Below, in pieces: positions 1 through 64,000 of a stretch of 64,000 nt of DNA (positions are counted from its first letter, which is position 1; the number at the start of each line of letters is the position of its first letter). The DNA is taken from sequence record MK250017.1. The stretch is one strand, 5' to 3'. The translations under genes and the position numbers were made by a program. The notes beneath the pieces were generated by a model. It searched no databases, had not been told where the DNA came from, and saw nothing but the letters and a program-made list of their open reading frames with translations.

Positions 1-123
1 TCAACAAACTTCTTTCCGTATACATCAATATTCATCTTATTTACACCCTCTGCTAAAGTTTCATTAAGATTTTCTAATTCTTTCTTTATATCTACTTTTT
101 CCATAATAAATTTTATTTAAATA

Positions 124-1059
124 TTACATTGATCCATCATTTGGCTGCAAACACATAATACCATGTTCTCTCCACATTTTTACTACTTTTGAAGAATCTT
201 CCAAAACAAATAATACATTATAATATGGTTCAATAAATGTTTTATATAGGTTATACTTACAATCTGGACCCTTTGTAAAATTCTTGTATGGTCTCATCAT
301 AACCATATCTACATCACCATCCAAATTATTTTTTAACCATGTTTCAGTTGCTTTTCGTATATCAGGTGTATCTTCTCTACCTGTTAAAATAATAACTTTT
401 ACATTATCATCTTTAATATACTTATTAACTAACTTACAAATTTGTTCACATGGTACATCATTTGTCATTGTATCAGAAGCGCCATTACCATAAAATGGTC
501 TACCTTGTAAATTAAAACAAAGTGTTGCATCCATATCTACAAGAATACAATCTTTCTTATCCTTATCATATGGAACAAAACTGTTATATTGCTTCTTATT
601 AAGCTCTGTTGCTATAAAATTTCTATATTGTCTATATGTTCTCTTAATAACAGATTCTCCAATTGGATTTGTTCTCATTGAATCTCGCCTAATACACTCT
701 TCAACTGAAACATCAAAGAAATCTTTAAATACAAGTTCATATTGATATTTAGTATGTGTATTATTATAATTATCAATTCTATCCTGCATTTCTTTCCAAC
801 CCTTTGGATTAAGGTTCATATTATCCATAATAATATTTAAACCGTTTTCCATTGATGATTTAAAAAATGCATCTGTCATTTCTTTAATAATGTTTAATTT
901 TTCTCTTTCCTCTACCCAATACTGTCCAAACATATTTCTAAGAGAATCCCAATTAATTCTAATTCGTTCTGTTGGTTTTTCCTTTGCCCATTGTTCTGCA
1001 TAAGTTGACTTTCCAGAAGCTTGAATTCCCCTTGTTAATATAATTTCTCTTTTTTCCAT
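124..1059 (-). CDS. pseT: Polynucleotide 5'-kinase/3'-phosphatase (T4 PseT-like)
   Basis: N-terminal P-loop RGIQASGKST, C-terminal HAD DMDATL, LEDS; no in-frame TAG. Confidence 0.85.
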   Translation of the reverse strand: MEKREIILTRGIQASGKSTYAEQWAKEKPTERIRINWDSLRNMFGQYWVEEREKLNIIKEMTDAFFKSSMENGLNIIMDNMNLNPKGWKEMQDRIDNYNNTHTKYQYELVFKDFFDVSVEECIRRDSMRTNPIGESVIKRTYRQYRNFIATELNKKQYNSFVPYDKDKKDCILVDMDATLCFNLQGRPFYGNGASDTMTNDVPCEQICKLVNKYIKDDNVKVIILTGREDTPDIRKATETWLKNNLDGDVDMVMMRPYKNFTKGPDCKYNLYKTFIEPYYNVLFVLEDSSKVVKMWREHGIMCLQPNDGSM

Positions 1060-1086
1060 TATTCTTTTCTAATTTTATTTACAATA

Positions 1087-1094
1087 CAAAGATA
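1087..1094 (-). promoter_or_regulatory. Bacteroidetes-type -7 promoter element (TATCTTTG)
   Basis: Matches TAnnTTTG within the conserved ATGTATCTTTGTATT motif; 28 nt upstream of the pseT-like ATG. Confidence 0.75.
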
Positions 1095-1144
1095 CATATA
1101 TTTTTCCTAAATAAAAAATATAAATCTAATTATTTTCCTAAAAA

Positions 1145-1357
1145 TTATTCATTATCCATAGACATTCCTATAGTTGCATTTCTCATACAATCTAAATAAC
1201 CTTTCATATATAATGATTTCATATGTTCATGTAACTTCTTTAATTTATCCGGTATGTCTGTTTTTATATCTTCTGAAATTTTATCATCACCAAATAAAGA
1301 TATAAGTGAAACTCTTGATTTATGATCAGCAATATTTTTTAATTTTTCTATATTCAT
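1145..1357 (-). CDS. Hypothetical protein
   Basis: ORF in co-oriented gene run. Confidence 0.6.
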   Translation of the reverse strand: MNIEKLKNIADHKSRVSLISLFGDDKISEDIKTDIPDKLKKLHEHMKSLYMKGYLDCMRNATIGMSMDNE

Positions 1358-1368
1358 ATTTTAAATTA

Positions 1369-2064
1369 TTATAAGTTAGACAAGACTAAACCTAAACAAT
1401 ATTCGTTATTAATATCACAAATAAATTTACTAAGTTTACCTTTTAATATTTCAGCGTTTATTTCAAATTCTTCTAATATCTCTTTTTCTTTCTTTATAGT
1501 ATTAATATCAGTTTCTTTCAAATAACTATAAGTATCTTTAGTTTTAAAATTAATATTAGATATTGTATCATTTCTGATAGAATTTATAATTAACATTACA
1601 GATAACTCATATGTATCTTCATTTAATGCTGAACCATGATAACCACATATACCTTTATTTTTCAGTTCAAAAAATACAGGTCCATAACAGTATTTTCCTT
1701 CATGTACAATAGTTCCCAATGATTTCAAACCAAATGTCTTACATATATTAAACTTCTTATCAAGATAATCATTAAATAATTTATTAATAAACATCATCTG
1801 ATATGAAATAAATGTATCAGCATTTAATTCTAATTTAAAATGTGTCTTATCTAAAATATCATACATTAAATCTTGTATATTCATATTACCTAATTCTTCT
1901 TTATATAAAGATGATAAACACATATATAATCTATGTAATGTTTCTTTAATATCATAATTAATATGAACATTTTTCAATTTATCTTCATAATAATTTAAAA
2001 TCGATTTATTAATTAATGTTGCTGCATTATCAATAAAATATTTTCTATTTTCATCATATGTCAT
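1369..2064 (-). CDS. Hypothetical protein
   Basis: 231-aa ORF in tight operon. Confidence 0.7.
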   Translation of the reverse strand: MTYDENRKYFIDNAATLINKSILNYYEDKLKNVHINYDIKETLHRLYMCLSSLYKEELGNMNIQDLMYDILDKTHFKLELNADTFISYQMMFINKLFNDYLDKKFNICKTFGLKSLGTIVHEGKYCYGPVFFELKNKGICGYHGSALNEDTYELSVMLIINSIRNDTISNINFKTKDTYSYLKETDINTIKKEKEILEEFEINAEILKGKLSKFICDINNEYCLGLVLSNL

Positions 2065-2078
2065 ATAATTTAAAAAAA

Positions 2079-2276
2079 TTATTTTTCTTTCATTCGTCTT
2101 AAGATATGTTTAGGTTCTGTATAATAAAAATAATCTTTTGTATTATCATCGATAATATTAAGATTGTATAATGCTTGTGAAAACCTTATATCTTTATATG
2201 TAGTGAGATATTTCTTCAGTATATCTAATATTTCCATATTAGCCTTATATCTCTCAAATGTTTCTTTATCTTCCAT
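2079..2276 (-). CDS. Small hypothetical protein (DIRFSQ motif)
   Basis: 65-aa ORF abutting neighbours. Confidence 0.65.
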   Translation of the reverse strand: MEDKETFERYKANMEILDILKKYLTTYKDIRFSQALYNLNIIDDNTKDYFYYTEPKHILRRMKEK

Positions 2277-2675
2277 TTAAAATAACGGATTAATTTTTAT
2301 TTCATCTGTTTTAGAATATTCAGTTACATTTAATCTCAATGTTTCATTTAACCATTCTGCAATTAAATGTCTATGACAAAATTCATCTGGTTTTTCAAAA
2401 CAACATAATGCACAGTCATTTCCACTTGATATAAATTTAATTCTATCTACAAATATAGATGGATCTTTAAATAAAGATAAAACTTCATTTTTATATCGTT
2501 TTCTGAATTCCTGATGATTAGATCTACAGTTATTTAATATATCAGGTGTAGGAGCAATTGCTATTAAATTAGGTCCATGAAAATCTTTTGGTGGATAACA
2601 GCATATTCCTATTGGAACTATATTATTCTCTTTTAATTTCTTTAGATTTCCAAAATAACTCGTATATATCTTCAT
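2277..2675 (-). CDS. DUF488-like protein
   Basis: MKIYTSYF start and LCCFEKPDEFCHRHLIAEWL motif. Confidence 0.65.
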   Translation of the reverse strand: MKIYTSYFGNLKKLKENNIVPIGICCYPPKDFHGPNLIAIAPTPDILNNCRSNHQEFRKRYKNEVLSLFKDPSIFVDRIKFISSGNDCALCCFEKPDEFCHRHLIAEWLNETLRLNVTEYSKTDEIKINPLF

Positions 2676-2678
2676 ATA

Positions 2679-2894
2679 TTATTTAAAAATATCTTCTAAT
2701 TTTTTATATTCATCTTTTGATATATCATATTTAACAACTGAAGATGAATGAGCAGAACTCAAAGTATTACAAGTATCTATATGGTAAGAATTATCATATC
2801 TATCAAGATAAAAACGTACTATACATGAAATATTAATATAACCTGCACTTTTTGTATATATAAATTTTGTCTTATTATTCTTTAACTTTATCAT
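2679..2894 (-). CDS. Small hypothetical protein; possible paralog of 41981..42286
   Basis: MIKLKNNK start, INISCIV motif. Confidence 0.6.
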   Translation of the reverse strand: MIKLKNNKTKFIYTKSAGYINISCIVRFYLDRYDNSYHIDTCNTLSSAHSSSVVKYDISKDEYKKLEDIFK

Positions 2895-2954
2895 AGTATA
2901 AAAACATTATTATATATTTTTTATATAATATTAAATTGATTTTGTTTAATATAA

Positions 2955-3278
2955 ATGGCAGGTTTTGTATATCTTATTTGTAACCCTGATTAGAATTGTT
3001 ATAAAATCGGAGTAACAAGGGATTTAGCATAGAAACGATTAAAATAGTTATAGACAGGAAATTCATCAAAATTACATATAGTTCATTCTGTATATAGTGA
3101 ATATCCATTTAGGTTAGAATCTATGTTACATAAAACATTTGATTCAAAACGTTCTGAAGGTGAATGGTTTAATTTAGAATAGAAGGATGTAATTAATTTT
3201 AAAGATATATGTAATGAAAAAATTAATATTATTAATATTATGAAAGATAATCCATTCTTTAATAAAGATTTAAAATGA
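2955..3278 (+). CDS. GIY-YIG superfamily T5orf172/Mug113-like protein (TAG=Gln)
   Basis: Absent from the ORF track. Read with TAG=Q: MAGFVYLIC..CYKIGVT..RLKQLQTGN..GEWF; 107 aa, 5 TAG, ends TGA. Confidence 0.85.
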
Positions 3279-3280
3279 AT

Positions 3281-3318
3281 AAAGGTGATATAAGTTATTG
3301 GATTCTTATATCACCTTT
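3281..3318. terminator. Bidirectional intrinsic terminator
   Basis: 14-bp inverted repeat aaaggtgatataag/cttatatcaccttt between convergent genes. Confidence 0.75.
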
Positions 3319-3323
3319 ATTTT

Positions 3324-3590
3324 TTACTTGTTTAATTCTTTATTTAATTCAATCATTTCATCTTCAGATAATTCATGTAAATTAATGAAATTATCTATAT
3401 CTAATAATCCATATTTCAGCATATATGCAATTGTCATTCTTACGGCATAATCTGCAACATCATATGTAGATGCAATTTCCATATTAGATAAATCTGGATT
3501 TTGTAATGTTATTGTTGAAATATTATCTGATAAATCATTAATTGCATCCTTTAATGAATTTATCTGGTTATTTGTTAATGTATTACTCAT
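3324..3590 (-). CDS. Hypothetical protein
   Basis: 88-aa ORF. Confidence 0.65.
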   Translation of the reverse strand: MSNTLTNNQINSLKDAINDLSDNISTITLQNPDLSNMEIASTYDVADYAVRMTIAYMLKYGLLDIDNFINLHELSEDEMIELNKELNK

Positions 3591-3620
3591 TTTATTTTTT
3601 ATTATAATTTAAATAAAAAA

Positions 3621-3652
3621 GATGTTATTAAATTGTGAAATTTAATAACATC
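3621..3652 (-). terminator. Intrinsic terminator downstream of the large ncRNA
   Basis: 14-bp stem GATGTTATTAAATT/AATTTAATAACATC followed by a T tract on the minus strand. Confidence 0.75.
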
Positions 3653-3811
3653 AAGAACTTATGAAAAACTGCTTAAAAATATTCTATTCTTTTTAGGGAA
3701 TATGTTTTAGATTTTTGTACAAACATAAGGTTCTGCCCCTTATGATTCATTTTAACGTTTGCTCGTTATAATGAATGTTCATACTGAACTTTGTTATGTC
3801 CATGAGGACAA

Positions 3812-4690
3812 ATGGCTGAGAACTTGACCAACACCGACTCTCTATGCTGTAACGTTGGAGTTACATGTTCACACAACTCTTATTTCTAAGAGGTTGAGAG
3901 CATACCCACAACTTTTGTGAAAAATCGTAAACTCTTACTTGATAGGTTTCATAGAAATTCATTTCATACCAACTTCCTTGGAAGGATTCAATGTGTCCCC
4001 ACATTTAGCACGATACTACTTTTACTATTCTCATGTCTTTCCTTGCGGTACTCGAATCATGTCTACATATTTCAGTAGAATAAGGGTATTTTAACCACCA
4101 AGTGTCGCACACTTTTGCTTTTGTATAATTTATATACTTAAATAATGTAATCCTAATATTATTATTCTTTATATATTATATTTGATTAGACTTGAAAGAC
4201 GAGGTGCGACCAATAGCATTTCTTCCTTTTGAGAAGAACCCACTAAATCGCCTTTCTGAATTTACATTGCACCATACAATCATAATTCTACTCTTATAAC
4301 TTAACTACATATTTCAGTAGTAATCTTACCATTTCTGAACAAGTTACCAGCTTGCATAGATTATTTAGTTTATAATCCATATAAGATTCATTATAACAAT
4401 TAATATCAGCACTGGGAATTGGTATTCCGATCACTGAATATCCATAAACATAAACCTATTGTATTACTACTCACATCAGTTGCATATTTCACTTCCAATG
4501 TATTTAAACTTCATCTCAGAAAGTTTTCCCTTGATTTCCCATTCAAACAGGTTATTTATGTTTGGTTTTCTGTAGAATGCTCATTATTCATAAACATCAA
4601 CCAACATGCCTACTGTTGATTTTTATCACATCACTGCTTTATCCTTAACTCCACCGAAACCATGGATTCATATTTCAAAGAACTCATTTA
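3812..4690 (-). ncRNA. Large structured ncRNA, GOLLD-like
   Basis: ~880 nt non-coding and more GC-rich than its flanks. Ordered motifs TTCTCAAAAGGAAG..GGTCGCAC..GCAAAAGTGTGCGAC..CTACTGAAATATGTAG..CCGCAAGG..TCTCAGCC recall GOLLD; GTCGCAC/GTGCGAC pair. Boundaries approximate. Confidence 0.6.
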
Positions 4691-4964
4691 AAATGAAATA
4701 ATCTTCAAATTAAATTTGTTATTATTTAGATATTTAACTTAATAACATATATCTATAATATATGTGAAGTTAACCTAAGAAAACTTTATTTAATTTAAAT
4801 AGAGAAAGATAATTATCTAAATCTTATCTTTTTTAAGAAATATAATTTAAACTAAATTTTATATACATAATTTATAACTTAAATTCTTCCAATGACTTAA
4901 GATATAAACACTTAATAAACATACTTAAATTTAATCAAATTATATATTCTTTTATAATTTAAAT

Positions 4965-4993
4965 ATTATATAATCTATAATTTAAAAAGTCTA
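4965..4993 (-). promoter_or_regulatory. Sigma-70-type promoter TAGACT-N17-TATAAT
   Basis: -35 at 4988-4993, -10 at 4965-4970, 17-nt spacer; upstream of the GOLLD-like RNA. Confidence 0.6.
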
Positions 4994-5182
4994 TATTTTA
5001 ATCAAAAAATATTTTATTTTTTTAATTACTTTATTAACTATATGTGTCTTTATCTTCTTTTAATTGATAAAATATAATTTAATTAAAAACTTAATAATTT
5101 AGATTATCAATATGTTTCAAATTTAAATATTATATATGATAATAGAATAATTGTCTATATTTTATAGAAAAAATTTTAAAAA

Positions 5183-5359
5183 TTATTTTAAACAATATTC
5201 TAAATCAAAAATAAAACTCCCTAATAATTCAATCTTATGTCTAATAAGTTCTGCTTCAAGATTAAATTTATGTTCTGAACAAAATGATAATTCAGATAAT
5301 AATTTAGTTCTTTCAGTTTTCCACTTATTTATTAAATCATCTTTAGATAACTCTTCCAT
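5183..5359 (-). CDS. Small hypothetical protein
   Basis: 58-aa ORF MEELSKDDLINKW.., below the track cutoff, in the minus-strand run. Confidence 0.5.
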   Translation of the reverse strand: MEELSKDDLINKWKTERTKLLSELSFCSEHKFNLEAELIRHKIELLGSFIFDLEYCLK

Positions 5360-5384
5360 AATACATTTTCTTTAATCTATTTCA

Positions 5385-5660
5385 TTATTTAATAGTAACT
5401 TTAATTTTTGAATCAGTTACTTTGCCATTAACAACAGTATTTATAGTATCAATAGAAATAGAATCAAGGCTCTTAATAAACATATTAGGTATCTTTACAA
5501 TTGTATCTACACTATCTCTTATCTGAATTGAATCTTTAGTAATATTGATAGTATCATGAATAGGTTTATTATTTGTTACATATCTTGGATTAATCCAAAA
5601 ATACTGAATAGCAACACCTACAATAATTCCTATAATAAATGTCCAAAAAATATGTTTCAT
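5385..5660 (-). CDS. Membrane-anchored hypothetical protein
   Basis: N-terminal TM helix, then DT/DS-rich repeats typical of Bacteroidetes proteins. Confidence 0.65.
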   Translation of the reverse strand: MKHIFWTFIIGIIVGVAIQYFWINPRYVTNNKPIHDTINITKDSIQIRDSVDTIVKIPNMFIKSLDSISIDTINTVVNGKVTDSKIKVTIK

Positions 5661-5680
5661 TTTATATTATAAATTAAAAA

Positions 5681-5890
5681 TTAAACTTTATTTATTAAAT
5701 CAACTAAATCATTATATGTTATCTCTTCATATTTTGTTTTATTTCTACTAATAAAAATAGGTTTATTTAATGATATATTAACATCTTTTAATATCTCATT
5801 CTTATCATTCTCTAAAACATACCAATGTGTTTGTTTATCTAATATTTTTCCAGAACTTGTCTGTCCTAATCCCAACCGTACTATTGTCAT
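5681..5890 (-). CDS. Hypothetical protein
   Basis: 69-aa ORF. Confidence 0.6.
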   Translation of the reverse strand: MTIVRLGLGQTSSGKILDKQTHWYVLENDKNEILKDVNISLNKPIFISRNKTKYEEITYNDLVDLINKV

Positions 5891-6425
5891 ATGAATATAA
5901 TATTTTTAATATTTGAAAAAATCTACCTTCAAAAAAGAAAGAAATNNNNNNNNNNNNNNNNNNNNNNNNNNNNNNNNNNNNNNNNNNNNNNNNNNNNNNN
6001 NNNNNNNNNNNNNNNNNNNNNNNNNNNNNNNNNNNNNNNNNNNNNNNNNNNNNNNNNNNNNNNNNNNNNNNNNNNNNNNNNNNNNNNNNNNNNNNNNNNN
6101 NNNNNNNNTGTTTTACCAAAAAGTCTACATTTATCTTAATTATTTTTTAATCGGATTAAAAATAATTTATAACTAATTAATAATCAATAATTTAAATAAA
6201 TTAATTTTCATATAAATTAATATAAAATAAAAATTCAGATCTAAATTACTTAAATTTAAATCTGAATTTTTAACTAATATAAAAAATTAAATATTATATA
6301 TAAATATCTATCTCAANNNNNNNNNNNNNNNNNNNNNNNNNNNNCAAGTTTCAAGAAAAAGTCTATTTTTTTACAAAATATTTTTAATAAACACTAAAAA
6401 TAATTTATAACTAATTGATATATAA

Positions 6426-7136
6426 TTATTTAAGGTATTCCATTACATCATTAAATGCTTTATTATATTCATCTTCTGATGAACTCTCTAATTTTTCATA
6501 ATATATACGTTCCTGTAATATCTCTTTAATATCTGCATATTCTCGTTTAATATTATATACAGGTTCACCATCAGACCAAGTCTTAACAATAACTCGAGTA
6601 ATATCTAAATATCCTTTATATACATTATCTAACCCATGAATTTTAATATATTCATATATTGGCATAAATGTTTCTTTTATCAATGATTCTTCATCATCTT
6701 TTGAAAGATTCATTTCTTTAATTTGATTTAGTTTTTCTGTATATTCTGCTTTATGAAATTTAAGCCTTAAGGTTCGATAACGTATATATGATGTCGGAAC
6801 AATAGGAACTATATTTGTTTCAGGAAAATCTGAACATAAAGGATAAATTTGATCGAATAACCAAATAATGTATTTGTTATTTACATTAAATTGATATAGA
6901 TTATAAGATTGACGTTTATCATTACTTAACTCCCATAGTTCCTCACTATATGGCATTACTGCAATATAAGTTTCATTCCATATAGAATTATCTAATTTAT
7001 CGATATGAATACTTCGTTCATTCGATCTATCTTTATTGATACAATATAATTTTACATCATCAGGAACAAGAATTTTATCTACATATGAATCATATGCAAA
7101 TCTCCAAATTTTATATTCTTTATAGTTTTTATTCAT
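6426..7136 (-). CDS. Hypothetical protein
   Basis: 236-aa ORF, TAG-free. Confidence 0.7.
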   Translation of the reverse strand: MNKNYKEYKIWRFAYDSYVDKILVPDDVKLYCINKDRSNERSIHIDKLDNSIWNETYIAVMPYSEELWELSNDKRQSYNLYQFNVNNKYIIWLFDQIYPLCSDFPETNIVPIVPTSYIRYRTLRLKFHKAEYTEKLNQIKEMNLSKDDEESLIKETFMPIYEYIKIHGLDNVYKGYLDITRVIVKTWSDGEPVYNIKREYADIKEILQERIYYEKLESSSEDEYNKAFNDVMEYLK

Positions 7137-7156
7137 TTTATAGAAATGTTAAATGA

Positions 7157-7456
7157 TTATCTTCCAATAGCATCATCATCTCCCCATCTGTTTTTAATAA
7201 CATACCCATTTTTATCTACAAAACAATTTGCAAATTTAAATAATTGTAAATATGTTATATTATTGGTATCACATGGTAATGAACCATATATTACATAATT
7301 ACCAGGTTTCATTTCTTCTACAATATTACCATATGTTTCTGGATATTTTGGATATGATGCAGTTTTCTTAGCAAATGCAATATTCAATTCAAGAATATGA
7401 AGTTTTAATTCAATATTTAAATTATCTATTGAATCTGTTTTAATAATATTATTCAT
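7157..7456 (-). CDS. Hypothetical protein (ATG start at 7456 preferred over TTG at 7525)
   Basis: MNNIIK..; the upstream extension is hydrophobic, AT-rich filler. Confidence 0.6.
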   Translation of the reverse strand: MNNIIKTDSIDNLNIELKLHILELNIAFAKKTASYPKYPETYGNIVEEMKPGNYVIYGSLPCDTNNITYLQLFKFANCFVDKNGYVIKNRWGDDDAIGR

Positions 7457-7611
7457 TTTATTATTAATTAAAATAATTATAGAAAAATCGAGAAAAATGA
7501 TATAAAAATACTCAAATTTTCTCAATTTTTCTTATGTTTTTGATAGTATTTTTCAAACAAGTAGAAGTATACTGTGATACTTTAAAATATTCGTTTTAAG
7601 TATCTAAAACG

Positions 7612-8256
7612 TTACTTTGTAGAACTGTTAAATTCTGCTCTAACTTTCTCAATTGCATCACACATATTCACCTTCTTACCAGTAGTACGATCTACCTTTG
7701 TACAATCGTCATTATTAGTGCCATAAATATATACATATGTATCATATGCCTCAGGAAATTCATCTTTTAACTTATTCAATGTTGTAATGTTATTCAATAC
7801 ACAAAGAACTTCTTTGGACCATTTATTGATTTTATATGCATCCAATATAATTTCACGACATTCTGCATACAACTTAGGATAATGAATCTCTAAATATGTT
7901 GCAAGTGGATGATTATCTGATGAATAACCATTATGAACATTGAAATTATTATAAAAGTTATTCAGAAGTTTTGACAATTTAAATGCAGGTGCAGAATAAT
8001 ATCTGAAATTACTATCCAATTCGTTACTTCTAAAAAAGTTATAACCATACATGTTATATTCTCTTGCATTCACATATTGAGGATACTTATCATAAAGATC
8101 TTTTACTTCTGTTGGAACTTCATTCCAAAGTGCATCTTCAATCTCCTTTGAAATCTTTTCAACTCGATCATCAATTTCCTTACGACGTCTCATAGTCTCC
8201 ATTCTACGTGAAATAGTCTGACGCTCATCTTTTGTTAATTTCTTATATGCTACCAT
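7612..8256 (-). CDS. Nmad5-like protein (nucleotide modification associated domain)
   Basis: KLTKDERQTI N-terminus and ITTLNKLKDEFPEA C-terminal motif. Confidence 0.5.
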   Translation of the reverse strand: MVAYKKLTKDERQTISRRMETMRRRKEIDDRVEKISKEIEDALWNEVPTEVKDLYDKYPQYVNAREYNMYGYNFFRSNELDSNFRYYSAPAFKLSKLLNNFYNNFNVHNGYSSDNHPLATYLEIHYPKLYAECREIILDAYKINKWSKEVLCVLNNITTLNKLKDEFPEAYDTYVYIYGTNNDDCTKVDRTTGKKVNMCDAIEKVRAEFNSSTK

Positions 8257-8281
8257 TTTATCTAATTTTTAAAAATATTTG

Positions 8282-8884
8282 TTAAACCTTTGTTCTTTTC
8301 TTATTATATGGATCATTCCAAATTCCTTTAATAATAAGTTTATCAATATCAATATTAAACTTATTTGCAATATCTTCAAGTGAAATCATGTTAGCTGAAT
8401 CCGATTCTTTATCTGCTTTAATCTTCTTTCTAAGAATCTTTTCGGTTTCTTTACGATAATACTCTGCATCGCCAGGGCTATCAAATAACTTAATATCAAA
8501 ATTAGTTAAATCTGTAACTTCATTTATATTCAAAAATTGAAGTTCACTATATATTGATAAACCAGATGTATATCTTATATGAGACCATGCAATATCGAAC
8601 ATTTCTTTTGCAGTTTCAACATAATGATACTTATCATTAAAAGATGTATTAATACTAAACAATACATAACAACCTTCATTTGAATTATTATAAATCATCA
8701 AAGGAAATACATAATTCATTTGAACTTTCTTATCATGTTCACATATACCACATCCCCATATAATTTTTGAATAAGGAAAAATATCATTATTATTTGGCGA
8801 ACCAATTGCATAATGACGATATGTAAAATCATCATTAATAAGATACTTATCTAAGTCTTTAATATCTTTAATATTATTAAACAT
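8282..8884 (-). CDS. Hypothetical protein with C-terminal HTH-like segment; paralog of 8955..9590
   Basis: ISLEDIANKFNID vs FTIKEIADALGVE; shared FDSxxDAExYRK. Confidence 0.7.
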   Translation of the reverse strand: MFNNIKDIKDLDKYLINDDFTYRHYAIGSPNNNDIFPYSKIIWGCGICEHDKKVQMNYVFPLMIYNNSNEGCYVLFSINTSFNDKYHYVETAKEMFDIAWSHIRYTSGLSIYSELQFLNINEVTDLTNFDIKLFDSPGDAEYYRKETEKILRKKIKADKESDSANMISLEDIANKFNIDIDKLIIKGIWNDPYNKKRTKV

Positions 8885-8954
8885 ATAATTCTTCTTTTAT
8901 ATTAAAACTTTTTTAACTCTTATTAGTATAATAATTACTAATGTGTCTTGTTAT

Positions 8955-9590
8955 TTAAATATGGTCAGCAGAATCAAATAATACATTCATATTTTCAATT
9001 GAATCAATTATCTTGAAATTAGACGTTTCAACTCCTAATGCATCTGCGATCTCTTTAATTGTAAAATAACCTTCTTTTGCTTTTTTAATAGCATTACGTG
9101 TATATTCTTCAAATGACTTGCGGTATGTTTCAGCAATATCAAATGAGTTAAAAATTTTAGCTGGATAATTTTTTGTAAAAAATACGTCGGAAAAATCACA
9201 TGAATATACACGAGGTGTAAAGAATGTACGAATTGTCTTCTTATTCTTACTAAGAATAGAAGGATATATACATTCCAAAACGTGTTTTGGAATTGCATGC
9301 ATATGATAGTATGGAGTATTAATACAATTATAATACTTAACAATAAGTATAGGTACAATATAATTATTAACAATACGATTATTTCTCTTTAAAACAATTG
9401 TATACCAGCAAATATTATAATCTTCTCCTAATTTAAGAGTAGATACATCAATACTATTATTAATAATTTTTTCTGCAATATCTTTATCAGTAAGATACTT
9501 ATTTAATTCTTCGAAAGAATTAATAGCAGATGCAGATGCATTAATTAATGTATTATGTGACTCTGATAAGTAATTTTTATTTGATTTCAT
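8955..9590 (-). CDS. Hypothetical protein with C-terminal HTH-like segment; paralog of 8282..8884
   Basis: See paralog. Confidence 0.7.
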   Translation of the reverse strand: MKSNKNYLSESHNTLINASASAINSFEELNKYLTDKDIAEKIINNSIDVSTLKLGEDYNICWYTIVLKRNNRIVNNYIVPILIVKYYNCINTPYYHMHAIPKHVLECIYPSILSKNKKTIRTFFTPRVYSCDFSDVFFTKNYPAKIFNSFDIAETYRKSFEEYTRNAIKKAKEGYFTIKEIADALGVETSNFKIIDSIENMNVLFDSADHI

Positions 9591-9628
9591 ATTCTTTATA
9601 TTTTTTAATTGTTTATTATTTTATAATA

Positions 9629-9636
9629 CAAAGATA
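9629..9636 (-). promoter_or_regulatory. Bacteroidetes-type -7 promoter element
   Basis: TATCTTTG in the conserved motif upstream of 9590. Confidence 0.75.
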
Positions 9637-9704
9637 CATATTTTATTCCAAATAAAAAAATGTCTACAAGAATATATTTCAATTCTCATAGACATATAAT
9701 TATA

Positions 9705-10874
9705 TTAATATATTACTAATCTTACTGTGTTCATTACTTTTCCACCTGGTGTTTTGAATGTAATAATAGCATAATTATATTCATAACCATCCCATTCACA
9801 TTCACGGTCTTCACCATATCCATTATAACGGTCACCATCTTCCAACTTATATTTAAATTCAATAGTTGCTTTCCAATTTGGCTTCTTTATAGATTGTAAT
9901 GTTGTTTTATAATCCTTACATTTTTTTGAATCATGTGCAAGTAATCGTAATCCATATCTTTCAAAAATTTGACCACGTTTTCCTGCAACACTTTCTGCTG
10001 ATACTGTTGTTATTTCTAATGGTTTACATTTCAATACATTAACAATATACTTATTTAATGATTCAAATTCTTTACATGGTTTTGAAATAAAATGAATAAT
10101 ATCGATATATGTACTACGTTCGCTTCTTAACCACCCACTAGGACTATGTATCTCTGTTTTTTGTATATAACCAGGAACATCCACCTTATAAAGATCATAT
10201 CTATAAATATCTTCCTCTAATTGATCAACATCACCGTTAGGATAAAATTTAGATAATACTTTTTCATTCTTAAAATAAAAATCAACAATATTAATTTCAA
10301 TTACTGGTGATTTTTTTGATTTCTGTTCAGTAATATCTTTCTTTATAAGTTTTTTTAATATACCAACTTTATCATTTGATGATATACGAGGTTTTGATGT
10401 AGTTCTTGTATTTGTATTTGATGAACTATATGTATTCATACTTTTATCAGTAATACCAAAATCTTTTAATGTAATAGTACCTCCAATTTTAGTATTAACC
10501 CAATTAATAACGTTATTTGCATCTGCTGTATTACGTCTAAATAAATTAGTAAATGCTTCAATAGTTGCATTATCACGCTTAGGCATTTTTGCTTCAGCTT
10601 CACCAACAAAAGTCCAGATTAATTTAGGATTACCAAATGAAGCAAGTTTACATTTTCTACCTTGTTTAATAATACGTAGAACATATGATTGTTTTTGTGT
10701 TTCATCAACTAAATACAAATAATATACTGGATAACCAGTAGTACCATTAGCAATAAGTTTTATAATACTACCTCTGTAAGGTATATCATCAAAACTTGCA
10801 ATATTTTCAAAATTAAACTTAACAACTTTTTGTTCAGTTGTTGAAAGTGCTTCGAATAATCTATTAAATTTCAT
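9705..10874 (-). CDS. Putative virion internal protein
   Basis: MKFNRLFEA start (capsid-targeting-like); AATAAATA at 10901-10908. Confidence 0.6.
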   Translation of the reverse strand: MKFNRLFEALSTTEQKVVKFNFENIASFDDIPYRGSIIKLIANGTTGYPVYYLYLVDETQKQSYVLRIIKQGRKCKLASFGNPKLIWTFVGEAEAKMPKRDNATIEAFTNLFRRNTADANNVINWVNTKIGGTITLKDFGITDKSMNTYSSSNTNTRTTSKPRISSNDKVGILKKLIKKDITEQKSKKSPVIEINIVDFYFKNEKVLSKFYPNGDVDQLEEDIYRYDLYKVDVPGYIQKTEIHSPSGWLRSERSTYIDIIHFISKPCKEFESLNKYIVNVLKCKPLEITTVSAESVAGKRGQIFERYGLRLLAHDSKKCKDYKTTLQSIKKPNWKATIEFKYKLEDGDRYNGYGEDRECEWDGYEYNYAIITFKTPGGKVMNTVRLVIY

Positions 10875-10903
10875 TATTAAAAATATTTTAATGTTTAATA
10901 TAT

Positions 10904-11602
10904 TTATTTTCTACGAATTGCTCTAATTGGTAATGATGATAACATATCATATATAGTTATACCAATATTATTTGCATTTAATATTTTATATCCATAATTA
11001 AAATCATATCCGTCATACTCAGTAGAACTCCAGAAACATGCATCTGTTTTATCCTGTACTTTTTTTCCTTTAACAAAACCTGTTGAAGGAATAATTATGA
11101 ATTTATTAGGATTTTTTAATGATGAAACTTTAAATGCAATACCATTTCTTCCTACTCGTATTTGTGATACATCTGTATTATTAATTAATTCTTCAATATC
11201 TTTTTTAGAAGGTATATCCCAACTGGTTCCTAATATAAATTCAGGAACTGAATTATATTTTATTGTTTTATTTTTTAAACGACTATATAATAACTCTACA
11301 TAAGAATCCCAGTTAATACCAGCTGCACTATCTAGTGAAATTTTATCTAATGTAAATCCTTTTCGTCTAAAATAACCTCCTGTTTTTGTTGGTCTAGTTG
11401 CTCCGATATTTCTATCACACCATAAGTTTCCTGATGGTAAATCTAAATCAACAGCTTCATATTCAATTTTATCTTTTCCTATAGTTACACCTGTTACTTT
11501 TTCGGCAAATACCGTATCTATGGAATCTTTATCTGATGCTAAAATATTATCAGTTTCTTCATCAAATAAAGATTCCATAAGTATTTTTATATTTTTATTC
11601 AT
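10904..11602 (-). CDS. DUF1566/Lcl-like domain protein with LMES propeptide
   Basis: VDLDLPSGNLWCDRNIGA, WDIPSKKDIEEL, FWSSTE motifs; AATAAATA at 11626-11633. Confidence 0.6.
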   Translation of the reverse strand: MNKNIKILMESLFDEETDNILASDKDSIDTVFAEKVTGVTIGKDKIEYEAVDLDLPSGNLWCDRNIGATRPTKTGGYFRRKGFTLDKISLDSAAGINWDSYVELLYSRLKNKTIKYNSVPEFILGTSWDIPSKKDIEELINNTDVSQIRVGRNGIAFKVSSLKNPNKFIIIPSTGFVKGKKVQDKTDACFWSSTEYDGYDFNYGYKILNANNIGITIYDMLSSLPIRAIRRK

Positions 11603-11632
11603 TAATATTATATTAATATTTAAAATATTTAT

Positions 11633-12775
11633 TTAATAACGTCCATATATACCACTTGGTTTATCTAATGTAAACTCATTTGTTATAACCCAATATGAAA
11701 TGCCGACATTATAACATAGTATAATAATAAGAATTGCGATATACCAACCAATACTTAATTCTATACTTAGATAATTAAAATCATTAAATTCTTTTCTATG
11801 CCAATTTTTATCAATTTGTGTATCTAACCATTCAGCATAATCTTTGAAATTAATATCAGGATGTTTTATAAAATAATCTCTTGTTTTAACTTCAAGCATA
11901 GGTTCATCACTCCACGAGAATGGATTACACCAAATAACTGTATTATTTTTCACACCGAGACATACGACAAATTCATTTTTATTTCCACCTTGCCAATATG
12001 CTTTTTGCATTTCCGCAACTTCTAATGATGGATTATTAAAGCATAGAATAAAAACATGTATTTGATTTTTTGGACCTCTATAACCATTTAAATATCGTAC
12101 TGCATCAATATCAGTATCAGTCGCAGTGAAACCAAGAATAGGATTTTGATCATTATTTTTAATTTCTGGATAATCAAATAACTTATTTTCCTTAATTTCT
12201 TCTTCACTCATATTTCCGTATTTGAATATAGAATATGATGAAGCTTTAACTTTATTTTGATATAAATGTGTCCACGTTACAGGATAAGAGTTTTCTCTTG
12301 TTCTATTCCATGATGTAACATATGCATCGCCATCTTTTGATCTATATGATCTATGCATATCTTTAAAAACAGCAGGCATATTTAATTTATAACAAATTAA
12401 TTTATATTCATCTTCAGATACATCATTTGTTTCACCTGTTACTGTTTCATATACATATCGTTTAGGATGATAACGCCGTTCCGGAACTACATATGTTTCT
12501 GTACGAGTTTTACCTTTACCACATGAAACCGTTCTTGTATGTGTTATCATAACAGTTTCATCCCAATCTTCATAATATGTTATTTTACTTACCAAATCAC
12601 TTAAATATTCTTTATCTAATGATGATATATAAACAAATGAATATTTAAGAGCAAAAAATAACAATATTGATGGAACAAGTACAACTACATATTCCCACCA
12701 TGCTGTTTTTTCTCTAAATTTAAATGCAAGTATTCCCACTGTAACAATAGGAATTAAAAAGATTAATATTTCCAT
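11633..12775 (-). CDS. Conserved phage membrane protein
   Basis: Two N-terminal and one C-terminal TM helices around a soluble domain. Confidence 0.7.
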   Translation of the reverse strand: MEILIFLIPIVTVGILAFKFREKTAWWEYVVVLVPSILLFFALKYSFVYISSLDKEYLSDLVSKITYYEDWDETVMITHTRTVSCGKGKTRTETYVVPERRYHPKRYVYETVTGETNDVSEDEYKLICYKLNMPAVFKDMHRSYRSKDGDAYVTSWNRTRENSYPVTWTHLYQNKVKASSYSIFKYGNMSEEEIKENKLFDYPEIKNNDQNPILGFTATDTDIDAVRYLNGYRGPKNQIHVFILCFNNPSLEVAEMQKAYWQGGNKNEFVVCLGVKNNTVIWCNPFSWSDEPMLEVKTRDYFIKHPDINFKDYAEWLDTQIDKNWHRKEFNDFNYLSIELSIGWYIAILIIILCYNVGISYWVITNEFTLDKPSGIYGRY

Positions 12776-12815
12776 ATTTAATTAATACTATTTACTGATA
12801 TTCATATTTATAATA

Positions 12816-12823
12816 CAAAGATA
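12816..12823 (-). promoter_or_regulatory. Bacteroidetes-type -7 promoter element
   Basis: TATCTTTG upstream of 12775. Confidence 0.75.
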
Positions 12824-12869
12824 CATTTTTATTATTAAATAAAAAAATCTTGAAGATTTTACATTATCT

Positions 12870-13325
12870 TCAAGATTTCTCATATTTCTTTTTTAATTGT
12901 TCATATAATTTACGTTCATTATCTTCATTTTCTTTTTTATTCTTTTCCTCGATATATGTTTTGAATCTATTATAACGTTTATCACGCTCTTTATAATAGT
13001 CATCTCCATTTTTCAGAAAGTCTTCAAGTTGTTTTGCTGTTAAACCTCGCGTTGAATAATCATCATGCTCACCTCTTCCATAATAATCATTCCACTCAAT
13101 ATAATATAACCCATTAAATTTAGATATTTCAATATATGTTATATTACAAGATTCTACATCTACATCATCATTACAGAATGAATGAAGAAACTGCTTATAT
13201 GATTTTTTACTTGTAAATTCTTTTATAAACTTCTGTTTATATTCTTTGTATTTCTGTAATGAATTATTGTATTCTTTTTCTATTTCATTAAATTTCTCAA
13301 ATGAAAAATTAGTATTATTATCCAT
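12870..13325 (-). CDS. Hypothetical protein, tandem paralog of 13413..13859
   Basis: MDN..FSF start and LYExLKKKYEKS end shared. Confidence 0.75.
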   Translation of the reverse strand: MDNNTNFSFEKFNEIEKEYNNSLQKYKEYKQKFIKEFTSKKSYKQFLHSFCNDDVDVESCNITYIEISKFNGLYYIEWNDYYGRGEHDDYSTRGLTAKQLEDFLKNGDDYYKERDKRYNRFKTYIEEKNKKENEDNERKLYEQLKKKYEKS

Positions 13326-13412
13326 ATTTTAATAAATTTTAGTAAAATTATTATAAAAATCTTATGCATATCTTACAAAATATTGAAAACATTTAAAGAC
13401 GTTGTATTATCT

Positions 13413-13859
13413 TCAAGATTTCTCATATTTCTTTTTCAAACGTTCATATAATTCCCTTTCTTCTTTATCTTGATCTATATATTCATTATTTTTTGCATTT
13501 TGAATACGTTCATAACGTTCTTTAACTTTCTCATAATATTCATCTCCATTTTTGAAAAAGTCATCAATCTGCTTTATTGTTAAAGGTTTAGTCATAAATG
13601 ATTCAGTTTCACCAAGAAAAGAATCATCCCATTGAATATAAAATATATCACCGTATCTTAATAACTGAATAAATGAAATATTTTGATTAAATACGTCTAT
13701 ATCTTTATCATCTCTATGTTTATTCAAGAAATATTTATATGATTTCATATTCTCAAATGCAACACTAAAAGATTTTATATGTTCATTATATTTACGTAAG
13801 ATGTCTGCAAATTTATCATCATCTTCTACATACTGTTTAAATGAAAAAGTATTATCCAT
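13413..13859 (-). CDS. Hypothetical protein, tandem paralog of 12870..13325
   Basis: See paralog. Confidence 0.75.
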   Translation of the reverse strand: MDNTFSFKQYVEDDDKFADILRKYNEHIKSFSVAFENMKSYKYFLNKHRDDKDIDVFNQNISFIQLLRYGDIFYIQWDDSFLGETESFMTKPLTIKQIDDFFKNGDEYYEKVKERYERIQNAKNNEYIDQDKEERELYERLKKKYEKS

Positions 13860-13861
13860 AA

Positions 13862-14395
13862 TTAATAAATTTTTGTAAAATTATCATAAAAATCTTCTGC
13901 ATGTCTTACAAAATATGGTCCATCTGGACAATCATCATATAATGCTTTATAAAGAATAAGATTATTATTTTTTCGCCAATAATAATTATTTCTTTCTATA
14001 TATTCACCATCAATACAATCAGGTTCAATATCAAGATCTTTAAATAAAATATTTTCTTGAATAACTTCATATTCTCGATGATCAAAATCTTTTGCATTAT
14101 TGTATATATAATGTCCTATACCTGTTTTTGATTCACATATATGTTTAGTAGTATACCAAAAATCATTAAAATCATAATGTTCATCTGGAACTTTATCTTT
14201 ATTCATATATTGTTTTTCAACATGCAATTTTGTTACTGTACATTTTGCATAACTTCCAAACCAACATATTTCAAATATTGTTTCATTATAGAATTCATAT
14301 ATGTTTAATATTCTTTTTGGTTCAACTAGTAAAGGAAATTCTTTACATTTATGAAATATATAATCTCCAATTTTTAATTCATTGAATGTTTTCAT
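13862..14395 (-). CDS. Protein with C-terminal DUF1653-like domain
   Basis: ILYKALYD..YFVRHAEDFYDNF motif. Confidence 0.55.
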   Translation of the reverse strand: MKTFNELKIGDYIFHKCKEFPLLVEPKRILNIYEFYNETIFEICWFGSYAKCTVTKLHVEKQYMNKDKVPDEHYDFNDFWYTTKHICESKTGIGHYIYNNAKDFDHREYEVIQENILFKDLDIEPDCIDGEYIERNNYYWRKNNNLILYKALYDDCPDGPYFVRHAEDFYDNFTKIY

Positions 14396-14399
14396 ATTA

Positions 14400-15080
14400 T
14401 TAACTTATAATAGATAAAATATTTTCTATTTGATTAAATAAACTTTCTTGGTGTTCATCAATTAATTTTAATGAATATGATAATTTCATATCTTTCCATG
14501 AATCCATAAGAAATTTAATATGGTTTCCTAAAAATAATTTCCAATCATTAATACGTAATTCATCTTTTAAACCTATTGCACATTGTGTAAAATAATCGGA
14601 TGAAAATGAAACGAGTATATCACATTCTCTTAATATACGTTGATATAAATTAAGTTTATCATCTTCTATAATATATGGATAACATGTTGCTATGATATTA
14701 TCATGAACAATTTCTTTAATTCGTTCAACTGTATCTATATCATTAGGGAATTCTCTTGTAAAATAATCTTCCATAATTTTACATGCATTACTTACATTTA
14801 TATCATCTGTAAATCTTCCTGCACTATGATTAAAATCATGAAATATTGCAGATACAAGCAAAATATATAAACCTTCTGAATCTAATTTAAATTCATAATC
14901 ATCTTTTTGACTTTCTTCATATATACAACATATATGATACATCATTGATAATGTATGATTAGCATTATGATATGGATTAGAAAGTGTTATACAGTTATTA
15001 ACATAGAAAGAAAATATTTTCTTTAAATTATCATTACCATTAATAAAATTAAATACTTTATTATAATCTATATTAATCAT
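14400..15080 (-). CDS. HD-domain phosphohydrolase (PDEase-like)
   Basis: PYHNANH, AIFHDFNH and a downstream CDI aspartate. Confidence 0.75.
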   Translation of the reverse strand: MINIDYNKVFNFINGNDNLKKIFSFYVNNCITLSNPYHNANHTLSMMYHICCIYEESQKDDYEFKLDSEGLYILLVSAIFHDFNHSAGRFTDDINVSNACKIMEDYFTREFPNDIDTVERIKEIVHDNIIATCYPYIIEDDKLNLYQRILRECDILVSFSSDYFTQCAIGLKDELRINDWKLFLGNHIKFLMDSWKDMKLSYSLKLIDEHQESLFNQIENILSIIS

Positions 15081-15200
15081 TTTTAAATTTATTTTTTAAC
15101 TTATATTTTCTTATATATGTATGAATATAAAAAGTCCTGATTAACGTTTGAATTAATCAGGACTTTTATATATATTTAACATAATTTTATTTAATATTAA

Positions 15201-16955
15201 TTAAATATTATCATAAGTTTGTTCAAGAATCTTTGCATAATCCATATGGTAACCAAGTGGATGTTCTGATTCTTGTACAGGTTTCATAATAGGTTTCTGT
15301 GCAACTTTATAACGACGAACGAATTCTTCATTCATTACTCGCTGTGCTTCTCTGGTACGAAGACCAGTTTTCTCCCAGAATTCATCTACATCTTGTTTAT
15401 TTTCAAGAACCCAGTAACGAGCCATATTTTCAATAGCATCCTGCTCTTGAAGTGGTGCTTTTGTATAAAGTTCAATATCTTTAGGATCTGCTAATCTTAA
15501 CCAGTTTTTGAGAACACGCTTTTCTGCAAGTAGAGGAACATTCCATTGATTGTTAATATCTTCTATCTTATAGATATTATGTTCAACTACATATTTCATA
15601 CACTTCTTTTTCTGTGTAGGTTTAAGAGCTGCAAATTTAGCAAAATTTTCAGGAGATAATGAAATAGAGAATGGATAACGTGAAACAATTTGTTCTTTAA
15701 TACTTTCTTTCTTTTCAAGATTGTCAAGAAGATCCTGAAATTCTTCCATATCTTTTTCAGTTTCTGCTGCAATTCTTTCTGCTTTTTCTGTAGATGTTTT
15801 TGAGTCTTCATCAGCAGGCGCTGCCTCATCTGCCTCATCATTTGCAGTATCTGTATCGGAAACATCTTCTGAATCATCTGACTTATCTGCATCGCCATCA
15901 TCAGCTTTATCTTCATCTGACTGTCCTTCAATGTCGATAATATCCGCACGTTTTTCATCTTTATCATCACTGTCTTCATCAGATGATTCGCCATCAGCAT
16001 CTTCTGATGTAATATCAAGAATTAAGGCACGTTTCTTCTGTTTCTCTTCATCTGTTGGTTCTGACTTATTAGTATCTGTAGATGTATTTGTATCATTATC
16101 TTTATTATCATCCGATTTATCATCTTTATTATCACTATCAGATGATGAATTATCTGCACCATCAGGTGTTACATCAGCTTCAGGTAATTTGAATTCTTCT
16201 TCATCTTCCTCAAGTAATGGCTTAGATAAATCTTTTAGGTTAACAGGCTTGTTTTTCATTTCCATACATTTTTCATTAATTGGCGCTTCTTGCTCTAATT
16301 CATTAACAGTAACGCCTTCCATAAGAACTTTATATTTCTTATTAGTTGTTTCTTTCTGTGATTTTTGAGCAGAAACAGATTCATTAAGATATGACATAGT
16401 ATTTACACCAAGTGATTCATTGATTCTATCAAGACGTGCTTCTGCAAAACCTGGTGTACATACAATATCATAAGTGAATATTTGAGCGATTTCAACTTCA
16501 TGTGTTTTTTCATCTACATCACCTGCTGCACGAGAAGATACAAATAAAGGATAACCAGCTTCAACTAATTCCTGTGCGATTTTACCGTTTGGTGTATCAA
16601 GGATTTCAAGTTTTCCCATTACATTATGATTCTCCTGATCATACCAAAGATCTGTAATTTTATGAGAGGCTTCTTTTAATTGAATATCAAAACGTCCTTC
16701 AGGATGATCTAATTCACCAAGAATTGAACCACTTTGTTTAATCATTTCACGTAAATATCCAAGATGACGTAAAACTTCCTTTTCCGGATAACTTCTATTG
16801 TTTCTGTTAATTACAACATGTCCAGGTACAGAGCATGCAGTAAAAACACCAGAGAATATATATTTCTTATTATTTGGTGTACTGTCAAAGGCTTCATTAA
16901 GAGTAAGAGGCTGCAATGACTTACTTTTTATCATTAATTTACTATTCTTTGTCAT
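15201..16955 (-). CDS. Prohead protease (T4 gp21-like) fused to an acidic scaffold-like region
   Basis: NRNNRSYP, LGELDHP, VSSRAAG, YDIVCTPGFAEA motifs; long D/E-rich linker; AATAAATA at 16982 and 16999. Confidence 0.85.
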   Translation of the reverse strand: MTKNSKLMIKSKSLQPLTLNEAFDSTPNNKKYIFSGVFTACSVPGHVVINRNNRSYPEKEVLRHLGYLREMIKQSGSILGELDHPEGRFDIQLKEASHKITDLWYDQENHNVMGKLEILDTPNGKIAQELVEAGYPLFVSSRAAGDVDEKTHEVEIAQIFTYDIVCTPGFAEARLDRINESLGVNTMSYLNESVSAQKSQKETTNKKYKVLMEGVTVNELEQEAPINEKCMEMKNKPVNLKDLSKPLLEEDEEEFKLPEADVTPDGADNSSSDSDNKDDKSDDNKDNDTNTSTDTNKSEPTDEEKQKKRALILDITSEDADGESSDEDSDDKDEKRADIIDIEGQSDEDKADDGDADKSDDSEDVSDTDTANDEADEAAPADEDSKTSTEKAERIAAETEKDMEEFQDLLDNLEKKESIKEQIVSRYPFSISLSPENFAKFAALKPTQKKKCMKYVVEHNIYKIEDINNQWNVPLLAEKRVLKNWLRLADPKDIELYTKAPLQEQDAIENMARYWVLENKQDVDEFWEKTGLRTREAQRVMNEEFVRRYKVAQKPIMKPVQESEHPLGYHMDYAKILEQTYDNI

Positions 16956-17050
16956 ATAAACAAAATAATTCTTATTTTTATTATTTATTCATTCTATATA
17001 TTTATTAAAAATGCAATTTAAAATAAATATTTAAATATGATATAACTATA

Positions 17051-17752
17051 ATGAATAAAAATATAAAACATTTATTAGAATATATTGTTAACGAAGAAAA
17101 TATACAATTAACTAATAAATTGAATAATAATGGTGATTTTCTAAATAATATTATAACTTATTTTAAAACAAATTTCAAGCCTCAAATTTTAGTAAATATT
17201 AAAATAAAAGATGAAAACATTAAAAATAATGATTTTTATAAAGCAGTAATGATAAATATCGCGAGTTAGTTAATAGAATATTATGTCGCGAATTTTATGC
17301 TTAATATGTTTAAATCTAAATTTAAATTTAATGGTAATTTAATTTTTGATGAAGATAAAGATGATGAAAATAATAAAATTACTATTAAAAGAGGTAGAGT
17401 TCATGATTTTATAGTATAGTTTAAAAATGATGATAAGGATGATTTTTATAATTAGCCATTTGAAATTAAATCATATAATAAAGAATTCGGTAATATTACA
17501 TTAACAGATAATCAAAGAAAAATAAGTAATATAGGAACGCCTATTTATGTTTTATGCAATTATGATTTAAACGATAATGCAATAATTATTACAGATATTG
17601 ATTTAGTATTAGGAAGTAACTTATTAAGTTACTTATTAAGTAAGTCACTATTTAATAATGATAAGGCAGGTTCAAGACATATCAGTAAAGATGTAGGAAG
17701 AATTAATATATATAAAAGAGAATAGGAATAGTTAAATTCTTCAACTAAATAA
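17051..17752 (+). CDS. Hypothetical protein (TAG=Gln), possible PD-(D/E)XK nuclease fold
   Basis: Open for 233 aa with 5 TAG; HDFIV..FEIKS; AATAAATA at 17022. Confidence 0.7.
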
Positions 17753-17774
17753 AAAGTAAATGGATAACTTATCA

Positions 17775-18383
17775 TCAAGATAAGTTATCCATTTTTTGTT
17801 TACAATTATCAAATGAGTTTGTAAGTTTTGTGCAAAATGAATCAATATCATCTGGTGAATAACCATGAAATGTAATTTCCCATAAAACTTCAGCAATAAT
17901 TGTATTTTTATTGAAATTCTTTAATGTATCTGGGTGAATATTCAAATACAAAACATTACGCCAATCCATAAGATCTATTGCATAACTAACATCTCTTTCT
18001 TTAATAAAACCAGATACATTGATATATTCATCATGATTTCCTAAATATTCATCAATTACTGTATTTAAACATATGTACATATTAAATGATGGTTTAATAG
18101 GTTTCATATTTTTGAGAATATGAAATGCTTGTTTATAACCATCAATATTTTTCTTTTCATCATGATGATGTATGTACATTGCATTCATAATATCATTAAA
18201 TGATGAATTCATTATTAATTCCTTAAAAGAAATAGTACGATCATTATTTCTTTTAGGACATGTATTTAATGTATTTAATGGTCTAATGTTATTTAGAGTT
18301 GGCTGAATTAAGTTGTATTTACAACCATGATGAGAACAATTCTTACACCAAATTTTCCCAATTTTGCAATAATTCTTACTCAT
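17775..18383 (-). CDS. Hypothetical protein with N-terminal Cys cluster and LWEITFHGY motif
   Basis: 202-aa ORF. Confidence 0.7.
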   Translation of the reverse strand: MSKNYCKIGKIWCKNCSHHGCKYNLIQPTLNNIRPLNTLNTCPKRNNDRTISFKELIMNSSFNDIMNAMYIHHHDEKKNIDGYKQAFHILKNMKPIKPSFNMYICLNTVIDEYLGNHDEYINVSGFIKERDVSYAIDLMDWRNVLYLNIHPDTLKNFNKNTIIAEVLWEITFHGYSPDDIDSFCTKLTNSFDNCKQKMDNLS

Positions 18384-18388
18384 AATTA

Positions 18389-18514
18389 TTATTTTTTAGT
18401 ATTCACCTTATTTAAATATTCTTGTTTCATACACATATCAATATATTCATCTTCTAACATACCTCCGATGAAATTACAAAAACATTCTTTAAATTTTATG
18501 AAAACCTTTTTCAT
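18389..18514 (-). CDS. Small hypothetical protein (MKKVFIKF..)
   Basis: ATG just downstream of a host-type promoter; the longer track ORF overlaps the promoter and neighbour gene. Confidence 0.45.
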   Translation of the reverse strand: MKKVFIKFKECFCNFIGGMLEDEYIDMCMKQEYLNKVNTKK

Positions 18515-18542
18515 ATAAATATTAATTTTAATTATTATAATA

Positions 18543-18550
18543 CAAAGATA
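18543..18550 (-). promoter_or_regulatory. Bacteroidetes-type -7 promoter element
   Basis: TATCTTTG in the conserved motif. Confidence 0.75.
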
Positions 18551-18584
18551 CATATTTTTATTGACACATAAAAATTTATGTATA

Positions 18585-19607
18585 TTAAATATTGCTAAAT
18601 AATGATTCTCGATAATATTCATCAAACTTATTTTCTTTTAATGCATAATTAATAGCTTTTTGTAACTTAAAAAAATAATTTGAAATAAATTTATTAATAT
18701 CATATTTAACGTTATCTGCATTTTGTTTATCTAATGATGTATATTTATTATTCTATAACATTTTTCTTATGGATGATTCCTTAATATCATTTTTTAATAA
18801 TTTCTAAATATGTCCATAATAACCTATAATATTTAATAATAATACATATTCATAATTATTAGAAACAATATCATTTTTTAATAATATATTAAAATCAAGG
18901 AGATATTTGTCGTATAAATTAATATTTTTAAAATATTGTATAAGTGAACCAATAACATCATTATTTTTTATTATTTCATTAATTTCTTCATTTGTTAAAT
19001 CACATATCAATCTATATTGTTGATTTACTCTTGCTTGAATTTCTGTAGGAGACATTAAATATAATATATCTTTAACTTTATCAAATAAATCATCTGATAT
19101 ATTGAAAATATTATCAATATTATCTGCCATATTTTTATTATTTAAAATAATATTTTTATTTTTGAATTTATACATATGTTTTACATGTATAAATTCATGA
19201 TGAAATATTGATTTAATTGTTTTTATATTAAACCCTTTTACTACATTTGCATTTATTTTTACAATATGATCATTTAAATTTATATCAATTCCTCGAATAT
19301 CAGTTGTAGCATTTGCATTACTATTCCAATTTGCTTCCCAATATACAAATATAGAATATAAGTCTTCATTTTCGGTTTCTTTACATTTAACACATTCAGA
19401 CGTTTCTATATTTAATTTCCATCCAGTATAAATTAATCCATACATACGTCCTCTACTTTTTATAAATGTATCGTATATATCATCAACAACATCATCAAAT
19501 GTTCTTAAAATATGAAATTCTTCTAATAATGTATTTGATATTGCATCTATTAATGATTCCTATAATCTTAATCTTAAATTTCGTGGTATTGTATTATAAC
19601 AACTCAT
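18585..19607 (-). CDS. Zincin-like HExxH metalloprotein (TAG=Gln)
   Basis: 340 aa when TAG=Q; HHEFIH and PTEIQARV. Confidence 0.7.
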
Positions 19608-19628
19608 TATTATAATTATTAAATTTTG

Positions 19629-20378
19629 TTATTTACGAAATATATTTTCATATATAAGTTTAATATCATTACTTGTTAATTTATGATAAGATTCTTTAAT
19701 CGATATAGGTTCAACTCTACTAGAAAAATCTTCTATACATTGTTTTGTATCAAATTCTATATTTCTACCAAGTCCCCTTAATTTATTAATGTCTTTCTTT
19801 TTATCTAATATACCATCTTTAACTAATTGATCAAATGCATACTTATCATCTGATATAAAAGTTTTACCACCTTTCTTCCATTCATCTGTATATGTTTCAG
19901 ATTTATGATCATATTTAGGATCACAATTACCAAATAAACGTTTTACATCTTTTCTGTATGCATTTCCTTTTTCTGGTATATAACATCTGAATTGTTTACC
20001 ATCATAATATACCATAATACATATAGGACATTCCCAGTCACCGCCAGCATACATAATAATATATGGACATCCTTTTACTGTTCTAAGACTACCACTGATT
20101 TCAAAATTTTCCCAATCTGGTTTAATATCTTTAAAGTCTTTATAAATAGTAGATTTATCATCATAATATGATTGTCTGACTGCTCGTGGTAAAGTTGCAA
20201 TAATTTTATTTGATGCATTTGTATTGTTTATTTTATCAACAGTGTATGTATCATCTTTACAAATATTTAATATAAATGCTTTAGCTTTTTCGACAAACTA
20301 AGTTTCACTTAATTTTGCAATTTTCCTACCACCTTTTCTTAATTTTATATTGTTATATAATGAATAATATTTACTCAT
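19629..20378 (-). CDS. Hypothetical protein (TAG=Gln; single TAG at codon 27)
   Basis: In-frame extension of track ORF 19629..20054; AGGDWECP motif. Confidence 0.75.
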
Positions 20379-20380
20379 AA

Positions 20381-21766
20381 TTAATTTTGTTTAATTTTAT
20401 TAATCTCATTATTAATGTTTAACAAGAATTTCTTAAATTCATTGATATTCCATCCTGTATATGAATTAAACTCTTCATATTTAATATCTAACGATAATAA
20501 TTCTCGTTTAATATAATATTCTATATTAGTATTATCTACAATTTCTTTTATATCGTATAAGTCATTAACAACTTTATTTTTTATAAGAATTTTCATTGGT
20601 GGAAATCCGTCTCCTTTGTTAACATTATCTTCTGAAACTTCTGAACATATATCATATAATAATTCAAATTCACTGTATGTTAATACATCTATTGTTAATA
20701 AATCTTCATTTTGATATGTATCTGGATCCTATCCTTCTAATGTGATAATATCTTCTAAATCCATAAAATAATCATCATCTGTTAAATGATTAATTGCATC
20801 AATATCGATGTTTACTCTATATATTTTAGGATAATAATGGTTATCCCCACCATCACCATATTCAAATTCACCTACATCAAACTGTTCTGTACTTCTATCA
20901 AATCCAAGTTTTAAGAAATCCCATTCATCCAATACTCTTGCAGATTTATGTTCTTTCTATGTTTTTGTACCTGTATCATACAGATCAAAATAACCGTTTT
21001 TAAATGAACGTAAATCAATTAATGATAAATCCTAATTAAATGATGTACAACCATATAGTAAATAACTTATATCCATATTTTTTGTTATATTCCATTTCTA
21101 TATAGGCTAATTGAATTTTCTACAATTATAAAACATATATGATAAATTTTCAGCACTAGATATATCCCAATTACTTATATCCTAATTAAATGATGAACAC
21201 CCATAAAACATAGAATCAAATCTTGTAACTTTACTTACATTCCAATTACTAATATTGCTGTTGAACGTTGAACATTCATAAAACATATTTACCATTGATG
21301 TTACTTTAGATGTATCCCATTTACTTAAATCACAAATATCTTTACATCCGTTAAATGTACCAACCATGGATGTTACATGTGATGTATCCCAATCTGAAAC
21401 ATTCCAAAATATATACTGCCTGTTAAATGTACCAACATTAAATAATTGGTCTAACATGGTAACATTAGAAATATCAAGCCAATTTAAATTAAAAGCATCT
21501 ACCTTATCTTTATATAATTGTTTTTTTATATCTGCTATTATATGAACCAATTCACTAAAATCTTTTACTTTATATTTAAATGCATCCTAACATACTAATT
21601 CTAAATCATCATCAGATACAACCATGCCTTTTAATAATTGTTCATGTATTTTTTTAGCATCATCTTCTAATAAATCATTAGTCATACCTATGTTATCATC
21701 ATTAAATAATTCATCATCGTCATCATCAAATAACGATTCTAATAATTTATTTATTTCTTTAATCAT
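20381..21766 (-). CDS. BspA/DUF285 repeat protein (TAG=Gln)
   Basis: Three track ORFs join in frame; repeats WDTSxVTSMxxMF and FNQDISNW, with Q encoded by TAG. Confidence 0.85.
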
Positions 21767-21793
21767 AAAAATAATATGTGTGTTTTTTAATAA

Positions 21794-22120
21794 TTACCAA
21801 TGATAACCTAATTCTGCACCCATTGCAGCTAATACAAGTCTCGATGTTAGTAAATTTCCTAATGTACCTTTTTCATCTATACCTAAACATTTACATATAG
21901 CTTTCATAATACTCTACCCAATTGTTGATGAAACTGCACTTCCCAATAATGCAGTAAATAAACCTTCATCTACTATATCATCTAAAGGAACACCTTCTTT
22001 TTTTGCAATTTCATTTGCTTCAACAATATAATCATATACTTTTTTACTATCCATTATTTGCTTAGGTGTATAATTACTTAAATCAATACCTTCAAATAAA
22101 TTATTATATTTTTCACTCAT
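21794..22120 (-). CDS. Small putative virion protein (TAG=Gln)
   Basis: 108 aa, NLFEG start, hydrophobic Gly-rich C-terminus; AATAAATA at 22154. Confidence 0.7.
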
Positions 22121-22256
22121 AATAGTTATTATTTTAGTTAGCTTATTTTAAGATATTTATTTTTAATAATAAATAAGTTAAATAAATAATAAAAAGATAA
22201 TTCAACTATATGAATTGTTTTTATAAAAGTAAAAAATAATTTTCGAAAATTATAAT

Positions 22257-23507
22257 ATGAAAAAAACAACAAAAACTGTAAATAGTATGAGAAGTCAGAA
22301 AGCACTTTATAATGCTATTATGGAATCAGTAACTCCTCAGATTGCTAGATTAGTAAAAGAAGCAGAGGAAGCAGATGATGAAGACAAAGCATCTGATGAT
22401 GTAAAGGATGCAGAGAAAAATGAATCAAACGATGTTGATGAAGCAGCACTTAATGAACTTTTTGGTTTTGGTTCATCTGTACAGAAACCAGAGAAAGCAT
22501 TATCTCTTGAAAATTCTGATGATGAAAATGCAGATTTATTTATTGCATGGTGTGCATACTATATGTCTAAATGTAGTAATGACGCAAAGAAAGGAATGGA
22601 TGCATTTTTTAAAGCTTCTGGTGATGTTATTAAGAAAGCACCTATGATGATTGTAAAAGGTATTCTTAAGTTAATGTCAGGTGCAATTAAAGGTTCTGTA
22701 TTTGGTGTAAGTACAGTTGCAGCTGTTGTTCTTGGTAGTATCTCTATGTTGGTACGTTTAACAGTTTCAGGTGTAGAGAAAGCAAAGGAAGCACTTTCGC
22801 AATTATATAAGACTATTAGTCAGGGTATTACTACATTCTATAAGAATTTTACTGGTGGTGCAGAAAAAATGGCAAATGATTCATCAGATAAATTAACTGT
22901 ATGGGTTGGTGTTATTTCTGGTGCACTTATGGCATGTGCAAATAAGGTTCAAGGTGCAGTTGAAACATTAGGTAATTTCTTTAAACAAGTTCTTGCAGAT
23001 GCAAAGGCAAAGAAAGATGGAGCTGTTCTTCTTGTAAAGACATGGTTACAGGCAAAATCAGACGCAGTTAAATCATGGATTACTGAAACAGGTGGTGAGA
23101 TTCGTAAGACTGTTATTGAAGCATGGAATGCAATGGATAAGAAAGTTCGTAATGCATATGATAAAGTTGCAAAGAAACTTGAAGACTGGATGAATGATAT
23201 TAAGGAATTAGTTCAGGAAATAGGTACAAAAATTTCTGATGCTGCTGATAAAGCAAAGGATGTTGTTATTGATAAGAAAGATAAGGCCCTTGTATGGGGT
23301 ATTCAGAAAGGTGTTAAGGGACTTTCAAAGAATTATACAGAAGATCAGGTTGTAGCACTTGTTCGTAAATGTTATAATGAGTCTGTTGTACCTAATACAA
23401 GAACTGGTAATATTGTTATCAATGAAGCATATTTACATGCAAAAGGTACTAGAGCACGTGTACTTTATGAAAGAAAACAAGCACGTCGTGGAAAACTTTT
23501 AAAATGA
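22257..23507 (+). CDS. Helical amphipathic putative virion protein
   Basis: ALYNAIMES motif, hydrophobic central helices, apolipoprotein-like periodicity; AATAAATA at 22181. Confidence 0.7.
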   Translation: MKKTTKTVNSMRSQKALYNAIMESVTPQIARLVKEAEEADDEDKASDDVKDAEKNESNDVDEAALNELFGFGSSVQKPEKALSLENSDDENADLFIAWCAYYMSKCSNDAKKGMDAFFKASGDVIKKAPMMIVKGILKLMSGAIKGSVFGVSTVAAVVLGSISMLVRLTVSGVEKAKEALSQLYKTISQGITTFYKNFTGGAEKMANDSSDKLTVWVGVISGALMACANKVQGAVETLGNFFKQVLADAKAKKDGAVLLVKTWLQAKSDAVKSWITETGGEIRKTVIEAWNAMDKKVRNAYDKVAKKLEDWMNDIKELVQEIGTKISDAADKAKDVVIDKKDKALVWGIQKGVKGLSKNYTEDQVVALVRKCYNESVVPNTRTGNIVINEAYLHAKGTRARVLYERKQARRGKLLK

Positions 23508-23568
23508 TTTTAATTAATATATAATGAAAAAGAGATAAATCTATCAAATAGATTTATCTCTTTATTTT

Positions 23569-23796
23569 TTATAATGTAAATGTAGAATATTGTTGTATTG
23601 TGTCTACAGTTTGTTGTGCAACCGGAATTTTATATTTAATTAATAATTCAATTAATTGTCTTTGTGACAATTCAATTTTATCAGATTTAACATAAACATA
23701 TTCTGTACGAACACCTGTTTTACTTAAATCAATAGGTTTGCACTTTTTATCTTCCGTATCAATGCTTTTAATTTTACTGAAATCAATCGAAAACAT
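23569..23796 (-). CDS. Hypothetical protein
   Basis: 75-aa ORF. Confidence 0.6.
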   Translation of the reverse strand: MFSIDFSKIKSIDTEDKKCKPIDLSKTGVRTEYVYVKSDKIELSQRQLIELLIKYKIPVAQQTVDTIQQYSTFTL

Positions 23797-23825
23797 ATAT
23801 AAACTAATTATTTTTAATTATTTAT

Positions 23826-24101
23826 TTATGCAGATTCTCTCATTTGTCTTTCTTTATTCCAACGCTCAAATTCTCTATTTAATTTTTTAACAGACGCTGG
23901 TGATTTACCAAATTTTAAGTCTCTAATAAATAATGGTAATTTCTTTTCGGCATCTTCTTTTATCTGTTTTTTATGAAGTCTATTTTCTCTTAGAATTCCT
24001 GCATGAATTAAACCATTATAATGCTTTTTACTTCGTACAATAGATTCATCAATAACTTTCTTTTTATTAGAAATTACTTTTCGATTAAAAACTTTTCTCA
24101 T
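23826..24101 (-). CDS. Small basic protein
   Basis: K/R-rich 91 aa. Confidence 0.6.
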   Translation of the reverse strand: MRKVFNRKVISNKKKVIDESIVRSKKHYNGLIHAGILRENRLHKKQIKEDAEKKLPLFIRDLKFGKSPASVKKLNREFERWNKERQMRESA

Positions 24102-24104
24102 ATT

Positions 24105-24329
24105 TTAATAAGGATCAATTTTTATATATTTAGATAACATTTTATTTAAATCTAAATATGGTTCTATATCAATATAATTAATTTTATTTTTAAAATTATT
24201 TTGTAATTTTTGTTTTAGTTTTTCTTTCTCTTTTTCTGATATATAATTGTTATATGAGTCATTAAGTATTTTATAAATAAGGTCTATTAACTTATTAAGG
24301 TTATTATTCTTTTCTCTGAATTTAATCAT
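24105..24329 (-). CDS. Small hypothetical protein (MIKF family-like start)
   Basis: MIKFREK start. Confidence 0.55.
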   Translation of the reverse strand: MIKFREKNNNLNKLIDLIYKILNDSYNNYISEKEKEKLKQKLQNNFKNKINYIDIEPYLDLNKMLSKYIKIDPY

Positions 24330-24331
24330 AA

Positions 24332-24901
24332 TTATTTAAAAACTTTAAATAAACCCATAAATTTCTTTTGCTTCATCTCTTCAATTTCTTGTTTAAGATC
24401 TGTATTTTCATTTTCAAGTTCTTTATTCTTCTTCTTAATGTCGATATAAAGATTTTCAATTTGTTCAAGATCTTGCTTATAATAATTGAATGCATTTTGA
24501 TGTTCTTCTTTATTACAATGATTTATACATTTAACAAACATTTCAATAAGGAGAATAGATGATTCTTTTTGCAAATCTACTAACATTGCATTTTTTCTAT
24601 CAATGTCATTATCGAAATCGAGACCTTCATATTCTTGTGTTTTCTTTGCAAGAATTGCAGTTGATCTTATTTGATATTCATTAAATAAATCTTGAATAAA
24701 TTTTCTGATACTATTAATTATATCTATTTCTTCTTTTGTTTTACCTTCAAGATCTTTTGCATCCCAATTAATTTGAGAACATACATTTTCAGGATTTGTG
24801 CCAGCTTCTTTAATTGCATCAAGTTCTTCCTGTATATTACTTAATTCATTTTGAAATAATGATTTAATAATTTTATCTCGCTTTGTACTTAAATTTTCCA
24901 T
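24332..24901 (-). CDS. Coiled-coil hypothetical protein
   Basis: Heptad-rich C-terminus. Confidence 0.7.
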   Translation of the reverse strand: MENLSTKRDKIIKSLFQNELSNIQEELDAIKEAGTNPENVCSQINWDAKDLEGKTKEEIDIINSIRKFIQDLFNEYQIRSTAILAKKTQEYEGLDFDNDIDRKNAMLVDLQKESSILLIEMFVKCINHCNKEEHQNAFNYYKQDLEQIENLYIDIKKKNKELENENTDLKQEIEEMKQKKFMGLFKVFK

Positions 24902-24960
24902 CTTATAATTATTTACTATTATATAAATTATATAATTATTTTCTTAATATGTTTATTTTT

Positions 24961-25356
24961 TTATTCTGTTAATTCATAATATGTCAATACTTTACAATAT
25001 CCACAATCCCATGAATCATAATAAAATCCATTTATACATGCTACTACATGTCCTCTTAAATTTAATAAAAAATGACCATTATTATGTTGTTTAACAAATT
25101 CACTTACTGTTAAACGATGTTGTCCTTTATGCAGTTTTCCAAATGAACGTTTAATATAACCATGATTCTTTAACCAAAGTTCTATAATTTTCCATTCATT
25201 TGGCATTCGTTTCTTCTTTCTACCTAAATCACAAAGTTCATCATAACATGTTATCCAATCTCTATCAGTCAATTTCATCATTGCACGTATTGCACAATCA
25301 TCTGCATTCTTCTTTTGTGATTCAAATTTTATATAACGGTCATTCATAATAAACAA
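24961..25356 (-). CDS. Conserved phage protein, possible papain/C39-like fold
   Basis: DDCAIRA..GHVVACING.YYDSWD. Confidence 0.55.
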   Translation of the reverse strand: MFIMNDRYIKFESQKKNADDCAIRAMMKLTDRDWITCYDELCDLGRKKKRMPNEWKIIELWLKNHGYIKRSFGKLHKGQHRLTVSEFVKQHNNGHFLLNLRGHVVACINGFYYDSWDCGYCKVLTYYELTE

Positions 25357-25435
25357 TATAAATTTATATAATAATATATTAAACTATTTCTTAAAACGAT
25401 AAAATCTGGAAACACACCATTCCCAGATTTTACTA

Positions 25436-26389
25436 TTACATATCATATTCATGTTTTTTATCTAATTCAGAATCGATTACTTTATAAAAGTCATATATAT
25501 ATTGATTAAAATAATCATTAAAGAAATTATATATTTTCTTTGCAATTATCTTATCATTTCTTGTTAATTTATAATCGAACCTTTTTATCTTTTCAATATA
25601 ATCTTTATCAATTCCAAAATCTCTTACATTCAATTTTGTTAAGAAATAACCTAAATAAAATACAGGTCTTATCTCGTTAGGATCTTCATCCATAAAATGA
25701 AATAAAAAGAAATAAAATAAATTATAATAATTAGAATCAATAAAATTATTAATTAATGTACATACACGTTTAAATCCATGATTACCGTAACATATTAAAT
25801 CAATCTGCTGTTGTGTTAAAGCATTTACTTTATTTTGTATACATTCAATTCTATTCAATTTTTCTGATGGAGATAATAATGATAACATTCTTGTAGCAAA
25901 TAAAAAATCTACAGATGATATATCAATATCATTTTTCAAATAATGTACAAGTGTTATATTATCTTTTATATATACTCTATGTGTTAAACAGAATTCTAAA
26001 TAAAATAATTGAGTTCTTAGATAATGTTTATATTTGTTAATATCTGTAGATACATAATGTACATTTATAAAAATATACATACCATCATCATTTAATTTAA
26101 TATCTACATATTGATAATCATTTTCATCATAATAATGAACATATATAGGAACAGTATCACCATTTTGTGTCATACAACCATATATGGCATACATACTTTC
26201 TGAATTCAATTCATATTTAATTGATAACTCAAATTCATGTTCAAAATTTTCTTCTATTGCAATATCAATAGCTTCATCTGCAATTTTTGTATGAATTAAA
26301 GAGCATTTTGAATAAAATTCTTTTAATGAATTATATCTATATGTAGGAATTATTTCTCGTATTTTATTTACAATACATTTATTAAACAT
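25436..26389 (-). CDS. Degenerate paralog of the zincin-like protein 18585..19607
   Basis: LLSPSEKLNRI vs LMSPTEIQARV; HExxH not intact; AATAAATA at 26414. Confidence 0.6.
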   Translation of the reverse strand: MFNKCIVNKIREIIPTYRYNSLKEFYSKCSLIHTKIADEAIDIAIEENFEHEFELSIKYELNSESMYAIYGCMTQNGDTVPIYVHYYDENDYQYVDIKLNDDGMYIFINVHYVSTDINKYKHYLRTQLFYLEFCLTHRVYIKDNITLVHYLKNDIDISSVDFLFATRMLSLLSPSEKLNRIECIQNKVNALTQQQIDLICYGNHGFKRVCTLINNFIDSNYYNLFYFFLFHFMDEDPNEIRPVFYLGYFLTKLNVRDFGIDKDYIEKIKRFDYKLTRNDKIIAKKIYNFFNDYFNQYIYDFYKVIDSELDKKHEYDM

Positions 26390-26425
26390 TGTATTAACTA
26401 ATGTTATTTAATATATTTATTAAAT

Positions 26426-26644
26426 TTACTTATATCTATATGAAATACGTCCCTTTGTTAAATCATATGGAGACATCTCTACCTTTACCTTATCTCCTGT
26501 AATAAGTTTAATATAATTCATTCTAAGTTTACCAGCAAGTACACAACTAATTTCAAATCCGTTTTCTAACTCTACTTTGAACCTTGTACTTGGAAGACAT
26601 TCTGTAATAATGCCATTCATTTCTAACGCTTTTTCTTTTGCCAT
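26426..26644 (-). CDS. infA: Translation initiation factor IF-1
   Basis: [43 protein letters not shown]. Confidence 0.95.
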
Positions 26645-26665
26645 GTTAAATTATCAATTTTATTA

Positions 26666-26857
26666 TTAATATGAGAAATAAACATTATGAGTTTTATACT
26701 CATCATTCTCATCAAATACAGATATATTTATCTTATTTCCTTTAATACGTTTAATAAACAACTTTATAATATCTTTAAACGTTAATTCTATACCTTCAAT
26801 ATAAGGACCTTTTTCTGAAATCCTTTTTTCTACAATAAGTTTGTTTTGTAAATCCAT
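26666..26857 (-). CDS. Hypothetical protein
   Basis: 63-aa ORF. Confidence 0.55.
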   Translation of the reverse strand: MDLQNKLIVEKRISEKGPYIEGIELTFKDIIKLFIKRIKGNKINISVFDENDEYKTHNVYFSY

Positions 26858-26874
26858 AATAATTATAAATAGTT

Positions 26875-27093
26875 TTATGAAGAAATTTTACGTAATTTAT
26901 TAATTTGACAATTAGTATTTTTTTGAATATCTGTTAGCCGTTCTTGTCCATATATATTTAAACCATGTTTATGAATATTAAAACATATATATAAATTTAA
27001 AATATTATTATTAAGCGTTTCTATATTTTGTTCTAATATATCTAATCTTTCTTGAACATGTTTTACCTTCGTTTTTTTCTTAAATTTAATCAT
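26875..27093 (-). CDS. MIKF-family small coiled-coil/HxH protein, copy 4
   Basis: MIKFKKK..NIHKH. Confidence 0.7.
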   Translation of the reverse strand: MIKFKKKTKVKHVQERLDILEQNIETLNNNILNLYICFNIHKHGLNIYGQERLTDIQKNTNCQINKLRKISS

Positions 27094-27095
27094 AA

Positions 27096-27293
27096 TTAGA
27101 GCATTGGACTTCCTGTCACATATTTTGTATAAATTCTATGTTTATGCTTATTAAATTTATTACGTAAATATTCATAATTTTTAATTATATCTTCTTGTGT
27201 ATCAGTTAAGTTCTTTAATGAATCTAATATATTATCCATAGAATTTTCTATAACAGATATACGATCTTTTTTCTTTTCTTTAAATTTAATCAT
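27096..27293 (-). CDS. MIKF-family small protein, copy 3
   Basis: MIKFKEKKK..NKHKH. Confidence 0.7.
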   Translation of the reverse strand: MIKFKEKKKDRISVIENSMDNILDSLKNLTDTQEDIIKNYEYLRNKFNKHKHRIYTKYVTGSPML

Positions 27294-27507
27294 ATGATAT
27301 TAATTTATGAAAACTAATGTGTTGTTGCATTGCTTTTTCTGATATATGACTTTTTGTATAATGATTATGATTCAAACAAAATTGTCTTAATGAATCCGTA
27401 TTATGATCTAATGCTTTAATGTTAGAATCATATGAATTAATTAAACTAATGAATTTGTTATATTCATCTATTGTTAATTCTTTTTTCTTTTCCTTAAATC
27501 TAATCAT
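27286..27507 (-). CDS. MIKF-family small protein, copy 2 (start corrected to 27507)
   Basis: MIRFKEKKK..NHNH; ATG follows the upstream TAA. Confidence 0.7.
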   Translation of the reverse strand: MIRFKEKKKELTIDEYNKFISLINSYDSNIKALDHNTDSLRQFCLNHNHYTKSHISEKAMQQHISFHKLISYD

Positions 27508-27508
27508 A

Positions 27509-27742
27509 TTACATTTTATATTCAACCTTTTCATCTGTTCTATGTGAACATGTTTCAATCATACCACACTCAACAATATGTGAATGCCTGTTATATGCTG
27601 TTTTAAACCTTGTAAGATCTAAATATATCTTTTTAATTTTATCTTTTATTTGTTTTTGATCATTCATGATATTATCTAAAAACTCATAAATATCAGATAA
27701 TTCATCTCTAATAGGTTTATCTTTCTTTTTAAATTTAATCAT
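27509..27742 (-). CDS. MIKF-family small protein, copy 1
   Basis: MIKFKKKDK..NRHSH. Confidence 0.7.
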   Translation of the reverse strand: MIKFKKKDKPIRDELSDIYEFLDNIMNDQKQIKDKIKKIYLDLTRFKTAYNRHSHIVECGMIETCSHRTDEKVEYKM

Positions 27743-27773
27743 TATTAAAATTAAATTATAATTATAATTAAAA

Positions 27774-28274
27774 TTATCGAGTAATAGAAATATTCAAATC
27801 ATCAAATACATTCTGATCTGCAAGAAGAATCCATCTATATTTTCCGTCAGCTAAACCACATTTTCCAACAATACAATTATCAGATGCATAGATATAGTAA
27901 TATTGCTCTCCTATACCTCTTGTTCCATATGATTTAATCCATTTTGACTCATCTATAAATTTATCAATATCAAAGATTTTTGTAACATTCTTATTATAAT
28001 TACCAAATATACAATACCAATTATAATCGTCATATTTCTCATCTATGACTTTTAATTTCATTTCCTTAATAACATCTAGTATTTTACTAAAAAGTGTCTT
28101 AGAAATGAAATCTGATGCCTTATATCGAGGATATTTATTAACAAGACTATTATCATTCATTGACGTAACAAATACTTTCCAGTTAACTGGATTAAAACAA
28201 CTCTTTGCTTGCTCCTCTCTTTTATTTGTTGTCTCAAATAATATATTCATCGTATCTCTTATCTCTTTATTCAT
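27774..28274 (-). CDS. Hypothetical protein
   Basis: 166-aa ORF. Confidence 0.7.
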   Translation of the reverse strand: MNKEIRDTMNILFETTNKREEQAKSCFNPVNWKVFVTSMNDNSLVNKYPRYKASDFISKTLFSKILDVIKEMKLKVIDEKYDDYNWYCIFGNYNKNVTKIFDIDKFIDESKWIKSYGTRGIGEQYYYIYASDNCIVGKCGLADGKYRWILLADQNVFDDLNISITR

Positions 28275-28305
28275 CTATATAATTATAGTAATATTTAAAT
28301 TAATT

Positions 28306-28334
28306 ATTATAATAATTAAAAATAAAAAAGTCTA
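28306..28334 (-). promoter_or_regulatory. Sigma-70-type promoter TAGACT-N17-TATAAT (overlaps a terminator stem)
   Basis: -35 at 28329-28334, -10 at 28306-28311. Confidence 0.6.
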
Positions 28335-28364
28335 TAACCATATAAAGTTATAGACTTAAATTTA

Positions 28365-29378
28365 TTATGCTTGTTTTTTATTTAATGCATAAAAATAATT
28401 CTTTAATTCAGAAAATGAAAAGAATTCTAAATAATTTAAACCATGTTTTTCTGCTATTTCTCTTTTCATAATATCTCTAGTTGTCCAAACATTAATAGCT
28501 GAAATATAATAATCTTTTTCTTTCGATCTCTTTTTCCATAAATTTAATTTCTTAATGTCGTCGGGATTATTTTTATCAAAACCATGTTTACCATGTGTCC
28601 AATGAAAATTACATTCAATATATAAATCATTATCTGCAATATAAAAATCACAAGCAAAAGGATATTCTTCTGATTTATATTGTCTTTTAATATCAGTATA
28701 TATTGTTTTTAAAAGTTCATATACTTTATCTTCTTCCTTTGAACATGTATGTGTTTTATGTTTCGTTTTAGATTCATGTATTTTGTCTATTGTTGATTGT
28801 AATTGTGTAGTNNNNNNNNNNNNNNNNNNNNNNNNNNNNNNNNCTTTTCTTTTTTCTTTTATAACTTCACATTTACCAACATTATCAACACCATACTTTT
28901 CTAGTACAGTTTCTTTACGTTTTTCCTTTACATAGTCACTAGCTAATGCCATTTCAGTACCATAACGTTCTAAATTCGTGGCTTTAATTTTATCCCATAC
29001 TTTCTATGATTTTGCAGGATTATCTACACCATAACGTTCAATATTTGTTTTCTTTATCTTTTCTTTAACACTTTCTAATTGAAATGGATTTGCAACTCCA
29101 TATTTTTTAATCATAGATTGCTTTTTCAGACCATATATACATTTAGAATTACCACAACTTTTGTGATATTTATAACCGTCACGTTTACATGGTTTTCCAC
29201 AAATATGACATCTTGGTACATCATTAGTATCATTTAATATACATAACAGTTTATCGATAATATCCATATCAGATTTATCGATAAACTGTGTATTTAAATA
29301 TTCAATAATATTAACAGGTATCTTATTTTTATTTAATGAATGCTCCTTATAATACTATTTTATATATTCATTATTCAT
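28365..29378 (-). CDS. Putative free-standing homing endonuclease (Zn ribbon, KYGV repeats, Vsr/PD-(D/E)XK-like C-terminus; TAG=Gln)
   Basis: Two track ORFs join through TAG; CHICG..CGNSKC, RYGVDNP repeats, CDFYI..IECNFHWTHG; contains an N gap. Confidence 0.7.
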
Positions 29379-29386
29379 AATGTTAT

Positions 29387-30934
29387 TTATGCACTTTGTT
29401 TTCTATGTTCAAGAATATGCTTTAATTCTTCATATTCTGTATTAGCTATTTTCTTATCCATTTTTGCTGCTTTTCGCAATGCAAAATAATGTGTAAGAAT
29501 AGCAGGAACCACAGCATTTGGATCTTTTTTATAAACAGCACCCGAACATGTTTTAATTTCATCAGATTTTGGTATATAATTCTCATCTTTAAATAAAAAT
29601 GATTCTGGAGAAATCTGGAACTGCCTCATGATACTCGGATATAGGGAAGCGAAATCCAGTCCACCTATGTATTTGAAGATACCGGGTCTAGTAGGCCATA
29701 CAAAAGCGCCCTGATAATCTCCATCTGAATTGTCTGTTTTTTTATAAGATTTCTCTGGTATTACTTTATAATTTGGATACACAAAGTTACACATTACGAC
29801 ATGTGTAGGTTGAATTGTTGAGAATGCAACATTTAATTCAAGTCTGAGTTCACATGCGAGCATATACCAGATTTCAGCAGTTTTTAGGAATTTATCGATA
29901 TGTTCTACCAATATTGTATCGATGCAATTATAAAATACATATTCTTTGAAATGTTCTTCATAGAATTCTTTGAATCCCCAAGGGTGATTAACTTTTTTGA
30001 TGCCTAATGCTTTTTCTGCAACGAAGTCAAGTGTATTATTTTCTTTAGGTTGAATTGTCATATCCCATGTTTTATATACGAGTAAGTAGTCATATATAAT
30101 TTTGTGCATTGGGACTTTAACATTAATTGTTTTACCTCCAGCGCGTGGTGTAATTTTAAAGTTTGTAAATGTTCTGGTAGGAGATATTCTTTCAATATCA
30201 ATATTATTGATTTTGCATCTATTATAGATATATAACCAGTCGAATCCAAGGAAATTCCAACCAGACATTGCAGTAATTGGTGTGATGAAGTCTATGAAGT
30301 CTTCAAGCATTTCTCTTTCAGTAGGGAAATATCTGAATTCGAATTTATATCCTTTAGTTATATGGGTACCATTATTTTTTTCTGAATATTGTTCTATTTG
30401 TTCTTGAACCCAAATTTTTTCTTCTTCTGTTAGATTTTTCCTGGACCAAATAATTGTTTGTGGAAATTTGGTCATTGATATTGTATTGATTCTTGTAGAT
30501 GCTTCTTCTGGATCAGGAAAACCATCTTCAGAAACTTCTGTTTCAATATCGCACCACCATGTTGGCGGAATATTCATTTCAAATAATGGGTCAACTGCTT
30601 TTCCGAATGAATTTAGAATTTCATTTATACGAAGTTCTGGAAGTTTATCTACAGGATTTCTTCTAACCCATTTATTATCATATGATTTCCATTGATGCAT
30701 AACAGGAGTTCCATCGGGATTGAACTTATATTGTTTTGTTGCAAAATCATATTCTTGAAATGGTTTATCTGCATTTGCTTTATTTGTATATTTCCATTCG
30801 AACATTGATTCTTTAGGAACAGGATATTGTAAAAATTTAACATCTCCTTTTTTATCTACATATGAAACAAGTAATTTCTTTGTAGGTGTCCCATCTGGTA
30901 ATATAAAATCTATCTATTCTTTATTAATAATCAT
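29387..30934 (-). CDS. Family B DNA polymerase, N-terminal subunit (exonuclease + motif A; gp43A-like); single TAG at codon 7
   Basis: DIETE ExoI, GWNFLGFD, DFASLYPSIM; ends in the fingers helix without motifs B/C. Confidence 0.9.
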
Positions 30935-30963
30935 ACTTATATTAATGATATATTTTGCTAATA

Positions 30964-30992
30964 ATTATAGTAAGTTAATCAGTATAAGTTTA
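30964..30992 (-). promoter_or_regulatory. Sigma-70-type promoter TAAACT-N17-TATAAT
   Basis: -35 at 30987-30992, -10 at 30964-30969; upstream of the polymerase. Confidence 0.5.
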
Positions 30993-31598
30993 GATTACTT
31001 TACTGATTAACTTAAGTTTTAATGCTTCATCTGCTGTTATTACCCAGTCTTTTTTCTTATCATAAATATCATCAAGATCTGCTTTTGTAATTGCTGTTTC
31101 TTTCATGAATAAATCAAATATCATATCATTTAATCGTTTTGCTTCTTTAACAGAATCTTCAAGTTCTGCGACTTTACCAACAGCAAGAGATGAAACCGTA
31201 TGAATCATAAATGTTGTATTTTTATATGCAAATCGTTGTTCATATGGAACTGAGAGAAGAATAAATGTCCCAGCAGATAAGCATGCACCAACTGCATATA
31301 TATTAACTTTACAATGGTTATTAAGATTTCTTAACATATCATGTATAGCCCAACCATCATAACATGCCCCGCCAAAAGTATTAAGATATACATTTACATC
31401 AGGTGGAGTAATTTTTTCCTTTAGCTTTTGATGAAATGTATCTTCTAATATTTTGGTATTTTCTTTTATTATTTTATTATCTTTTATTATTAAGTTATTA
31501 CAAAATTTAACAGTATCACATGATGTAACATTATCTATATCATCATTAATATATAATACTCTATCTGATAAATTGAATGTTTGTAATTCGTTTGTCAT
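30990..31598 (-). CDS. clpP: ClpP-like serine protease
   Basis: NTFGGACYDG, CLSAG (Ser), FMIH (His), DWVITADEA (Asp). Confidence 0.85.
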   Translation of the reverse strand: MTNELQTFNLSDRVLYINDDIDNVTSCDTVKFCNNLIIKDNKIIKENTKILEDTFHQKLKEKITPPDVNVYLNTFGGACYDGWAIHDMLRNLNNHCKVNIYAVGACLSAGTFILLSVPYEQRFAYKNTTFMIHTVSSLAVGKVAELEDSVKEAKRLNDMIFDLFMKETAITKADLDDIYDKKKDWVITADEALKLKLISKVI

Positions 31599-31710
31599 CT
31601 ACTTTATTATTATAATTTAACTTTATATGTTATATAACAGAAATTAACTTTTGTTTGAAATAAAAAAGGATATTACATTGCCGTGTAATATCCTTTAATA
31701 TATTAATTTT

Positions 31711-32316
31711 TTATCTTCTACCACCAAAATGTCCTGTTCCTCTATTATTTGATGGGAAATGCCCTTGTGTTACTCTCGTTGAACTTCTTCTGGAACCAAA
31801 ACCATTAGGTCTCCTATTAGATGGTTGACTATTTAAATTTGGTCTTCGAACCATTGGTGGACGTTGCTGATTTCCAAATGATTGTCTATGATTTGGTTTA
31901 CCATAATTAAATGGTGGTCGACTATCATGTGGTTTTCCATAATTTGGATTTCTATATGGTCTCATTGGTGGACGTTTAAATTCATAATCACGTGGACCAT
32001 GTCTCATATAATGTCTATAACCAGGATTATAATGATATACATATCCATGAGGTCTGCAATAATGAGATGGATAGAAATACCAATAATTATTATATCTATA
32101 TGGATAATAATATATACCTCTATATAAATAGTAACTTAAAACATTATCAATATAATATGGTGTTCCATATCTAACAACAGTTGAAAATGTAACAGATGAT
32201 GTTGTATATGTATCATCATATTCATATGGTGATTGTGCAGATGCATATGTAGTTGAACAAGATGCAAATGTAATTATAGTAATTAGCAGAATCAAAAAAT
32301 ATTTAATCTTATTCAT
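31711..32316 (-). CDS. Lipoprotein with Tyr/Arg/Pro/Gly-rich low-complexity tail
   Basis: Signal peptide II FASC. Confidence 0.7.
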   Translation of the reverse strand: MNKIKYFLILLITIITFASCSTTYASAQSPYEYDDTYTTSSVTFSTVVRYGTPYYIDNVLSYYLYRGIYYYPYRYNNYWYFYPSHYCRPHGYVYHYNPGYRHYMRHGPRDYEFKRPPMRPYRNPNYGKPHDSRPPFNYGKPNHRQSFGNQQRPPMVRRPNLNSQPSNRRPNGFGSRRSSTRVTQGHFPSNNRGTGHFGGRR

Positions 32317-32413
32317 ATCTTTAAAATTTTTAATATTTATATATTAGTATATGTAAAAATGCTATGGGTAAATTCATATTTGTTAATATGAAATACCATA
32401 TATTTTTATATTA

Positions 32414-32421
32414 CAAAGATA
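32414..32421 (-). promoter_or_regulatory. Bacteroidetes-type -7 promoter element
   Basis: TATCTTTG next to an N gap. Confidence 0.65.
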
Positions 32422-32445
32422 CATNNNNNNNNNNNNNNNNNNNNN

Positions 32446-33189
32446 TTAAATATCAAAATGTTGATCATCATTTGTTTTACCAAATGGTAAATTATATGTT
32501 CCTTGTAATTTACAATTTTGACCAGTAAAATAAAATAGTTTTATAGTATATCCATAATTCCACTCTTCTCCATCATAATATTTTATTGCTTTATTTTCTC
32601 CTGCAATATATAAATTACTCATATATATATGGTCAGGATATGGATCAGATGAATTAGTATAATAACATTCCATTGTACATAAAGGATATATAGAAGATTT
32701 AATTTTAATTGCACTCCAAGAAGATGGCGAGTCTGTTAATGTACCATTAGAGACAATAGATGGATATACACCATTACTACCTATGTTTCTTATAAATACC
32801 TTATATGTGTAAGTTACTGATGTGCTTTTCTTTTGTTGTAATATAGTAAATAGCGGTGTACCATTATAACTAAATATAATAGTTCTAGTTTTATCACTTT
32901 TGGGTACATTTATATTTATATTCATACCTGTATCATTATCTGGCTGATCCCAATAATGATATACAGAAGCATCACAATTAGGCTAATTACATGTTAACTA
33001 TATAGGCTTATCATTTATTCCTTTTAAATTATTTTTAAAATTTGTTCCATCTGTTAAACCAAAATATATAAGTTTGTTATCAGAATTAATATCATTTGAA
33101 AGCATTCCTGTACTAAGAAGCCCTGAAGATATACCTGAATCTGTGCAATAAAACTTAGTTGAACCTGTATATTTCTAAAATTCTTTCAT
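32446..33189 (-). CDS. Hypothetical beta-rich protein (TAG=Gln; first TAG at codon 5)
   Basis: In-frame extension of track ORF 32446..32925; 247 aa. Confidence 0.7.
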
Positions 33190-33287
33190 AAAATTATAAT
33201 TTATTTTTATATCTACGTCTAATTATGAAATACAATAAGTTACTTTACATATCTAATAAATAATGAAAATTAATTATATTCTAATAC

Positions 33288-34154
33288 ATGAATTCTAAAT
33301 AGATTGGAAAGTTAATATATAATTTAGATCTAGGAAAATTTAATAATAAAACAAAATTATTTGAATCAAATAATAAAGATAATTGGTGGAGAAATGAAGA
33401 AACGTTTAATACAATAAAATATCATCCATTAAATTCTAATACAAATAATTTATTATATAAAGAATATGAACAGGAATATTTATATGAAGGATTAATATGT
33501 TCAGCAGATCCAAATAAAACAAAAGATATATTAAATAGGAATGCAATTGGTTTTATACATGATATAAGAATTGTTTATAATCCATTATAGATAGATATGA
33601 AAACGCCTGTAATAGATTTTTTTATATATAAAGAAGACTATTATGATTTAGAATATGGAAAATTAGCTTATAATGAATTATTAACATTAATTAATAATTT
33701 AGGTTATTTCGTATCAGGTAAGAAAGAATTATCAACTATTATTAATATTGTTATAATGCCGAAATTTTTATATGAAGTTACAGATGAAATATATAAAGAA
33801 GATGGTATATTATATCATATAACACCGTTATAGAATAAAAAGAAAATTTTATAGAAAGGATTAATTCCAAAATATAAAAATTATAGATTAGATAATTATC
33901 CTGATAGAATATATTTTTATAGAAGTAATCAAAAAAATAAATTAGATTTATTATGTAAAAATTTATCATGTGATACATGTATAAAAGAATGGTTAATTCT
34001 TAAAATTAATCTTAAGGATAGGAGAAGTTATAAAGAAAATGATAAATCTACAATGTATCGTTTTTTTGAAGATCCAAAATCATAGTATGGCGTATTTACA
34101 TACGAAAATATAGATCCACAATGTATAGAATTTTATAAAGAAGTTAAATTATAA
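33288..34154 (+). CDS. ADP-ribosyltransferase/KptA-fold protein (TAG=Gln)
   Basis: LYHITP..KILQKGLIPK..YPDRIYF..ILKINL..TYENIDP; 288 aa; AATAAATA at 33255. Confidence 0.65.
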
Positions 34155-34206
34155 AAATAAATGGTTAGATTCTTTATTTCGTTTAAGAATCTAACCATTT
34201 TCTTAT

Positions 34207-35250
34207 TTATGCTTGATAAGAATACTTGTCAAACATTGAATCAATATTAGAGGGATGCACAGCATTAATGCCGATTTCATCACATTTCCTTAATGTATCA
34301 TGAAAATCATCTATAAGACATACATCCTTAAGATCCCACTTCATCTTATGAGCAAGCTGCTCAATAAAGACGTGCTTGAAATTTTTATTTCCAACGAACA
34401 TTCGGTTCTCAACAGGAATTTCAGGAAAATATTTATCAAGCCATTCATTCTTCTCCTTCCACGCAATTGAATTGGCACATGCAGTAACAATATATACATT
34501 ATTCATGTCATAATGTTCCTTTACAAAATCAATAACATGTTTCACTGGTTTCAGATTTTTAAATAGTTCGCTACTTACAAAATCAGAATTACCATGAATG
34601 TCAAGTTTTGCTTTGCCATAACAGGCTAATGTACCATCCATGTCAAGAAGTAAATACTTATTAGTAAAATAATCAACGCGTATGAATTCATCTACTAATG
34701 GAATGTATTTATTCTTACATGCTTCAATACGTAAGTTTTTCTTATAAATATCTTCAACTGGAACTTTACGAGCTCGTCCTTGAAGTCTCTTTATACAAAC
34801 TTCTACAGGAGTATCGAAGAATACACAAGTAATCTTATCTACATTATGTTCTCTTAAATAATCTATAATACTAAGATTATAATGATTATTAATTCCACCA
34901 CCATCAAGAATAATATTAACGTTTAGATTTTTTGATTTTGCAATTTCAAAAATCATTCGTCTTGCTAATTGAACAGAATCCTCATGAACAACTTCAGGAT
35001 GTTCATCAGTATATCCTTCTAACATAGGTTTAATTTCATCAGCAGAAATAATCCATGTAGAATTATCAATTAAATTATTCTCTAATGCCTCATTAATTTC
35101 TTCAAATGAATAATCATCAAATGGATGTGTTGTTGATAATAGAGTTGACAACATATCACATAAATGACCTGCATCTGAATAATTATTTGATATAAACGTA
35201 GATTTACCGCAACACGGTAAACCTACGAAATACATAAACTTACTAATCAT
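34207..35250 (-). CDS. P-loop kinase fused to a HAD 5'(3')-nucleotidase-like domain
   Basis: GLPCCGKST; LLDMDGTL; LIDD. Confidence 0.8.
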   Translation of the reverse strand: MISKFMYFVGLPCCGKSTFISNNYSDAGHLCDMLSTLLSTTHPFDDYSFEEINEALENNLIDNSTWIISADEIKPMLEGYTDEHPEVVHEDSVQLARRMIFEIAKSKNLNVNIILDGGGINNHYNLSIIDYLREHNVDKITCVFFDTPVEVCIKRLQGRARKVPVEDIYKKNLRIEACKNKYIPLVDEFIRVDYFTNKYLLLDMDGTLACYGKAKLDIHGNSDFVSSELFKNLKPVKHVIDFVKEHYDMNNVYIVTACANSIAWKEKNEWLDKYFPEIPVENRMFVGNKNFKHVFIEQLAHKMKWDLKDVCLIDDFHDTLRKCDEIGINAVHPSNIDSMFDKYSYQA

Positions 35251-35277
35251 AACCTATTATAATTTATAAGTTTATTT

Positions 35278-35615
35278 TTAATCAATAGTACCATCAAGAA
35301 GTTTATGAACTGCATCTTGACGTGTTTTACGAATTTCTGCAAGTGTAAACTCTTTTACAAGCTTACCGTCTTCAAACACCGTCTTCAATTCATTCTTATC
35401 TGATGCTTCATCTTCAATAGAAACTCGATCAATAGGTTTATAATTACCATTTTCATCCTTTACAACCATAATAAGACCACGATGTGATTTCTTTGGTGTA
35501 CCAGTAACAGTCTTTGGATCTTTAAAGATCTCTATCTGCTTATTATCTACTTTACACCATGTTGCCTTACATGCAAATGCAAGTTGGTCACGGGTGTTCA
35601 TTTGATAGGAAAATG
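35278..35615 (-). CDS. nadV: Nicotinamide phosphoribosyltransferase, exon 2
   Basis: Spliced junction restores LGIGSFSYQMNTRD; KDP..KKSHRG; joined CDS 1584 nt = 528 codons. Confidence 0.85.
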
Positions 35616-36992
35616 CTTAGAAATATTGCTTTATATGTTCATAAATATTATCAGTAAATAACTCAGAAGAATATGTTGTATATTTCCTAATATTTTTATA
35701 TTCCTATAAAATTTGTTGTTCTATACAAAATGCAGTATAAAGTTCATATTGTTTATAATATAATATCTCTATATCTAATACAATACTAGAATTACGCAAT
35801 GCAGATGAACGTAATGAACGTATTCTCTACTTTGGTGTTTCTTTTTTTGTTATACCTATTTTATAAAGTATTTGGTTATTTGTTTTATCAATAACTTTTA
35901 AATAATATAATATTCCTATATGTGATTTTTGTTCAGGATGATTATTAAACCAATCTATATTATATCCACCTGGTACATATCCATTTAATATAGTTCTTTC
36001 TATTTTACATTTAGGACATTCCTAACCTGCATTTAGAAATTTAGAAATTCTTTTTTCAAAAATCCCATGTTTTGGACAAATAATCTAAATTTTAGATTGT
36101 TTTGTTTTATAAATGTCTCTATTGCTTTCTGGATATGTATAATAATCGCCATATTTTTCTTTACACATACCAATAATCTAATCATATGTAAATGATTTAT
36201 GTAATGCTCTCATTTTATTACCACATAATGGACAACCATTTTTATTGCCGTTTATTATATGTGTACGAGCTAATACATTAAAAGCACCATGTATAGGACA
36301 GATAACCGTTATTTCTGAATTTACTAATCCGGTCCAGTTATCTAAATTATATGTAAATTTATTATTATATTTTTTATTAGCTATTTCTAAAAATTCTTCT
36401 TTTGTTATTCTGGATTCAATTTGAGCTTTTTTATTTGCTAATGTTCCCTTGTATGTTTTATCTTTATATTTCTATGCACACATTGGACATCCAAATTTAT
36501 TTCTTAAATGATCCATCGGGCGTTGCCAGAATGTTCCATGTTCTGGACAAATTATTTCAACTGGAGTTCGCATAGTTATATATTTTACTTTACTATAATC
36601 AAACTTATTATTGAATAATTTTTCACCTCTATTTATGAAACTTTGTTTATAAAACTCATTTCCACGGACTATTTCTTCACCCTCATCATTACATGCTAGG
36701 GGCAAGGCGCTTCCACCATTATTGGAATCTAATGGCGTACTCCCCGAAGGGATAGTCTCTGAACCTTCCTAATGAGTAGTCAATTCATTAGGCTTGGCTG
36801 CAGATTCTTGTACTATATTTTCTATTAAATTATCTGACATCTAAAAAGTATTTTTATGTTTCATTTTATTTATCGTGATAATAAAATATAAAATATGAAT
36901 ATACACATTCCTGCAATTCACCTTGTTATTCAATGCCACTTACGCAGCAAGGGAGCCATTTTTACAATCTGCCTCAACAGCAGTGTACGCTA
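35616..36992 (-). mobile_element. Group I intron in NAMPT
   Basis: Exon 1 ends in U and the intron ends in G; P AATTGCAGGAA, Q AATCTGCAGC, R TCAGAGACTA, S AAGAAATAGTCC; IGS AAAATG-G-CTC (36953-36962) pairs both exons. Confidence 0.92.
35617..36840 (-). CDS. Intron-encoded endonuclease (three CPxHG..CPxC Zn-ribbon repeats + YKIGIT GIY-YIG-like domain; TAG=Gln)
   Basis: Frame open from ATG 36840 (or 36864) to TAA next to the 3' splice site. Confidence 0.8.
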
Positions 36993-38238
36993 ACCCAATT
37001 CCCAAAATCAAATTAGTAGCAGCAAACATCTTATCTTCAAGTTGCGCATAAATCATTCTTTGACGTTTCATATTGATAGAATCACCATAAAGAAGTCCAA
37101 TATGTGTATCAAGTACTTTATATCCCTTCTTATTAAATGTTCCACCAAATGTATTCCAAAGAAATTCATATGAACCCATCTTTACAAATTGATCATTTGC
37201 TTCTGAATCACCACAAATAATCTTTACAGGATCACCACTATCAGGACGGATAACTACTCGACCATTTCGACTCATAATCTGTTCCTTATACTTAGGTACG
37301 ATCTTTGTAATAAAATACCAGTAATCATAGCCGTCTGCTACAATAGAAATAATACCATCAGGAAATTCATCAAGCATTCTCTTAAAATAAATTTCATCAT
37401 CTGGAATACCAGAATCATTTGTTGCATTTGAACATTCCACTGAATGTTCTGTTGCAGGTACTGTAGCTGCAATTAATTCTTTCTTAGGATCTGCTTTATA
37501 ATAGTATTCAATCATTTTAATTGCAGGTACTGATTCAGAACCGCAAAATGATGTAAGATGTGCCATGCCTGAAGTGATTGTAGTTTCAAGAGAACTCATA
37601 CCTCTCATTGAAAAATCATGACACAAGAAATCAAGGTTAGACAAATCATTAGGATTATAAAAACCTGTTTTCATTGCATGTCTAACAAGTTCACGTCTAT
37701 AAACATCTGAAATTGTAGCGGATGTCATTGGTTGCCACAAAATATTTGAAAGAATAGACTCCAAATAATTAGTAAGCCAAGCAAAATCAGGATGTGTGTT
37801 TGTGATTGTCAAAACAGGACATCCGATTGGACAATATGAACCTTCAGGAAGTGCCTTAATTCTAATAGGGAGATAACCAAGCTTATGCAAAGCAATAATA
37901 TGATCTACTCCTACTTTCTTTGCAACTGCTTCACCAAGAAATGATGTAGTTAAATCAGTATATGTTTTTCTAACAGTATCTTCATCAAGGTTAAAGAAGA
38001 AATTATTAAACGTATTAATAAGATACTTCTTGATAAAATACTGAATACCAAATACAACTACACCTTCATTTGCCTCTGGGAGGTACTTATTTCCTCGTGG
38101 TGTAAAATTACTAAAAAGTTGTGTCATTCCCTTAGGATACATACAGTGATGACCAAGCTTGTAGCCATCAGTCATAAGCATTGCATTGAGAAGTATGTCT
38201 TCTACCATTACATGCTGAGAATCTTTTACGTTTGTCAT
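36993..38238 (-). CDS. nadV: Nicotinamide phosphoribosyltransferase, exon 1
   Basis: TDGYKLGH, HDFSMRG, VPATEHSV, IRPDSGDP, YGDSI motifs. Confidence 0.92.
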
Positions 38239-38309
38239 AAAATTAATTTATTTGTTTTTATTATTTGATTACAATAATAATCTGTTTGTTTGATTAACTG
38301 TAATCGTTA

Positions 38310-38338
38310 TTTATATATTATGTTAACTTTAAAGTCTA
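38310..38338 (-). promoter_or_regulatory. Sigma-70-type promoter TAGACT-N17-TATAAA
   Basis: -35 at 38333-38338, -10 at 38310-38315; upstream of NAMPT. Confidence 0.6.
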
Positions 38339-38441
38339 TATTTTTCATTAAAAAATAACATCCTATTTTCACAAACAAGATGTTATTATTTGATTTAATT
38401 TTTTATATGTTTAATTATAAAAATAAAAAGGATCTTTTTAA

Positions 38442-38987
38442 TTAAGCAACTTCACGTACTTCCCAATCACTGATTTCTACATCATACTTTTCTTTGTTAA
38501 TTGAAATAGATTTGATGTTCTTAAGCGACAATGTACGATATTCAATAACTGCAGTACTTGCCTTTTTCTTTGGCATAAATCTTTCCATATATGCTTTGTC
38601 AACTACAGAAATTGGTTCATCATTAAGAATAATGTTATTCTTGCAGTAATTGTTAGGAATATAAATCAAACATACATTACCTGTACTGTTATACTGCATA
38701 ATAACATTCTTAACAATATGACGTCTATTTGTATCAGTTGCCTTATAATCTTCTCCAAGGATTTTACTCATTGTTTTCTCGTAATCCTGACCGAAATGGA
38801 AAGTTACAGAGAAACTTGTGCGAGGCTGAAAGTCATCCTTGATTCTTTCCTTTGGAAGACCATCGGTGTTGAACTTATTCAACTTAATATCTGATTCACC
38901 ATAAACGGTTACATATTTACCATTACACTTAGCGTTTGCCATAATGTTGATAAACTCGTCTACTGATGTGATAATATTTGTATTCAT
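38442..38987 (-). CDS. Hypothetical protein
   Basis: 181-aa ORF. Confidence 0.75.
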   Translation of the reverse strand: MNTNIITSVDEFINIMANAKCNGKYVTVYGESDIKLNKFNTDGLPKERIKDDFQPRTSFSVTFHFGQDYEKTMSKILGEDYKATDTNRRHIVKNVIMQYNSTGNVCLIYIPNNYCKNNIILNDEPISVVDKAYMERFMPKKKASTAVIEYRTLSLKNIKSISINKEKYDVEISDWEVREVA

Positions 38988-39027
38988 AATTTTTATTTTT
39001 TAATTGTTTATTATTTCATTAACAATA

Positions 39028-39035
39028 CAAAGATA
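39028..39035 (-). promoter_or_regulatory. Bacteroidetes-type -7 promoter element
   Basis: TATCTTTG upstream of 38987. Confidence 0.75.
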
Positions 39036-39082
39036 CACATTTTATTCCAAATAAAAAAATATATAAAGATAAAAACTATATT

Positions 39083-39229
39083 TTATTTAAAATTGTCTCT
39101 GATGAAATTATCTATCACATCTTTTACAGAATTACATTTAAATTGTGTTTCAACATAACTACCAGTCCAATCTGTATGAACTTTAAAGTTATCTAAAAAC
39201 CATTTAGAAATTTTTTCTTTATTCATCAT
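39083..39229 (-). CDS. Small hypothetical protein
   Basis: 48 aa; ATGA overlap with the upstream stop. Confidence 0.5.
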   Translation of the reverse strand: MMNKEKISKWFLDNFKVHTDWTGSYVETQFKCNSVKDVIDNFIRDNFK

Positions 39230-39480
39230 TTTTGATTTTTTAAGTCATCAACCAATCGTTCTGTTTCTTTTAATAGAAAACGCAATACTATAAATAATCC
39301 ACAAAGGATAAAAATAAACATAATCCATAATATAGTATTATTATCATGTTTTTCCATTAATATAAAAAACATAATTATATCTATAGATGTAAACGGAAGA
39401 ATTAAATATATTATCCAATTTATTATATGGCGCCAAATTCGTTCTTCTATATAATTATTTTGTTTTATATTATTATTCAT
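39226..39480 (-). CDS. Small membrane protein (2 TM)
   Basis: Two hydrophobic helices. Confidence 0.6.
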   Translation of the reverse strand: MNNNIKQNNYIEERIWRHIINWIIYLILPFTSIDIIMFFILMEKHDNNTILWIMFIFILCGLFIVLRFLLKETERLVDDLKNQK

Positions 39481-39485
39481 ATTAC

Positions 39486-39863
39486 TTATTGTTTAATTTC
39501 TCTTTCTAAAATATTCTTTAATACCCATAATAACATATTATATGCAGTTTCTAACATATTATCATCTGCCGTAGTTTCTGCATGATAAATATCATCATTT
39601 TTAATATATTGTAATTGAATACATACAGGAGTAATAACAAGGAAATAATCTAATGTTATAATATCATCAATACGTTTATAAATATCTTCTAACGTATATG
39701 TATAAAAACCTAATTTACATTTGATAATAGTATCAATATACTTTTCATTTTTATTTAAATTATATTGTCCCTTACCCATATAAACAAGGGAAGCATCTGA
39801 AACATCAAGACCTGCATTAATAAGAGTATCCATCTGTTTCTTTGTTAAAGCTATTTTGTTCAT
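39486..39863 (-). CDS. Hypothetical protein
   Basis: LINAGLDVSDAS..AYNMLLWVL. Confidence 0.65.
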   Translation of the reverse strand: MNKIALTKKQMDTLINAGLDVSDASLVYMGKGQYNLNKNEKYIDTIIKCKLGFYTYTLEDIYKRIDDIITLDYFLVITPVCIQLQYIKNDDIYHAETTADDNMLETAYNMLLWVLKNILEREIKQ

Positions 39864-39889
39864 AATTATTTCGTTTTTATATTACTATA

Positions 39890-39897
39890 CAAAGATA
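39890..39897 (-). promoter_or_regulatory. Bacteroidetes-type -7 promoter element
   Basis: TATCTTTG upstream of 39863. Confidence 0.75.
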
Positions 39898-39968
39898 CAT
39901 ATTTTATTCTAAATAAAAAAGAGAGATACTAAAATATAAAGTATCTCTCTTAAAATTATTATTAATTA

Positions 39969-40985
39969 TTACATGATATATTGTAAAAGCATTCTTGTTT
40001 CTTCATCTTGTCCGAGTTTTTTATTAGCCTCTCTCAAAATCTAATTAACTCGTGTTTCTGTCATATTGTTTTCTTCTGCAATTTGCCAGGTATTTTTCTC
40101 AGGACGACCATTAATAGCATAGCATGCACAAACAATTTCACCATTTCTTTTACCCATAACTCTCTTGATATTATCTTCAAGTTCTCTTGTTAAATCTTCA
40201 TTTTCAAGACTACTTCCAGGCTCATTGAAAACATTATTTGTTGTCATATCACCTAATGTTACTTTAGAATCTCCATCATCTCCAACAGATTGATCTAAAC
40301 TATTTGCACGAGCATTTGCTTTCATCGTCTATACAAATGAATCATAAGTTAAATTAGGATGTTTCTTAACTAATACATCATAAATATCATCAATATCAGG
40401 TTCATAACCATTCTTATTAAATAAACGTTCTTTTACACGAGCAGCTTCACGAGCAATACTACCCATATTACGAGGAACTGCCATATGACCACCTACTTCA
40501 TCAACTGCCATCATAATCTCACGACGAATATACCAAATAGCATATGATACAAATTTTACATCTTTTTCTGGTGTACTTGGATCATATGTTTCAGCTGCTT
40601 TCATAAGTCCAATATTACCATATTGAATTAAATCTTCTTTAGGAATATTAAGATTTTTATACTTATTAACAACAGTAACAACAAACGGAAGATTTGCAGA
40701 AACTAATTTATTTTTTGCTGCCTCTACCTATCTCTTATTTGACGAATGCTGAATAATATCTGCAAGTTTGCATTCATCTTCATGTGTTAATCTTTGTTTC
40801 TTATTAATTGCTTTTAAATATGCTACAAATGATTTTGCTGTATTTTCATCCTATGTAATAGTAAAATCATCATGTAAATCCATATGCATTCCATTATTAT
40901 CTTCATTAAGAGTATTTCGTAATGAACGAGAAATACCTTCCATAAGGCTATTATACAATGCTTTCTTTTTATTAATTACTCTCAT
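39969..40985 (-). CDS. RpoD-like sigma-70 factor with N-terminal extension (TAG=Gln, 4 TAG)
   Basis: Region 1.2 YLKAINK..LTHEDE; region 2 LVSANLPFVV..DLIQYGNIGLMKAAETYDP..KFVSYAIWYIRREI; region 4 TETRVNQIL; 338 aa. Confidence 0.9.
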
Positions 40986-41040
40986 ATTTTATTTAATAAA
41001 TTAATTTCAATAATTTATTATATTTATCAATATATAAAAA

Positions 41041-41069
41041 TAGAGAATAGTTATCCCAACTATTCTCTA
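41041..41069 (-). terminator. Intrinsic terminator insulating the sigma-70 gene from the upstream early operon
   Basis: 12-bp stem tagagaatagtt/aactattctcta with a T tract on the minus strand. Confidence 0.7.
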
Positions 41070-41076
41070 TTATAAT

Positions 41077-41637
41077 TTAGTTATCCTATACAATATTTAA
41101 TATATGTTTAATCTTTTCTATATCATTATCTGTTATCCCTGTATAATTATCAATGTGCACAAAATTATTCATTTGTTTGTCTAACATATCTTTATCATCA
41201 TCTATAATACAATACTCTATATTTAAATCATCACTATTAAAAAAATTTATATCATATAATACAATATTATATGTTTGCGCACTTTTATCTAATACAATCG
41301 TTAAAAAATCATCAATTTCTTTTCCACGTGGTATATTATCTAAATTTATATAATTTGGTGTTATTCCGACTATATATTTGTTTAAGGGTTTTAAATCTTT
41401 GTATCGTTCAAATTCATGTTTTGTTGCATCTAATGTAAATAGTCTCCAAGATGATGATATAACTAATCTTACATTATACTTTTCACAAAGTTCTTTTATT
41501 CTATAAACTGCTTTTTTATCGATAAAAATATCACCACTATTTTTTATATATTCTTTTCCTTCATCATTCTCTGTACACCATATTGCATATTCTTCTGAAT
41601 TCAAAACACCATCTATATCTAAAAATAAAAGTTTCAT
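41077..41637 (-). CDS. HAD-family protein (Swiss-Army-knife RNA repair HAD type)
   Basis: LFLDIDGVLN, VISSSWR, RGKEI, IIDDD; one TAG 3 codons before TAA. Confidence 0.75.
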
Positions 41638-41661
41638 AATTTACAATATATCTTATTTCAT

Positions 41662-41988
41662 TTAATCATCATCAAAATTATCATATATAGAAATTTTATT
41701 CTTTTTCCTCTCTTTATGTTTTTCAATACACGGGAAACAGTATTCACCAATACCTTTTATATATTTTTCATTTGTATATGTTGGTTCACCTTTAAAATTA
41801 AAATTTCGTTGTTCACCGTATGCAATATGTTTCTTCTTTTTCCATTTAACAACTTTATCATGTTGTACTTCAATATCTCGAAGCTCTTTATATTTATTTT
41901 TTATTTTATATTTTTTATCGCCTTCTATAACAAAACTAGATGAACCTTTTTTACTAATTTTATGTGACTGATGATAACTTCTAGACAT
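41662..41988 (-). CDS. Basic hypothetical protein
   Basis: MSRSYH start, K-rich. Confidence 0.6.
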   Translation of the reverse strand: MSRSYHQSHKISKKGSSSFVIEGDKKYKIKNKYKELRDIEVQHDKVVKWKKKKHIAYGEQRNFNFKGEPTYTNEKYIKGIGEYCFPCIEKHKERKKNKISIYDNFDDD

Positions 41989-42286
41989 CTTTTATATTAT
42001 ATATTTTATTTTTAAAATGTTTTAAAAAATCTTGATATTGCTCATAATTTAATTCAATAAAATCATATTTTAATTTAAAATCAGTATTATTATTTGATAA
42101 ACCATAATAAGAATCTGGTTGTTTATACAAAATCTGTTTATTGTAATAAATTTTATATGTATCGTACATACGATTTGAATAACCAGTAGGCTTATATATT
42201 TCGACAGAAATAATACTACTTATCGGTATAATTTTACCATCTGATGTACTAATATAATCATATTTTTTCTTTAATTTTATTGACAT
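41981..42286 (-). CDS. Hypothetical protein
   Basis: 101-aa ORF. Confidence 0.6.
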   Translation of the reverse strand: MSIKLKKKYDYISTSDGKIIPISSIISVEIYKPTGYSNRMYDTYKIYYNKQILYKQPDSYYGLSNNNTDFKLKYDFIELNYEQYQDFLKHFKNKIYNIKDV

Positions 42287-42296
42287 ATTTTTTTAA

Positions 42297-42698
42297 TTAA
42301 TATTCATCATCTATTTCATCACATAAATCTAAAAATTCCTCCTGTATTGCATTATCCAAAATTTGAAATTCTCTGCGTTCGTTATATTCGTCTTCTGATT
42401 TAATCGCATCTGCCAAATCTGCATCAATATCATATACTTTTCTTGTATCTGTTGACATAACACGAATCATATTATGAATTTCTTTTTGCTTTCTGAATCC
42501 ATAATCAGAAATATATCGTTCTACAAGAATTTCTTTTTTAAATATAGGAATAATACAAATGAGTTTCGTATTCATTTCATCTTTCTCACATGAATGAATA
42601 CCAGGAATCAACAATACAGACTTACCTGTTTCTACATTTATATTATATGATGTATTACTGCGAAGAAATACAAGATCACCAATTTTAAATTCTGCCAT
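42297..42698 (-). CDS. Hypothetical protein
   Basis: FKIGDLV start. Confidence 0.65.
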   Translation of the reverse strand: MAEFKIGDLVFLRSNTSYNINVETGKSVLLIPGIHSCEKDEMNTKLICIIPIFKKEILVERYISDYGFRKQKEIHNMIRVMSTDTRKVYDIDADLADAIKSEDEYNERREFQILDNAIQEEFLDLCDEIDDEY

Positions 42699-42738
42699 AA
42701 TTTTAATATCTTATTAATATTGTTTATTATTTACAATA

Positions 42739-42746
42739 CAAAGATA
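42739..42746 (-). promoter_or_regulatory. Bacteroidetes-type -7 promoter element
   Basis: TATCTTTG upstream of 42698. Confidence 0.75.
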
Positions 42747-42852
42747 CACATATTATTTGAATTAAAAAAATAAAAAAAGAAAAATCTTAATATATTATTT
42801 CTATAATAAGAATATATATATTAAGATTTAACGTTTTAAGCCTATGAAATAG

Positions 42853-42953
42853 TAGATGTAGGGAGACTTGAACTCCCAAATTCCATACCTAGAATACCAT
42901 GAAATAAACTCAAAATATTATTGAGTTGCGTTTACCCATTTCGCCATACATCT
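42853..42953 (-). tRNA. Class II (Leu/Tyr-like) tRNA-like gene with aberrant anticodon loop
   Basis: Acceptor AGATGTA/TACATCT + A73; D arm GGCGAAATGGGTAAACGC; T arm GGGAG-TTCAAGT-CTCCC; anticodon arm ACTCA-ATAATATTT-TGAGT; ~30-nt variable region. Confidence 0.75.
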
Positions 42954-43165
42954 ATAAAAAGGTAGTTTCTTATCCGAATGCAGTCTAACTACCAAACCTT
43001 GAGTATCACATTTCGTACGTTTCCCAGATATTGTGACATCTGCTTACTATATTACTATAATAAGTTAATCCTTGAATCACTTAAACCTAATTTAATAGGG
43101 ATACATGTCAATCCATGATTAAAAAGTCTTTAGCTTAACAATATTAAAAAATATCGCAAGGATTG

Positions 43166-43237
43166 CAGCCCTAATAAGATTCGAACTTATAACATCACAA
43201 TTAAATATTATGTGCTCTACCATTGAGCTATAGGGCC
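43166..43237 (-). tRNA. tRNA-Lys(TTT)-like gene with A33
   Basis: GGCCCTA/TAGGGCT, GCTC/GAGC D stem, CATAA-TATTTAA-TTGTG, ATAAG-TTCGAAT-CTTAT. Confidence 0.8.
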
Positions 43238-43324
43238 AAGGTCTTATTTTAAATTTCCACGCAATAAGACCTTAGATTTTTGTAGATATGTGTTCATAGT
43301 ACTTAAACTAATGCTTGTAAATAT

Positions 43325-43416
43325 ACTGACGTGTTAACCACTTCACCAATCGCCCATATATATTGTTTTTTGCTTTAATTGAGGGCAATACGGGAATCGA
43401 ACCCGTGTTGGTCAGT
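43325..43416 (-). tRNA. Circularly permuted tRNA-like gene (3' half 43382-43416 precedes 5' half 43325-43355)
   Basis: 3' half ACTGA-CCAAC-ACGGG-TTCGATT-CCCGT-ATTGCCC-T; 26-nt spacer; 5' half GGGCGAT-TG-GTG..CAC-G-TCAGT; acceptor 7/7 and anticodon stem 5/5 complementary. Confidence 0.75.
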
Positions 43417-43560
43417 AAAATTCATGATGTATCACGAATGAACTATGACAATCTAACATTTACTGTAATACTAAAGCTCTTGACTCAATGCTAATGCTAA
43501 AATCTAGGATTTTGTTTATGCTAAATGTAATCAAGCTAATGCTTTAGTCAATTTACATTA

Positions 43561-43589
43561 TTTATATATCAAACAATATACAAAGTCTA
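43561..43589 (-). promoter_or_regulatory. Sigma-70-type promoter TAGACT-N17-TATAAA
   Basis: -35 at 43584-43589, -10 at 43561-43566; upstream of the tRNA-like cluster. Confidence 0.6.
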
Positions 43590-43652
43590 TTTTTATTCTT
43601 AAAATAATTTCACTTAAATAAATATCATAAATGAAATAGTTATCGTAACTAA

Positions 43653-44870
43653 ATGAAAAAGAATAATTATCTATATGAAGAAATGATACAGGATATTTCT
43701 GTTATCGTTAAACATCGAATAAATGAAGCATATGATAATCAACTTCTTGAAGAATATGGTGCAAAAGATATATTTAATGATGTAATGAAAGAAGCTACAA
43801 AAGATGGAAAAATCTTTTATACACATCTTAAAAAATTTATTATTTATGTTATCAAAAAACTTCAAGAAACAAATCAATATAAGCAAGCAGAAAAAATGAT
43901 GAATGCATATGTTCAGAAAATATAGAAATATATAAATGAACATAAAAAGATTACACCTCGTCGTATGTTAAAAATTACAGTTACTGTATTAGCAATATAT
44001 GGCGGTGTATCAATGGTATAGGATTGTAAATCACTAATAAAATCACTACAAAATAATGTAGAAACATATGAGCAAACAGCAGAAGATATTCCAGATTTAC
44101 AATAGGAAAATATTACTGTTGATGAACCAGAAAATTTTGTAGTCAATGTAAAGGATGAAGCAAAATAGACATTAAGTGTTAAACATGTTTCATAGGAAGA
44201 TATTAATAATTCTCCTGCAAATAAATTCGAACATGATAAGAATTTCAATTTTAAATCAAGTAACAGTGCACGTGAATTTATTAAAAAACATGAAATGCTT
44301 CTACTTTATCCTTATTATGCAAATGAAGCTGAAGAAAAACAAGGTAAAGTAACTATAGGTTATGGACATGTTGTATTAGAAACTGATGGTGCATTATATC
44401 AGCAAATACAACAATTAAAAAAGAAAGGTCTTATAAAGCAGTCATTTACTCGTGATAAGAAAACAGGAAAACTTATATTAAATCCTAAACATTGTAAACC
44501 AATTATTACAAAAGTGCAAGCAAATAAATTATTCTTAAAAGATATTAAGATAGCAGAAGATAGAGCATATAAAGCATTGCAAGATATGCCTACTGATGAT
44601 GATAATGTTAAGTGCTATATGTTATATAATCAAAAAATAAGAGATGGATTAACATCACTATGTTATAATGCTGGTAATCTTAAACATGATAAGTATTCAT
44701 TTATAACAAAAGGACTTGCAAAATGTAGATATGATTATAAAAACCAGAAAATTAATCCAGGTGATTATAATGTATCATTCAGTTATTTTAAAAATATTAA
44801 AGATAATCCTAATAGAAGAAATGAAGAATATAAGTTATTCTTTATGAATGCAAATAAATCAATGTCATAA
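43653..44870 (+). CDS. Lysozyme (GH24/T4L-like) with N-terminal propeptide-like segment and TM helix (TAG=Gln, 5 TAG)
   Basis: FIKKHE..VTIGYGH..DGLTSLCYNAG..RRNEE; 405 aa; AATAAATA at 43617. Confidence 0.85.
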
Positions 44871-44891
44871 AAATAAAAAAATATTAATATA

Positions 44892-46175
44892 ATGAAGAAA
44901 TTATTTGAAGCAAAACAAAAACCATTAGTTGTTTATAATCCTGCTGATATATTTATGAAATATAATATGAAACCAGGAGATTATGTTTCTATTGCATATA
45001 TATCAGACGTTTTACAAGGTGAATCAAGCCATCCTATTGCAAGAAGTGGTTCTCAAAAACAATGTTATAATATTAATGATGAAACAGATGCATAGTTAAT
45101 GGAATATATTGACAACCTTCCTAATAATAGAATTAAACAATTATTAACAGAATTTAGAGAATCTAAGAAATATTAGGATTTTTTAAATGGTACCAGTAAA
45201 TTAAAAACATGTAAATTAAATTTAACGACAGAACATATTATTAAAGTAAGTCATCTTACATGTAACTGGAAAGATTCAAAAGCATTGGCAAAATTCTATG
45301 ATAAGTAGCGAGATGCTATTTGGAAACTCCGTCAAGATTATGGATTTGAAGATGGTTTTGATGATAATTATGATAGAGATGAAGATGATGTAAACTGGAG
45401 AGATTCACATGATGGTAGAAATATAATGCCTCGTACAAAAAAGAATTATAACGGTAATGTATATAAAGATGCTACTATCCTTCCTGGCATTTATGCAAGT
45501 CTTTCAGATCCTGATAAAGTTGCATTTAGATTCGCATATAATCAAAGATCTAGTCATAAAGATTCTGATTATTATTATGTAAATGGTGATGGAACATTAT
45601 TTCCTTTAAATAAAGCATTCGTTACATTCTTAACATATGCATATAAGAAAAATAAAGAAGATGAAATTTATCCTACATAGGAAGAAAGAGAATTTGTTGC
45701 TAAACTTAAACAAATTACTGATGAAGCAGCAAGTACAGCAGAAATGACTCTTAGCTGTAATTAGATTTTATTTATGAAGTCAACTGCACGCACATCAAAG
45801 AACGCAAGAATTTCTCAAAATATTCCATTTGTATGGATTAATACAAAAGCAGTTGTCAATAAATATGATTTTATTAATCCAACTGAATTAAATAACATTA
45901 TTAAAAATCTTGTGTATTCACTTGATGATACTGATGTTAATGGTACAATTGAAAATATCAATGTTAAAGGTAAATCAATAAGTGATCTTCTTAATATAGA
46001 TATGTCTGGTAAAGCAACTGCTGATCCTGCAACTATTAGACAACGTTTAGGAATTACAGAAGCATTACATATGTTAGCATATAAATTTACACAAACAAAA
46101 AAGAAACGTGCATTATATGAATCAATTATGAAAAATGTTTCTAAAACAATAAAAAGAAAATTACAATTAATCTAA
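44892..46175 (+). CDS. Putative virion protein (TAG=Gln, 5 TAG)
   Basis: Three track ORFs join; MKKLFEA start, RALYESIM C-terminal motif. Confidence 0.8.
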
Positions 46176-46181
46176 AATAAT

Positions 46182-46215
46182 AAAGAGATTGAATAATCAA
46201 ATATTCAATCTCTTT
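46182..46215. terminator. Bidirectional intrinsic terminator
   Basis: 14-bp IR aaagagattgaata/tattcaatctcttt between convergent genes. Confidence 0.75.
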
Positions 46216-46232
46216 TCTTTTATATTAAAAAA

Positions 46233-47486
46233 TTAAAATCTAATAAATGAAACTACTTTTGCAGAAACATTAGGATCTGCAATTTTGAATACCTTATCAG
46301 GATTAACCTATAACATGATATTTGCATCACCTTTATCTGCAACAGAAGATGTCCAATATCTACCGGTACCGATAATATCCATTACTTTATTAAGTTCTGG
46401 TAATGTAGGAAGATATGCACGTTCAAAAATTTGTGATTTTACTTCATTAACTTGTTCACTATTCAAACCATTTAATTGTAATTTCTTTATAGCCATTTGC
46501 TTTGCAAGTTTAGCAGCATTATTACCATTATCTTCAAGAATACTTGTATAAAAATTTCCTTTAATTTCCTCTTGATAATAATAATTAGATCCTGGTGTAA
46601 TCTCTAATTTCTATTTAGCACCAACTAGCTTTTTCTTAAAATAATATGAATCATATACATTATTATTTCCTGGATTACCCAATGTTGATTCCTATGAATC
46701 CAATATCATAAATACTGGTTTCTTATCTAATGACTAATAACTAGAAATAACACATTTAGCAAATGATCCCTATGCATCATTACTTAAAACTAAACCATCT
46801 ACTTCATCCCATTTAAGGAACATACCTTCATTTGCTTTTTTCAAAAAATTACCTACTGTTTTAAAATATGGTTTTAAATCTGCATATTTTTCACCAAATG
46901 GTTCATCTTCTGCAATTTCATCCTCTATATCTTCATCATTTGAATCTGATGTATCTACATCATCATAATCAGGATAATCTGTCTATGTAGTTTCTTCAGG
47001 TTCATCAACCTTTTTACTTACACTATCATCAAACCCATGTGAAACTATAGGTTTATCCTAAATAACTGGTTCATCTTCTATTGTATTATCATCTGTTTGC
47101 ACATCATCATAATCAGGATAATCAGGAGTCTATACTGGTTCATCCTAAGAAATATTACCATCGAATTCACCACCATTTTCAACATATAATTTCTGAATAT
47201 CTGCTATACTACCACCAGCATCTATATATGCATTACCAATATTCTTATATGCTTTTAATTTATTAATATCTGAATTATTATGTGGACATCCAACCTTCAT
47301 AGTAAGCAAACCTGCAACATATTTCTATAAAAGAACCTCTTTTGTATCTTTCTTCATTACCTTTGCATCTTCACCTAATGTTGAACGCAAACGACTTGAC
47401 ATTGAACTCATTGAAGCCCAAATTTTTGGATCAATTGTTCTCTATACACGGGCTTCATTTAATATATCATTTATAAATGTTCTCAT
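46233..47486 (-). CDS. Putative virion protein with acidic DYPDYDDV repeats and a DUF1566-like C-terminus (TAG=Gln, ~11 TAG)
   Basis: 417 aa open frame; ILNEA start; LPTLPELN..YWTSS; AATAAATA at 47514. Confidence 0.8.
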
Positions 47487-47616
47487 TTAAAATAAATCAA
47501 TAATTATTTTATATATTTATTTTGTTATAATTATTTATTATAACATTATCATTTACCATAAAATTAAAGAGTATAACTTTTTAAATTATACTCTTTATTC
47601 TTTATTTTGTTTTTAA

Positions 47617-48246
47617 TTATAAAATTGTTGTCCATGCTTCAAATACTGCATCATCATATTCTTCATAAGGAATAGTAATATATCCATGATCTGCCCATGA
47701 TGTTCCCCATGAATTTCTAATAATAAATCCTTGCTTATTATAGCCAACGCATAATACACAATGCCCTCCGGCATAATTAGAACCTTTTCTCCAAAAATAT
47801 GGATCATTATCTGTAAAAACAGGAAAACCCATAGAAACTGGGCCAAACATAATTAATGCACGTTTTAAAACTTCTCCTGATGGAACTAAAGCATATGAAT
47901 TAATTTTTTCACCATTTAAACCATTAGTTTTAAGATATTTTAATGCTTCTTTTATAGACATACCTTCCTATGGTTTATTTGAACGAGAATTATATAATGT
48001 ATTAATAGAGAAATTATTACATTTACCATCAGTTCCTACTTTACTGTTATGAAGATAGTCAAGTACACCAGTTAATGATTGACATACACAAGTCTATGTA
48101 TTACCCTAATCACGAACAGGAGGCATAACATCTCTTAAAGAAAATTCATCAGGTAATGGTATTTTTGAATCAACATTTACTACTTGTTCTGTACCATCTA
48201 ATTTAGACGGAATACATCCATAAAAATGTTTCTACTTATTATCCAT
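47617..48246 (-). CDS. Papain-like C1A cysteine protease (TAG=Gln)
   Basis: PVRDQGNTQTC (oxyanion Q = TAG), GGHCV, IRNSWG; 209 aa. Confidence 0.9.
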
Positions 48247-48334
48247 ATGTCATTAAATATATTTTATATATTTATTTTCTATATAATAAAAGAAAGAGTT
48301 AGATATTCGAATATCTAACTCTTTTATATTTTTA

Positions 48335-50230
48335 TTAAGAGAAATCACCACCGGTATCACCTCCACCAGTATCTGCAATTTCAGAACCACCAGATCCCAT
48401 ACCAGTATCACCACCAGAGAATGCTTCATCACCGCCAGAGAAGTCTCCTCCACCACCGAAGTCACCTCCACCGGTATCACCTTCAGCCCCGAATGAATCA
48501 TCAAAACCTGAACCTCCAGAATCACCGCCGAAATCCATTTCGCCTGGTGCACCATTACCTTGCTGTTCACCAACTTGTTTTCCCATTTCTTGGTGTTGTT
48601 TAATTATTTTGGCTTGTTCTAATCGTTCAATAATTTCGCCTTGCTTATATTTTTCATTAAGTGCAAAATCTTCATCAGACATACCTAGAAATTTCTCAAT
48701 AAGGAATTTCATACTAAAGAATGGTTTATTTTCACCTAATTGAATTTGTGCTAAAGTACCTATAATTTCAGCCCCCTATTTTAATGCAGTTCTTTCTTTT
48801 GCTTTAACAAATAAGTTTTCTTCATTAAATACAATACCTATACATTGTTTAAGCAATTCAGAATTAGCTAATTCTGGCATCATTAAACATATTTGCACCC
48901 ATAAAGGTTTTAACAAAATTTCACGATACATAACGCGAATACGACTAATAAATCTACTAAATGCATATTCCTCTCGTGTTATACTTGCATCATCTCCACC
49001 TAATGGATGTGCGCCATCAGCAGCAGGATCAATCATAAATCTATTTGCTGGAACTTTTGTTTCTAATATAAAACGTCTCCAAAAATATTTCAATGGTGTA
49101 ATATCACTTAAGTCATAACCTTCTGTAGGTATTTCTTCTATTGTCATCGAATTACCATCACGAATTGGGAAAAAATGAGTTTTGGAAAATGAAAAACGTG
49201 GTTGACCATTTACAACCATTTCACCAGATATTTCATCAACTGTTGTTTCTTCATTCCAATCTGCTTTTACTTCATTAACCTTTGCACGAGCTTTGTCCTA
49301 TGAAATATTACCTACTGGAATACCAACTTTAACACGTTTCTGTGAATTCATAATATTCCAAACCATTCTTGATGTTTCAAGTTGTGTTAACATTGTATAT
49401 GATCTTATTAATCCTTCTAGATAAGAAACTCGTGAATTTTCACCATACATACCTGTTGACCATGATATATATACAATATTTGAATCTGGTATTTTTCTTT
49501 CCAACTATGCATCACCTCTATATTGATACCATACTTTTACTTCTTTTCCTGTTTCTGGATCTATTTCAATATCAGGTTCAAGAGTTGCTGCATCCAATTC
49601 TCTCATACCTATAATACGTGTAGGTTTCATAAGATTATCAACAACAATTTCAAATGCCAAATATCCTTCAACTAAGAATTTTTTAAAATAATTCCATGCA
49701 TCATTTGATTTATCCCATCCATATGTAGAATATATAATCTTAAATGCTTTTTGACAATTTTTAATTAAATCATCTGCAGTTTCACCATTTGCACCTTTAT
49801 AATTAGTGTTAAGCTTTAATTTCAGAAGATTTAAATCTAACTATGCAAAATAATTGTTTTCATCTAATATTATAGTTTCATCTGAAATAGTATCAAGAAC
49901 AAAAGAAATTGTTTGTTGTGAAGCGAACTATCTTAACTATTCACGTCTCTATTGATATGATAAATCATAATATGCATAAGATTGTTTTGTATTTTTAGTA
50001 ATATCAACATACTATGAAAAAGAATTTTGATCCTAATTTAAACCATCGTTAAATGGGTATAATGAATCACCTGTATAATTATTTGTTTGAGCGGAACCTA
50101 AAGCTAATGATGTTTTAAGAATACTCTATGATGAATTTAAACTGAGAGAAGACAGATTAATAAGTGTATTGATTTTATTATGATCTGCTTTTCCTGGATT
50201 AAACTTTCTTGCTATATATTTTGTAGGCAT
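48335..50230 (-). CDS. Portal protein (T4 gp20-like; TAG=Gln, 10 TAG)
   Basis: Three track ORFs plus the N-terminal region join into 631 aa; YLEGLIR..QLE, KYFWRRF..KVP..RF, ITREEYAFSRFI; Gly/Asp-rich tail; AATAAATA at 50255. Confidence 0.9.
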
Positions 50231-50351
50231 TATTATGCTTTTATTTAGTTTTTATATTTATTATATATAAAAATAGGTAATATGTTTATGAAAAATACAT
50301 ATTACCTATCAAACAAAATTAAACAATTAAATATATATATTATGAAAAATG

Positions 50352-50744
50352 TGGAGACATCCGGAGTCGAACCGGAGTATTACTAACTTGTCAATAATAA
50401 ACTATCTACGTGCGTATTTCTTAATTAGTTTTCATCATACATTCTTAGGAGTTAAACAGTTTAATGTCGTAATCACTCTTATTGGACAAAAAGTATAGTG
50501 AGTTTTATTTAACAGAGAAAACACTCACCGAACTCCGTGGCGATGCTCAACTTACCTTGTAAGGAGCAAATGCTTCAATGGGTTTATATTACCAATCCTA
50601 CCGGATTAAGCTGCCATACGAAAATCAATTTCGTCGTCATTTAAATTTATTTGCTAAATTTCTTTGTATTACTACAAAAGGCTTTTAACTTTCCTACACG
50701 ATTTATTACCACATAATTAATAAGCAAAACCAAAAAATGTCCCC
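50352..50744 (-). ncRNA. ssrA: tmRNA
   Basis: 5' GGGGACA pairs 3' TGTCTCC (G3.U70); T arm CCGG-TTCGACT-CCGG; tag frame DDEIDFRMAA* at 50606-50638. Confidence 0.92.
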
Positions 50745-50762
50745 TAAATATTAATTACATAT

Positions 50763-50791
50763 TTTATATATGTAATTAATTAAAAAGTTTA
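50763..50791 (-). promoter_or_regulatory. Sigma-70-type promoter TAAACT-N17-TATAAA
   Basis: Directly upstream of the tmRNA. Confidence 0.55.
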
Positions 50792-51139
50792 CTTTTTCTT
50801 TAACTTTTTACCTGTTTTATAATAACGCTGTAACTTATTATTTAATACAGTATTTATCACATTAAGTCTATGATTTTCACTAATTAACTTATTATATTTA
50901 CTATATAATGTATTATATGATATATCAAAATCTTTAAGTATTTTCTCTTGTGCTTTAATTACATCATCTTGTAATAAAGACCTTTCATCCTGTGTTTTAA
51001 TTATATCATCATTATTTTTTATTATTGAAGTATATATAGTATATAGTTCTTCTCGTTTTTTATCAATATTATTACTATTCGGCGTAAAAATAGCACTTAA
51101 TATATTTGTAAAATAATCAGATAATTTCATAATTAACAT
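50789..51139 (-). CDS. Coiled-coil hypothetical protein
   Basis: 116 aa. Confidence 0.6.
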   Translation of the reverse strand: MLIMKLSDYFTNILSAIFTPNSNNIDKKREELYTIYTSIIKNNDDIIKTQDERSLLQDDVIKAQEKILKDFDISYNTLYSKYNKLISENHRLNVINTVLNNKLQRYYKTGKKLKKK

Positions 51140-51149
51140 TCTTATTATA

Positions 51150-51953
51150 TTAAACGAATATAGTTAATTCCATATTTTGTGACATTAAATTTCCAAATAC
51201 ATTCATAGGAAGTGTTTTTGAAAATGTATCATTAACATACAAATCAATATAATTTGCATAACATGATGACTTATTCAATTTATTTTTTCCTTTCTCTAGA
51301 ACTGTAATTCTACCATAAACAATATCACCTTCTTTAACATCACTTAAATAATTTGTCTTGATATGAATTCGTTTAACAATATATTTCGGTGTTGCTAAAT
51401 AAATATCTCCATTGTTTGGCGCATTATCAATTGCATCCCATTTTGCTTTTCTTCTTGCTGCATTCTTTTGTTGTCTCTTATTATATTCAGCAATAGCATC
51501 TTCTTCTGTTTCAAAACAACGATTCCTTGTATTAACATGTGGTACATCACACACAGAAAGAAGATAATATCCCTCTCTAATTTTATAATTATCATCCGCT
51601 TCTCTTACAAAACATACAGACCATTTGTCTGCAGAAGAATATCTTATAATTTCTGAAGCACCTCTAACTGCAGGTGAAATTTCTTTATTAAGCTTTACAA
51701 ATACAATACGTCTACTATCTTTTGATATAGGATCTACTGTATATAATGATTTACATTCATTATCTAATACTTCTTTCTTGATAAGAAATCCATAAATAGT
51801 TCTACTAAAACTAAAATAGTATGATGATCTCCCACTTTCTTCATAATTACCAAGATATAAATCTGTATTATCAATATAATATTCATCAGGAATATTTGAT
51901 AATGATTTATTATGGTCATATGAATTTATAAATGTATATGATTTTGCTTTCAT
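51150..51953 (-). CDS. Hypothetical protein
   Basis: 267 aa. Confidence 0.7.
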   Translation of the reverse strand: MKAKSYTFINSYDHNKSLSNIPDEYYIDNTDLYLGNYEESGRSSYYFSFSRTIYGFLIKKEVLDNECKSLYTVDPISKDSRRIVFVKLNKEISPAVRGASEIIRYSSADKWSVCFVREADDNYKIREGYYLLSVCDVPHVNTRNRCFETEEDAIAEYNKRQQKNAARRKAKWDAIDNAPNNGDIYLATPKYIVKRIHIKTNYLSDVKEGDIVYGRITVLEKGKNKLNKSSCYANYIDLYVNDTFSKTLPMNVFGNLMSQNMELTIFV

Positions 51954-51985
51954 AATTTCTATTTTTCTTTCATTAATTTATATTT

Positions 51986-51993
51986 CAAAGATA
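51986..51993 (-). promoter_or_regulatory. Bacteroidetes-type -7 element, nested in an AAAACT-N17-TATAAA promoter (51977-52005)
   Basis: TATCTTTG upstream of 51953. Confidence 0.7.
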
Positions 51994-52062
51994 CATAAAA
52001 GTTTTTAAAATAAAAAATGGAGACTATATGAATAATCTCCATTTAATGTATAATATCATTTT

Positions 52063-52281
52063 TTAACAATCTTCTACATTTGTAATAGATACCTTATTTA
52101 ATTCATCTTGCCAATTAATAACAAACTGTAAATTAAATAAATTATCTTCTACTAATTTCATATTATTAAGTCTCTTAACTTCATTATATAATGTAATTGC
52201 TTCTTTTACATTATTCTCCATTCTAATTGCTAAATCTGCAATTTCTGTGTATTCTTGCTTTAATATATCTTCTTTAATCAT
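52063..52281 (-). CDS. Hypothetical protein
   Basis: 72 aa. Confidence 0.6.
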   Translation of the reverse strand: MIKEDILKQEYTEIADLAIRMENNVKEAITLYNEVKRLNNMKLVEDNLFNLQFVINWQDELNKVSITNVEDC

Positions 52282-52332
52282 TTAAATTCTCTCACAATTT
52301 TTTTGATCGAAAAAGACAAAATATTATGTTGT

Positions 52333-52614
52333 TTAATTATCAGAGATATAATATTTAAACCCATTCTGTAATTTTGTTAACATATGTTTAATCTTAACAT
52401 CTCTAATTTCTGAATTTTTAATTACATTATATTGTCCTATTATAAGATCAATATAATTAGCAACAGCTTTAGCATCTAATTTATCAATAACTGAATATAG
52501 ATTTATCTCTGGTGTTTTTACTTTACTTTCATATAACTCACATTCTGTTTTATTAGTAAAAACTTTTCCATCATCTGCATAATATTCTGTCTTTATAATT
52601 GTCTTCTGTTTCAT
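52333..52614 (-). CDS. Hypothetical protein (YYADDGKVF..ECELYE motif)
   Basis: 93 aa. Confidence 0.65.
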   Translation of the reverse strand: MKQKTIIKTEYYADDGKVFTNKTECELYESKVKTPEINLYSVIDKLDAKAVANYIDLIIGQYNVIKNSEIRDVKIKHMLTKLQNGFKYYISDN

Positions 52615-52652
52615 AATTGTAAAAAATTAAAAATATTACTAATGTCATGTCG

Positions 52653-52724
52653 TTGGGGATCCGAGACTCGAACTCGGCCTAAGAGTTTTAGAGACTCCTG
52701 TACTGACCACTATACTAATCCCCA
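52653..52724 (-). tRNA. Amber suppressor tRNA (anticodon CTA), Gln-like
   Basis: TGGGGAT/ATCCCCA (U1-A72, G2-C71, G3-C70); loop CT-CTA-AA; canonical T arm. Confidence 0.92.
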
Positions 52725-52754
52725 ATACTATATTTTAATTTACATAACTATTAA

Positions 52755-53525
52755 TTATTCTATATAATCGCTTAATTTCTATTTGTAATGATAATATGTT
52801 GATTTACATACATTATATTTAGTTAAAAAATCTGATTCTGATATATTATTTACAATATCATTCTTCATATCTACTGTTAATTTACTGCAGCCATTAGAAT
52901 TAAATAACTATATTTTCTAATTATATTTAGATATTTTCTACATTAATTCTTGTTTATCACGTGATAATATATATCGTTTTTTAACTAAAAGATTACTGAC
53001 ACTACCTCTTGTAAAATTAACATTCATATCACGTTTTAATTGTTGTAATGATGTAGATGAAACAATATTCTTTGTATTTACATCATAACAATATATTGTA
53101 TGCCTTCCATCATTCTATTTTTCATATGATTTTTTCTAAACTATTAATTTCTATTCATCTGTGAATTTATATCCATCAATACCACCATCACCACCTTTTG
53201 TTTGATTATAACCAGTAGCTCCATAACTATTATATTTACGAATATACTATTTTTCTAATAGATCTAATTGTTGTTTTATATCAGACGTGATATAATTATC
53301 AAATGTTTTTAATATATATAATGAAAAGGAATCTATACCATATTTCTTAAATGCTTTATATATTGGCGCATTATATCTATTATTAACAGAATTATTAATA
53401 TGATGTAATAATCTTTTATGTAGATTTATACTCTAACCAATATAACACTTTTTATTTATATCATTCTAAATCATATAAATACCCGGACACTATGGTATAT
53501 TATTTATAATATCATCTTTACTCAT
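52755..53525 (-). CDS. GIY-YIG homing endonuclease, Seg-like (TAG=Gln, ~11 TAG)
   Basis: Absent from the track; GIYMI..YIGQSINL..R..LEKQYI..GYNQTKGG; 256 aa. Confidence 0.9.
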
Positions 53526-53557
53526 AATAATTTTTAATATTTAATAACCATATTTTG

Positions 53558-53631
53558 TAGCCCCACTCAGATTCGAACTGAGTCAGCGAAAGTTAGAGTT
53601 TCGAATGCTTAAACCATTACATCATAGGGCA
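53558..53631 (-). tRNA. Second amber suppressor tRNA (anticodon CTA), Gln-like
   Basis: TGCCCTA/TGGGGCT (U1.U72 mismatch); CGAAA-CTCTAAC-TTTCG; CTCAG-TTCGAAT-CTGAG. Confidence 0.92.
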
Positions 53632-53646
53632 ATAAAAATATAAAAA

Positions 53647-53997
53647 TTAAATATAATCTTTTCGTCCTGTTCCCGTTTCAGGATTCCATTTATAATATTC
53701 TTTTGGTAAAGTACCTTTACATGTATCAATTAATTTATAATCAGAAATATCAAATCCAAATTTTTGTATATATGTAATATCTGGTTTATTTATACCCCAT
53801 AAATAATAACCTTTTGAATTTTGAAATACATAATAAGTCCAAGTATTATCTATTTCTTCTTCGACTTTTACTTTCTTTTCTGTTTCATCAAATTCACGTA
53901 AAATTTCAATGTCATTTTCTGTAATCTTCATTCTCTTTAATTTCTTCGGAAGATTATTTGTATAACATTTTTGTCCTTTATATAAAAATTCAATCAT
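53647..53997 (-). CDS. Hypothetical protein
   Basis: 116 aa, TAG-free. Confidence 0.7.
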   Translation of the reverse strand: MIEFLYKGQKCYTNNLPKKLKRMKITENDIEILREFDETEKKVKVEEEIDNTWTYYVFQNSKGYYLWGINKPDITYIQKFGFDISDYKLIDTCKGTLPKEYYKWNPETGTGRKDYI

Positions 53998-54012
53998 TTA
54001 ATATTCATATAT

Positions 54013-54041
54013 ATTTTATGAAAAAATGCGTTAAAAGTTTT
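54013..54041 (-). promoter_or_regulatory. Degenerate sigma-70-type promoter AAAACT-N17-TAAAAT
   Basis: Upstream of the unit containing both suppressor tRNAs. Confidence 0.4.
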
Positions 54042-54149
54042 AAATATTCTTAATTATTTTTAAATATTTTTAACTAAGTAATATAAAATATTTTTTGCAT
54101 TTAACATATATTATAACATGAAATATTAATAATGTCTAAAATATTTTTA

Positions 54150-54626
54150 TTATTTTATTTTTTTAATTAACTTTTCTGATTTATCATATAGAGATTCTGT
54201 TTCACTAATCATTTTCATATATTTAGATTTAAATTCATCTGTAGATAATTCAATTATAGTAAGATTAAGAAATTCATTTAAATTATATGATAATTGTTTA
54301 TGTGCATCAAATTCAAACCATATATCATCAAGATATGAGGAATCATTATATTTAAAAAACAATCCATTTAAATATACTCTTGTATCATGTTTATCACACG
54401 TTACAAATTGTTCATATACATGAATATAAACAGCATTATTATATGAACGTTCTTTTGATATACGAACATATTTACCTCTCAAATCTCGTTGGGAAATAAG
54501 TAATTCATTTTTTAATGTTTTATATTCATATGCTTTTTCATATGTTTCATTCTCTAATTTCTGAAGATATTCTATATTTCCTGTTATATCTGGTTTATGT
54601 AGAATATTTTGTAATTGTTTATTCAT
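54150..54626 (-). CDS. Hypothetical protein
   Basis: 158 aa. Confidence 0.7.
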   Translation of the reverse strand: MNKQLQNILHKPDITGNIEYLQKLENETYEKAYEYKTLKNELLISQRDLRGKYVRISKERSYNNAVYIHVYEQFVTCDKHDTRVYLNGLFFKYNDSSYLDDIWFEFDAHKQLSYNLNEFLNLTIIELSTDEFKSKYMKMISETESLYDKSEKLIKKIK

Positions 54627-55710
54627 ACTTAATTATTTCATATAAATTTCTATTGTTATAGTTATTAATAAAATTGTCACAATCTTTCTGTGTAATATTA
54701 TTAATTGGTATAAATATATCATTTTTGCGATATATTAATTGCATTGATTCTGGTATTCCTAAACTTTTCTCTAATGCTTTCTTCTTTTTTTGTTCTTTAA
54801 TATATAAGTCTAATTCTTTTTCTGTTTTGATATTTTTCATGGGAAAAGGATAACGACATAATTTTTTTTCTTCTTCTAAATAATCGTCACCATTATATAT
54901 TTCAAAATTATCCGCTTTAGACCATATTCTGATATTTGATTTATTAAACGGTAATAGCTTATTATCAATACAATAATCAATAAATGTTTTAATATTAGCT
55001 GGATAATATAATTCAGGTAATTTATATCTTTTATATCTATTATCTTTATTATCATTTAAACAATATAAACGTTTAGTTTTTTGAAGTTCAACTATTGTAT
55101 TTCCCTTTAATAAATCTTTATTAATCTTTAATATAGGAATTGACATAAAAATAACTTGGTCATCTTCCCAGGCAACATTATATCCGTTTTGTTTTTCTAA
55201 TTCTTCATCAGCTTCATTAGAATTCATAACATATGAATGTTCCTTCCATAATATTCTGGATTGCCTACAATATACTTGAAATACACCAAAATCTAATTTA
55301 ATAATTCTGAATGTATATGGACCATTATTAGGTCTATTTGCTATTTCTTTATTATATTGTTTTATTACTTGTATATATTCCTTATATTTTAAAGAATTAA
55401 TTGTATCTTGTATCGCAAAATATCCTATATTAACTTTGCTTAATTGTGGACAATCTTTAACGAATTTTTGTATATCGAATAAACGGTCCAAATCCCATGA
55501 ATAACTATTATCTTTCCACTCAGCTTCAAAATTATTTTGTTTTAAGTTATCATATATATCTTTACGAATATCATTTTTAAATTTTGTACAATAATCTTTA
55601 ATTGTATGACAACTCCAATATTTTTTAATTGTGGTAATTTGTTTTTGAGATGGATGCTTTTTTATCACCCATCTCAACCATTCATTTATATCTATAATTT
55701 TATTATCCAT
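54619..55710 (-). CDS. Hypothetical protein
   Basis: 363 aa. Confidence 0.75.
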   Translation of the reverse strand: MDNKIIDINEWLRWVIKKHPSQKQITTIKKYWSCHTIKDYCTKFKNDIRKDIYDNLKQNNFEAEWKDNSYSWDLDRLFDIQKFVKDCPQLSKVNIGYFAIQDTINSLKYKEYIQVIKQYNKEIANRPNNGPYTFRIIKLDFGVFQVYCRQSRILWKEHSYVMNSNEADEELEKQNGYNVAWEDDQVIFMSIPILKINKDLLKGNTIVELQKTKRLYCLNDNKDNRYKRYKLPELYYPANIKTFIDYCIDNKLLPFNKSNIRIWSKADNFEIYNGDDYLEEEKKLCRYPFPMKNIKTEKELDLYIKEQKKKKALEKSLGIPESMQLIYRKNDIFIPINNITQKDCDNFINNYNNRNLYEIIKYE

Positions 55711-55714
55711 ATAA

Positions 55715-57430
55715 TCAATTCAAACCTGTTACTTTTCCATCTACAAAATCAATATGCTTAGCTGCTGGTTCTTTAGGTAATCCTGGCATACGCATCATAT
55801 TTCCTGCAATAACAACAAAAAATTCTGCACCATTATTAATCTTTATTTCATCTATATTAAATATTGTATTATTATTTACAGATGGAATAACCTTAGGATT
55901 ATCAGAGAATGAATATTGTGTTTTTGCCATGCAAATAGGATATTCATAAATTTCATTAATAAATTCATCTTCATGATTTTCATATGTTCTATCAAATCTT
56001 GAAATAAATTTTAATGCATCTTTTGAATATCTTATATTATCTGGATTAATACCATATACATTTTTACATAGATCCGCAATTTTTTCCTTCATACTATCTA
56101 ATGTATGATATGCAAAAATAGGTAACATTGGTTTCCTATTATTGTCTACAATATCAACAACCTCTTTTGCAAGATCAATAGCACCATCACTGCCATTTAA
56201 ATAACTTGTATTCTTAATACATTTTACATTTCTACATGTACAGAAATTCTCAAGAATACGCTGTTCATTATTTGTATCAGTATCAAATACATTATTTGTT
56301 ACAACAATTCTTACACCAAATTTCTTAATATTTGTAATATGTTGTTCAAGATTCTTTAATCCAATTTCAAGTGATTTAATATCTTCTTTAGATAGATCTG
56401 TACATCCACCTTGATTTTTCAATCCTGGAATTGTCGCAACTAATACTACAACATCTGGACATAAACCATTCTTTCTACATTTAATATCTATAAATTTCTC
56501 TGCACCAAGATCTGAACCAAATCCTGCTTCAGTAACCACATAATCACATAATGATAAACCCATACGTGTCGCAATAACAGAATTACAACCATGAGCAATA
56601 TTAGCAAATGGTCCACCATGAACAATAACAGGATTATTATCCAAACTTTGAACAAGATTTGGTTTAATTGCATCTGATAGTAAAGCAACAATAGAACCTG
56701 TTATACCTAATTCACTGCAGAACATAAAACTACCATCTATACGTTCTGCAATAATAATCTTATTGATACGTCTGCGAAGATCATCAATATCACGTGCCAT
56801 ACAGAAAACTGCCATTAATTCAGAAGCGGGTGTAATATCAAATCCTGTTTGAATTAATTTACCATATTTCTGTGTTGTATATATTGTTCGAAGAGAACGA
56901 TCATTAATATCTAAACAACGTCTAAATGTAATATTTTTAATTTTTGATTCTTCTTCTGGATTCTGATAAAAATAATTATCAATAGCAGCTGCAATCATAT
57001 TATTTGCAGTTGTTATAGCATGAAAATCTCCTGTAAAATGTAAATTAATTTTATCCATAGGAACAATCTGTGAATAACCACCACCACATGCACCTCCTTT
57101 CATTCCGAAACAAGGTCCTAATGATGGTTCGCGTAACACCGCGATTGAATTTTTCTTGAGTTTTCGAAGTGCATCATTCAATCCAATACTTACAGTTGTT
57201 TTACCAATACCAGATTTAGTAGGACTAATAGAAGTAACAAGAATAAGATGTTTATCTGTATAACTTGTATACGGTTTCATTAATTCCAAAGGAATCTTTC
57301 CCATATACTTTCCATACATTTCAATATTTCCATTTGATGGTATATTACCTGTAGGAAATAATTTATTAAAAACACAATCAATACTTTGCATAGATGCTTC
57401 TTGAGCAATCTGAATATCTGATTTCATCAT
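55715..57430 (-). CDS. fhs: Formate--tetrahydrofolate ligase
   Basis: TSISPTKSGIGKTT, REPSLGPCFGMKGGACGGG, LHFTGDFHA, HGGPFANIAHGCNS, MPGLPKEP. Confidence 0.95.
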   Translation of the reverse strand: MMKSDIQIAQEASMQSIDCVFNKLFPTGNIPSNGNIEMYGKYMGKIPLELMKPYTSYTDKHLILVTSISPTKSGIGKTTVSIGLNDALRKLKKNSIAVLREPSLGPCFGMKGGACGGGYSQIVPMDKINLHFTGDFHAITTANNMIAAAIDNYFYQNPEEESKIKNITFRRCLDINDRSLRTIYTTQKYGKLIQTGFDITPASELMAVFCMARDIDDLRRRINKIIIAERIDGSFMFCSELGITGSIVALLSDAIKPNLVQSLDNNPVIVHGGPFANIAHGCNSVIATRMGLSLCDYVVTEAGFGSDLGAEKFIDIKCRKNGLCPDVVVLVATIPGLKNQGGCTDLSKEDIKSLEIGLKNLEQHITNIKKFGVRIVVTNNVFDTDTNNEQRILENFCTCRNVKCIKNTSYLNGSDGAIDLAKEVVDIVDNNRKPMLPIFAYHTLDSMKEKIADLCKNVYGINPDNIRYSKDALKFISRFDRTYENHEDEFINEIYEYPICMAKTQYSFSDNPKVIPSVNNNTIFNIDEIKINNGAEFFVVIAGNMMRMPGLPKEPAAKHIDFVDGKVTGLN

Positions 57431-57591
57431 AAATTTTTTTATTATAAATTCAACTTACTTTTTATACAATAAATTATATAAAAAGTTATATAAAAATTAT
57501 AGGAGAATAACAAACGAATGTTATTCTCCTATGTTTATTATATTAAATTATGTTTGTATCTGAATTTAAACGTATTCACAAAGTTATTTAA

Positions 57592-58098
57592 TTAATCGTT
57601 AAAACATTTACAATTTATTGTCCTCCATTCAGTATCACCTGATAATTCTCCTGTTTTAAACTTTTCATAAAATGGACAAATTCCTTTACCATTATATTCA
57701 TGTCCTTCTGATGTTAAATCACCTGGAAAATTATCACAATTACAACAGAGATCTTCAAATCTGTATGGATTATCTTTATTTTCCATATATTCATCAAGTT
57801 CTTCTTGATCTTCTTTTGAAAGTTTCCTGTCATTTAATCGTTTTTTATGTTCTTCTTTAATATCAAAACGTTTATTATCTGTCATTACAGTTCCTGTATT
57901 TTTTATCAATACACCAAATCTGTCTTTTGTAAAATTCTGCCATGATTCAGCAGGGTTTTCACGTATAGATTTTATTGTTCTTGGTTTCTTCTGCTTAATG
58001 GGAGAAATGTAATTCCATAATACATGTGAATTCCAGAGTTTCTTTAATCGTGAAATCCACTTTTTCTTCTGACGATAACGTCGCTCGGCTCTATCCAT
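57592..58098 (-). CDS. Hypothetical protein with basic N-terminus and C-terminal Cys cluster
   Basis: MDRAERRYRQ..CCNCDNF..CPF..CKC. Confidence 0.7.
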   Translation of the reverse strand: MDRAERRYRQKKKWISRLKKLWNSHVLWNYISPIKQKKPRTIKSIRENPAESWQNFTKDRFGVLIKNTGTVMTDNKRFDIKEEHKKRLNDRKLSKEDQEELDEYMENKDNPYRFEDLCCNCDNFPGDLTSEGHEYNGKGICPFYEKFKTGELSGDTEWRTINCKCFND

Positions 58099-58262
58099 AT
58101 TCTTTTGATATAAAAATTTTAAATCATATACATGTCAGTAACATATATATTAATCCCAAAATTACAAACATAATTATTACCTATATAATGGAAATTATGT
58201 GAATACGTATATCTTTATTCATTCAATAAAATAAATTTTATATATTATACTTAGAAAGTATA

Positions 58263-58784
58263 TTAATGTCTTAATGTTCTTTCAGAAAGTAAAACATCAA
58301 GCTTATTATTCATATCTAAAATTTGATTTTTCAAATCTCCAATACACTATATCTGCTCTTTGTTTTCTATCAAAAATTGTTGAATTTTTTTAAGTTTTTC
58401 ATCAAAAATTATCTAATTTTTCTCAATTTTTTCAATGTTTTCTTTATCCTATTGTTTTTCTGCAATAAATTTAACAATCTCTATTAATGCATCATTATCT
58501 AATATATTAAATGACATTGTTTTGATTTCTTTGTCATTATAATCTACATATTTTACATCTATATGATTAATATAATTTTTACTATATGATAACATACTAC
58601 CAGATGCACCACCTGCTATTAAATTAATATCCAATATACGAGATGATATTATTTCACCATTTGAAACAATAACACCTGATTTTGTTATAGGATCTTCACC
58701 AAAGCAGAATAAATTACTTTTATATGCACCAATACGTTTAAGTACATTCTTTACATTTCCTTTTGCGAATATAATATCACTCAT
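58263..58784 (-). CDS. Hypothetical protein with coiled-coil tail (TAG=Gln, 3 TAG)
   Basis: Read-through of the TAG at 58449 gives 173 aa; AATAAATA at 58810. Confidence 0.7.
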
Positions 58785-58858
58785 TATTAAAGTAACTATT
58801 TCTTTATTCTATTTATTGATTTTTAATAAATATATAAAGTTTATTTTAATTAAAGAAG

Positions 58859-59305
58859 ATGAATAATAATCAATACGAAATACTACCAACTGCAAAATCT
58901 AATATTAATGCATATAACCGTTATCCATTTACATGTTATGAAGAAGCAGTTCAGAATATTATGTAGAAAAATTTAAAACCTGGAGAATAGGCTGTTGCAT
59001 ATTATTTTGATGAAAATTCTATTATAGGTATAAGTGCAATAACTGCATTTGGAAATTTAAAAAAAGCAGGAAATATTATTTTTAAAAGTGGTCAGGATCT
59101 CGATAGAGATCTAGAACATTTGCATAAAGATGTTGTTATGCACAAAAAGGTAATTAATAATATGGTTGATACTATTAATCATGCAAATAAAAACTGGTCA
59201 TAGATTGAAGGTAGAATTAAAAAAATAGAATAGAAATTTGATAAAGAACATGATACATTACATGTACAAGTAATCGATTTAGATAATTATGATTTAGATG
59301 TTTAA
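58859..59305 (+). CDS. Hypothetical protein (TAG=Gln, 4 TAG)
   Basis: Absent from the track; 148 aa; AATAAATA at 58825. Confidence 0.7.
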
Positions 59306-59361
59306 AATAATAAAGGATTATAACTCAATAAAAATGAATTATAATCCTTTATTTGTTTCTT

Positions 59362-59544
59362 TTAAAATAAAGACGCAATCTTTCCTTTAATGTGATTTTT
59401 AACATCACTAATAATTGTAATTTTCTTCGTATCCTTCTTTTTCTCAGGAACGAAATTAAATTGTGGAGTCACATCAAAATCCAAACCTTTTGAAGGACAT
59501 CCAGGACAAATCTTTACCCGCCGCGGTGCCATTTTCTTTACCAT
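59362..59544 (-). CDS. Small basic protein (CPGC)
   Basis: 60 aa. Confidence 0.55.
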   Translation of the reverse strand: MVKKMAPRRVKICPGCPSKGLDFDVTPQFNFVPEKKKDTKKITIISDVKNHIKGKIASLF

Positions 59545-59577
59545 TAGTTTCCTCTAAAAATTTAATTATTAAAATAT

Positions 59578-59949
59578 TTATTTTTCTTTTGTAAGATCCT
59601 TCAAGTTGAAGATCTTAGTCTTTAATGGTTCAACTTCTTTACCATCTATTACTTCATACATAGAAAATACATATTTATCAGTAAAACCTTGACATTTCCC
59701 CAATACAACACCTTTAAATATTTTTTCGGATGGTTTATGAAAAACTTTCATTTTTATTTTTTCATTATCTAATAGTCTAGATTGTCTATCTAAAAATGAT
59801 TGAGTTAATACATAATCATCTTCAACTTCATTTGATGTGTCATCTTCATTTTCATTTGATGTATCTTCAGTATCATCTTCATTTTCTACATCCTGAAGAT
59901 ACATCATTTCTTCTAAATCTATATTAGCTTCGTCGTACATGTTAAACAT
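59578..59949 (-). CDS. Protein with acidic N-terminus
   Basis: 123 aa. Confidence 0.65.
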   Translation of the reverse strand: MFNMYDEANIDLEEMMYLQDVENEDDTEDTSNENEDDTSNEVEDDYVLTQSFLDRQSRLLDNEKIKMKVFHKPSEKIFKGVVLGKCQGFTDKYVFSMYEVIDGKEVEPLKTKIFNLKDLTKEK

Positions 59950-60010
59950 AGTTGTTAGATTATTTTATAAATTTAATTTGTTTATTTATACAACAATCTA
60001 AAATTAATTT

Positions 60011-60769
60011 TTAATAGTAGTCAGATAACTTAATTTGTGATTCATATACATTATCATTTTTATAATCAATTCTGTCATTTTTATCATTTCTTATATCTGA
60101 TAAAATTTCTTTCTTATCTGCTTGAATAACCAAAGGAATTGTAGAAATGTAAGAATTAATTATTTTATCATTTATCGGTGCTTTATATAATGGTCCATCT
60201 GCAACCCAGAAAAACTTATCCATAAATGCAATATAATATTGCATGCCTATCCTAGATAATGCATACATAGAAGCATTCCATAATGCAACATCTTTATGAG
60301 TCGTCCAATATATATTATCATCATATTTTTCTAATATATTTTTTGCACGTGGATCTGTAGTAAATCCTCCAAATTGAAGTATATCATAATCTACAGGTAT
60401 ATTATGAATAAAAGTTAAAAAAGTCTCATTATTTTTTAAAAATTTTATATCATCTTCCATTACTAATATATTAGAAAATCCTCTATCATAACATTCTTTT
60501 ACAATTGCATAATGATTTCTTGCACAATCATATTCATTTGCTTTTGTAAATCTACCTTTTCCAGATTCATTAAATGCAGATGCTATTAAACTATTATAAG
60601 GAAATTTTGTCGTATAATGATAACGTAACCATGTACTTTCATTAATATTATCAAAATTCATTTCCTTAAATTGTGTTTCCATATTATTTCTGCGATCTTT
60701 TCGATCACTTAAGTTTAATACATAACATATATCAAACTTTTCTTTTAATACATCTTGTAATTTTTCCAT
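60011..60769 (-). CDS. Glycosyltransferase family 25-like protein (start corrected to ATG 60769)
   Basis: YVLNLSDRKDRR, CARNH, LVMEDDI. Confidence 0.75.
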   Translation of the reverse strand: MEKLQDVLKEKFDICYVLNLSDRKDRRNNMETQFKEMNFDNINESTWLRYHYTTKFPYNSLIASAFNESGKGRFTKANEYDCARNHYAIVKECYDRGFSNILVMEDDIKFLKNNETFLTFIHNIPVDYDILQFGGFTTDPRAKNILEKYDDNIYWTTHKDVALWNASMYALSRIGMQYYIAFMDKFFWVADGPLYKAPINDKIINSYISTIPLVIQADKKEILSDIRNDKNDRIDYKNDNVYESQIKLSDYY

Positions 60770-60824
60770 AATAATAAAAAACTCTAATAGATAAATGTTA
60801 AAAATATCTATTAGAGCATACATT

Positions 60825-61370
60825 TTACATTTTTAATATATCTTGCATATTAACTGGTTCTGTATTGGTATTTTTAGATTTTCTTATTATTTGTTTCACT
60901 TGTGGTTGTTCAAAATAAATACCACTTTTATTATATTTACCTTTATCATATGCTCGTTCAATAGCTTTACGAACTCTACGCTTTGTTTTACCATCCATCA
61001 TATAATGATGCTGCTGATAATAAAGTTCACCTTGCTGATACATCATAGATTCAATAAACTGCTTTCTCTGCTCATGCTTTTGCTTTGTTTTTTCTCTTAT
61101 ATCTGATTCTGATTTTGCTTTTGCAATAGCTGCTTGTGTAATAAGAGTATTCATACCAGATTCTTCATTTAACGTCTCTACTTGCTTATCTAAATTATTA
61201 TCAATAGGTGTACCTGGAATTACTGTATTACCATCATCATATGCATATGATCTTTCAATTCTATCTTGTACTTTATCTTTAGATAACAACATTTTATTTA
61301 ATGTTTCATTATCAATAACTGAACCATTCTCAGTAATATAATTATTTAATGTGTTACTATATGCGGGCAT
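60825..61370 (-). CDS. Hypothetical protein
   Basis: 181 aa. Confidence 0.7.
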   Translation of the reverse strand: MPAYSNTLNNYITENGSVIDNETLNKMLLSKDKVQDRIERSYAYDDGNTVIPGTPIDNNLDKQVETLNEESGMNTLITQAAIAKAKSESDIREKTKQKHEQRKQFIESMMYQQGELYYQQHHYMMDGKTKRRVRKAIERAYDKGKYNKSGIYFEQPQVKQIIRKSKNTNTEPVNMQDILKM

Positions 61371-61394
61371 AATTTATTAATTGTATTTTTTAAT

Positions 61395-61781
61395 TTAAAA
61401 TGAATGTATATTATTATCAAGACTTGTCATTTCAGATGCTTTAAATTTACCATAAATCTTATTCCATCCTTTTGATAAACCGTTACATAACATACTGGTA
61501 TAATATGCAAATGGATTACTAAATCGTTCTGGATCAAAGCTTCGCCAATACATTGCAACATCCAACATTGCTGTCTGTATACAATCTTCCTTATCCTCTT
61601 GACATTTATAATGTTTCTTTTTTGCTAAATTTTCAGCAATTAACTAAAGCATGACAACAGCATTATATGTAAGTTCATCTCTCTATTTTGAAAGAACTAT
61701 TTCTTTCATCAACTCTTTATTCTACACATATGGTTTTCCACCTTTAGTTTTAATACCTTCTACTTTACTAAAATCTTCCAT
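61395..61781 (-). CDS. Late-transcription sigma factor, T4 gp55-like (TAG=Gln, 3 TAG)
   Basis: Absent from the track; PYVQNKEL (cf. HYVNNKEL), LIAENL, FDPERFSNPFAYYT (cf. FDETKYKNPHAYIT); 128 aa. Confidence 0.85.
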
Positions 61782-61809
61782 GGTTTTTAAATAAAAATAG
61801 CTATTTCTT

Positions 61810-61838
61810 ATTTTACTAAGAAATAGCTAAAAAGTTTT
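61810..61838 (-). promoter_or_regulatory. Degenerate sigma-70-type promoter AAAACT-N17-TAAAAT
   Basis: About 30 nt upstream of the gp55-like ATG. Confidence 0.4.
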
Positions 61839-61845
61839 AATAAAT

Positions 61846-62931
61846 TCATTTATTAATTGCTTCCAAATGTTCTTTTTCATTAGGTGTTAAATTATCAGGA
61901 ATCAAATAATGTACGCATACAAAATAATCTCCTCTTTGATTCATATCAGGTCGTTTAAGACCTTCACCAGATAATCGCATAACTGTACCTTCTTTAATAC
62001 AACTCTGCAACTTTATTGTTTTTGATACACCAGAAGGTATATTAACTGTATATGAACAACCAAGTAATAGTTTATAATAAGGTACATGAATATGCTCTAT
62101 TACATTCAAACCATCAACTTGATATTTGTTTGTATCAAATTTATAATCAGCTATAGCAATAAAATTACCATTCTGCCCAACTGATTTCTTTGATTCTGAT
62201 CCTTTACCACTATATACTTTATATTCACCATTCTGAATGCCTGTATTAAATTCAATTTCAATCTTTACTTCTTGCTTTTCAAATCCAGAACCACCACAAT
62301 GATTACATTTATTTTCTACATAAAAACCTGTTCCATGACATAATGGACAAATTTCTTCTTGAATTGAAAATGTTCCTCTTCCTATAAGAGACTGGTGAAT
62401 AATTTTTCCTGCACCATGACACTTTGGACATGTTTTCTGTCCAGTTCCACCAGCACCATGACATGACGGACAACGTACATCTCTCTTATATTTAACAACC
62501 TTCTTAATACCATTAAATATATCTTCAATAGTAACAGGAATTTTCATTTGAATATCTCTGCCTGGTTGAACTTGATTTCTCTGTTGTTTAGCACCTCCAA
62601 AACCGCTAAATCCTCCAAATGGATTAAATCCTCCAAATGGATCAAAACCCGATCCACCAAATGGATCAAAACCTGAACCACCAAATGGATTTTGCTGACC
62701 ATTTTCATCACCATATGTATCATAATTCTGTTTCTTCTGTGGATCACTCAATACTTCATATGCATGATTCACATCCTTAAATTTCTCTTCAGCTTCTTTT
62801 ACTTCAGATGGTGATTTACCTTTCTGCATATCAGGATGATATTTCTTTGAAAGTTTTCTATATGCTGTCTTTAAGTCTTTCTCATTACAATCTCTAGAAA
62901 CACCTAAAATTTCGTATAAGTCTTTTGCCAT
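61846..62931 (-). CDS. dnaJ: Chaperone DnaJ
   Basis: J domain HPD, G/F region, CxxCxGxG repeats. Confidence 0.95.
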   Translation of the reverse strand: MAKDLYEILGVSRDCNEKDLKTAYRKLSKKYHPDMQKGKSPSEVKEAEEKFKDVNHAYEVLSDPQKKQNYDTYGDENGQQNPFGGSGFDPFGGSGFDPFGGFNPFGGFSGFGGAKQQRNQVQPGRDIQMKIPVTIEDIFNGIKKVVKYKRDVRCPSCHGAGGTGQKTCPKCHGAGKIIHQSLIGRGTFSIQEEICPLCHGTGFYVENKCNHCGGSGFEKQEVKIEIEFNTGIQNGEYKVYSGKGSESKKSVGQNGNFIAIADYKFDTNKYQVDGLNVIEHIHVPYYKLLLGCSYTVNIPSGVSKTIKLQSCIKEGTVMRLSGEGLKRPDMNQRGDYFVCVHYLIPDNLTPNEKEHLEAINK

Positions 62932-63068
62932 ATTTAATAACTATATAATAACATTTAAAATAAAAAGGGAACTGAATACAATCCTCTTGTATACGTTCCC
63001 TTCTTCAAATACTTTTACTCACTTTTTATAGTTTTCATTTATTCTAAATTAAAATATTGTATTCTATT

Positions 63069-63097
63069 ATTTTATAGAATTTTTAGAAGTTAGTCTA
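63069..63097 (-). promoter_or_regulatory. Sigma-70-type promoter TAGACT-N17-TAAAAT (overlaps the dnaK terminator)
   Basis: -35 at 63092-63097, -10 at 63069-63074. Confidence 0.5.
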
Positions 63098-63126
63098 TAA
63101 ATTTATAGACTAACTTTTATATCTTT

Positions 63127-64000
63127 TTAGACCTCTTCGTATTCTGCTTCCTGAACGTTATCATCTGTCTTTGAATTCTCAGATGTTGAATTATTTGCAG
63201 TTGCATCACCAAAACCTGCATTTGCAAACATATCGTTAGGGTTTTGCGCAGAATTTTCCTGAGGTTGAGAACCACCAGCATTCTTATACATTTCTTCAAC
63301 AATTGGCTTAAATACTGTCTCAAGCTCTACACGTGCAGATTCTGCTGCAACAGCATCCTTCTTAGAAACTGCATCAAGTACTGCACTAATCTTTGTCTTC
63401 AATGTATCTTTCTTATCAGAAGGAATTGATGAACCTGTCTTCTCATCATCCATATACTTCTGAACCTGAGTTGCATACTGCTCTGCACCATTCAACTTAT
63501 CAACTTCATCCTTCTTCTTCTTATCTGCTTCTGCAAACTTCTCTGCATCTGCCTTAATACGTGCAATCTCTTCATCTGAAAGTGCATTAGGAGACTGAAT
63601 TGTTACCTTCTGCTCTTTATTTGTACCCTTATCTTTTGCTGTTACTTCAAGAATACCATCAGCATTAATATCAAATGTTACTTCAATCTGAGGAACACCC
63701 TTTGGTGCAGGTGCAATACCCTCCAAATTAAAATTACCAATTACCTTATTATCTGCAGACATTGGACGCTCACCCTGAAGAACCTTAATTGTTACTGCAG
63801 GCTGATTATCTACTGCTGTAGTAAATACCTGTGACTTACGTGTAGGAATAGTTGTATTTGCATCAATCAACTTTGCCATCTCACAACCATTTACCTCAAT
63901 ACCCAATGAAATTGGTGTTACATCAAGAAGAAGAACTGAATCTTCTGTTGCATTACCAGCAAGTGTATTTGCCTGAATTGCAGCACCAAGGGCAACAGCC
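63127..64000 (-). CDS. dnaK: Chaperone DnaK (3' part; runs off the window)
   Basis: [52 protein letters not shown] tail. Confidence 0.95.

What the first reader, a model, noticed from the sequence alone, without database searches (positions are those of the whole stretch)
35278..38238. Self-splicing group I intron inside NAMPT, an anti-NAD-depletion gene
Seen: complete P/Q/R/S core, terminal G, and an IGS pairing both exon ends; splicing restores GIGSFSYQMNTRD. Established: phage group I introns are mostly reported in nucleotide-metabolism, polymerase and packaging genes, and phage Nampt is part of the NARP2 route countering NAD-depleting defences. An intron in this gene is unusual to my knowledge and makes NAD salvage splicing-dependent.
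Basis: partly seen in the sequence, partly recalled or inferred. Interest (0 to 1): 0.68.

Follow-up and report, generated by a model that had tools for sequence, protein, structure and literature searches.

The report
Mobile intron splitting a phage NAD-rebuilding gene
A 1,377-base mobile group I intron, carrying its own DNA-cutting enzyme written in the phage's altered genetic code, interrupts the NAD-rebuilding (anti-defence) gene of the gut megaphage Lak-A1. It is a real and well-built intron in a host gene not reported before, but of a familiar kind.

Summary
The window is Prevotella megaphage Lak-A1, which reads TAG as a sense codon.

- **Split gene.** A Nampt-family gene on the minus strand is split at 36993|35615 by a 1,377-nt insertion. 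Lak-A2, C1, B1 and B7 carry the same gene uninterrupted, which fixes the junction to the base.
- **Intron anatomy.** The insertion has a group I core (Rfam 46.2 bits, just under the cut-off of 50; E 4.6e-10), with P7.1/P7.2, U·G at the 5' splice site and a terminal G. A 24-bp long-range helix loops out the ORF and places that G beside P7.
- **Homing endonuclease.** The intron encodes a zinc-finger/T5orf172 endonuclease with 6-8 in-frame TAGs. The host gene has none.
- **Signs of mobility.** These are presence/absence among strains, an intron more conserved than its flanks, and a patch of changes just downstream of the insertion site.
The host gene is Namat-type (NARP1-like), not KVP40-type Nampt (NARP2). 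The intron sits in the Ser391 codon, at the start of the adenine "selectivity clamp" helix.
- **Splicing not proven.** RNA-library contigs show the exact joint, but intron-less alleles could give the same contigs.

Verdict: a new member of a known kind. Recoded intron endonucleases were already proposed for Agate phages.

The parts
36993..38238 (-). Exon 1 of the Namat/Nampt-family gene (415 codons plus the first base of the Ser391-equivalent codon); no TAG codons
35616..36992 (-). Group I intron, 1,377 nt, from U(+1) to the terminal G
   Evidence: Intron-less alleles define both ends; Rfam hit
36991..36996 (-). 5' strand of P1 (GGGU|UA); the 5' splice site follows U 36993
   Evidence: MFE fold pairs it with 36958-36953
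36953..36962 (-). Internal guide sequence: AAAAUG (P10 with the exon 2 start CAUUUU) overlapping UGGCUC (P1)
   Evidence: pairing present; weak statistically on its own
36657..36894 (-). Ribozyme core matched by Rfam RF00028. By inspection: P3 36848-36842 / 36715-36710; P4 36839-36833 / 36804-36799; P6/P6a 36797-36785 / 36775-36764; P7 36757-36753 / 36671-36667; P8 about 36709-36678
   Evidence: alignment; coordinates
36716..36752 (-). P7.1 (UCCC-UUCG-GGGA, 36752-36741) and P7.2 (CCAUUA/UAAUGG, 36735-36716), lying between P7 and P3': a subgroup IA-type extension
   Evidence: Direct reading of the sequence; coordinates; both hairpins appear in the MFE fold
36632..36664 (-). 5' strands of a long-range P9-like helix (three 8-bp segments), directly after P7
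   Evidence: duplex -14.5 kcal/mol against shuffles at -6.1 +/- 2.1; 0.4% of shuffles reach it
35618..35645 (-). 3' strands of the same helix; it ends 2 nt before the terminal G
35616..35616 (-). Terminal (omega) G; the endonuclease stop codon TAA (35619-35617) lies directly before it
35617..36864 (-). Homing endonuclease ORF: DUF723-type zinc-finger repeats plus a T5orf172 (GIY-YIG-like) domain. Possible starts are ATG 36864, ATG 36840 or TTG 36705. It has 6 in-frame TAG from the TTG, and 8 in the frame open from 36939. The frame runs through the ribozyme core
35278..35615 (-). Exon 2 (last two bases of the Ser codon, 111 codons, TAA). Its first 87 nt hold 24 of the 29 differences from Lak-A2
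52652..52724 (-). Suppressor tRNA (anticodon CUA), needed to read the endonuclease's TAG codons
53557..53631 (-). Second tRNA with anticodon CUA

Best explanation
A mobile subgroup-IA-like group I intron (1,377 nt) interrupts the Namat-type NAD-reconstitution gene of Prevotella megaphage Lak-A1. It sits inside the codon equivalent to Ser391 of SpbetaL1 Namat, at the start of the adenine 'selectivity clamp' helix.

Inferred mechanism: the pre-mRNA folds into P1-P9. The guide at 36962-36953 holds the 5' exon through a U·G pair and later the 3' exon (P10). A 24-bp long-range helix loops out about 990 nt of coding sequence and brings the terminal G to the P7 guanosine site. Two transesterifications then join 36993 to 35615 and restore a 527-residue enzyme.

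The intron encodes a zinc-finger/T5orf172 homing endonuclease. Its 6-8 TAG codons can be read only with the phage's tRNA-CUA, so the endonuclease is probably made late, while the TAG-free host gene can be translated from the start of infection. The endonuclease presumably cuts intron-less alleles in co-infecting Lak phages and spreads the intron, together with some flanking exon sequence.

Shown here: the anatomy, the exact junction, the host-gene family, the presence/absence polymorphism and the conservation pattern. Inferred: catalysis, timing and homing.
For: - **Identity of the window:** Lak-A1, 100% identity.
- **Split gene:** the family profiles run continuously across the gap.
- **Junction:** four intron-less alleles fix it exactly.
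- **Core:** Rfam group I core at E 4.6e-10. P7.1/P7.2 hairpins, P7 pairing, U(-1) and terminal G are present.
- **Long-range helix:** closes the ORF loop at -14.5 kcal/mol; only 0.4% of shuffles reach this.
- **Endonuclease:** PHROG 681 at 3e-48; DUF723 and T5orf172 over their Pfam cut-offs.
- **Recoding:** two tRNA-CUA genes; 0 TAG in the 527 host codons against 6-8 in the endonuclease frame.
- **Independent copies:** two metagenome contigs carry the same intron at the same site. Intron identity is 100% and 99.2%, while the flanks fall to 97% and 93% with distance. The three core substitutions in L025 fall at predicted unpaired positions.
- **Clustered exon differences:** A1 and A2 differ in 24 of the first 87 nt of exon 2 and at none of the next 236.
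- **RNA libraries:** a 394-nt contig in X16 joins 35615 to 36993 exactly, and X17 and X18 have shorter joint contigs. Intron contigs have about 5-10 times lower word depth than exon contigs in X15 and X16.
- **Host enzyme type:** Namat (PMC12774641).
Against: - The Rfam score (46.2) is under the curated cut-off (50), and the hit vanishes in larger searches.
- P1 is short (4-6 bp, with 2-3 wobble pairs). The guide pairing alone arises in 9% of shuffles.
- The fold z-score for the first 353 nt is only -2.0.
- No covariation test was possible, because all copies found are 99% identical or more in the core.
- The RNA joints could come from intron-less alleles. Those exist as DNA, and the joined X16 contig carries an A2-type exon 2.
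- The endonuclease start codon is not settled.
- Adps-type and NMNAT-type partner genes are both far from this locus.
Confidence: 0.85

Rival explanations
1. The intron has lost splicing activity, so the gene in Lak-A1 is a disrupted pseudogene. Intron-less strains keep the function.
For: Sub-threshold Rfam score; short, wobble-rich P1; no unambiguous spliced RNA.
Against: - Both exons are intact, free of stops and in register.
- Every core element and the terminal G are present.
- The endonuclease frame is intact.
- The same intron is 99-100% conserved in diverged strains, with its few changes at unpaired positions.
- The long-range helix at the 3' splice site is unlikely by chance.
Confidence: 0.07
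2. One reading: the host gene is a KVP40-type Nampt that makes NMN from PRPP and works with an Nmnat as NARP2.
For: Lak-A1 encodes a NadR-like NMNAT/ribosylnicotinamide kinase (TIGR01526 3e-56, under its cut-off; PHROG 3462 6e-63). Namat enzymes also make NMN from PRPP in vitro (PMC12774641). The Tyr396-equivalent is Met in Lak.
Against: - The protein is far closer to SpbetaL1 Namat (464 bits) than to human Nampt (about 210 bits).
- It is 31% identical to the KVP40-like enzyme and 47-48% identical to enzymes next to an Adps-like gene.
- The clamp motif (Phe392, Tyr394; TPRxNKY loop) is of Namat type.
- The genome has a phage-type Prs/Adps-like gene (PHROG 619, 2e-53).
Confidence: 0.15
3. The gene works as two separate polypeptides without RNA splicing: 432 aa from exon 1 plus the read-in, and 107 aa from ATG 35601.
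For: Both pieces are open frames with possible starts.
Against: The cut falls inside the conserved GIGSF...RD active-site helix. The second piece would start at the Met396-equivalent and lose Ser391-Gln395. A complete ribozyme sits between the pieces. Every one of about 150 homologues examined is single-chain.
Confidence: 0.03

Closest known systems
Phage T4 group I introns (td, nrdB, nrdD/sunY; subgroup IA2) with I-TevI/II/III
   Same: A phage group I intron in a conserved metabolic gene, with P7.1/P7.2 extensions, a U·G 5' splice site and a terminal G. It carries a homing endonuclease and is optional among related phages. As recalled for sunY, the ORF lies 3' of the core, and a remote 3' splice site is brought back by pairing (my knowledge; not tested against those sequences).
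   Different: The host gene is a Namat-type NAD-reconstitution gene. The endonuclease has a DUF723 zinc-finger plus T5orf172 architecture. Its frame is open through the ribozyme core and ends 1 nt before the terminal G. It is written with TAG sense codons.
Recoded group I intron endonuclease of Agate phages (Borges et al., bioRxiv 10.1101/2021.08.26.457843)
   Same: An intron endonuclease rich in the reassigned stop codon, inserted in a gene readable by the standard code. The authors' proposal is that in-frame stops hold back endonuclease production until late in infection.
   Different: There the reassigned codon is TGA (to Trp), in another phage clade and another host gene. Here it is TAG, in a Lak megaphage. 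Lak papers report only tRNA introns.
SpbetaL1 Namat of NARP1 (PDB 9W5W/9W5X; PMC12774641; Osterman et al. preprint 10.1101/2024.02.11.579819)
   Same: The best solved relative of the host protein (E 6e-138). It shares the GIGSFxYQxNTRD clamp-helix motif with Phe392, Arg399 and Asp400, and the TPRxxK/R loop.
   Different: The Lak gene is not next to an Adps gene; a Prs/Adps-like gene lies about 100 kb away. The Tyr396-equivalent is Met. The Lak-A1 gene is interrupted by an intron. Its activity is untested.
Group I introns of crAss-like gut phages (for example cr116_1, major capsid gene)
   Same: The nearest core sequence in the phage collection (72% over 140 nt of P6-P8). It comes from a gut Bacteroidota phage and lies in a gene broken into pieces with an HNH endonuclease between them.
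   Different: Different host gene, different endonuclease, and no similarity outside the conserved core.

Membership tests
Group I intron (Rfam RF00028) | Covariance-model score at or above the curated cut-off | tested here: not met
   46.2 bits against a cut-off of 50; E 4.6e-10 in a 2.1-kb search, full model length 1-253; not reported in whole-window or genome scans
Group I intron (Rfam RF00028) | Conserved core helices P3-P8 with P7 (guanosine site) and the J6/7 and J8/7 consensus | tested here: met
   Alignment: GGUUCAGAGACUA and GAAGAAAUAGUCC; P7 GACUA/UAGUC; P3, P4, P6 located
Group I intron (Rfam RF00028) | U·G pair at the 5' splice site, terminal G at the 3' splice site, guide sequence pairing both exons (P1, P10) | tested here: met
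   U 36993, G 35616, guide 36962-36953; the pairing alone is not significant (446/5000 shuffles)
Group I intron (Rfam RF00028) | Precise excision that restores the host reading frame | tested here: met
   At the DNA level, four intron-less alleles match the predicted ligated sequence exactly. RNA joints at 35615|36993 were seen but are ambiguous
Group I intron (Rfam RF00028) | Guanosine-dependent self-splicing | not testable with these tools
   Needs in vitro transcription and a splicing assay
Subgroup IA | Extra hairpins P7.1/P7.2 between P7 and P3' | tested here: met
   UCCC-UUCG-GGGA and CCAUUA...UAAUGG at 36752-36716; the criterion is recalled from Michel and Westhof and was not checked against a subgroup model
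Mobile intron with homing endonuclease | Intron-encoded endonuclease ORF, and presence/absence at one exact site among close relatives | tested here: met
   PHROG 681 3e-48, T5orf172 24 bits (cut-off 20), DUF723 50 bits. Present in A1 and in contigs L024 and L025; absent in A2, C1 and the B strains
Mobile intron with homing endonuclease | Endonuclease cleaves the intron-less allele | not testable with these tools
   Indirect only: clustered exon 2 changes and an identity gradient away from the intron
Namat (NARP1) | Nampt-like catalytic core | tested here: met
   NAMPT_N and NAPRTase domains, NF006629 at 404.9 bits on exon 1 alone
Namat (NARP1) | Selectivity-clamp helix with aromatic residues (Phe392, Tyr396), absent from Nampt | tested here: inconclusive
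   The Phe392-equivalent is present; Tyr394 (Phe in A2) is present; the Tyr396-equivalent is Met. The KVP40-like and human enzymes have GGGLLQ there
Namat (NARP1) | Adps gene within about 10 genes | tested here: not met
   The neighbours are a kinase/HAD phosphatase gene and an unknown gene. The only Prs/Adps-like gene is at record position 105.5 kb, against about 208-211 kb for this gene
Namat (NARP1) | Adps homologue in the same genome | tested here: met
   L014 1462-2331: PHROG 619 at 2e-53; 29% identity to the Prs-like gene next to the Staphylococcus phage enzyme. Membership of the Adps clade itself was not tested
Nampt of NARP2 (KVP40 type) | Membership of the KVP40 Nampt clade | tested here: not met
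   31% identity to the KVP40-like phi-ST2 enzyme against 47-48% to Adps-linked enzymes; motif differs. No full tree was built
Nampt of NARP2 (KVP40 type) | Nmnat encoded in the same genome | tested here: inconclusive
   A NadR-type NMNAT/kinase is present, not the KVP40 NMNAT-Nudix type

The most novel reading that the evidence does not exclude
The intron acts as a timing switch built from the phage's code change. Early in infection, without enough tRNA-CUA, ribosomes entering the endonuclease frame stop at the TAGs at 36843 and about 36773, before they reach P7. The ribozyme then folds and splices, and the anti-defence enzyme is made. Late in infection, suppression lets ribosomes run through the ribozyme core. 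This produces the endonuclease and at the same time unfolds the ribozyme, shutting off further Namat production. A second strand of this reading: two rival endonuclease genes contest the same 330-bp exon in natural Lak populations. One is the intron-borne gene in A1. The other is a free-standing LAGLIDADG gene directly after the stop codon in A2 and C1.
Probability: 0.12. Interest if true: 0.75.

Novelty: new member of a known kind. Interest (0 to 1): 0.45.

Why it matters
1. It adds an anti-defence (NAD-reconstitution) gene to the short list of phage genes known to host group I introns. The insertion point is the enzyme's substrate-selectivity helix. In an unrelated phage the same motif carries a probable intein two codons away, which fits the rule that selfish elements settle in the most conserved sites.
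2. The public Lak genome records are unannotated, and gene callers would report a truncated gene. Surveys of NARP1/NARP2 would therefore miss it or misjudge it.
3. It gives a second, independent case (TAG, Lak) of a recoded endonuclease inside a gene readable by the standard code. That makes the "code change as late-gene switch" idea testable on one small RNA.
4. Intron-bearing and intron-less alleles coexist in animal gut samples, so homing can be followed in nature.

Tried and rejected
- **Genome-wide Rfam scan** of four Lak records for more group I introns. It found nothing, not even this intron, so it is uninformative. The whole-window scan at the E-value threshold also dropped this intron.
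- **27-mer from P7/P7.1 in IMG/VR**. It gave 5 unrelated introns that share only that motif, so they could not be used for covariation.
- **Phage records whose tblastn match came in two pieces**. All were single long genes with protein insertions, not introns.
- **Covariation test of the structure.** Not possible, because all copies are 99% identical or more in the core.
- **RNA reads**. The exact joint was seen, but the joined X16 contig has an A2-type exon 2. Intron-bearing contigs in X17 and X18 also continue into A2-type exon 2. Spliced RNA therefore cannot be told from intron-less alleles.
- **Pfam scan of the 837-nt insertion in L055**. No intein domain was found. Calling it an intein rests on the in-frame C...HN|T boundaries and a LAGLIDADG-like motif only.
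- **Joined exon model.** I searched exon by exon by reference and used the natural intron-less Lak-A2 allele (L002) wherever a full-length protein was needed. One local script joined 60 nt from each exon end for display and for a local BLAST against two loci. That gave nothing and was not repeated.
Full report
**What the window is.** The stretch 35200-38300 is 100% identical to the four Prevotella phage Lak-A1 records (MK250015-18). These records are unannotated metagenome-assembled megaphage genomes of about 541 kb. Lak phages read TAG as a sense codon. The window holds two tRNA genes with anticodon CUA (52652-52724 and 53557-53631, minus strand), and many ORFs are open only with TAG=Q.

**The observation.**
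- On the minus strand, a 432-codon frame (38238-36940) carries NAMPT_N and the first 175 of 239 positions of the NAPRTase profile. A second frame (35613-35278) carries positions 179-238. PHROG 448 (nicotinamide phosphoribosyltransferase) is split the same way, 11-391 and 393-497.
- Lak-A2, Lak-C1, Lak-B1 and Lak-B7 carry the gene uninterrupted. Their sequence across the site (...GGAATTGGAT|CATTTTC...) equals the A1 sequence with 36992-35616 removed. The junction cannot be shifted by one base.
- Without splicing, the exon 1 frame stops 17 codons into the insertion.

**The insertion is a group I intron.**
- A scan of 35200-37300 finds Rfam Intron_gpI over its full length at 36894-36657 (minus strand), 46.2 bits, E 4.6e-10. 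This is under the curated cut-off of 50, and larger searches lose it.
- The alignment shows the family's hallmark strands (GGUUCAGAGACUA, GAAGAAAUAGUCC), together with P3, P4, P6/P6a and P7 (GACUA/UAGUC).
- Between P7 and P3' lie two clean hairpins: UCCC-UUCG-GGGA and CCAUUA...UAAUGG. These are the P7.1/P7.2 pair typical of subgroup IA (the criterion is from my knowledge of Michel and Westhof).
- The MFE fold pairs GGGU|UA at the 5' splice site with UGGCUC at intron positions 35-40, giving the U·G pair. The overlapping AAAAUG is a perfect 6-bp partner for the first six bases of exon 2, forming P10.
- This guide pairing is real but weak as statistics: 9% of shuffled leaders offer as much. The fold z-score of the first 353 nt is -2.0.

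**The 3' end.** The core ends near 36657, but the 3' splice site is 1,040 nt further on. Three 8-bp segments directly after P7 (36664-36657, 36655-36648, 36639-36632) pair with the last 29 nt before the terminal AG (35625-35618, 35635-35628, 35645-35638). The duplex energy is -14.5 kcal/mol, against -6.1 +/- 2.1 for shuffles; only 0.4% of shuffles reach it. This helix loops out about 990 nt and sets the terminal G (35616) two bases from its end, next to P7. I read it as a P9/P9.0-like closure of an ORF-bearing loop. This is inference from pairing, not from covariation.

**The endonuclease.**
- Read with TAG=Q, the frame 36705-35617 gives 362 residues with six TAGs.
- It contains DUF723/treble-clef zinc-finger repeats (50 bits) and a C-terminal T5orf172 domain (24 bits, cut-off 20). 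It matches PHROG 681 "endonuclease" at 3e-48.
- Relatives at 26-36% identity are scattered in many phages.
- Its TAA stop is directly followed by the terminal G.
- The same frame stays open upstream to 36939, through the whole ribozyme core, with two more TAGs. Only 0.6% of shuffles leave 78 codons free of TAA/TGA, and the other two frames have 6 and 7 stops. The start is therefore probably ATG 36864 or ATG 36840, both inside ribozyme helices, rather than TTG 36705. This is not settled.
- The host gene has no TAG in 527 codons. The pattern matches what Borges et al. proposed for a TGA-recoded intron endonuclease in Agate phages: the host gene is readable at once, and the endonuclease only when the suppressor tRNA is available.

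**Signs of mobility.**
1. The intron is present in A1 and absent from A2, C1 and all nine B strains.
2. Two metagenome contigs (OASL01000079.1 and OIXA01000380.1) carry it at the same site. The intron is 100% and 99.2% identical to A1, while identity falls stepwise through exon 1 and upstream to 97% and 93%. The three core substitutions in L025 lie at predicted unpaired positions (intron positions 135, 171 and 209).
3. A1 and A2 are 97-99% identical around the locus. However, 24 of the first 87 nt of exon 2 differ, none of the next 236 differ, and 5 of the last 10 differ. Exon 1 has a single change near the junction.
4. A2 and C1 carry a free-standing LAGLIDADG endonuclease gene (311 codons, six TAG) directly after the stop codon, where A1 has nothing. 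Two different selfish nucleases thus flank the same short exon in different strains.

**RNA evidence.**
- Twenty of the 24 public runs listed (11 studies; animal gut, manure, wastewater) hold all or part of the stretch.
- In four metatranscriptome runs, contigs cover both the intron and the exons.
- In X16, a 394-nt contig joins 35615 to 36993 exactly, with 173 and 221 nt on the two sides. X17 and X18 show the same joint with short sides.
- Exon contigs have about 5-10 times the word depth of intron contigs in X15 and X16.
- This is what splicing would give. However, intron-less alleles exist as DNA, the joined X16 contig has A2-type exon 2, and intron-bearing contigs in X17 and X18 also run into A2-type exon 2. 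The data therefore do not separate splicing from mixed alleles.

**The host gene is Namat-type, not KVP40-type Nampt.**
- The best solved relatives are 9W5W/9W5X (E 6e-138 with the Lak-A2 full-length allele). These are SpbetaL1 Namat of NARP1 (PMC12774641). Human Nampt scores 1e-61.
- Namat is distinguished by a "selectivity clamp" for the adenine of ADPR-PP: a loop around Arg40, and a helix with Phe392 and Tyr396.
- Lak has GIGSFSYQMNTRD where SpbetaL1 has GIGSFTYQYNTRD. Phe392, Tyr394, Arg399 and Asp400 are kept; Tyr396 is Met. Lak also shares the TPRxNKY loop with Bacillus and Staphylococcus phage enzymes that sit next to a Prs/Adps-like gene.
- The KVP40-like enzyme has GMGGGLLQQLDRD, like human Nampt.
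- Identity is 47-48% to those Adps-linked enzymes and 31% to the KVP40-like one.
- Lak-A1 has a phage-type Prs/Adps-like gene (PHROG 619, 2e-53) about 100 kb away, and a NadR-like NMNAT/kinase about 180 kb away. Neither partner is linked, so the pathway assignment stays open, though it leans towards NARP1.
- The intron sits in the Ser391 codon, at the very start of the clamp helix.

**Rarity.**
- No paper in the searchable library reports an intron in a Nampt or Namat gene. The Lak papers describe only tRNA introns.
- Of 80 IMG/VR homologues, 79 are uninterrupted at this site.
- The exception (L055, 44% identity) has an in-frame 837-nt insertion between the Phe392 and Thr393 equivalents. It has C...HN|T boundaries and a LAGLIDADG-like motif, and it gives no Rfam hit. 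This is a probable intein, two codons from the Lak intron site.
- About 2,000 phage records have the gene. The few two-piece matches I opened were single genes.

**Verdict.** This is a genuine, structurally complete and evidently mobile group I intron with a recoded homing endonuclease, in a host gene not previously reported. It is a new member of a known kind. The mechanism is well precedented, and splicing and homing still need a bench test. I sent no joined exon model to any search tool; I used natural intron-less alleles by reference instead.

Noticed in passing
L002 1962-2897 (Lak-A2; same in Lak-C1), between window positions 35285 and 35282: A free-standing LAGLIDADG endonuclease gene (311 codons, six in-frame TAG; LAGLIDADG_3 at 6.6e-10) lies directly after the Namat stop codon in A2 and C1 and is absent from A1. 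The last 10 nt of the host gene differ next to it.
   Followed up: partly
window 33273-34136 (ORF 33288-34154, + strand): An 864-bp segment present in Lak-A1 and absent from Lak-A2. It holds a 288-codon ORF with five TAG and no Pfam match, and may be another optional or mobile gene two genes from the intron.
   Followed up: partly
L055 4656-5498 (IMGVR_UViG_3300049929_000026): An unrelated 138-kb phage contig has an in-frame 837-nt insertion in its Namat homologue between the Phe392 and Thr393 equivalents (CVSPE...SHN|T, LAGLIDADG-like motif). This is a probable intein, two codons from the Lak intron site. Pfam found no intein domain.
   Followed up: partly
window 50349-50744 (-): Phage-encoded tmRNA: Rfam RF00023 at 54 bits, over its cut-off of 47. 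ARAGORN did not call it.
   Followed up: no
window 42853-42953 (-): A 101-nt tRNA match (43 bits), longer than a normal tRNA. It is probably one of the intron-bearing Lak tRNAs described by Devoto et al. 2019.
   Followed up: no
window 34207-35250 (-): The gene just downstream of the split gene combines a P-loop kinase (AAA_33) with a HAD/NT5C-type phosphatase (polynucleotide-kinase-like PHROGs). It has no TAG codons. Any link to NAD metabolism is unknown.
   Followed up: partly
Lak-A1 record MK250015.1: 105.5 kb (L014 1462-2331), 30.7 kb (L012 1480-2637), 480.5 kb (L011 1420-1908): The genome encodes a Prs/Adps-like protein, a NadR-like NMNAT/ribosylnicotinamide kinase and a CoaD-like adenylyltransferase, all unlinked to the Namat-type gene. 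Partners for both a NARP1-like and a salvage-type route are thus present in one phage.
   Followed up: partly
L010 (crAss-like phage cr116_1) 585-3410: The major capsid gene is annotated in pieces, with an HNH endonuclease between them. An unannotated stretch at 3001-3132 resembles this intron's P6-P8 core (72% identity).
   Followed up: no

What the first reader, a model, noticed from the sequence alone, without database searches (positions are those of the whole stretch)
35617..36875. Intron endonuclease ORF is read straight through the ribozyme catalytic core
Seen: from ATG 36840 (or 36864), in an AT-rich insertion between P and Q, the frame stays open through Q, R/P7, P8 and S for ~55-60 codons. 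It is open only because the TAG at 36769-36771 is read as Gln, and it ends at TAA-G on the 3' splice site. A late-type GATAAATA (36868-36875) sits just upstream. Established: T4 intron endonucleases use internal late promoters, and ORF creep into intron cores is known. Inference: recoding permits the dual coding, and amber termination keeps ribosomes off the core early so that splicing is protected.
Basis: partly seen in the sequence, partly recalled or inferred. Interest (0 to 1): 0.7.

Follow-up and report, generated by a model that had tools for sequence, protein, structure and literature searches.

The report
Endonuclease gene read through its ribozyme
A self-splicing intron in a gut megaphage's NAD-salvage gene carries a homing-endonuclease gene whose reading frame starts inside the ribozyme and runs through most of its catalytic core, an unusually deep RNA/protein double coding that is conserved in related phages whether or not they reassign the TAG stop codon.

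Summary
The window is Prevotella phage Lak-A1. Its minus-strand NAMPT gene is split by a 1377-nt group I intron (36992..35616), and Lak-A2, C1 and B lack it at exactly this junction. With TAG read as Gln, a 407-codon homing-endonuclease ORF runs from ATG 36840 to TAA 35619-35617, one base before the terminal G. It encodes three DUF723 zinc-finger repeats and a T5orf172 nuclease domain.

The ATG lies in the AU-rich P5 loop. The first 58 codons are the strands of P5', P4'(Q), P6, P7(R), P7.1, P7.2, P3', P8 and P7'(S). P9 closes around the ORF body, so both ORF ends are ribozyme helices.

Seven diverged relatives in the same NAMPT site keep an ATG at the same place and a stop-free frame. Their helix length changes preserve the frame while the helices covary. 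No other conserved start exists: M123 lies inside the first zinc-finger repeat and is Ala in most relatives.

Four relatives use the standard code and show the same overlap with CAG or GAG where Lak-A1 has TAG, so recoding does not enable it. GATAAATA has no support as a promoter. Amber gating of endonuclease synthesis is plausible and has a published precedent, but it is untested.

The parts
36993..38238 (-). NAMPT (nicotinamide phosphoribosyltransferase) exon 1. It ends in ...GGGU and has no in-frame TAG.
   Evidence: Pfam NAMPT_N plus NAPRTase profile positions 1-175 of 239. Lak-A2 has an uninterrupted 526-aa NAMPT.
35616..36992 (-). Group I intron, 1377 nt, IA-type (P7.1 and P7.2 present). 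The 5' splice site follows U 36993 and the terminal G is 35616.
   Evidence: Intronless alleles in Lak-A2, C1 and B join exactly here. Rfam scores 46.2 bits. Helices covary. An RNA-library contig skips exactly 35616..36992.
35278..35615 (-). NAMPT exon 2, starting CAUUUUCC. It has no in-frame TAG.
   Evidence: Pfam NAPRTase profile positions 179-238 of 239. The junction restores GIG-S-FSYQ as in Lak-A2.
36953..36962 (-). Internal guide sequence. AAAAUG (36962-36957) pairs with the start of exon 2 (P10). GCUC (36956-36953) pairs with the exon 1 end GGGU (P1, with the U.G pair).
   Evidence: P1 and P10 covary among relatives, for example CAUUCU/AGAAUG in L014 and CAUUUA/UAAAUG in L015.
36934..36949 (-). 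P2 hairpin with a GUAA loop. The loop holds UAA 36942-36940, which stops the exon-1 frame 17 codons into the intron.
36919..36925 (-). P3 5' strand, CAAGGUG.
   Evidence: Seven base pairs with 36709-36703. Compensatory changes occur in the lineages outside the A1/L205 pair.
36910..36916 (-). P4 5' strand (element P).
   Evidence: Pairs with 36803-36796.
36809..36907 (-). P5 and its AU-rich L5 extension, which holds the ORF start. No stable fold is predicted.
   Evidence: Fold z-score -1.2. The ATG lies 147-167 nt from the 5' splice site in all 8 family sequences.
36838..36840 (-). Proposed start codon of the homing-endonuclease ORF.
   Evidence: Homologous ATG in 7 relatives. In 5 of them it is the first start, 1-7 codons after an in-frame stop. 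A public gene call for the 94%-identical variant begins here (P0001).
35617..36840 (-). Homing-endonuclease ORF: 407 codons plus TAA, with 7 in-frame TAG codons read as Gln. Codons 1-58 are encoded by the ribozyme core.
   Evidence: dN/dS of the ORF body is 0.13.
36796..36803 (-). P4 3' strand (element Q), read as S-A-A.
36768..36792 (-). P6 hairpin. Its 3' strand contains the in-frame TAG 36771-36769 (ORF codon 24).
   Evidence: Covariation. The same codon is TAG in A1, L205 and L010, CAG in L015 and L016, and GAG in L012, L014 and L112.
36753..36765 (-). Element R with the P7 5' strand (GACUA 36757-36753), read as G-S-E-T.
36741..36752 (-). P7.1 tetraloop hairpin, UCCC-UUCG-GGGA.
   Evidence: Covaries with UUCC/GGAA and UCUC/GAGA in relatives.
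36714..36737 (-). P7.2 hairpin.
   Evidence: Covariation. The hairpin is 24, 21, 18, 21, 12 and 18 nt across lineages, always a multiple of 3.
36703..36709 (-). P3 3' strand, CGCCUUG. It contains TTG 36705, the only canonical start between the P6 TAG and the first zinc-finger repeat.
   Evidence: The TTG is not conserved in any lineage outside the A1/L205 pair and lies within P3.
36680..36702 (-). P8 hairpin.
   Evidence: Covariation.
36666..36678 (-). Element S with the P7 3' strand (UAGUC 36671-36667), read as E-E-I-V.
36648..36663 (-). P9 5' strand, read as R-G-N-E-F-Y-K. The confidently folded protein begins here.
   Evidence: Duplex with 35635-35619, -12 kcal/mol, z=-4. It covaries in relatives. 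pLDDT rises above 85 from residue about 60.
35619..35635 (-). P9 3' strand, which encodes the C-terminal ...KQYF and the first base of the stop codon.
35995..36648 (-). Three DUF723/CapR-like zinc-finger repeats (CPxHG...GCPxC), presumed to bind DNA.
   Evidence: Pfam DUF723 E=4.8e-13. Cys and His are invariant in the family alignment.
35656..35913 (-). T5orf172 nuclease domain (GIY-YIG superfamily).
   Evidence: Pfam 25.1 bits against a cut-off of 20. YY, YKIG, R and E are invariant.
52652..52724 (-). Suppressor tRNA, anticodon CUA.
   Evidence: ARAGORN and Rfam.
53557..53631 (-). Second suppressor tRNA, anticodon CUA.
   Evidence: ARAGORN.

Best explanation
**What it is.** A mobile IA-type group I intron interrupts the NAMPT gene of Lak-A1. 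It carries a T5orf172/DUF723 homing endonuclease whose body sits in the loop closed by P9.

**Where the frame runs.** The reading frame does not start next to the protein's folded part. It starts at AUG 36840 in the unstructured, AU-rich L5 extension. It then reads through the 3' strands of P5 and P4, all of P6, P7, P7.1, P7.2, P3', P8, P7' and the P9 5' strand. That is about 190 nt and gives a 58-residue disordered leader. The frame ends in the P9 3' strand, one base before the 3' splice site.

**Shown.**
- The intron boundaries.
- The helices, with covariation.
- The conserved ATG, the stop-free frame and the frame-preserving helix length changes in seven lineages.
- Purifying selection on the endonuclease.
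- Frozen synonymous sites in the leader.

**Inferred.**
- This is an extreme 5' 'core creep'. An endonuclease gene that entered L9 lost its own start and adopted the nearest accessible AUG in a peripheral loop. Free-standing relatives sit beside intact NAMPT genes.
- A ribosome on this frame must unwind the catalytic core, so splicing and endonuclease translation are mutually exclusive on any one RNA molecule.
- In Lak-A1 the 7 in-frame TAGs, the first at codon 24, tie endonuclease synthesis to the phage's suppressor tRNA(CUA). The TAG-free NAMPT exons can be translated under the host's standard code.
- The amber codons add a layer in recoded lineages. They are not what makes the overlap possible.
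For: - **Identity.** 100% match to Lak-A1.
- **Boundaries.** Intronless Lak-A2, C1 and B alleles join exactly at 36993|35615. The Pfam NAPRTase profile is split 1-175 / 179-238. A metatranscriptome contig skips exactly 1377 nt.
- **Ribozyme.** Rfam E=4e-10. RNAalifold recovers P2, P3, P4, P6, P7.1, P7.2 and P8 with compensatory changes in 27 of 53 pairs. P1, P10 and P9 covary.
- **ORF through the core.** Homologues P0001, P0002, P0008, P0010, P0013, P0021 and P0036 (45-94% identity) all begin at the same alignment column. All carry the core-encoded leader SAAKP...EGSETI...DEGxxIV.
- **Frame.** The ATG lies 147-167 nt from the 5' splice site in all 8 sequences. There are no TAA or TGA in frame, against 1-9 stops in the other frames.
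- **Lengths.** R-to-S is 93, 90, 87, 90, 81 and 87 nt, all 0 mod 3. Q-to-R is 36, 27 and 24 nt. L015 has one extra base there, and its ATG lies in the frame that restores the downstream reading.
- **Chance.** Shuffles give P(open)=0.015-0.075 per lineage. Controls are open in 13 of 136.
- **No alternative start.** L010 has no ATG, GTG or TTG between the P6 TAG and the first repeat. TTG 36705 and M123 are not conserved.
- **Leader is disordered.** AlphaFold2 gives pLDDT below 50 for residues 1-58 and above 85 from about residue 60.
- **Selection.** The ORF body has dN/dS 0.13 and dS 0.22. The leader has 1 difference in 174 nt and dS 0.
- **Code.** Two tRNA(CUA) genes. TAG usage is bimodal: NAMPT 0, endonuclease 19 per 1000, and TAG-rich genes are depleted of CAG. 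Code 15 is published for Lak phages (PMC6784885).
Against: - There is no direct evidence of translation initiation: no proteomics, ribosome profiling or mapped 5' ends.
- The leader's amino-acid conservation is explained by RNA constraint, so it does not prove translation.
- A non-canonical start inside or just after S cannot be excluded by sequence, for example the conserved AUA of AUAGUC.
- The seven lineages share ancestry, so their stop-free frames are not fully independent.
- The RNA contig joining the exons carries exon-2 variants that an intronless allele type also has. It may therefore come from an intronless strain rather than from splicing.
- In L012 and L013 the ORF has no stop before the 3' splice site. 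That fits translation from unspliced RNA, not from the excised intron.
- In Lak phages TAG is also used in replication genes, which weakens a strict early/late reading.
Confidence: 0.78

Rival explanations
1. One reading: TAG recoding is what allows the double coding, and its purpose is protective. Early in infection ribosomes terminate at the amber codon in P6, so the catalytic core stays ribosome-free and NAMPT mRNA splices. Late in infection the suppressor tRNA lets ribosomes read through, and the endonuclease is made.
For: - In Lak-A1, L205 and L010 the frame contains TAG in the P6 3' strand.
- NAMPT exons have 0 TAG. The endonuclease has 7 in 407 codons and no CAG.
- Two tRNA(CUA) genes lie in the window.
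- Borges et al. proposed the same logic for a TGA-rich intron endonuclease in Agate phages.
- Early I-TevI translation harms td intron splicing (Gibb and Edgell, as cited in PMC3073962).
Against: - Standard-code relatives L012, L015, L016 and L112 have the identical architecture with no TAG in the ORF. Recoding is therefore neither necessary for the overlap nor its origin.
- The TAG is at codon 24. Ribosomes have by then passed through P5', P4' and most of P6.
- L014 is recoded but has GAG at this codon.
- In Lak phages alternative coding is not confined to late genes.
Confidence: 0.25
2. The leader is not translated. The true start lies downstream of the core, at TTG 36705, a non-canonical codon at or after S, or the ATG at 36573. 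The open frame upstream is then chance plus gene-caller habit.
For: - Edgell et al. warn that extensive ORF/core overlaps may be mispredictions.
- The leader is predicted disordered.
- Free-standing relatives start about 10 residues before the first repeat.
- In other intron lineages of this class, such as the GIY-YIG genes in L034, L045 and L176, a start after S is the better call.
Against: - TTG 36705 is part of P3' and is absent from every lineage outside the A1/L205 pair. M123 is inside repeat 1 and is Ala in most relatives.
- L010 and L112 have no canonical start between P6 and the domain.
- The frame is stop-free in 8 of 8 sequences, and helix lengths are kept in multiples of 3.
Confidence: 0.08
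3. The endonuclease is translated from a separate transcript that starts at a promoter inside the L5 extension, as with T4 intron late promoters. Such an RNA lacks P1 to P4 5' and cannot form a ribozyme, so translation never competes with splicing. This is compatible with the ORF boundaries proposed here.
For: - A roughly 100-nt AU-rich insertion precedes the ATG in all lineages.
- T4 intron ORFs use internal promoters.
- In L012 the ORF runs past the 3' splice site, which requires unspliced or independent RNA.
Against: - No conserved promoter-like motif is present. GATAAATA is neither enriched nor conserved.
- Contigs cannot show RNA 5' ends.
Confidence: 0.2
4. The intron ORF is expressed by coupling to exon 1. 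It is in the exon-1 frame, separated only by UAA 36942-36940, which is followed directly by GUG. This would mean termination and reinitiation, or readthrough, as in the fused mitochondrial intron ORFs.
For: The frame is the same, and it is open from 36939 under TAG=Q.
Against: - Relatives have TAA or TGA between this point and their ATG: 1-6 codons upstream of the ATG in L010, L014, L015 and L112.
- 33 open codons in this composition occur by chance about 1 time in 6 (own estimate).
Confidence: 0.04

Closest known systems
Phage T4 td intron with I-TevI (GIY-YIG)
   Same: A phage IA-type group I intron in a nucleotide-metabolism gene. It carries a GIY-YIG-superfamily endonuclease whose ORF overlaps core helices. 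Endonuclease translation must be restrained for splicing to work (PMC3073962).
   Different: I-TevI sits in the P6 loop, and only its last 20 nt enter P6a/P7. Here the ORF body sits in L9, about 190 nt of its 5' end are core, and its 3' end is the P9 3' strand. I-TevI is controlled by an RNA hairpin over its ribosome-binding site and a late promoter. Neither was found here.
'Core creep' examples in Edgell, Chalamcharla and Belfort 2011, Table 1 (e.g. Synechococcus lividus LSU intron, 81 nt; B. thuringiensis nrdF, 56 nt)
   Same: The endonuclease ORF extends into ribozyme helices through adoption of an alternative start or stop codon.
   Different: The overlap here is more than twice the largest listed. 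It covers almost the whole 3' half of the core plus P9. Frame conservation and covariation across seven lineages support it, which answers that paper's caveat about mispredicted ORF ends.
Agate-phage group I intron endonuclease rich in recoded TGA (Borges et al., bioRxiv 10.1101/2021.08.26.457843)
   Same: An intron endonuclease with in-frame recoded stops sits inside a gene compatible with the standard code. That paper inferred delayed endonuclease synthesis.
   Different: The phage clade and the codon differ (TGA=Trp against TAG=Gln). No ORF/core overlap was described there.
Fungal mitochondrial group I intron ORFs fused in frame to the upstream exon
   Same: Ribosomes read through ribozyme helices to reach the endonuclease or maturase domain.
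   Different: Those ORFs start in the exon and are processed by proteolysis. Here an in-frame UAA in L2 separates the exon from the intron frame, and the ORF has its own AUG in L5. The setting is also a bacterial-type one with coupled transcription and translation.
T5orf172 homing endonucleases of ICP1 vibriophages (Barth et al. 2023, PMC10448857)
   Same: The same domain plan: repeated CapR/DUF723 zinc-finger DNA-binding modules with a T5orf172 nuclease. They mark boundaries of genetic exchange, like the exon-2 mosaic patch seen here.
   Different: The ICP1 genes were studied there as homing endonuclease genes in the phage genome, with no ribozyme overlap described. This one is intron-encoded and shares its sequence with a ribozyme.
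Free-standing endonuclease next to its target gene (F-CphI/psbA; Bonocora and Shub 2009; Zeng et al. 2009, cited)
   Same: Relatives of this endonuclease are free-standing beside intact NAMPT genes (L017, L018). This is the arrangement proposed to precede formation of a mobile intron.
   Different: No cleavage specificity has been tested for any of these proteins.

Membership tests
Group I self-splicing intron | The 5' exon ends in U, paired to G of an internal guide sequence (P1). The intron ends in G. P10 pairs with the 3' exon. | tested here: met
   GGGU/GCUC with a U.G pair, terminal G at 35616, and CAUUUU/AAAAUG. P10 covaries in L014 and L015.
Group I self-splicing intron | Conserved core helices P3-P8 and the P/Q/R/S elements, supported by covariation. 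| tested here: met
   RNAalifold on 8 sequences gives 27 of 53 pairs with compensatory changes in P2, P3, P4, P6, P7.1, P7.2 and P8. R and S match the Rfam consensus.
Group I self-splicing intron | Score at or above the Rfam RF00028 gathering threshold. | tested here: not met
   46.2 bits against 50, E=4e-10. The shortfall is explained by the long L5 and the P7.1/P7.2 insertions, which the model does not align.
Group I self-splicing intron | Precise removal restores the host reading frame. | tested here: met
   Intronless Lak-A2 and C1 alleles read GIG-S-FSFQ across the junction. An RNA-library contig skips exactly 1377 nt.
Group I self-splicing intron | Guanosine-dependent self-splicing activity. 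| not testable with these tools
   Needs an in vitro splicing assay.
Subgroup IA (phage-type) introns | Extra helices P7.1 and P7.2 following P7. | tested here: met
   Two covarying hairpins, 36752-36741 and 36737-36714, lie between P7 and P3'.
GIY-YIG superfamily / T5orf172 homing endonuclease | Pfam T5orf172 domain above its cut-off, with the conserved Tyr, Arg and Glu core residues. | tested here: met
   25.1 bits against 20. YY, YKIG, R372 and E407 (440-residue numbering) are invariant in 12 sequences.
GIY-YIG superfamily / T5orf172 homing endonuclease | Site-specific cleavage of the intronless allele and homing. | not testable with these tools
   Indirect evidence only: patchy presence among near-identical Lak genomes, and a divergent patch of 24 differences in 89 nt next to the insertion site.
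Genetic code 15 (TAG = Gln) in this genome | In-frame TAG within conserved domains, a suppressor tRNA(CUA), and TAG aligned with Gln codons. | tested here: met
   The DUF723 and T5orf172 domains continue across TAGs. Two tRNA(CUA) genes. TAG aligns with CAG at the P6 codon. TAG-rich genes lack CAG. Published for Lak phages.
T4-type late promoter | TATAAATA positioned upstream of the ORF, used by a phage late sigma factor, and enriched at late genes. | tested here: not met
   The site reads GATAAATA at 36874-36867. The motif class occurs 34 times against 57 +/- 8 expected. It is absent at the same place in relatives.

The most novel reading that the evidence does not exclude
The L5-initiated, core-spanning frame may be a selected switch rather than an accident of core creep. 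Because the ribosome must melt P4-P6, P7, P3 and P8, each transcript is committed either to splicing (NAMPT) or to endonuclease synthesis. In TAG-recoded phages the amber codon inside P6 would then make that choice depend on the state of the cell's genetic code. If so, the same 'leader through the core' module may serve unrelated nucleases: HNH_3 genes in L021 and L190 show the same leader.
Probability: 0.3. Interest if true: 0.8.

Novelty: new variant of a known kind. Interest (0 to 1): 0.62.

Why it matters
Overlap between intron endonuclease genes and ribozyme cores is known, but it is usually short and often doubted as an annotation artefact. Here about 190 nt, covering most of the 3' half of a catalytic core, must satisfy two constraints at once: keep the base pairs and keep an open frame. 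Natural variation across seven lineages shows both constraints acting, through compensatory pairs and helix length changes in multiples of 3.

This gives a clean system for asking how translation and RNA catalysis are kept apart on one bacterial-type transcript. Matched standard-code and TAG-recoded versions also allow a test of whether a phage's code switch gates a selfish element.

The work also adds a protein-gene intron and a homing endonuclease to Lak megaphages. Their deposited records are unannotated, and the published description mentions only tRNA introns.

Tried and rejected
- **Close relatives in IMG/VR.** A search with the endonuclease protein found none.
- **The window's own assembly.** It is not held for the genome search.
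- **First model of P3'.** I first placed P3' directly after P7 (UCCCUU) and took the UUCG hairpin for P8. Covariation among relatives rejected this. The hairpin is P7.1 and P3' is CGCCUUG at 36709-36703.
- **A local P9.** A local hairpin just after S in Lak-A1 was dropped in favour of the long-range pairing with the intron's last 17 nt. That pairing is the one that covaries.
- **Sequestered start codon.** Folding the L5 region to look for an I-TevI-like hairpin over the AUG gave z=-1.2, and no such pairing is conserved in relatives. Nothing is claimed.
- **RNA evidence for splicing.** The exact joint is present in a pig-gut metatranscriptome. Its exon-2 variants fit both an intron-bearing strain (L205 type) and intronless strains (A2 type). 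Contigs give neither strand nor ends, so the result is not decisive.
- **Wider screen.** Among 160 introns sharing the R and P7.1 motif, about 20 have long frames open through R to S. In the GIY-YIG cases (L034, L045, L176) an ATG after S is the better start. L184 and L157 are frames open into exons. The HNH_3 cases (L021, L190) also have possible GTG or TTG starts after S. Generality beyond the NAMPT family is therefore not established.
- **Not used.** The count of structure pairs (it needs a long typed structure string), complex prediction and fold search.
Full report
**Identity and gene context.** The window matches Prevotella phage Lak-A1 (MK250015-18) at 100% identity. The deposited record has no annotation. 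On the minus strand an ORF of 432 codons (38238..36940) carries NAMPT_N and the first 175 of 239 positions of the NAPRTase profile. A downstream frame (35615..35278) carries positions 179-238. Lak-A2 and Lak-C1 (exon 1 99% identical) and the Lak-B phages join window positions 36993 and 35615 directly. Lak-A2 then encodes one 526-residue NAMPT reading ...LILGIG-S-FSFQMNTRD.... The inserted 1377 nt, 36992..35616, therefore behave as an intron. The 5' exon ends in U and the insert ends in G.

**The insert is a group I ribozyme.** Rfam's Intron_gpI model matches 36894..36657 with 46.2 bits (E=4e-10), just below its gathering score of 50. Homologues of the intron ORF led to seven further introns in the same NAMPT site, GGGU|UA:
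- L205, whose endonuclease is 94% identical to Lak-A1's.
- L010/L011.
- L012/L013.
- L014.
- L015.
- L016, which is the same as L183.
- L112.

RNAalifold on these eight sequences recovered P2, P3, P4, P6, P7.1, P7.2 and P8. Compensatory changes on both sides occur in 27 of 53 pairs. P3 is a clear example: CAAGGUG/CGCCUUG in Lak-A1, CGGUGUG/CGCAUCG in L010, GGAAUUG/CGGUUCC in L012 and AUCGGUG/CGCCGAU in L014. The guide sequence AAAAUG-GCUC (36962-36953) pairs with exon 2 (P10) and exon 1 (P1). P10 covaries: CAUUCU/AGAAUG in L014 and CAUUUA/UAAAUG in L015. The order P7, P7.1, P7.2, P3', P8, P7' marks a phage-type IA intron.

**P9 encloses the gene.** The 16 nt just after P7' (36663-36648) pair with the last 17 nt of the intron (35635-35619) at -12 kcal/mol, z=-4. 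The equivalent pairing covaries in relatives:
- AAAAGAU/AUCUUUU in L014.
- GAAAAAAUC/GAUUUUUUC in L015.
- AGAAAAC/GUUUUCU in L016.

It always ends 1-4 nt before the splice site. The ORF body therefore lies in L9, and both strands of P9 are coding.

**The ORF.** With TAG read as Gln, the frame is open from 36939 to TAA 35619-35617.
- **Domains.** Pfam finds DUF723 zinc-finger repeats and a T5orf172 nuclease domain above its cut-off. This is the plan of the T5orf172 homing endonucleases described in ICP1 phages (PMC10448857).
- **Folded part.** The conserved protein begins at about residue 96-101 of the 440-codon frame, which is right after element S.
- **No start near the domain.** Between S and the first repeat there is no ATG, GTG or TTG.
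- **The ATG at 36573 ('ITMRTP').** It lies inside repeat 1 and is Ala in most relatives.
- **TTG 36705.** It forms the last three bases of the P3' strand and is absent from every lineage outside the A1/L205 pair.

**Comparative test of the start.** Seven homologues at 45-94% identity all begin at the column of ATG 36840. They share a leader, SAAKP...EGSETI...DEGxxIV, that is simply Q, R and S translated. At the DNA level:
- **Position.** The ATG sits 147-167 nt from the 5' splice site in all eight sequences.
- **First start.** It is the first start, 1-7 codons after an in-frame stop, in five lineages.
- **Stops.** The ORF frame has no TAA or TGA from the ATG to beyond S in 8 of 8 sequences. 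The other frames have 1-9 stops.
- **Chance.** Composition-preserving shuffles leave such a stretch open with P=0.015-0.075 per lineage. Among 136 other introns sharing the R and P7.1 motif, only 13 are open in this frame.
- **Lengths.** R-to-S is 93, 93, 93, 90, 87, 90, 81 and 87 nt, all multiples of 3, although the P7.2 hairpin ranges from 12 to 24 nt. Q-to-R is 36, 27 or 24 nt. In L015 one extra base in P6 is offset by an ATG in the matching frame.
- **No fallback.** L010 has no canonical start between the P6 TAG and the first repeat.

These are the marks of selection for an open frame laid over selection for base pairing. I take ATG 36840 as the start rather than 36864, which has no counterpart in relatives.

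**Nature of the leader.** AlphaFold2 on the family alignment gives pLDDT below 50 for residues 1-58 and above 85 from about residue 60, so the fold starts where S ends. Between Lak-A1 and L205 the ORF body has dS 0.22 and dN/dS 0.13, so the gene is functional. The 174-nt leader has a single difference and dS 0. That is what RNA constraint on every codon position would produce. Free-standing relatives start about 10 residues before repeat 1. Two of them lie beside intact NAMPT genes (L017, L018).

- **TAG is sense in Lak-A1.** The domains continue across TAGs and two tRNA(CUA) genes are in the window. TAG-rich genes lack CAG. Code 15 is published for Lak phages.
- **Contrast within the gene.** NAMPT has no TAG. 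The endonuclease has 7 in 407 codons.
- **The P6 codon.** Codon 24 (36771-36769, P6 3' strand) is TAG in Lak-A1, L205 and L010. It is CAG in L015 and L016 and GAG in L012, L014 and L112.
- **Standard-code relatives.** L012, L015, L016 and L112 translate under the standard code and have the same core-spanning ORF.

So recoding tolerates an A-U pair at that P6 position. It does not create or enable the overlap. A ribosome stopping at this TAG has already passed P5', P4' and most of P6, so 'keeping ribosomes off the core' can only be partial. The general idea that recoded stops postpone intron-endonuclease synthesis was proposed for Agate phages. It remains plausible and untested here.

**Promoter claim.** GATAAATA lies at 36874-36867. 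The motif class KATAAATA occurs 34 times in the window against 57 +/- 8 expected. It is not conserved in relatives. I give it no weight.

[quoted passage not shown] In run X16 one contig joins 35615 to 36993, skipping exactly 1377 nt. Its exon-2 variants are shared by an intron-bearing strain (L205) and by intronless strains (A2). This fits splicing in vivo but does not prove it.

**What is known and what is new.** Edgell et al. (PMC3073962) named 'core creep' and listed overlaps of 9-81 nt. They cautioned that large overlaps may be mispredictions. The present case has about 190 nt at the 5' end plus the P9 3' strand at the 3' end, and comparative evidence backs it. I class it as a new variant of a known kind. 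The Lak-A1 NAMPT intron itself appears undescribed: the Lak paper reports only tRNA introns.

**Mechanism: shown and inferred.** The architecture, its conservation and the dual constraint are shown. Three further points are inferences:
- Translation and catalysis exclude each other on one RNA.
- The AUG sits in L5 because that is the nearest unstructured site.
- In Lak-A1 the amber codons tie endonuclease synthesis to suppressor tRNA activity.

L012/L013 lack a stop before the 3' splice site and run 12 codons into exon 2. This points to translation from unspliced or independent RNA, at least in that lineage.

Noticed in passing
L001:1962-2897 (Lak-A2), also L002 and L205:3579-4514: Lak-A2, C1 and the L205 strain carry a free-standing 311-residue LAGLIDADG-type ORF with 6 in-frame TAGs directly downstream of NAMPT. 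Lak-A1 lacks it at that place. NAMPT therefore neighbours two different homing-endonuclease types in sister genomes.
   Followed up: partly
L017:1009-2004 and L018:2501-3565: Free-standing relatives of the intron endonuclease (46% and 40% identity) lie next to uninterrupted NAMPT genes. This is the arrangement proposed to precede formation of a mobile intron.
   Followed up: partly
window 35527-35608 (-): Lak-A1 and Lak-A2 differ at 24 of about 89 positions of exon 2 just downstream of the insertion site, yet are almost identical beyond it and in exon 1. L205, which has the intron, carries the A2-type patch from 35596 on. This is a recombination mosaic at the endonuclease site.
   Followed up: partly
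window 36940-36992 (-): The exon-1 frame runs 17 codons into the intron, through P1 and the guide sequence, before a UAA in the GUAA loop of P2. The intron ORF is in the same frame as exon 1, and GUG follows that UAA directly.
   Followed up: partly
L012:3660-3703 and L013 (same sequence from a second sample): In this standard-code relative the endonuclease ORF has no stop before the 3' splice site (UUUGAG|CAU). It ends at a TAG 12 codons into exon 2, so the excised intron would be a non-stop mRNA.
   Followed up: no
window, all ORFs of at least 150 codons: TAG use is bimodal. About 32 genes have none and about 20 have 2-43 per 1000 codons. Most TAG-containing genes have almost no CAG.
   Followed up: partly
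window 50349-50744 (-): A phage-encoded tmRNA gene (Rfam 54 bits, above its gathering score).
   Followed up: no
window 52652-53631 (-): The two suppressor tRNA(CUA) genes flank the most TAG-rich ORF of the window (52755-53525, 43 TAG per 1000 codons). The first tRNA has a UGGGG... acceptor stem with U1-A72, like bacterial tRNA-Gln (the comparison is from memory).
   Followed up: no
L021:3435-4103 (-) and L190:190-840 (+): Related introns in other genes carry HNH_3 endonucleases whose longest frames also start upstream of Q and read through R and S (leader ...SSQA..EGSETI..GEDIV). GTG or TTG starts after S are also possible in these.
   Followed up: partly
L005:2501-2632 (crAss-like phage cr116_1): A core of the same intron class (72% identity over R to S) lies between two pieces annotated as major capsid protein. 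This points to an unannotated intron in that gene.
   Followed up: no

Follow-up and report, generated by a model that had tools for sequence, protein, structure and literature searches.

A Lak megaphage, a giant gut phage, encodes an RpoD-like sigma factor that appears to be made late in infection and that carries the same N-terminal leader, predicted to be cleavable, as about a dozen other late proteins, leading us to the tentative hypothesis that this sigma factor is loaded into the capsid, trimmed by the prohead protease and delivered into the next cell with the phage DNA. The first-pass annotation of this locus, which described a full sigma-70 factor with about 45 extra N-terminal residues resembling the terminal motif of two putative head proteins, four TAG codons, its own late-type promoter and a terminator separating it from an early operon, holds as an observation and is stronger than originally stated. 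Its interpretation, that the sigma factor cannot be made at the start of infection although its likely promoters drive genes that are needed early, and that capsid loading, maturation by the prohead protease and injection with the DNA are the simplest explanation, is only partly supported, as several of its premises are weakened by the available data.

The window analyzed here is a 64-kb stretch of DNA (MK250017.1; 25.7% G+C) that is 99.9–100% identical to Prevotella phage Lak-A1 (MK250015, positions 172678–236677, same strand), a phage that reads TAG as Gln. Indeed, 230 of 600 long ORFs in the whole Lak-A1 genome require TAG to be read as an amino acid, and two tRNA genes with anticodon CUA lie in the window (table 1). 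Genome-wide analyses used Lak-A1 and the divergent Lak-B1; the two stretches that are N in the window (5946–6344 and 28812–28843) were masked in the working copy of Lak-A1 and were not read.

With TAG read as Gln, the sigma ORF is a single 338-codon frame. Pfam detects Sigma70_r2 at residues 94–159 (47.7 bits against a cut-off of 24) and Sigma70_r3 (28.3 bits against 25.3), whereas Sigma70_r4 falls below its cut-off (16 bits against 24.1); however, solved RpoD, RpoS and SigA chains in the PDB align from residue 47–55 through region 4.2 to residue 331–337, with the stretch KFVSYAIWYIRRE aligning to KFSTYATWWIRQA of RpoD. The start of these alignments places region 1.2 ahead of region 2, and Pfam Sigma70_r1_2 is on record for the ortholog P0131. 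Nothing aligns to residues 1–46. The nearest leaderless relatives are proteins of 287–295 residues that start 10–20 residues before region 1.2, and the phage protein is therefore an ordinary compact RpoD-like sigma plus an N-terminal addition. Possession of regions 3 and 4 distinguishes it from ECF sigmas and from small T4 gp55-type late sigmas with region 2 only, and only sigma domains were found, with no catalytic polymerase domain as in virion RNA polymerases. An AlphaFold model built on 12 orthologs predicts one helix at residues 3–29, an unstructured stretch at residues 30–46 and then the sigma domains, although confidence in the N-terminal 60 residues is low.

The N-terminal addition is a shared leader (residues about 7–28; KKALYxSxM...LNE) found on 12–14 otherwise unrelated proteins per Lak genome. 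Sigma residues 2–32 were aligned locally to the first 45 residues of 600 Lak-A ORFs and gave more than ten hits at or above the 99.9th percentile of controls (2563 internal segments and 3000 shuffled N-termini), with the top five beating every control. The resemblance to the proteins at 22257 and 43653 is hence not due to chance; however, these two proteins are not shown to be head proteins, as the first-pass annotation had suggested, with one being a tape-measure-like protein with hydrophobic segments and the other containing a lysozyme domain. A profile built from seven copies converges on 13 Lak-A and 15 Lak-B proteins (i-E-values from 1e-14 to 6e-6), with the consensus KKALYESIMKxVSKTIKRKLNE. 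All but two C-terminal copies lie at an annotated or inferred N-terminus, and all of these N-terminal copies end in hydrophobic-x-Glu, mostly (L/I)NE, which is the cleavage motif of T4-type prohead proteases. In the C-terminal copy at 44892–46175 the closing Asn-Glu is replaced by Gln-Leu-Ile and a stop, an arrangement that is kept in Lak-B. The carriers are mostly unannotated (Pfam and PHROGs gave almost nothing for ten carriers outside the window), but include small acidic proteins of 96–204 residues and a TAG-rich paralog family of 417–539 residues in addition to the lysozyme-domain and tape-measure-like proteins, and several of these look like ejected proteins.

Selection on the leader acts on the peptide rather than on a DNA cassette, as leader copies differ at many synonymous sites and an identical residue uses the identical codon in only 60% of cases (third-position identity 0.47 against amino-acid identity of 0.43). 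The leader is nonetheless no more conserved than the protein bodies between Lak-A and Lak-B (0.69 against 0.65), and its constraint shows only as convergence on one consensus across paralogs and distant orthologs. The hydrophobic moment of the leader exceeds that of shuffled sequences only weakly (fraction 0.02–0.5), and we make no claim that it forms an amphipathic helix.

Table 1. Coordinates of the sigma locus and associated features in the 64-kb window.
Position	Strand	Feature	Description
39969..40985	-	Sigma gene	338 codons plus TAA; in-frame TAG (read as Gln) at codons 45 (40851-40853), 86 (40728-40730), 219 (40329-40331) and 315 (40041-40043)
40902..40985	-	Leader, residues 1-28	M..KKALYNSLMEGISRSLRNTLNE; predicted prohead-protease cut after Glu28; L10, Y11, N27 and E28 invariant in 12 orthologs down to 33% identity
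40848..40901	-	Linker, residues 29-46	DNNGMHMDLHDDFTITQD; nearly invariant between Lak-A and Lak-B, starting DNNGMHMDLH in Lak-A and ANNGMHMDLH in Lak-B; modelled without regular structure; would be the N-terminus of the mature protein
39972..40847	-	Sigma body, residues 47-338	Regions 1.2, 2, 3 and 4; nearest cellular-type relatives are sigmas of about 287 aa that end in LxxYL
41021..41028	-	Late-type promoter box	GATAAATA, 35 nt before the ATG; conserved in Lak-A2, C1, B1, B2 and B5; same variant used by the capsid protein gene
41039..41071	-	Intrinsic terminator	15-bp stem plus T-run; ends the upstream host-promoter operon 42698-41077
39913..39951	-	Terminator after the sigma gene	12-bp stem plus U-run; z = -3.7
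39890..39897	-	Host-type promoter of the next, TAG-free gene	TATCTTTG (Bacteroidota sigma-A -7 box); marks the return to early-type transcription
15201..16955	-	Prohead protease	584 aa; T4 gp21-like (Peptidase_S77) domain fused to a long acidic, scaffold-like tail; no TAG; late box; N-terminus contains LTLNE followed by A
22257..23507	+	Leader-bearing protein	Leader at residues 14-36, ending LVKE then A; followed by an acidic stretch, hydrophobic segments and a tape-measure-like coil; no TAG
43653..44870	+	Leader-bearing protein	..YLYEEMIQDISVIVKHRINE then A; one hydrophobic segment and a T4-lysozyme-like domain; late box at -28
44892..46175	+	Protein with the motif at its C-terminus	..KRALYESIMKNVSKTIKRKLQLI, then stop; lacks the closing Glu; conserved in Lak-B
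46233..47486	-	TAG-rich late protein with a short leader	MRTFINDILNE then A; paralog of longer leader-bearing proteins elsewhere in the genome
48335..50230	-	T4-type portal gene	Late box at -24; 10 TAG codons; reference late structural gene
61395..61880	-	Small sigma with region 2 only	128-161 aa, gp55-like in size; 4 TAG codons; candidate reader of the late box; in the DnaJ operon behind a TAGACT-N17-TATAAA promoter at about 63097
38310..38338	-	Example of the sigma-70-like promoter class	TAGACT-N17-TATAAA, ahead of the NAMPT gene 36940-38238; other copies start at about 4993, 28334, 43589 (before tRNA-Lys) and 63097
52652..53631	-	Two tRNA genes with anticodon CUA	52652-52724 and 53557-53631; read TAG

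An unbiased count of 8-mers in the 100 nt preceding ORFs returned three promoter signals. The first, TATCTTTG, is the Bacteroidota sigma-A -7 box (TAnnTTTG) and precedes about 45 genes at about 36 nt, with only 1.7% of their Gln codons being TAG. The second, RATAAATA, resembles the T4 late box TATAAATA and precedes 102–110 genes at 26–28 nt with a tight spread; 77–79% of these genes contain TAG, and they include the portal and prohead protease genes, whereas the capsid gene carries GATAAATA further upstream (about 53 nt before its ATG). That this box is the late promoter is itself inferred from its presence before the portal, protease and capsid genes and from TAG enrichment. The third is a bipartite, sigma-70-like promoter (WARACW-N17-TATAAW), in which the hexamers lying exactly 17 nt before TATAA(T/A) are TAGACT, TAGACA, TAAACT, AAGACT, AAAACT and TAAACA; TAGACT occurs 20 times at spacer 17 and 0–3 times at any other spacer, confirming the TAGACT promoters proposed by the first-pass annotation. 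This class precedes about 70 genes, including NAMPT, Hsp70, DnaJ, the gene for an ECF-like sigma and genes whose N-termini resemble nucleotide-metabolism enzymes, and it lies upstream of several tRNAs.

Genes that encode the leader are also genes behind the late box. Of the 28 leader genes, 25 have xATAAATA within 70 nt of the ATG (23 of them at 21–35 nt), against a baseline of 22–24% of all genes (P about 2e-13). The three exceptions are the two genes with C-terminal copies, which are second in a late operon, and the 22257 gene, whose boxes lie at -68 and -81. The sigma gene itself is a single-gene unit, flanked by the two terminators and insulated from the upstream operon, which has a host-type TATCTTTG promoter. 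The same layout is present in Lak-A2, C1, B1, B2 and B5 although the flanking sequence has diverged. TAG content, by contrast, is not conserved, with four codons in clades A and C (one at a different codon in C1), none in B1 and B5 and one in B2. Contigs from gut RNA libraries cover the sigma ORF but give no starts, strand or timing, and depth steps at the terminator are not used as evidence here.

Several observations link the leader to head maturation. The protease encoded in the window belongs to the T4 gp21 family (Peptidase_S77, 57.6 bits), and its protease domain has homologs in 2046 phage records. The gp23-like capsid protein of Lak-A1 has AKLNE64 followed by D where gp23 of the T4-type phage RB68 has FLTE65 followed by AEIGGDHGY, which is the maturation cut. 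The T4 arrangement is also visible directly in RB68, in which three unrelated small internal proteins start with MKTY[QK]EF[IA][TK]E. The internal proteins of T-even phages share only a capsid targeting sequence (CTS) (PMC3012670), and gp21 removes the N-terminal propeptides of gp23, gp24, Alt and the internal proteins, with the CTS being sufficient to load foreign proteins (PMC5694885). The Lak leader follows the same logic but has no detectable sequence similarity to the T4 CTS or core proteins: the leader profile scores at noise level against RB68 gp20, gp21, gp22, gp24, gp67 and gp68, and gp18, gp19 and gp23 did not reach the reporting threshold. A look-alike between the leader and the N-terminus of T4-type gp67 was rejected, as it scored -1.4 with the leader profile and 628 of 2000 shuffles (31%) did as well. 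The resemblance is therefore functional and not membership by descent. The Lak leader probably needs its own scaffold. A complex prediction of sigma residues 1–44 with the full protease-scaffold protein returned a score of 0.00, which is no evidence either way.

The leader is conserved in distant sigma orthologs. A search of 50%-identity cluster representatives found orthologs at 50%, 34% and 32% identity, all of which start with the leader, with L10, Y11, N27 and E28 invariant across 12 sequences and conservative substitutions elsewhere. Their contigs show a late box 27–30 nt before the ATG, two or three TAG codons, terminator insulation and further leader proteins nearby, one of which is a GNAT acetyltransferase with a leader-like start next to the sigma gene. 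A relative of similar distance that lacks the leader has no TAG and a TTTG...TACTTTTG host-type promoter. In IMG/VR, six Lak loci have both leader and late box, whereas 49 other phage RpoD-like sigmas start 10–20 residues before region 1.2 with no leader, and nearly all have no TAG. The Lak clade also differs in DNA-contact stretches, with WYIRR in region 2.4 instead of WWIRQ and TE(T/V)R(V/I)NQI in region 4.2 instead of TRERVRQI.

We hypothesize that the sigma factor is made as a precursor, the first 28 residues of which are the phage's common leader for late proteins destined for the prohead. The T4-type prohead protease would remove this leader after Leu-Asn-Glu28, and the mature 310-residue sigma would stay in the filled head and enter the next cell with the DNA, where it could bind host core RNA polymerase and open the sigma-70-like promoters, which the Bacteroidota host sigma (which uses TTTG / TAnnTTTG boxes) is not expected to read. 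The sigma fold assignment, the leader family and its link to late promoters, the protease gene and the matching motif in the capsid protein are established by our analysis, whereas packaging, cleavage, injection, core polymerase binding and promoter-specific initiation are inferred from sequence and by analogy, as no Lak phage is cultured and no virion proteome was found for any of them. We consider it more likely than not that the leader targets proteins to the prohead and is cleaved, slightly more likely than not that the sigma is present in virions, and possible, but somewhat less likely than not, that it is injected and acts early on this promoter class; the hypothesis as a whole remains tentative, although capsid loading is the best single explanation for the leader.

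The core inference of the first-pass annotation, that this is a late-made sigma carrying a head-type leader, is well supported. The argument that early transcription depends on this sigma is weaker than first proposed. The claim that it cannot be made early rested partly on TAG codons that are absent or nearly so in Lak-B, such that translation timing is not fixed by recoding and only the promoter argument survives. The roughly 45 genes with host-type promoters are early genes, so the host enzyme can start the infection without an injected sigma, and genes behind the sigma-70-like promoters use TAG at an intermediate rate (0.18, against 0.02 for host-type and 0.33 for late), fitting a middle class better than an immediate-early one. 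Additionally, Lak encodes two more sigmas: the small gp55-like sigma (table 1) and a TAG-free ECF-like sigma whose operon has a host-type promoter and whose gene has its own TAGACA-N17-TATAAA promoter. A conventional cascade without packaging is therefore possible, running from host sigma to ECF-like sigma, the sigma-70-like class, the gp55-like sigma and finally the late class. Against this, a TATAAT -10 with a 17-bp spacer is the signature of sigmas with regions 1.2 to 4 and not of ECF sigmas, and the RpoD-like sigma would have no promoter class of its own in such a cascade; conversely, the AAC/GAC -35 and the promoter in front of the ECF-like gene favor the ECF-like sigma. The contact residues did not settle the matter, and we only modestly favor the RpoD-like sigma as the reader of this class.

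Of the alternative explanations, the one that survives best, although we consider it unlikely, is that the protein is an ordinary late or middle sigma that directs host polymerase to one phage promoter class during the same infection, with the leader serving another shared need of late proteins, such as a chaperone handle, a stability tag or an oligomerization tag. Group 2 jumbo phages, which include Lak, encode minimal and RpoD-like sigmas that are thought to redirect host polymerase (PMC7824862), the phage encodes DnaK and DnaJ homologs in the window, and the Lak-B orthologs, with 0–1 TAG, could also be translated from any read-through transcript. However, this explanation does not account for why the tag always ends in the protease motif when N-terminal and lacks it when C-terminal, why a sigma shares it with lysozyme-like and tape-measure-like proteins, or why leader, late box and gene insulation are co-conserved down to 32% identity.

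Less likely still is that the sigma acts late in the cell that makes it, with the leader being a pro-sequence that keeps it inactive, or parked on the assembling head core, until removed by the prohead protease. This would couple a last wave of transcription to head assembly, much as the pro-sequences of Bacillus sigma-E and sigma-K, removed by morphogenesis-linked proteases, couple sigma activity to spore morphogenesis. The late promoter and a leader of about 28 residues ending at a protease motif are consistent with this view, and the position of the gp55-like sigma behind a sigma-70-like promoter makes a positive loop between the two sigmas possible. The same leader, however, sits on about a dozen nonregulatory proteins and is therefore a general targeting signal rather than a sigma-specific inhibitor, and T4-type prohead proteases act inside the prohead (PMC5694885), so a cleaved sigma would be inside the shell. 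That the shared N-terminus is merely a by-product of a duplicated late promoter and 5' region spread by recombination is very unlikely, as, although leader genes share a promoter box at a fixed distance, their upstream regions differ apart from the 8-nt box, codons for identical residues differ in 40% of cases, a copy exists at a C-terminus and substitutions are conservative.

[quoted passage not shown] The Lak leader is longer (23–28 residues, against about 10 in T4), is unrelated in sequence, has one C-terminal copy and would carry a sigma factor, a cargo not known for T4 or any other phage. Virion-packaged RNA polymerases (N4 vRNAP, the phiKZ, SPN3US and AR9 virion RNAPs, and those of crAss-like phages) are likewise made late, packed in the particle and injected to transcribe genes that the host enzyme cannot read, but those phages carry a catalytic polymerase, whereas here only a specificity subunit would be carried and host core enzyme would still be needed. 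Pro-sigma-E and pro-sigma-K of Bacillus subtilis, considered here only as a functional analogy, are sigma-70-family proteins with N-terminal pro-sequences of about 20–29 residues, but involve a different protease class (SpoIIGA or SpoIVFB-type) in a cellular system, and the Lak leader is not sigma-specific. Finally, RpoD-like sigmas of other phages have the same domain set (regions 1.2–4), and Iyer et al. 2021 place Lak-B8 in jumbo-phage group 2, whose members all encode sigma factors, some of them RpoD-like (PMC7824862). No paper that we found describes a virion-borne sigma; the 2021 comparative study and a 2026 review say only that RNAP-less jumbo phages encode sigmas that presumably redirect host polymerase (PMC7824862; PMC13282480), and the Lak papers mention sigma factors only in passing.

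If the hypothesis is correct, Lak would be the first phage known to carry a sigma factor in its particle, a "portable sigma" strategy lying between T4 Alt and the virion RNA polymerases and a third route to host-independent promoter choice, beside injected polymerases and injected polymerase modifiers. Host core polymerase could then at once read about 70 phage promoters, which would also explain how a phage of Bacteroidota, whose own sigma reads unusual promoters, can use classical -35/-10 promoters. Independently of the sigma, the leader provides a sequence rule for predicting which of the hundreds of unannotated Lak proteins are head-internal or ejected proteins, and the three promoter classes give a first temporal map of an uncultivated 540-kb phage. 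This map shows that TAG content alone does not define timing, as the protease has 0 TAG, the capsid protein has 2 and the sigma of Lak-B1 and B5 has 0.

Beside the genes for head assembly, the window encodes a second protease in the head gene neighborhood: a papain-family (Peptidase_C1) cysteine protease gene with a late box and four TAG codons lies directly beside the portal gene. The prohead protease itself is fused to a tail of about 380 residues, roughly 200 of which are almost pure Asp/Glu/Ser/Lys and are followed by a helical C-terminal domain, and it may represent a protease–scaffold fusion. This protein has no TAG in 584 codons although it belongs to the late genes. Indeed, across the whole Lak-A1 genome TAG use is a poor clock for single genes, as the capsid protein has only 2 TAG in 662 codons, whereas some mobile-element-like genes behind sigma-70-like promoters have 14–17.

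A second, shorter N-terminal pattern, M(I/N)K(E/N)I(N/K)xL(L/M)E, recurs in three proteins of the window and is followed in two of the three by SLFD and acidic residues. It also ends in hydrophobic-x-Glu and may be a short form of the leader; one of the three proteins, encoded at 20381-21766, carries DUF285 repeats. In a distant Lak-like phage (sequence L063), the gene after the sigma gene encodes a GNAT acetyltransferase with a leader-like N-terminus (profile E-value 1e-4), raising the possibility that a second host-modifying enzyme uses the same route.

A third sigma encoded in the Lak-A1 record is ECF-like (r2 plus r4_2), with an acidic N-terminal extension of about 110 residues and no TAG, and sits behind both a host-type promoter and a sigma-70-like promoter. 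The Lak-A1 record also contains a repeat of about ten copies, each consisting of a near-perfect TAGACT-N17-TATAAT promoter followed by the conserved sequence GTTAGTATTTAAGGTTGAGATAGAT. These copies occur in pairs 200–280 nt apart with no ORF close downstream, and may constitute a family of small RNAs.

Positions of the additional features, in window coordinates unless another record is named; L-numbers other than L063 denote pieces of the Lak-A1 record, and the repeat pairs listed are examples
Feature	Record	Position	Strand
Second, shorter N-terminal pattern	window	10904-11602	-
Prohead protease with acidic tail	window	15201-16955	-
Second, shorter N-terminal pattern	window	17051-17752	+
Second, shorter N-terminal pattern (DUF285 repeats)	window	20381-21766	-
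HAD-domain gene upstream of the sigma	window	41077-41637	-
Papain-family cysteine protease	window	47617-48246	-
tmRNA	window	50349-50744	-
TAGACT-N17-TATTAA match	window	about 50870	
Two tRNA-CUA genes and the nuclease ORF between them	window	52652-53631	-
GIY-YIG nuclease ORF	window	52755-53525	
ECF-like third sigma	Lak-A1 (= L017:18376-19326)	298376-299326	-
Promoter-like repeat pair	L007	7846 and 8125	
Promoter-like repeat pair	L015	11377 and 11571	
Promoter-like repeat pair	L018	2602 and 2796	
Promoter-like repeat pair	L023	9326 and 9571	
Promoter-like repeat pair	L029	16293 and 16559	
GNAT acetyltransferase, distant Lak-like phage	L063	11096-11593	+

Among the RNA genes of the window, Rfam identifies a tmRNA gene (54 bits against a gathering score of 47) that was not reported by ARAGORN; the match to TAGACT-N17-TATTAA lies about 100 nt upstream of it. 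The two TAG-reading tRNA-CUA genes flank the GIY-YIG nuclease ORF, which contains 11 TAG codons and hence depends on the tRNAs beside it. The gene upstream of the sigma encodes a HAD domain of the "Swiss Army Knife" RNA-repair type (PF18143), and under the standard code it would end 9 nt earlier, at a TAG.

What the first reader, a model, noticed from the sequence alone, without database searches (positions are those of the whole stretch)
43240..43560. Circularly permuted tRNA-like gene in a phage
Seen: on the minus strand a complete 3' half (anticodon-stem strand, variable loop, T arm, acceptor strand, U73) comes first, then a 26-nt AT spacer, then the complete 5' half. The halves are complementary over the acceptor (GGGCGAT/ATTGCCC) and anticodon stem (TCAGTA/TACTGA), and no other partner halves are nearby. 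The ~140-nt leader and ~85-nt trailer share AGCATTAG repeats and can pair (TCATAGT/ACTATGA). A promoter lies directly upstream. Established: permuted tRNA genes are known from some algae and an archaeon, and permuted two-piece tmRNAs from bacteria; I know of none for a phage tRNA. Inference: RNase P and 3' trimming give a two-piece tRNA-shaped RNA with long arms in place of the anticodon loop, or ligation gives a mature tRNA.
Basis: partly seen in the sequence, partly recalled or inferred. Interest (0 to 1): 0.9.

Follow-up and report, generated by a model that had tools for sequence, protein, structure and literature searches.

The report
Permuted tRNA-like RNA heading phage tRNAs
Prevotella megaphage Lak and many other gut phages encode a 300-420-nt RNA, found in RNA libraries from many studies, built around a complete tRNA cloverleaf whose two halves are in swapped order; it is a previously undescribed family of tRNA mimic whose cellular job is still unknown.

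Summary
On the minus strand of 43238-43551 (Prevotella phage Lak-A1) a complete tRNA 3' half is followed by a 26-nt linker and then the complete 5' half. This is not a one-off. I found 86 copies (45 unique) in Lak-type megaphages and in 135-190 kb gut phages. Compensatory changes keep the acceptor, T and anticodon-like stems and two further leader/trailer helices: 99.2% of pair cells are paired against 75% in shuffles, and 16 of 21 pairs changed on both sides. Where the downstream flank was examined, the RNA sits at the head of a tRNA array. It has the same end conventions as the phages' real tRNAs (U-1, N73-C74). It is present in metatranscriptome assemblies, and two independent RNA-run contigs carry junctions exactly at G1, the predicted RNase P site. 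It is not a decoding tRNA: nothing next to the 5-bp stem is conserved as an anticodon loop. It also fails the defining tests for tmRNA (no G3:U70, no usable tag frame, SmpB absent from most carriers) and for YrlA Y RNA (no Ro gene, no Ro-binding motif). My best reading is a new family of tRNA-enzyme-processed, probably two-piece, tRNA-mimic non-coding RNA. Its likely effector part is an almost invariant 5' hairpin. Its function is unknown.

The parts
43552..43600 (-). Promoter-like region and 5' boundary of the RNA. Blocks TAGACTTTG (43581-43589) and ATATATAA (43562-43569) are conserved among Lak clades.
   Evidence: Conserved between Lak-A, Lak-B and Lak-C. No RNA-run contig covers 43562-43700, while contigs reach 43535-43543. 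The divergent + strand ORF starts at 43653. The transcription start was not mapped with reads.
43470..43551 (-). 5' domain: a nearly invariant, irregular hairpin of about 80 nt. CUAAAGC (43541-43547) pairs with GCUUUAG (43471-43477). It contains GAGUCAAGAGC (43476-43486) and the AGCAUUAG-type boxes.
   Evidence: Single-sequence folds of 10 lineages give the same hairpin. The sequence is almost identical from Lak to the ~180 kb phages. It is too invariant for covariation to test the pairing.
43503..43509 (-). Apical UCCUAGA of the 5' domain.
   Evidence: Invariant in 45 of 45 unique members.
43442..43455 (-). Leader strands of the two outer helices: TAGAT (43451-43455) and TCATAGT (43442-43448).
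   Evidence: They pair with trailer ATCTA and ACTATGA. Both helices are fully replaced yet still complementary in L153, L167 and L009, and A-U becomes G-C in Lak-B. 44 of 45 single-sequence folds have at least 15 leader-trailer pairs.
43420..43439 (-). Small variable hairpin just 5' of the anticodon-like stem.
   Evidence: A hairpin occupies this position in the lineages folded, with different sequence and length.
43407..43416 (-). Anticodon-stem 3' strand ACUGA (43412-43416) and variable loop CCAAC (43407-43411; C48 pairs with G15).
   Evidence: The 5-bp stem is fully paired in 42 of 45 members, with 10 sequence combinations. The last base of the variable loop is C in every variant listed.
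43390..43406 (-). T arm (ACGGG / UUCGAUU / CCCGU).
   Evidence: Paired 5/5 in 45 of 45, with 9 combinations. A further compensatory G51-C63 to A-U change is seen in a bovine-gut RNA contig.
43382..43389 (-). Acceptor 3' strand A66-C72 (43383-43389) and discriminator U73 (43382).
   Evidence: Paired 7/7 with the downstream 5' strand in 44 of 45 members, with 11 combinations. U73 in 44 of 45. C74 follows in 45 of 45.
43356..43381 (-). Linker between the halves (26 nt, A/U-rich): 3' trailer plus 5' leader of the tRNA-like domain.
   Evidence: Not conserved among Lak clades. Length is 17-163 nt across the family. The long versions form their own covarying hairpin flanked by single strands. No Rfam match.
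43349..43355 (-). Acceptor 5' strand. G1 = 43355 is the predicted RNase P site.
   Evidence: G1-C72 in 45 of 45 and U at -1 in 44 of 45. Contig junctions 43389|43355 and 43206|43355 in two independent run sets.
43330..43348 (-). U8 to G26, with a canonical D arm carrying G18 G19.
   Evidence: Nearly invariant across the family. The 3-bp D stem is kept in 18 of 18 sequences.
43325..43329 (-). Anticodon-stem 5' strand UCAGU.
43303..43316 (-). Trailer box AAGCAUUAGUUUAA in the large junction loop. It reads as Ala-Leu-Val-stop.
   Evidence: Conserved as AGCNUNAGCNUNA. It is not frame-like: one variant has a 1-nt insertion, one a 6-nt deletion, and one has lost the 'stop'.
43283..43300 (-). Trailer strands of the outer helices, ACUAUGA (43294-43300) and AUCUA (43283-43287), around a GAAC-containing loop.
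43238..43273 (-). 3' terminal hairpin that abuts the 5' end of the next tRNA.
   Evidence: The stem covaries (GGUCUUAUU/AAUAAGACC in Lak-A, AGUUCUAUU/AAUAGAACU in Lak-B) and the loop is conserved. RNase P cleavage of the next tRNA would create its 3' end (inference).
43165..43237 (-). tRNA-Lys(UUU), the first tRNA downstream; RNA-run contigs join it to the element.
   Evidence: ARAGORN and Rfam. RNA-run contigs run from the element into this tRNA.

Best explanation
The locus encodes a stable non-coding RNA: 314 nt in Lak-A1 and 299-418 nt across the family. It is transcribed from its own promoter as the first gene of a phage tRNA operon. Its centre is a complete but circularly permuted tRNA fold, with acceptor stem, D arm, T arm, variable loop, a G15:C48 pair and a 5-bp anticodon-like stem. 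The anticodon loop is replaced by a long helix formed between leader and trailer. That helix leads to an almost invariant 5' hairpin domain and a 3' terminal hairpin. The tRNA-like domain is handled by the host's tRNA maturation enzymes. RNase P cuts 5' of G1 (43355). The 3' side is trimmed after U73-C74 and completed to CCA. RNase P cutting of the next tRNA sets the RNA's 3' end. The linker is lost, leaving two RNAs held together by about 25-30 base pairs, as in two-piece tmRNA and M. smegmatis YrlA. The RNA does not decode codons. It acts as a tRNA-shaped scaffold or mimic, and its sequence-invariant 5' hairpin and single-stranded boxes contact a conserved partner that is still unknown. Shown: the structure, its conservation, the family, presence in RNA libraries, and the tRNA-type end features. 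Partly shown: an RNA 5' end at G1. Inferred: 3' trimming and CCA addition, the two-piece mature form, and the scaffold or mimic role.
For: Structure. Compensatory changes between Lak-A and Lak-B occur in the T stem, acceptor stem and leader/trailer helix. They extend to L009, L153 and L167 and to 45 unique members: acceptor 7/7 in 44 of 45, T stem 5/5 in 45 of 45, anticodon-like stem 5/5 in 42 of 45. RNAalifold predicts the permuted cloverleaf unprompted, with 14 of 21 pairs showing double changes. The formal count gives 99.2% paired cells, 0 of 500 shuffles as high, and slid controls at 32-46%. ARAGORN accepts the un-permuted core in 22 of 22 lineages. Ten single-sequence folds share one architecture, and 44 of 45 have at least 15 leader-trailer pairs. 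Processing. U at -1 in 44 of 45, G1-C72 in 45 of 45 and C74 in 45 of 45. These match the phages' genuine tRNAs, where 80 of 82 have N73-C74 and 59 of 82 have U-1. The linker is unconserved, 17-163 nt long, and single-stranded next to both acceptor ends. Contig junctions at exactly 43355 occur in two independent run sets. Expression. Contigs in metatranscriptomes cover 43100-43543 but nothing at 43562-43700. The ~180 kb phage version is held at 0.86-1.00 share in RNA-type libraries from many studies, including 46-82 Mb runs. Context. The element heads the tRNA array in L009, L167 and G004. The upstream protein gene is not conserved. Precedent. RNase P and CCA processing of a permuted tRNA-like domain is documented for M. 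smegmatis YrlA (PMC4201824) and for permuted tmRNA (PMC11915505).
Against: All RNA evidence comes from assembled contigs, not raw reads, so ends, strand and abundance are not measured. X9 and X10 are one data set filed twice. X1 is flagged as probably DNA, and its 33-nt skip could be a DNA deletion variant. The G1 back-join has depth 2. Contigs also run through the linker uncut, and full word share, which includes the linker, is seen in RNA runs. Uncut molecules therefore exist, and the mature form could stay in one piece, as in Salmonella YrlA. No partner is identified. The pairing of the 5' domain has no covariation support because it barely varies. Alignment A3 was fitted to the model, which leans towards the structure. 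A2 and the single-sequence folds do not have that bias.
Confidence: 0.6

Rival explanations
1. It is only a cis-acting leader of the tRNA operon, with no trans-acting function. It could be a 5' structure that recruits or organises RNase P processing, protects the precursor's 5' end, or makes RNA polymerase resistant to termination across a long untranslated tRNA array.
For: It is the first element of the tRNA array in Lak, L009, L167 and G004, where it sits directly before 24 tRNAs. It has its own promoter region. RNA contigs continue from it into tRNA-Lys. The nearly invariant 5' hairpin lies at the very start of the transcript, as processive-antitermination RNAs do (own knowledge of HK022 put RNA).
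Against: RNase P cuts at G1 and at each tRNA would quickly sever any tether to the polymerase. A complete tRNA fold with a Levitt pair, a conserved elbow and C74 is more than a leader needs. Full-length presence in very small RNA libraries suggests a stable, abundant RNA.
Confidence: 0.15
2. It is a divergent YrlA-type Y RNA. The tRNA-like module is the effector side, and part of the leader/trailer or 5' hairpin binds the host's Ro60/Rsr, so that the phage exploits or blocks Rsr-PNPase RNA decay.
For: The topology is identical: T arm, capped acceptor stem-loop, D arm, paired ends. YrlA occurs in phages, and M. smegmatis YrlA is cut by RNase P and CCA-tailed (PMC4201824). Bacteroides thetaiotaomicron has a TROVE protein (control line), so Bacteroidales hosts may have Rsr.
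Against: There is no TROVE gene in the 7 carrier records searched, 5 of them complete or at least 90% complete. The motif GNCGAAN0-1G is found in 0 of 45 members. No Y-RNA family matches at E up to 10. The RNA is about three times the size I recall for YrlA, and its conserved 5' domain has no counterpart there.
Confidence: 0.12
3. It is a novel two-piece tmRNA-like molecule. After processing it is aminoacylated, enters stalled ribosomes and adds a very short tag (Ala-Leu-Ala/Val) encoded by the trailer box.
For: The gene order and maturation logic are those of permuted tmRNA. The trailer box reads GCN-UUA-GYN-UAA/UGA after an A-rich spacer, and TAA and TGA alternate. Lak encodes SmpB. Tags of 2 aa and tag-less forms are on record (PMC11915505).
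Against: G3:U70 is found in 0 of 45 members. The D arm is canonical and a true 5-bp anticodon stem stands where SmpB should sit. Rfam tmRNA_permuted gives 13.4 bits against a threshold of 47. The box does not behave as a frame: 1-nt insertion, 6-nt deletion, lost stop, a variable last residue, and the same box recurs in the 5' domain with any base at the 'stop'. SmpB is absent from the 93% and 100% complete ~180 kb carriers. Lak and G004 carry a separate ordinary tmRNA.
Confidence: 0.08
4. It is a true permuted tRNA gene. Leader and trailer are removed and the ends ligated, via a circular intermediate, to give a normal decoding tRNA, as in Cyanidioschyzon merolae.
For: The cloverleaf is complete. 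All 5 carrier genomes tested encode Rnl2-family RNA ligases. One low-depth back-joined contig exists.
Against: The back-join is at G1, not in the anticodon loop. Sequences flanking the 5-bp stem differ in length and sequence between lineages and cannot give a conserved 7-nt loop. Leader and trailer are more conserved than the tRNA stems. By inspection there is no bulge-helix-bulge motif, and bacteria lack the splicing endonuclease (own knowledge). No isotype is evident.
Confidence: 0.04
5. It is a remnant of two tandem tRNA genes (the 3' half of one and the 5' half of the next), or a misassembly, with no function.
For: Tandem tRNAs do mimic the arrangement. The model scores them at 25-67 bits, including two tandem near-identical His tRNAs in L173.
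Against: The same order is found in 86 copies from independent assemblies of very different phages. Covariation spans the two halves and the flanks. True members score 65-96 bits, and 85-96 bits when the linker is short, against 25-43 bits for ordinary tandem tRNAs. RNA-library contigs agree with the genome order.
Confidence: 0.01

Closest known systems
Two-piece (circularly permuted) tmRNA of Alpha- and Betaproteobacteria and Cyanobacteria
   Same: The gene order is the same: 3' acceptor/T-arm piece, then an intervening segment, then the 5' acceptor piece. Maturation is by tRNA-processing enzymes into two base-paired RNAs. A long interrupted helix leaves the tRNA-like domain. The RNA is phage-borne alongside other translation RNAs.
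   Different: No G3:U70. It has a full D arm and a true anticodon stem. It has no pseudoknot ring and no credible tag frame. It is independent of SmpB. Rfam models do not recognise it. The same genomes also carry an ordinary tmRNA.
YrlA-type bacterial and phage Y RNAs (PMC4201824; bioRxiv 10.1101/312249)
   Same: A tRNA-like module with T arm, capped acceptor stem-loop and D arm, whose open end is the anticodon-stem position. The M. smegmatis form is cut by RNase P and receives CCA. It does not decode.
   Different: No neighbouring or genome-encoded Ro60/Rsr, and no GNCGAAN0-1G motif. It is 3-4 times longer than the size I recall for YrlA, with an invariant 5' hairpin domain. It heads tRNA arrays rather than sitting in an rsr/rtcB locus.
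Permuted tRNA genes of Cyanidioschyzon merolae and other algae, and of an archaeon
   Same: A complete cloverleaf encoded with the 3' half upstream of the 5' half, with leader and trailer pairing.
   Different: Those mature through a bulge-helix-bulge cut, circularisation and ligation to ordinary decoding tRNAs. Here there is no conserved anticodon loop, no such motif and no isotype.
GOLLD and ROOL, large ornate phage RNAs near tRNA islands (PMC12286853)
   Same: They are phage-encoded structured RNAs of unknown function next to, or containing, tRNAs, and can be highly abundant. This RNA also has palindromic elements that could support self-association: a CUAG in the invariant apical loop, and a 12-nt palindrome at the 5' end in 33 of 45 members.
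   Different: No Rfam match to either. It is smaller, at 300-420 nt. Its defining feature, a permuted tRNA fold, is not theirs. Multimerisation was not tested.
TLD-only tmRNA relic of mycobacteriophage DS6A (PMC4131195)
   Same: A phage RNA consisting mainly of a tRNA-like domain, proposed to act as a decoy.
   Different: DS6A's is a tmRNA-type domain in standard order. This one is tRNA-type, permuted and carries large extra domains.

Membership tests
Decoding tRNA encoded by a permuted gene | Complete cloverleaf once the halves are put in normal order | tested here: met
   ARAGORN accepts 22 of 22 un-permuted cores. The consensus fold and pair counts agree.
Decoding tRNA encoded by a permuted gene | A conserved 7-nt anticodon loop can be restored at the junction of the ends (a processing motif next to the anticodon stem) | tested here: not met
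   Sequences flanking the 5-bp stem vary in length (about 7-19 nt before the trailer box) and in sequence between lineages.
Decoding tRNA encoded by a permuted gene | Recognisable amino-acid identity | tested here: inconclusive
   U73 and G1-C72 are conserved, but pairs 2:71 and 3:70 vary. The best similarity score to any co-resident tRNA is only 0.14-0.26.
Decoding tRNA encoded by a permuted gene | A ligated mature form or circular intermediate exists | not testable with these tools
   Only contigs were available. The single back-join seen is at G1, not in the anticodon loop.
Two-piece (permuted) tmRNA | Permuted order of the tRNA-like domain, with an intervening segment removed by tRNA-processing enzymes | tested here: met
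   The order is confirmed. The junctions at G1 and the tRNA-type flanks support processing. Removal of the segment itself is inferred.
Two-piece (permuted) tmRNA | G3:U70 alanine identity pair | tested here: not met
   Pair 3:70 is C-G in 34, G-C in 10 and U-C in 1 of 45 members.
Two-piece (permuted) tmRNA | Recognition by the tmRNA covariance models | tested here: not met
   RF04321 gives 13.4 bits (threshold 47) and RF01850 gives 12.7 bits (threshold 84), covering the T arm and acceptor only. ARAGORN calls no tmRNA here.
Two-piece (permuted) tmRNA | Tag reading frame with resume and stop codons | tested here: not met
   The box GCN-UUA-GYN-stop exists, but variants carry a 1-nt insertion, a 6-nt deletion or no stop, and the last residue is not conserved.
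Two-piece (permuted) tmRNA | Co-occurrence with SmpB | tested here: not met
   SmpB is present in Lak genomes but absent from G003 (93% complete) and G004 (100% complete). Host SmpB could still serve.
YrlA / bacterial Y RNA | T arm, capped acceptor stem-loop and D arm, with the RNA ends paired | tested here: met
   compared with the description in PMC4201824.
YrlA / bacterial Y RNA | Encoded next to, or in a genome with, a Ro60/Rsr (TROVE) gene | tested here: not met
   No PF05731 match in Lak-B1, Lak-C1 or G001-G006. The host genomes were not searched.
YrlA / bacterial Y RNA | 5' Ro-binding motif GNCGAAN0-1G | tested here: not met
   Found in 0 of 45 unique members, anywhere in the RNA.
YrlA / bacterial Y RNA | Binds Ro60/Rsr | not testable with these tools
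   This needs a pull-down or gel shift with host Rsr.
GOLLD / ROOL | Match to the Rfam covariance models | tested here: not met
   No match at the gathering threshold over the window, nor at E up to 10 over the locus.
GOLLD / ROOL | Phage-encoded and adjacent to tRNA islands | tested here: met

The most novel reading that the evidence does not exclude
[quoted passage not shown] It then works on the ribosome or with an aminoacyl-transferase. That would make it a phage-specific, SmpB- and alanine-independent counterpart of trans-translation, or a dedicated non-ribosomal aminoacyl donor. The invariant 5' hairpin and the Ala-Leu-Ala-stop-like boxes would be its functional mRNA-like or docking part.
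Probability: 0.08. Interest if true: 0.95.

Novelty: new variant of a known kind. Interest (0 to 1): 0.74.

Why it matters
Until now, circularly permuted tRNA folds matured by tRNA enzymes were known in two non-coding RNA classes, two-piece tmRNA and YrlA Y RNA. This would be a third, independent class. It is phage-specific as far as I could search: the leader signature gave only chance matches in 185,579 species genomes. It is widespread in human and animal gut phages, including the Lak megaphages. It is held in full in RNA-type libraries from many studies, some very small. It is missing from Rfam and from the papers I could search. It gives a concrete target for asking what large phages do with the translation apparatus beyond supplying tRNAs. 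It adds to the unexplained group of large phage RNAs that sit next to tRNA islands (GOLLD, ROOL). It also shows that tRNA finders systematically miss such genes. The near-invariance of its 5' hairpin across very different phages points to a conserved, still unknown partner.

Tried and rejected
1. Link to TAG recoding. The boxes are UAG-rich, Lak recodes TAG, and L009 has a CTA suppressor tRNA next to the element. But the complete carrier G004 reads well under the standard code and has no suppressor tRNA.
2. Tag-coding reading of the boxes. Rejected because of indels and lost stops, and because the same box in the 5' domain carries any base at the 'stop' position.
3. Partner-gene co-occurrence. 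TROVE is absent everywhere, SmpB is present only in Lak, and RtcB and T4 Rnl1 are absent, although the Rnl1 control rang nowhere, so that blank is uninformative. An Rnl2-family ligase is present in 5 of 5, but that is common in large phages.
4. Conserved neighbouring protein gene. There is none: a divergent + strand ORF in Lak, an unrelated DUF7873 gene in L167.
5. Cellular homologues. The genome-contig scan gave 7 hits, all chance matches without the tRNA-like core.
6. Members lacking the 5' domain. The model found only dimeric-tRNA false positives among 66 loci sharing the D-arm word, and the 14-mer hits held none.
7. Isotype assignment by similarity to co-resident tRNAs gave no clear match.
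8. Ribozyme or other known RNA in the long linkers: none.
9. The window's own assembly is not held, so whole-genome tests used the Lak-B1 and Lak-C1 records and IMG/VR records instead.
10. The Lak paper read (PMC6784885) has no occurrence of tmRNA, tRNA-like, permuted or SmpB, and no paper describing this RNA was found.
Full report
WHAT THE WINDOW IS. The 471 bases around the finding are 100% identical to Prevotella phage Lak-A1/A2 records, 99.4% to Lak-C1 and about 81% to the nine Lak-B genomes. None of those records is annotated. The window also carries tRNA-Lys(UUU) directly downstream of the finding, two CTA-anticodon tRNAs and an ordinary tmRNA. This is the translation-RNA region of a TAG-recoded megaphage (PMC6784885).

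CHECK OF THE OBSERVATION. Read on the minus strand, the order is as follows:
- anticodon-stem 3' strand ACUGA (43412-43416) and a 5-nt variable loop
- T arm (43390-43406)
- acceptor 3' strand AUUGCCC (43383-43389) and U73 (43382)
- a 26-nt A/U linker (43356-43381)
- acceptor 5' strand GGGCGAU (43349-43355)
- U8, G9 and a canonical D arm with G18 G19 (43330-43348)
- anticodon-stem 5' strand UCAGU (43325-43329)
The leader TCATAGT and the trailer ACTATGA are complementary, and AGCATTAG-like boxes recur. ARAGORN and Rfam's tRNA model do not see the gene. With a placeholder loop inserted, ARAGORN accepts the un-permuted core as a full tRNA.

IS IT MORE THAN CHANCE. Lak-A against Lak-B already shows compensatory changes:
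- T stem: ACGGG/CCCGU becomes CAUGG/CCAUG.
- Acceptor stem, formed between the upstream and downstream halves: GGGCGAU/AUUGCCC becomes GGGGAUU/AAUCCCC.
- Leader/trailer helix: A-U becomes G-C.
Pattern scans of IMG/VR and of metagenome contigs brought in far more distant relatives, for 86 parsed copies and 45 unique sequences. The acceptor stem is 7/7 paired in 44 of 45 (11 sequence combinations). The T stem is 5/5 in 45 of 45 (9 combinations). The anticodon-like stem is 5/5 in 42 of 45 (10 combinations), and it is exactly 5 bp in nearly all members. RNAalifold on eight lineages returns the permuted cloverleaf without any prompting, with 14 of 21 pairs showing changes on both sides and no broken pair in the acceptor or T stems. 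On 18 lineages aligned by a covariance model, 99.2% of pair cells are standard pairs against 74.9% in shuffles (0 of 500 as high) and 32-46% when the partner is slid. Sixteen of 21 pairs changed on both sides. That alignment is model-fitted, but A2 and the single-sequence folds are not. Two further helices between leader and trailer are completely replaced yet remain complementary in L153, L167 and L009. Of 45 independent single-sequence folds, 44 contain at least 15 leader-trailer pairs beyond the anticodon-like stem. The 'two decayed tandem tRNAs' null is excluded. Ordinary tandem tRNAs score 25-43 bits with the model, and one tandem pair of near-identical His tRNAs reaches 67 bits. Family members score 65-96 bits, and 85-96 bits when the linker is short.

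ANATOMY OF THE WHOLE RNA. Ten lineages folded one by one give the same plan:
1. A 5' domain of about 80 nt, an irregular hairpin in which the repeated boxes are largely each other's pairing partners (CUAAAGC with GCUUUAG). Its apical UCCUAGA is invariant in 45 of 45.
2. A long interrupted helix made by leader and trailer. It carries a small variable hairpin, a 20-odd-nt junction strand with the box AGCNUNAGCNUNA, and the tRNA-like domain at its end.
3. A 3' hairpin with a covarying stem and a conserved loop, which ends exactly where the next tRNA begins.
Length is 314 nt in Lak-A1 and 299-418 nt across the family. Conservation is inverted relative to a normal tRNA gene. The stems of the tRNA-like domain drift freely. 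The D arm, the T loop, the 5' domain and the boxes are nearly invariant from 540-kb Lak phages to unrelated 135-190 kb phages.

CONTEXT. In L009, L167 and the complete 185-kb genome G004, the element lies immediately upstream of arrays of 15-24 tRNAs. In Lak it precedes tRNA-Lys and an atypical class-II tRNA. The protein gene upstream is not conserved: a divergent + strand ORF in Lak, a DUF7873 gene in L167. The leader signature gave only chance matches in one genome from each of 185,579 prokaryote species, so the family looks phage-restricted.

EVIDENCE FOR TRANSCRIPTION AND PROCESSING. Only assembled contigs of public runs could be laid, so ends and levels are not measured. The pattern is nevertheless consistent:
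- In four runs (three independent, because X9 and X10 are one data set filed twice), contigs cover 43100-43543 and nothing covers 43562-43700. This places the upstream edge at the start of the conserved sequence.
- One gut metatranscriptome holds only 43167-43350, which is the 5' half, the trailer and tRNA-Lys.
- Two junctions fall exactly on G1 (43355), the predicted RNase P site. One is a 33-nt skip, 43389|43355, in a wastewater cDNA run that the tool flags as probably DNA. The other is a depth-2 back-join, 43206|43355, in a bovine-gut metatranscriptome.
- A contig also runs through the linker uncut, and it carries yet another compensatory T-stem change.
The ~180 kb phage version is held at 0.86-1.00 word share in RNA-type libraries from many studies, some of only 46-82 Mb. 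A 60-nt contig of its 5' domain reaches depth 6700 in wastewater cDNA. The sequence itself argues for tRNA-type maturation. U at -1 occurs in 44 of 45, G1-C72 in 45 of 45 and C74 without C75 in 45 of 45. These are the conventions of the phages' genuine tRNA genes, where 80 of 82 have N73-C74 and 59 of 82 have U-1. The linker is unconserved in Lak and ranges from 17 to 163 nt. Where it is long, it forms its own covarying hairpin but leaves single strands next to both acceptor ends, like a pre-tRNA leader and trailer. No ribozyme or other Rfam family lies in it.

WHAT IT IS NOT.
- It is not a decoding tRNA. The sequence following the 5-bp stem is an A-rich spacer of variable length, and the sequence preceding it is a variable hairpin. 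No conserved 7-nt loop could be rebuilt, and no isotype stands out.
- It is not a tmRNA. There is no G3:U70 (0 of 45). It has a full D arm and a true anticodon stem. The models give 13 bits against thresholds of 47-84. The Ala-Leu-Ala-stop-like box tolerates a 1-nt insertion, a 6-nt deletion and loss of the stop. SmpB is absent from near-complete and complete ~180 kb carriers. Lak and G004 have a separate ordinary tmRNA, and Lak's has G3:U70 and a tag ending in Met-Ala-Ala.
- It is not a YrlA Y RNA in the defined sense. No TROVE gene was found in seven carrier records, the Ro-binding motif is absent (0 of 45), and no Rfam Y-RNA hit appears.
- It is not tied to TAG recoding.

MOST LIKELY MECHANISM. 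The RNA is transcribed as the first product of the tRNA operon. Its permuted tRNA fold recruits RNase P (cut at G1) and the 3'-end and CCA machinery. RNase P acting on the next tRNA sets its 3' end behind the terminal hairpin. The result is a nicked, two-piece RNA held together by the acceptor stem, the anticodon-like stem and the two outer helices. This is the logic documented for permuted tmRNA (PMC11915505) and for M. smegmatis YrlA (PMC4201824). The tRNA-shaped end and the invariant 5' hairpin then act together as a scaffold or mimic towards a conserved partner. My confidence differs by claim:
- about 0.9 that this is a structured, transcribed family;
- about 0.6 that it is cut at G1;
- about 0.5 that the mature form is two-piece;
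- about 0.3 for the scaffold or mimic role.
The rivals, in order, are a purely cis-acting operon leader, a host-Rsr-binding Y-RNA relative, a tmRNA-like ribosome factor, and a ligated true tRNA.

NOVELTY. Neither Rfam 15 nor the literature I could search describes this RNA. It works like the known permuted tRNA-like RNAs but is a member of none. I class it as a new variant of a known kind.

Noticed in passing
window 50349-50744 (-): An ordinary one-piece tmRNA (Rfam 54 bits) with a G3:U70 acceptor and a tag frame ending ...Arg-Met-Ala-Ala-stop. ARAGORN did not call it. Lak-B1, Lak-C1 and G005 each also encode SmpB elsewhere in the genome.
   Followed up: partly
window 42853-42953 (-): An extra 101-nt class-II-like tRNA (Rfam 43.3 bits in a local search) with a long variable arm and an oversized anticodon loop of 8-9 nt. 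ARAGORN missed it, and so did the window-wide gathering search. In Lak-B the corresponding sequence follows tRNA-Lys within about 10 nt, whereas Lak-A has about 210 nt of extra non-coding sequence in between.
   Followed up: partly
window 43206|43355 (RNA-run contig): A depth-2 contig from a bovine-gut metatranscriptome joins tRNA-Lys(UUU) nucleotide 32, immediately 5' of the anticodon, to G1 of the element. From memory, that break point is where anticodon nucleases such as PrrC cut tRNA-Lys. It could be a ligation or template-switch product of a cleaved phage tRNA-Lys, or an artefact.
   Followed up: no
window 43356-43388 (RNA-run contig): A 534-nt contig from wastewater cDNA lacks exactly the linker, U73 and acceptor positions 67-72, and joins A66 to G1. 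It may be a DNA deletion variant, a reverse-transcriptase jump at an RNA 5' end, or a ligation of a trimmed 3' piece.
   Followed up: no
window 52652-52724 and 53557-53631 (-): Two tRNAs with a CTA anticodon (ARAGORN labels them 'Pyl'). They are the amber suppressors expected for Lak's TAG reassignment. Flanking ORFs, for example 43653-44870 on the + strand, need TAG read as sense at 5 in-frame positions.
   Followed up: partly
L104 about 1795-1870, and L058 and L194 at the equivalent place: In several ~180 kb phages, the first tRNA after the element appears to have a 9-nt anticodon loop (for example ACTTTCATT between CAAGA and TCTTG). In L167 ARAGORN calls the first tRNA 'Asn' with anticodon ATT.
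   Followed up: no
L013, L065, L071, L075 and related loci: linker of the element: In the ~180 kb phages the linker between the two tRNA halves is a conserved hairpin module of 113-163 nt with covarying stems (GGUGGGA/UCCCACC against GGUGAGA/UCUCACC). It has no Rfam match and could be a released RNA in its own right.
   Followed up: partly
L241 470-530 and L242 3047-3107: Two contigs carry different 12-nt deletions between the repeated AGC boxes of the 5' domain, plus a 10-nt loss of one trailer helix strand. These look like slippage variants, possibly defective copies.
   Followed up: no
G004 102913-103460: The complete 185-kb carrier phage has a 548-nt match to the tmRNA model (80.5 bits) 4 kb upstream of the element. 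It is long enough to hold an insertion or intron. That genome has no SmpB.
   Followed up: no
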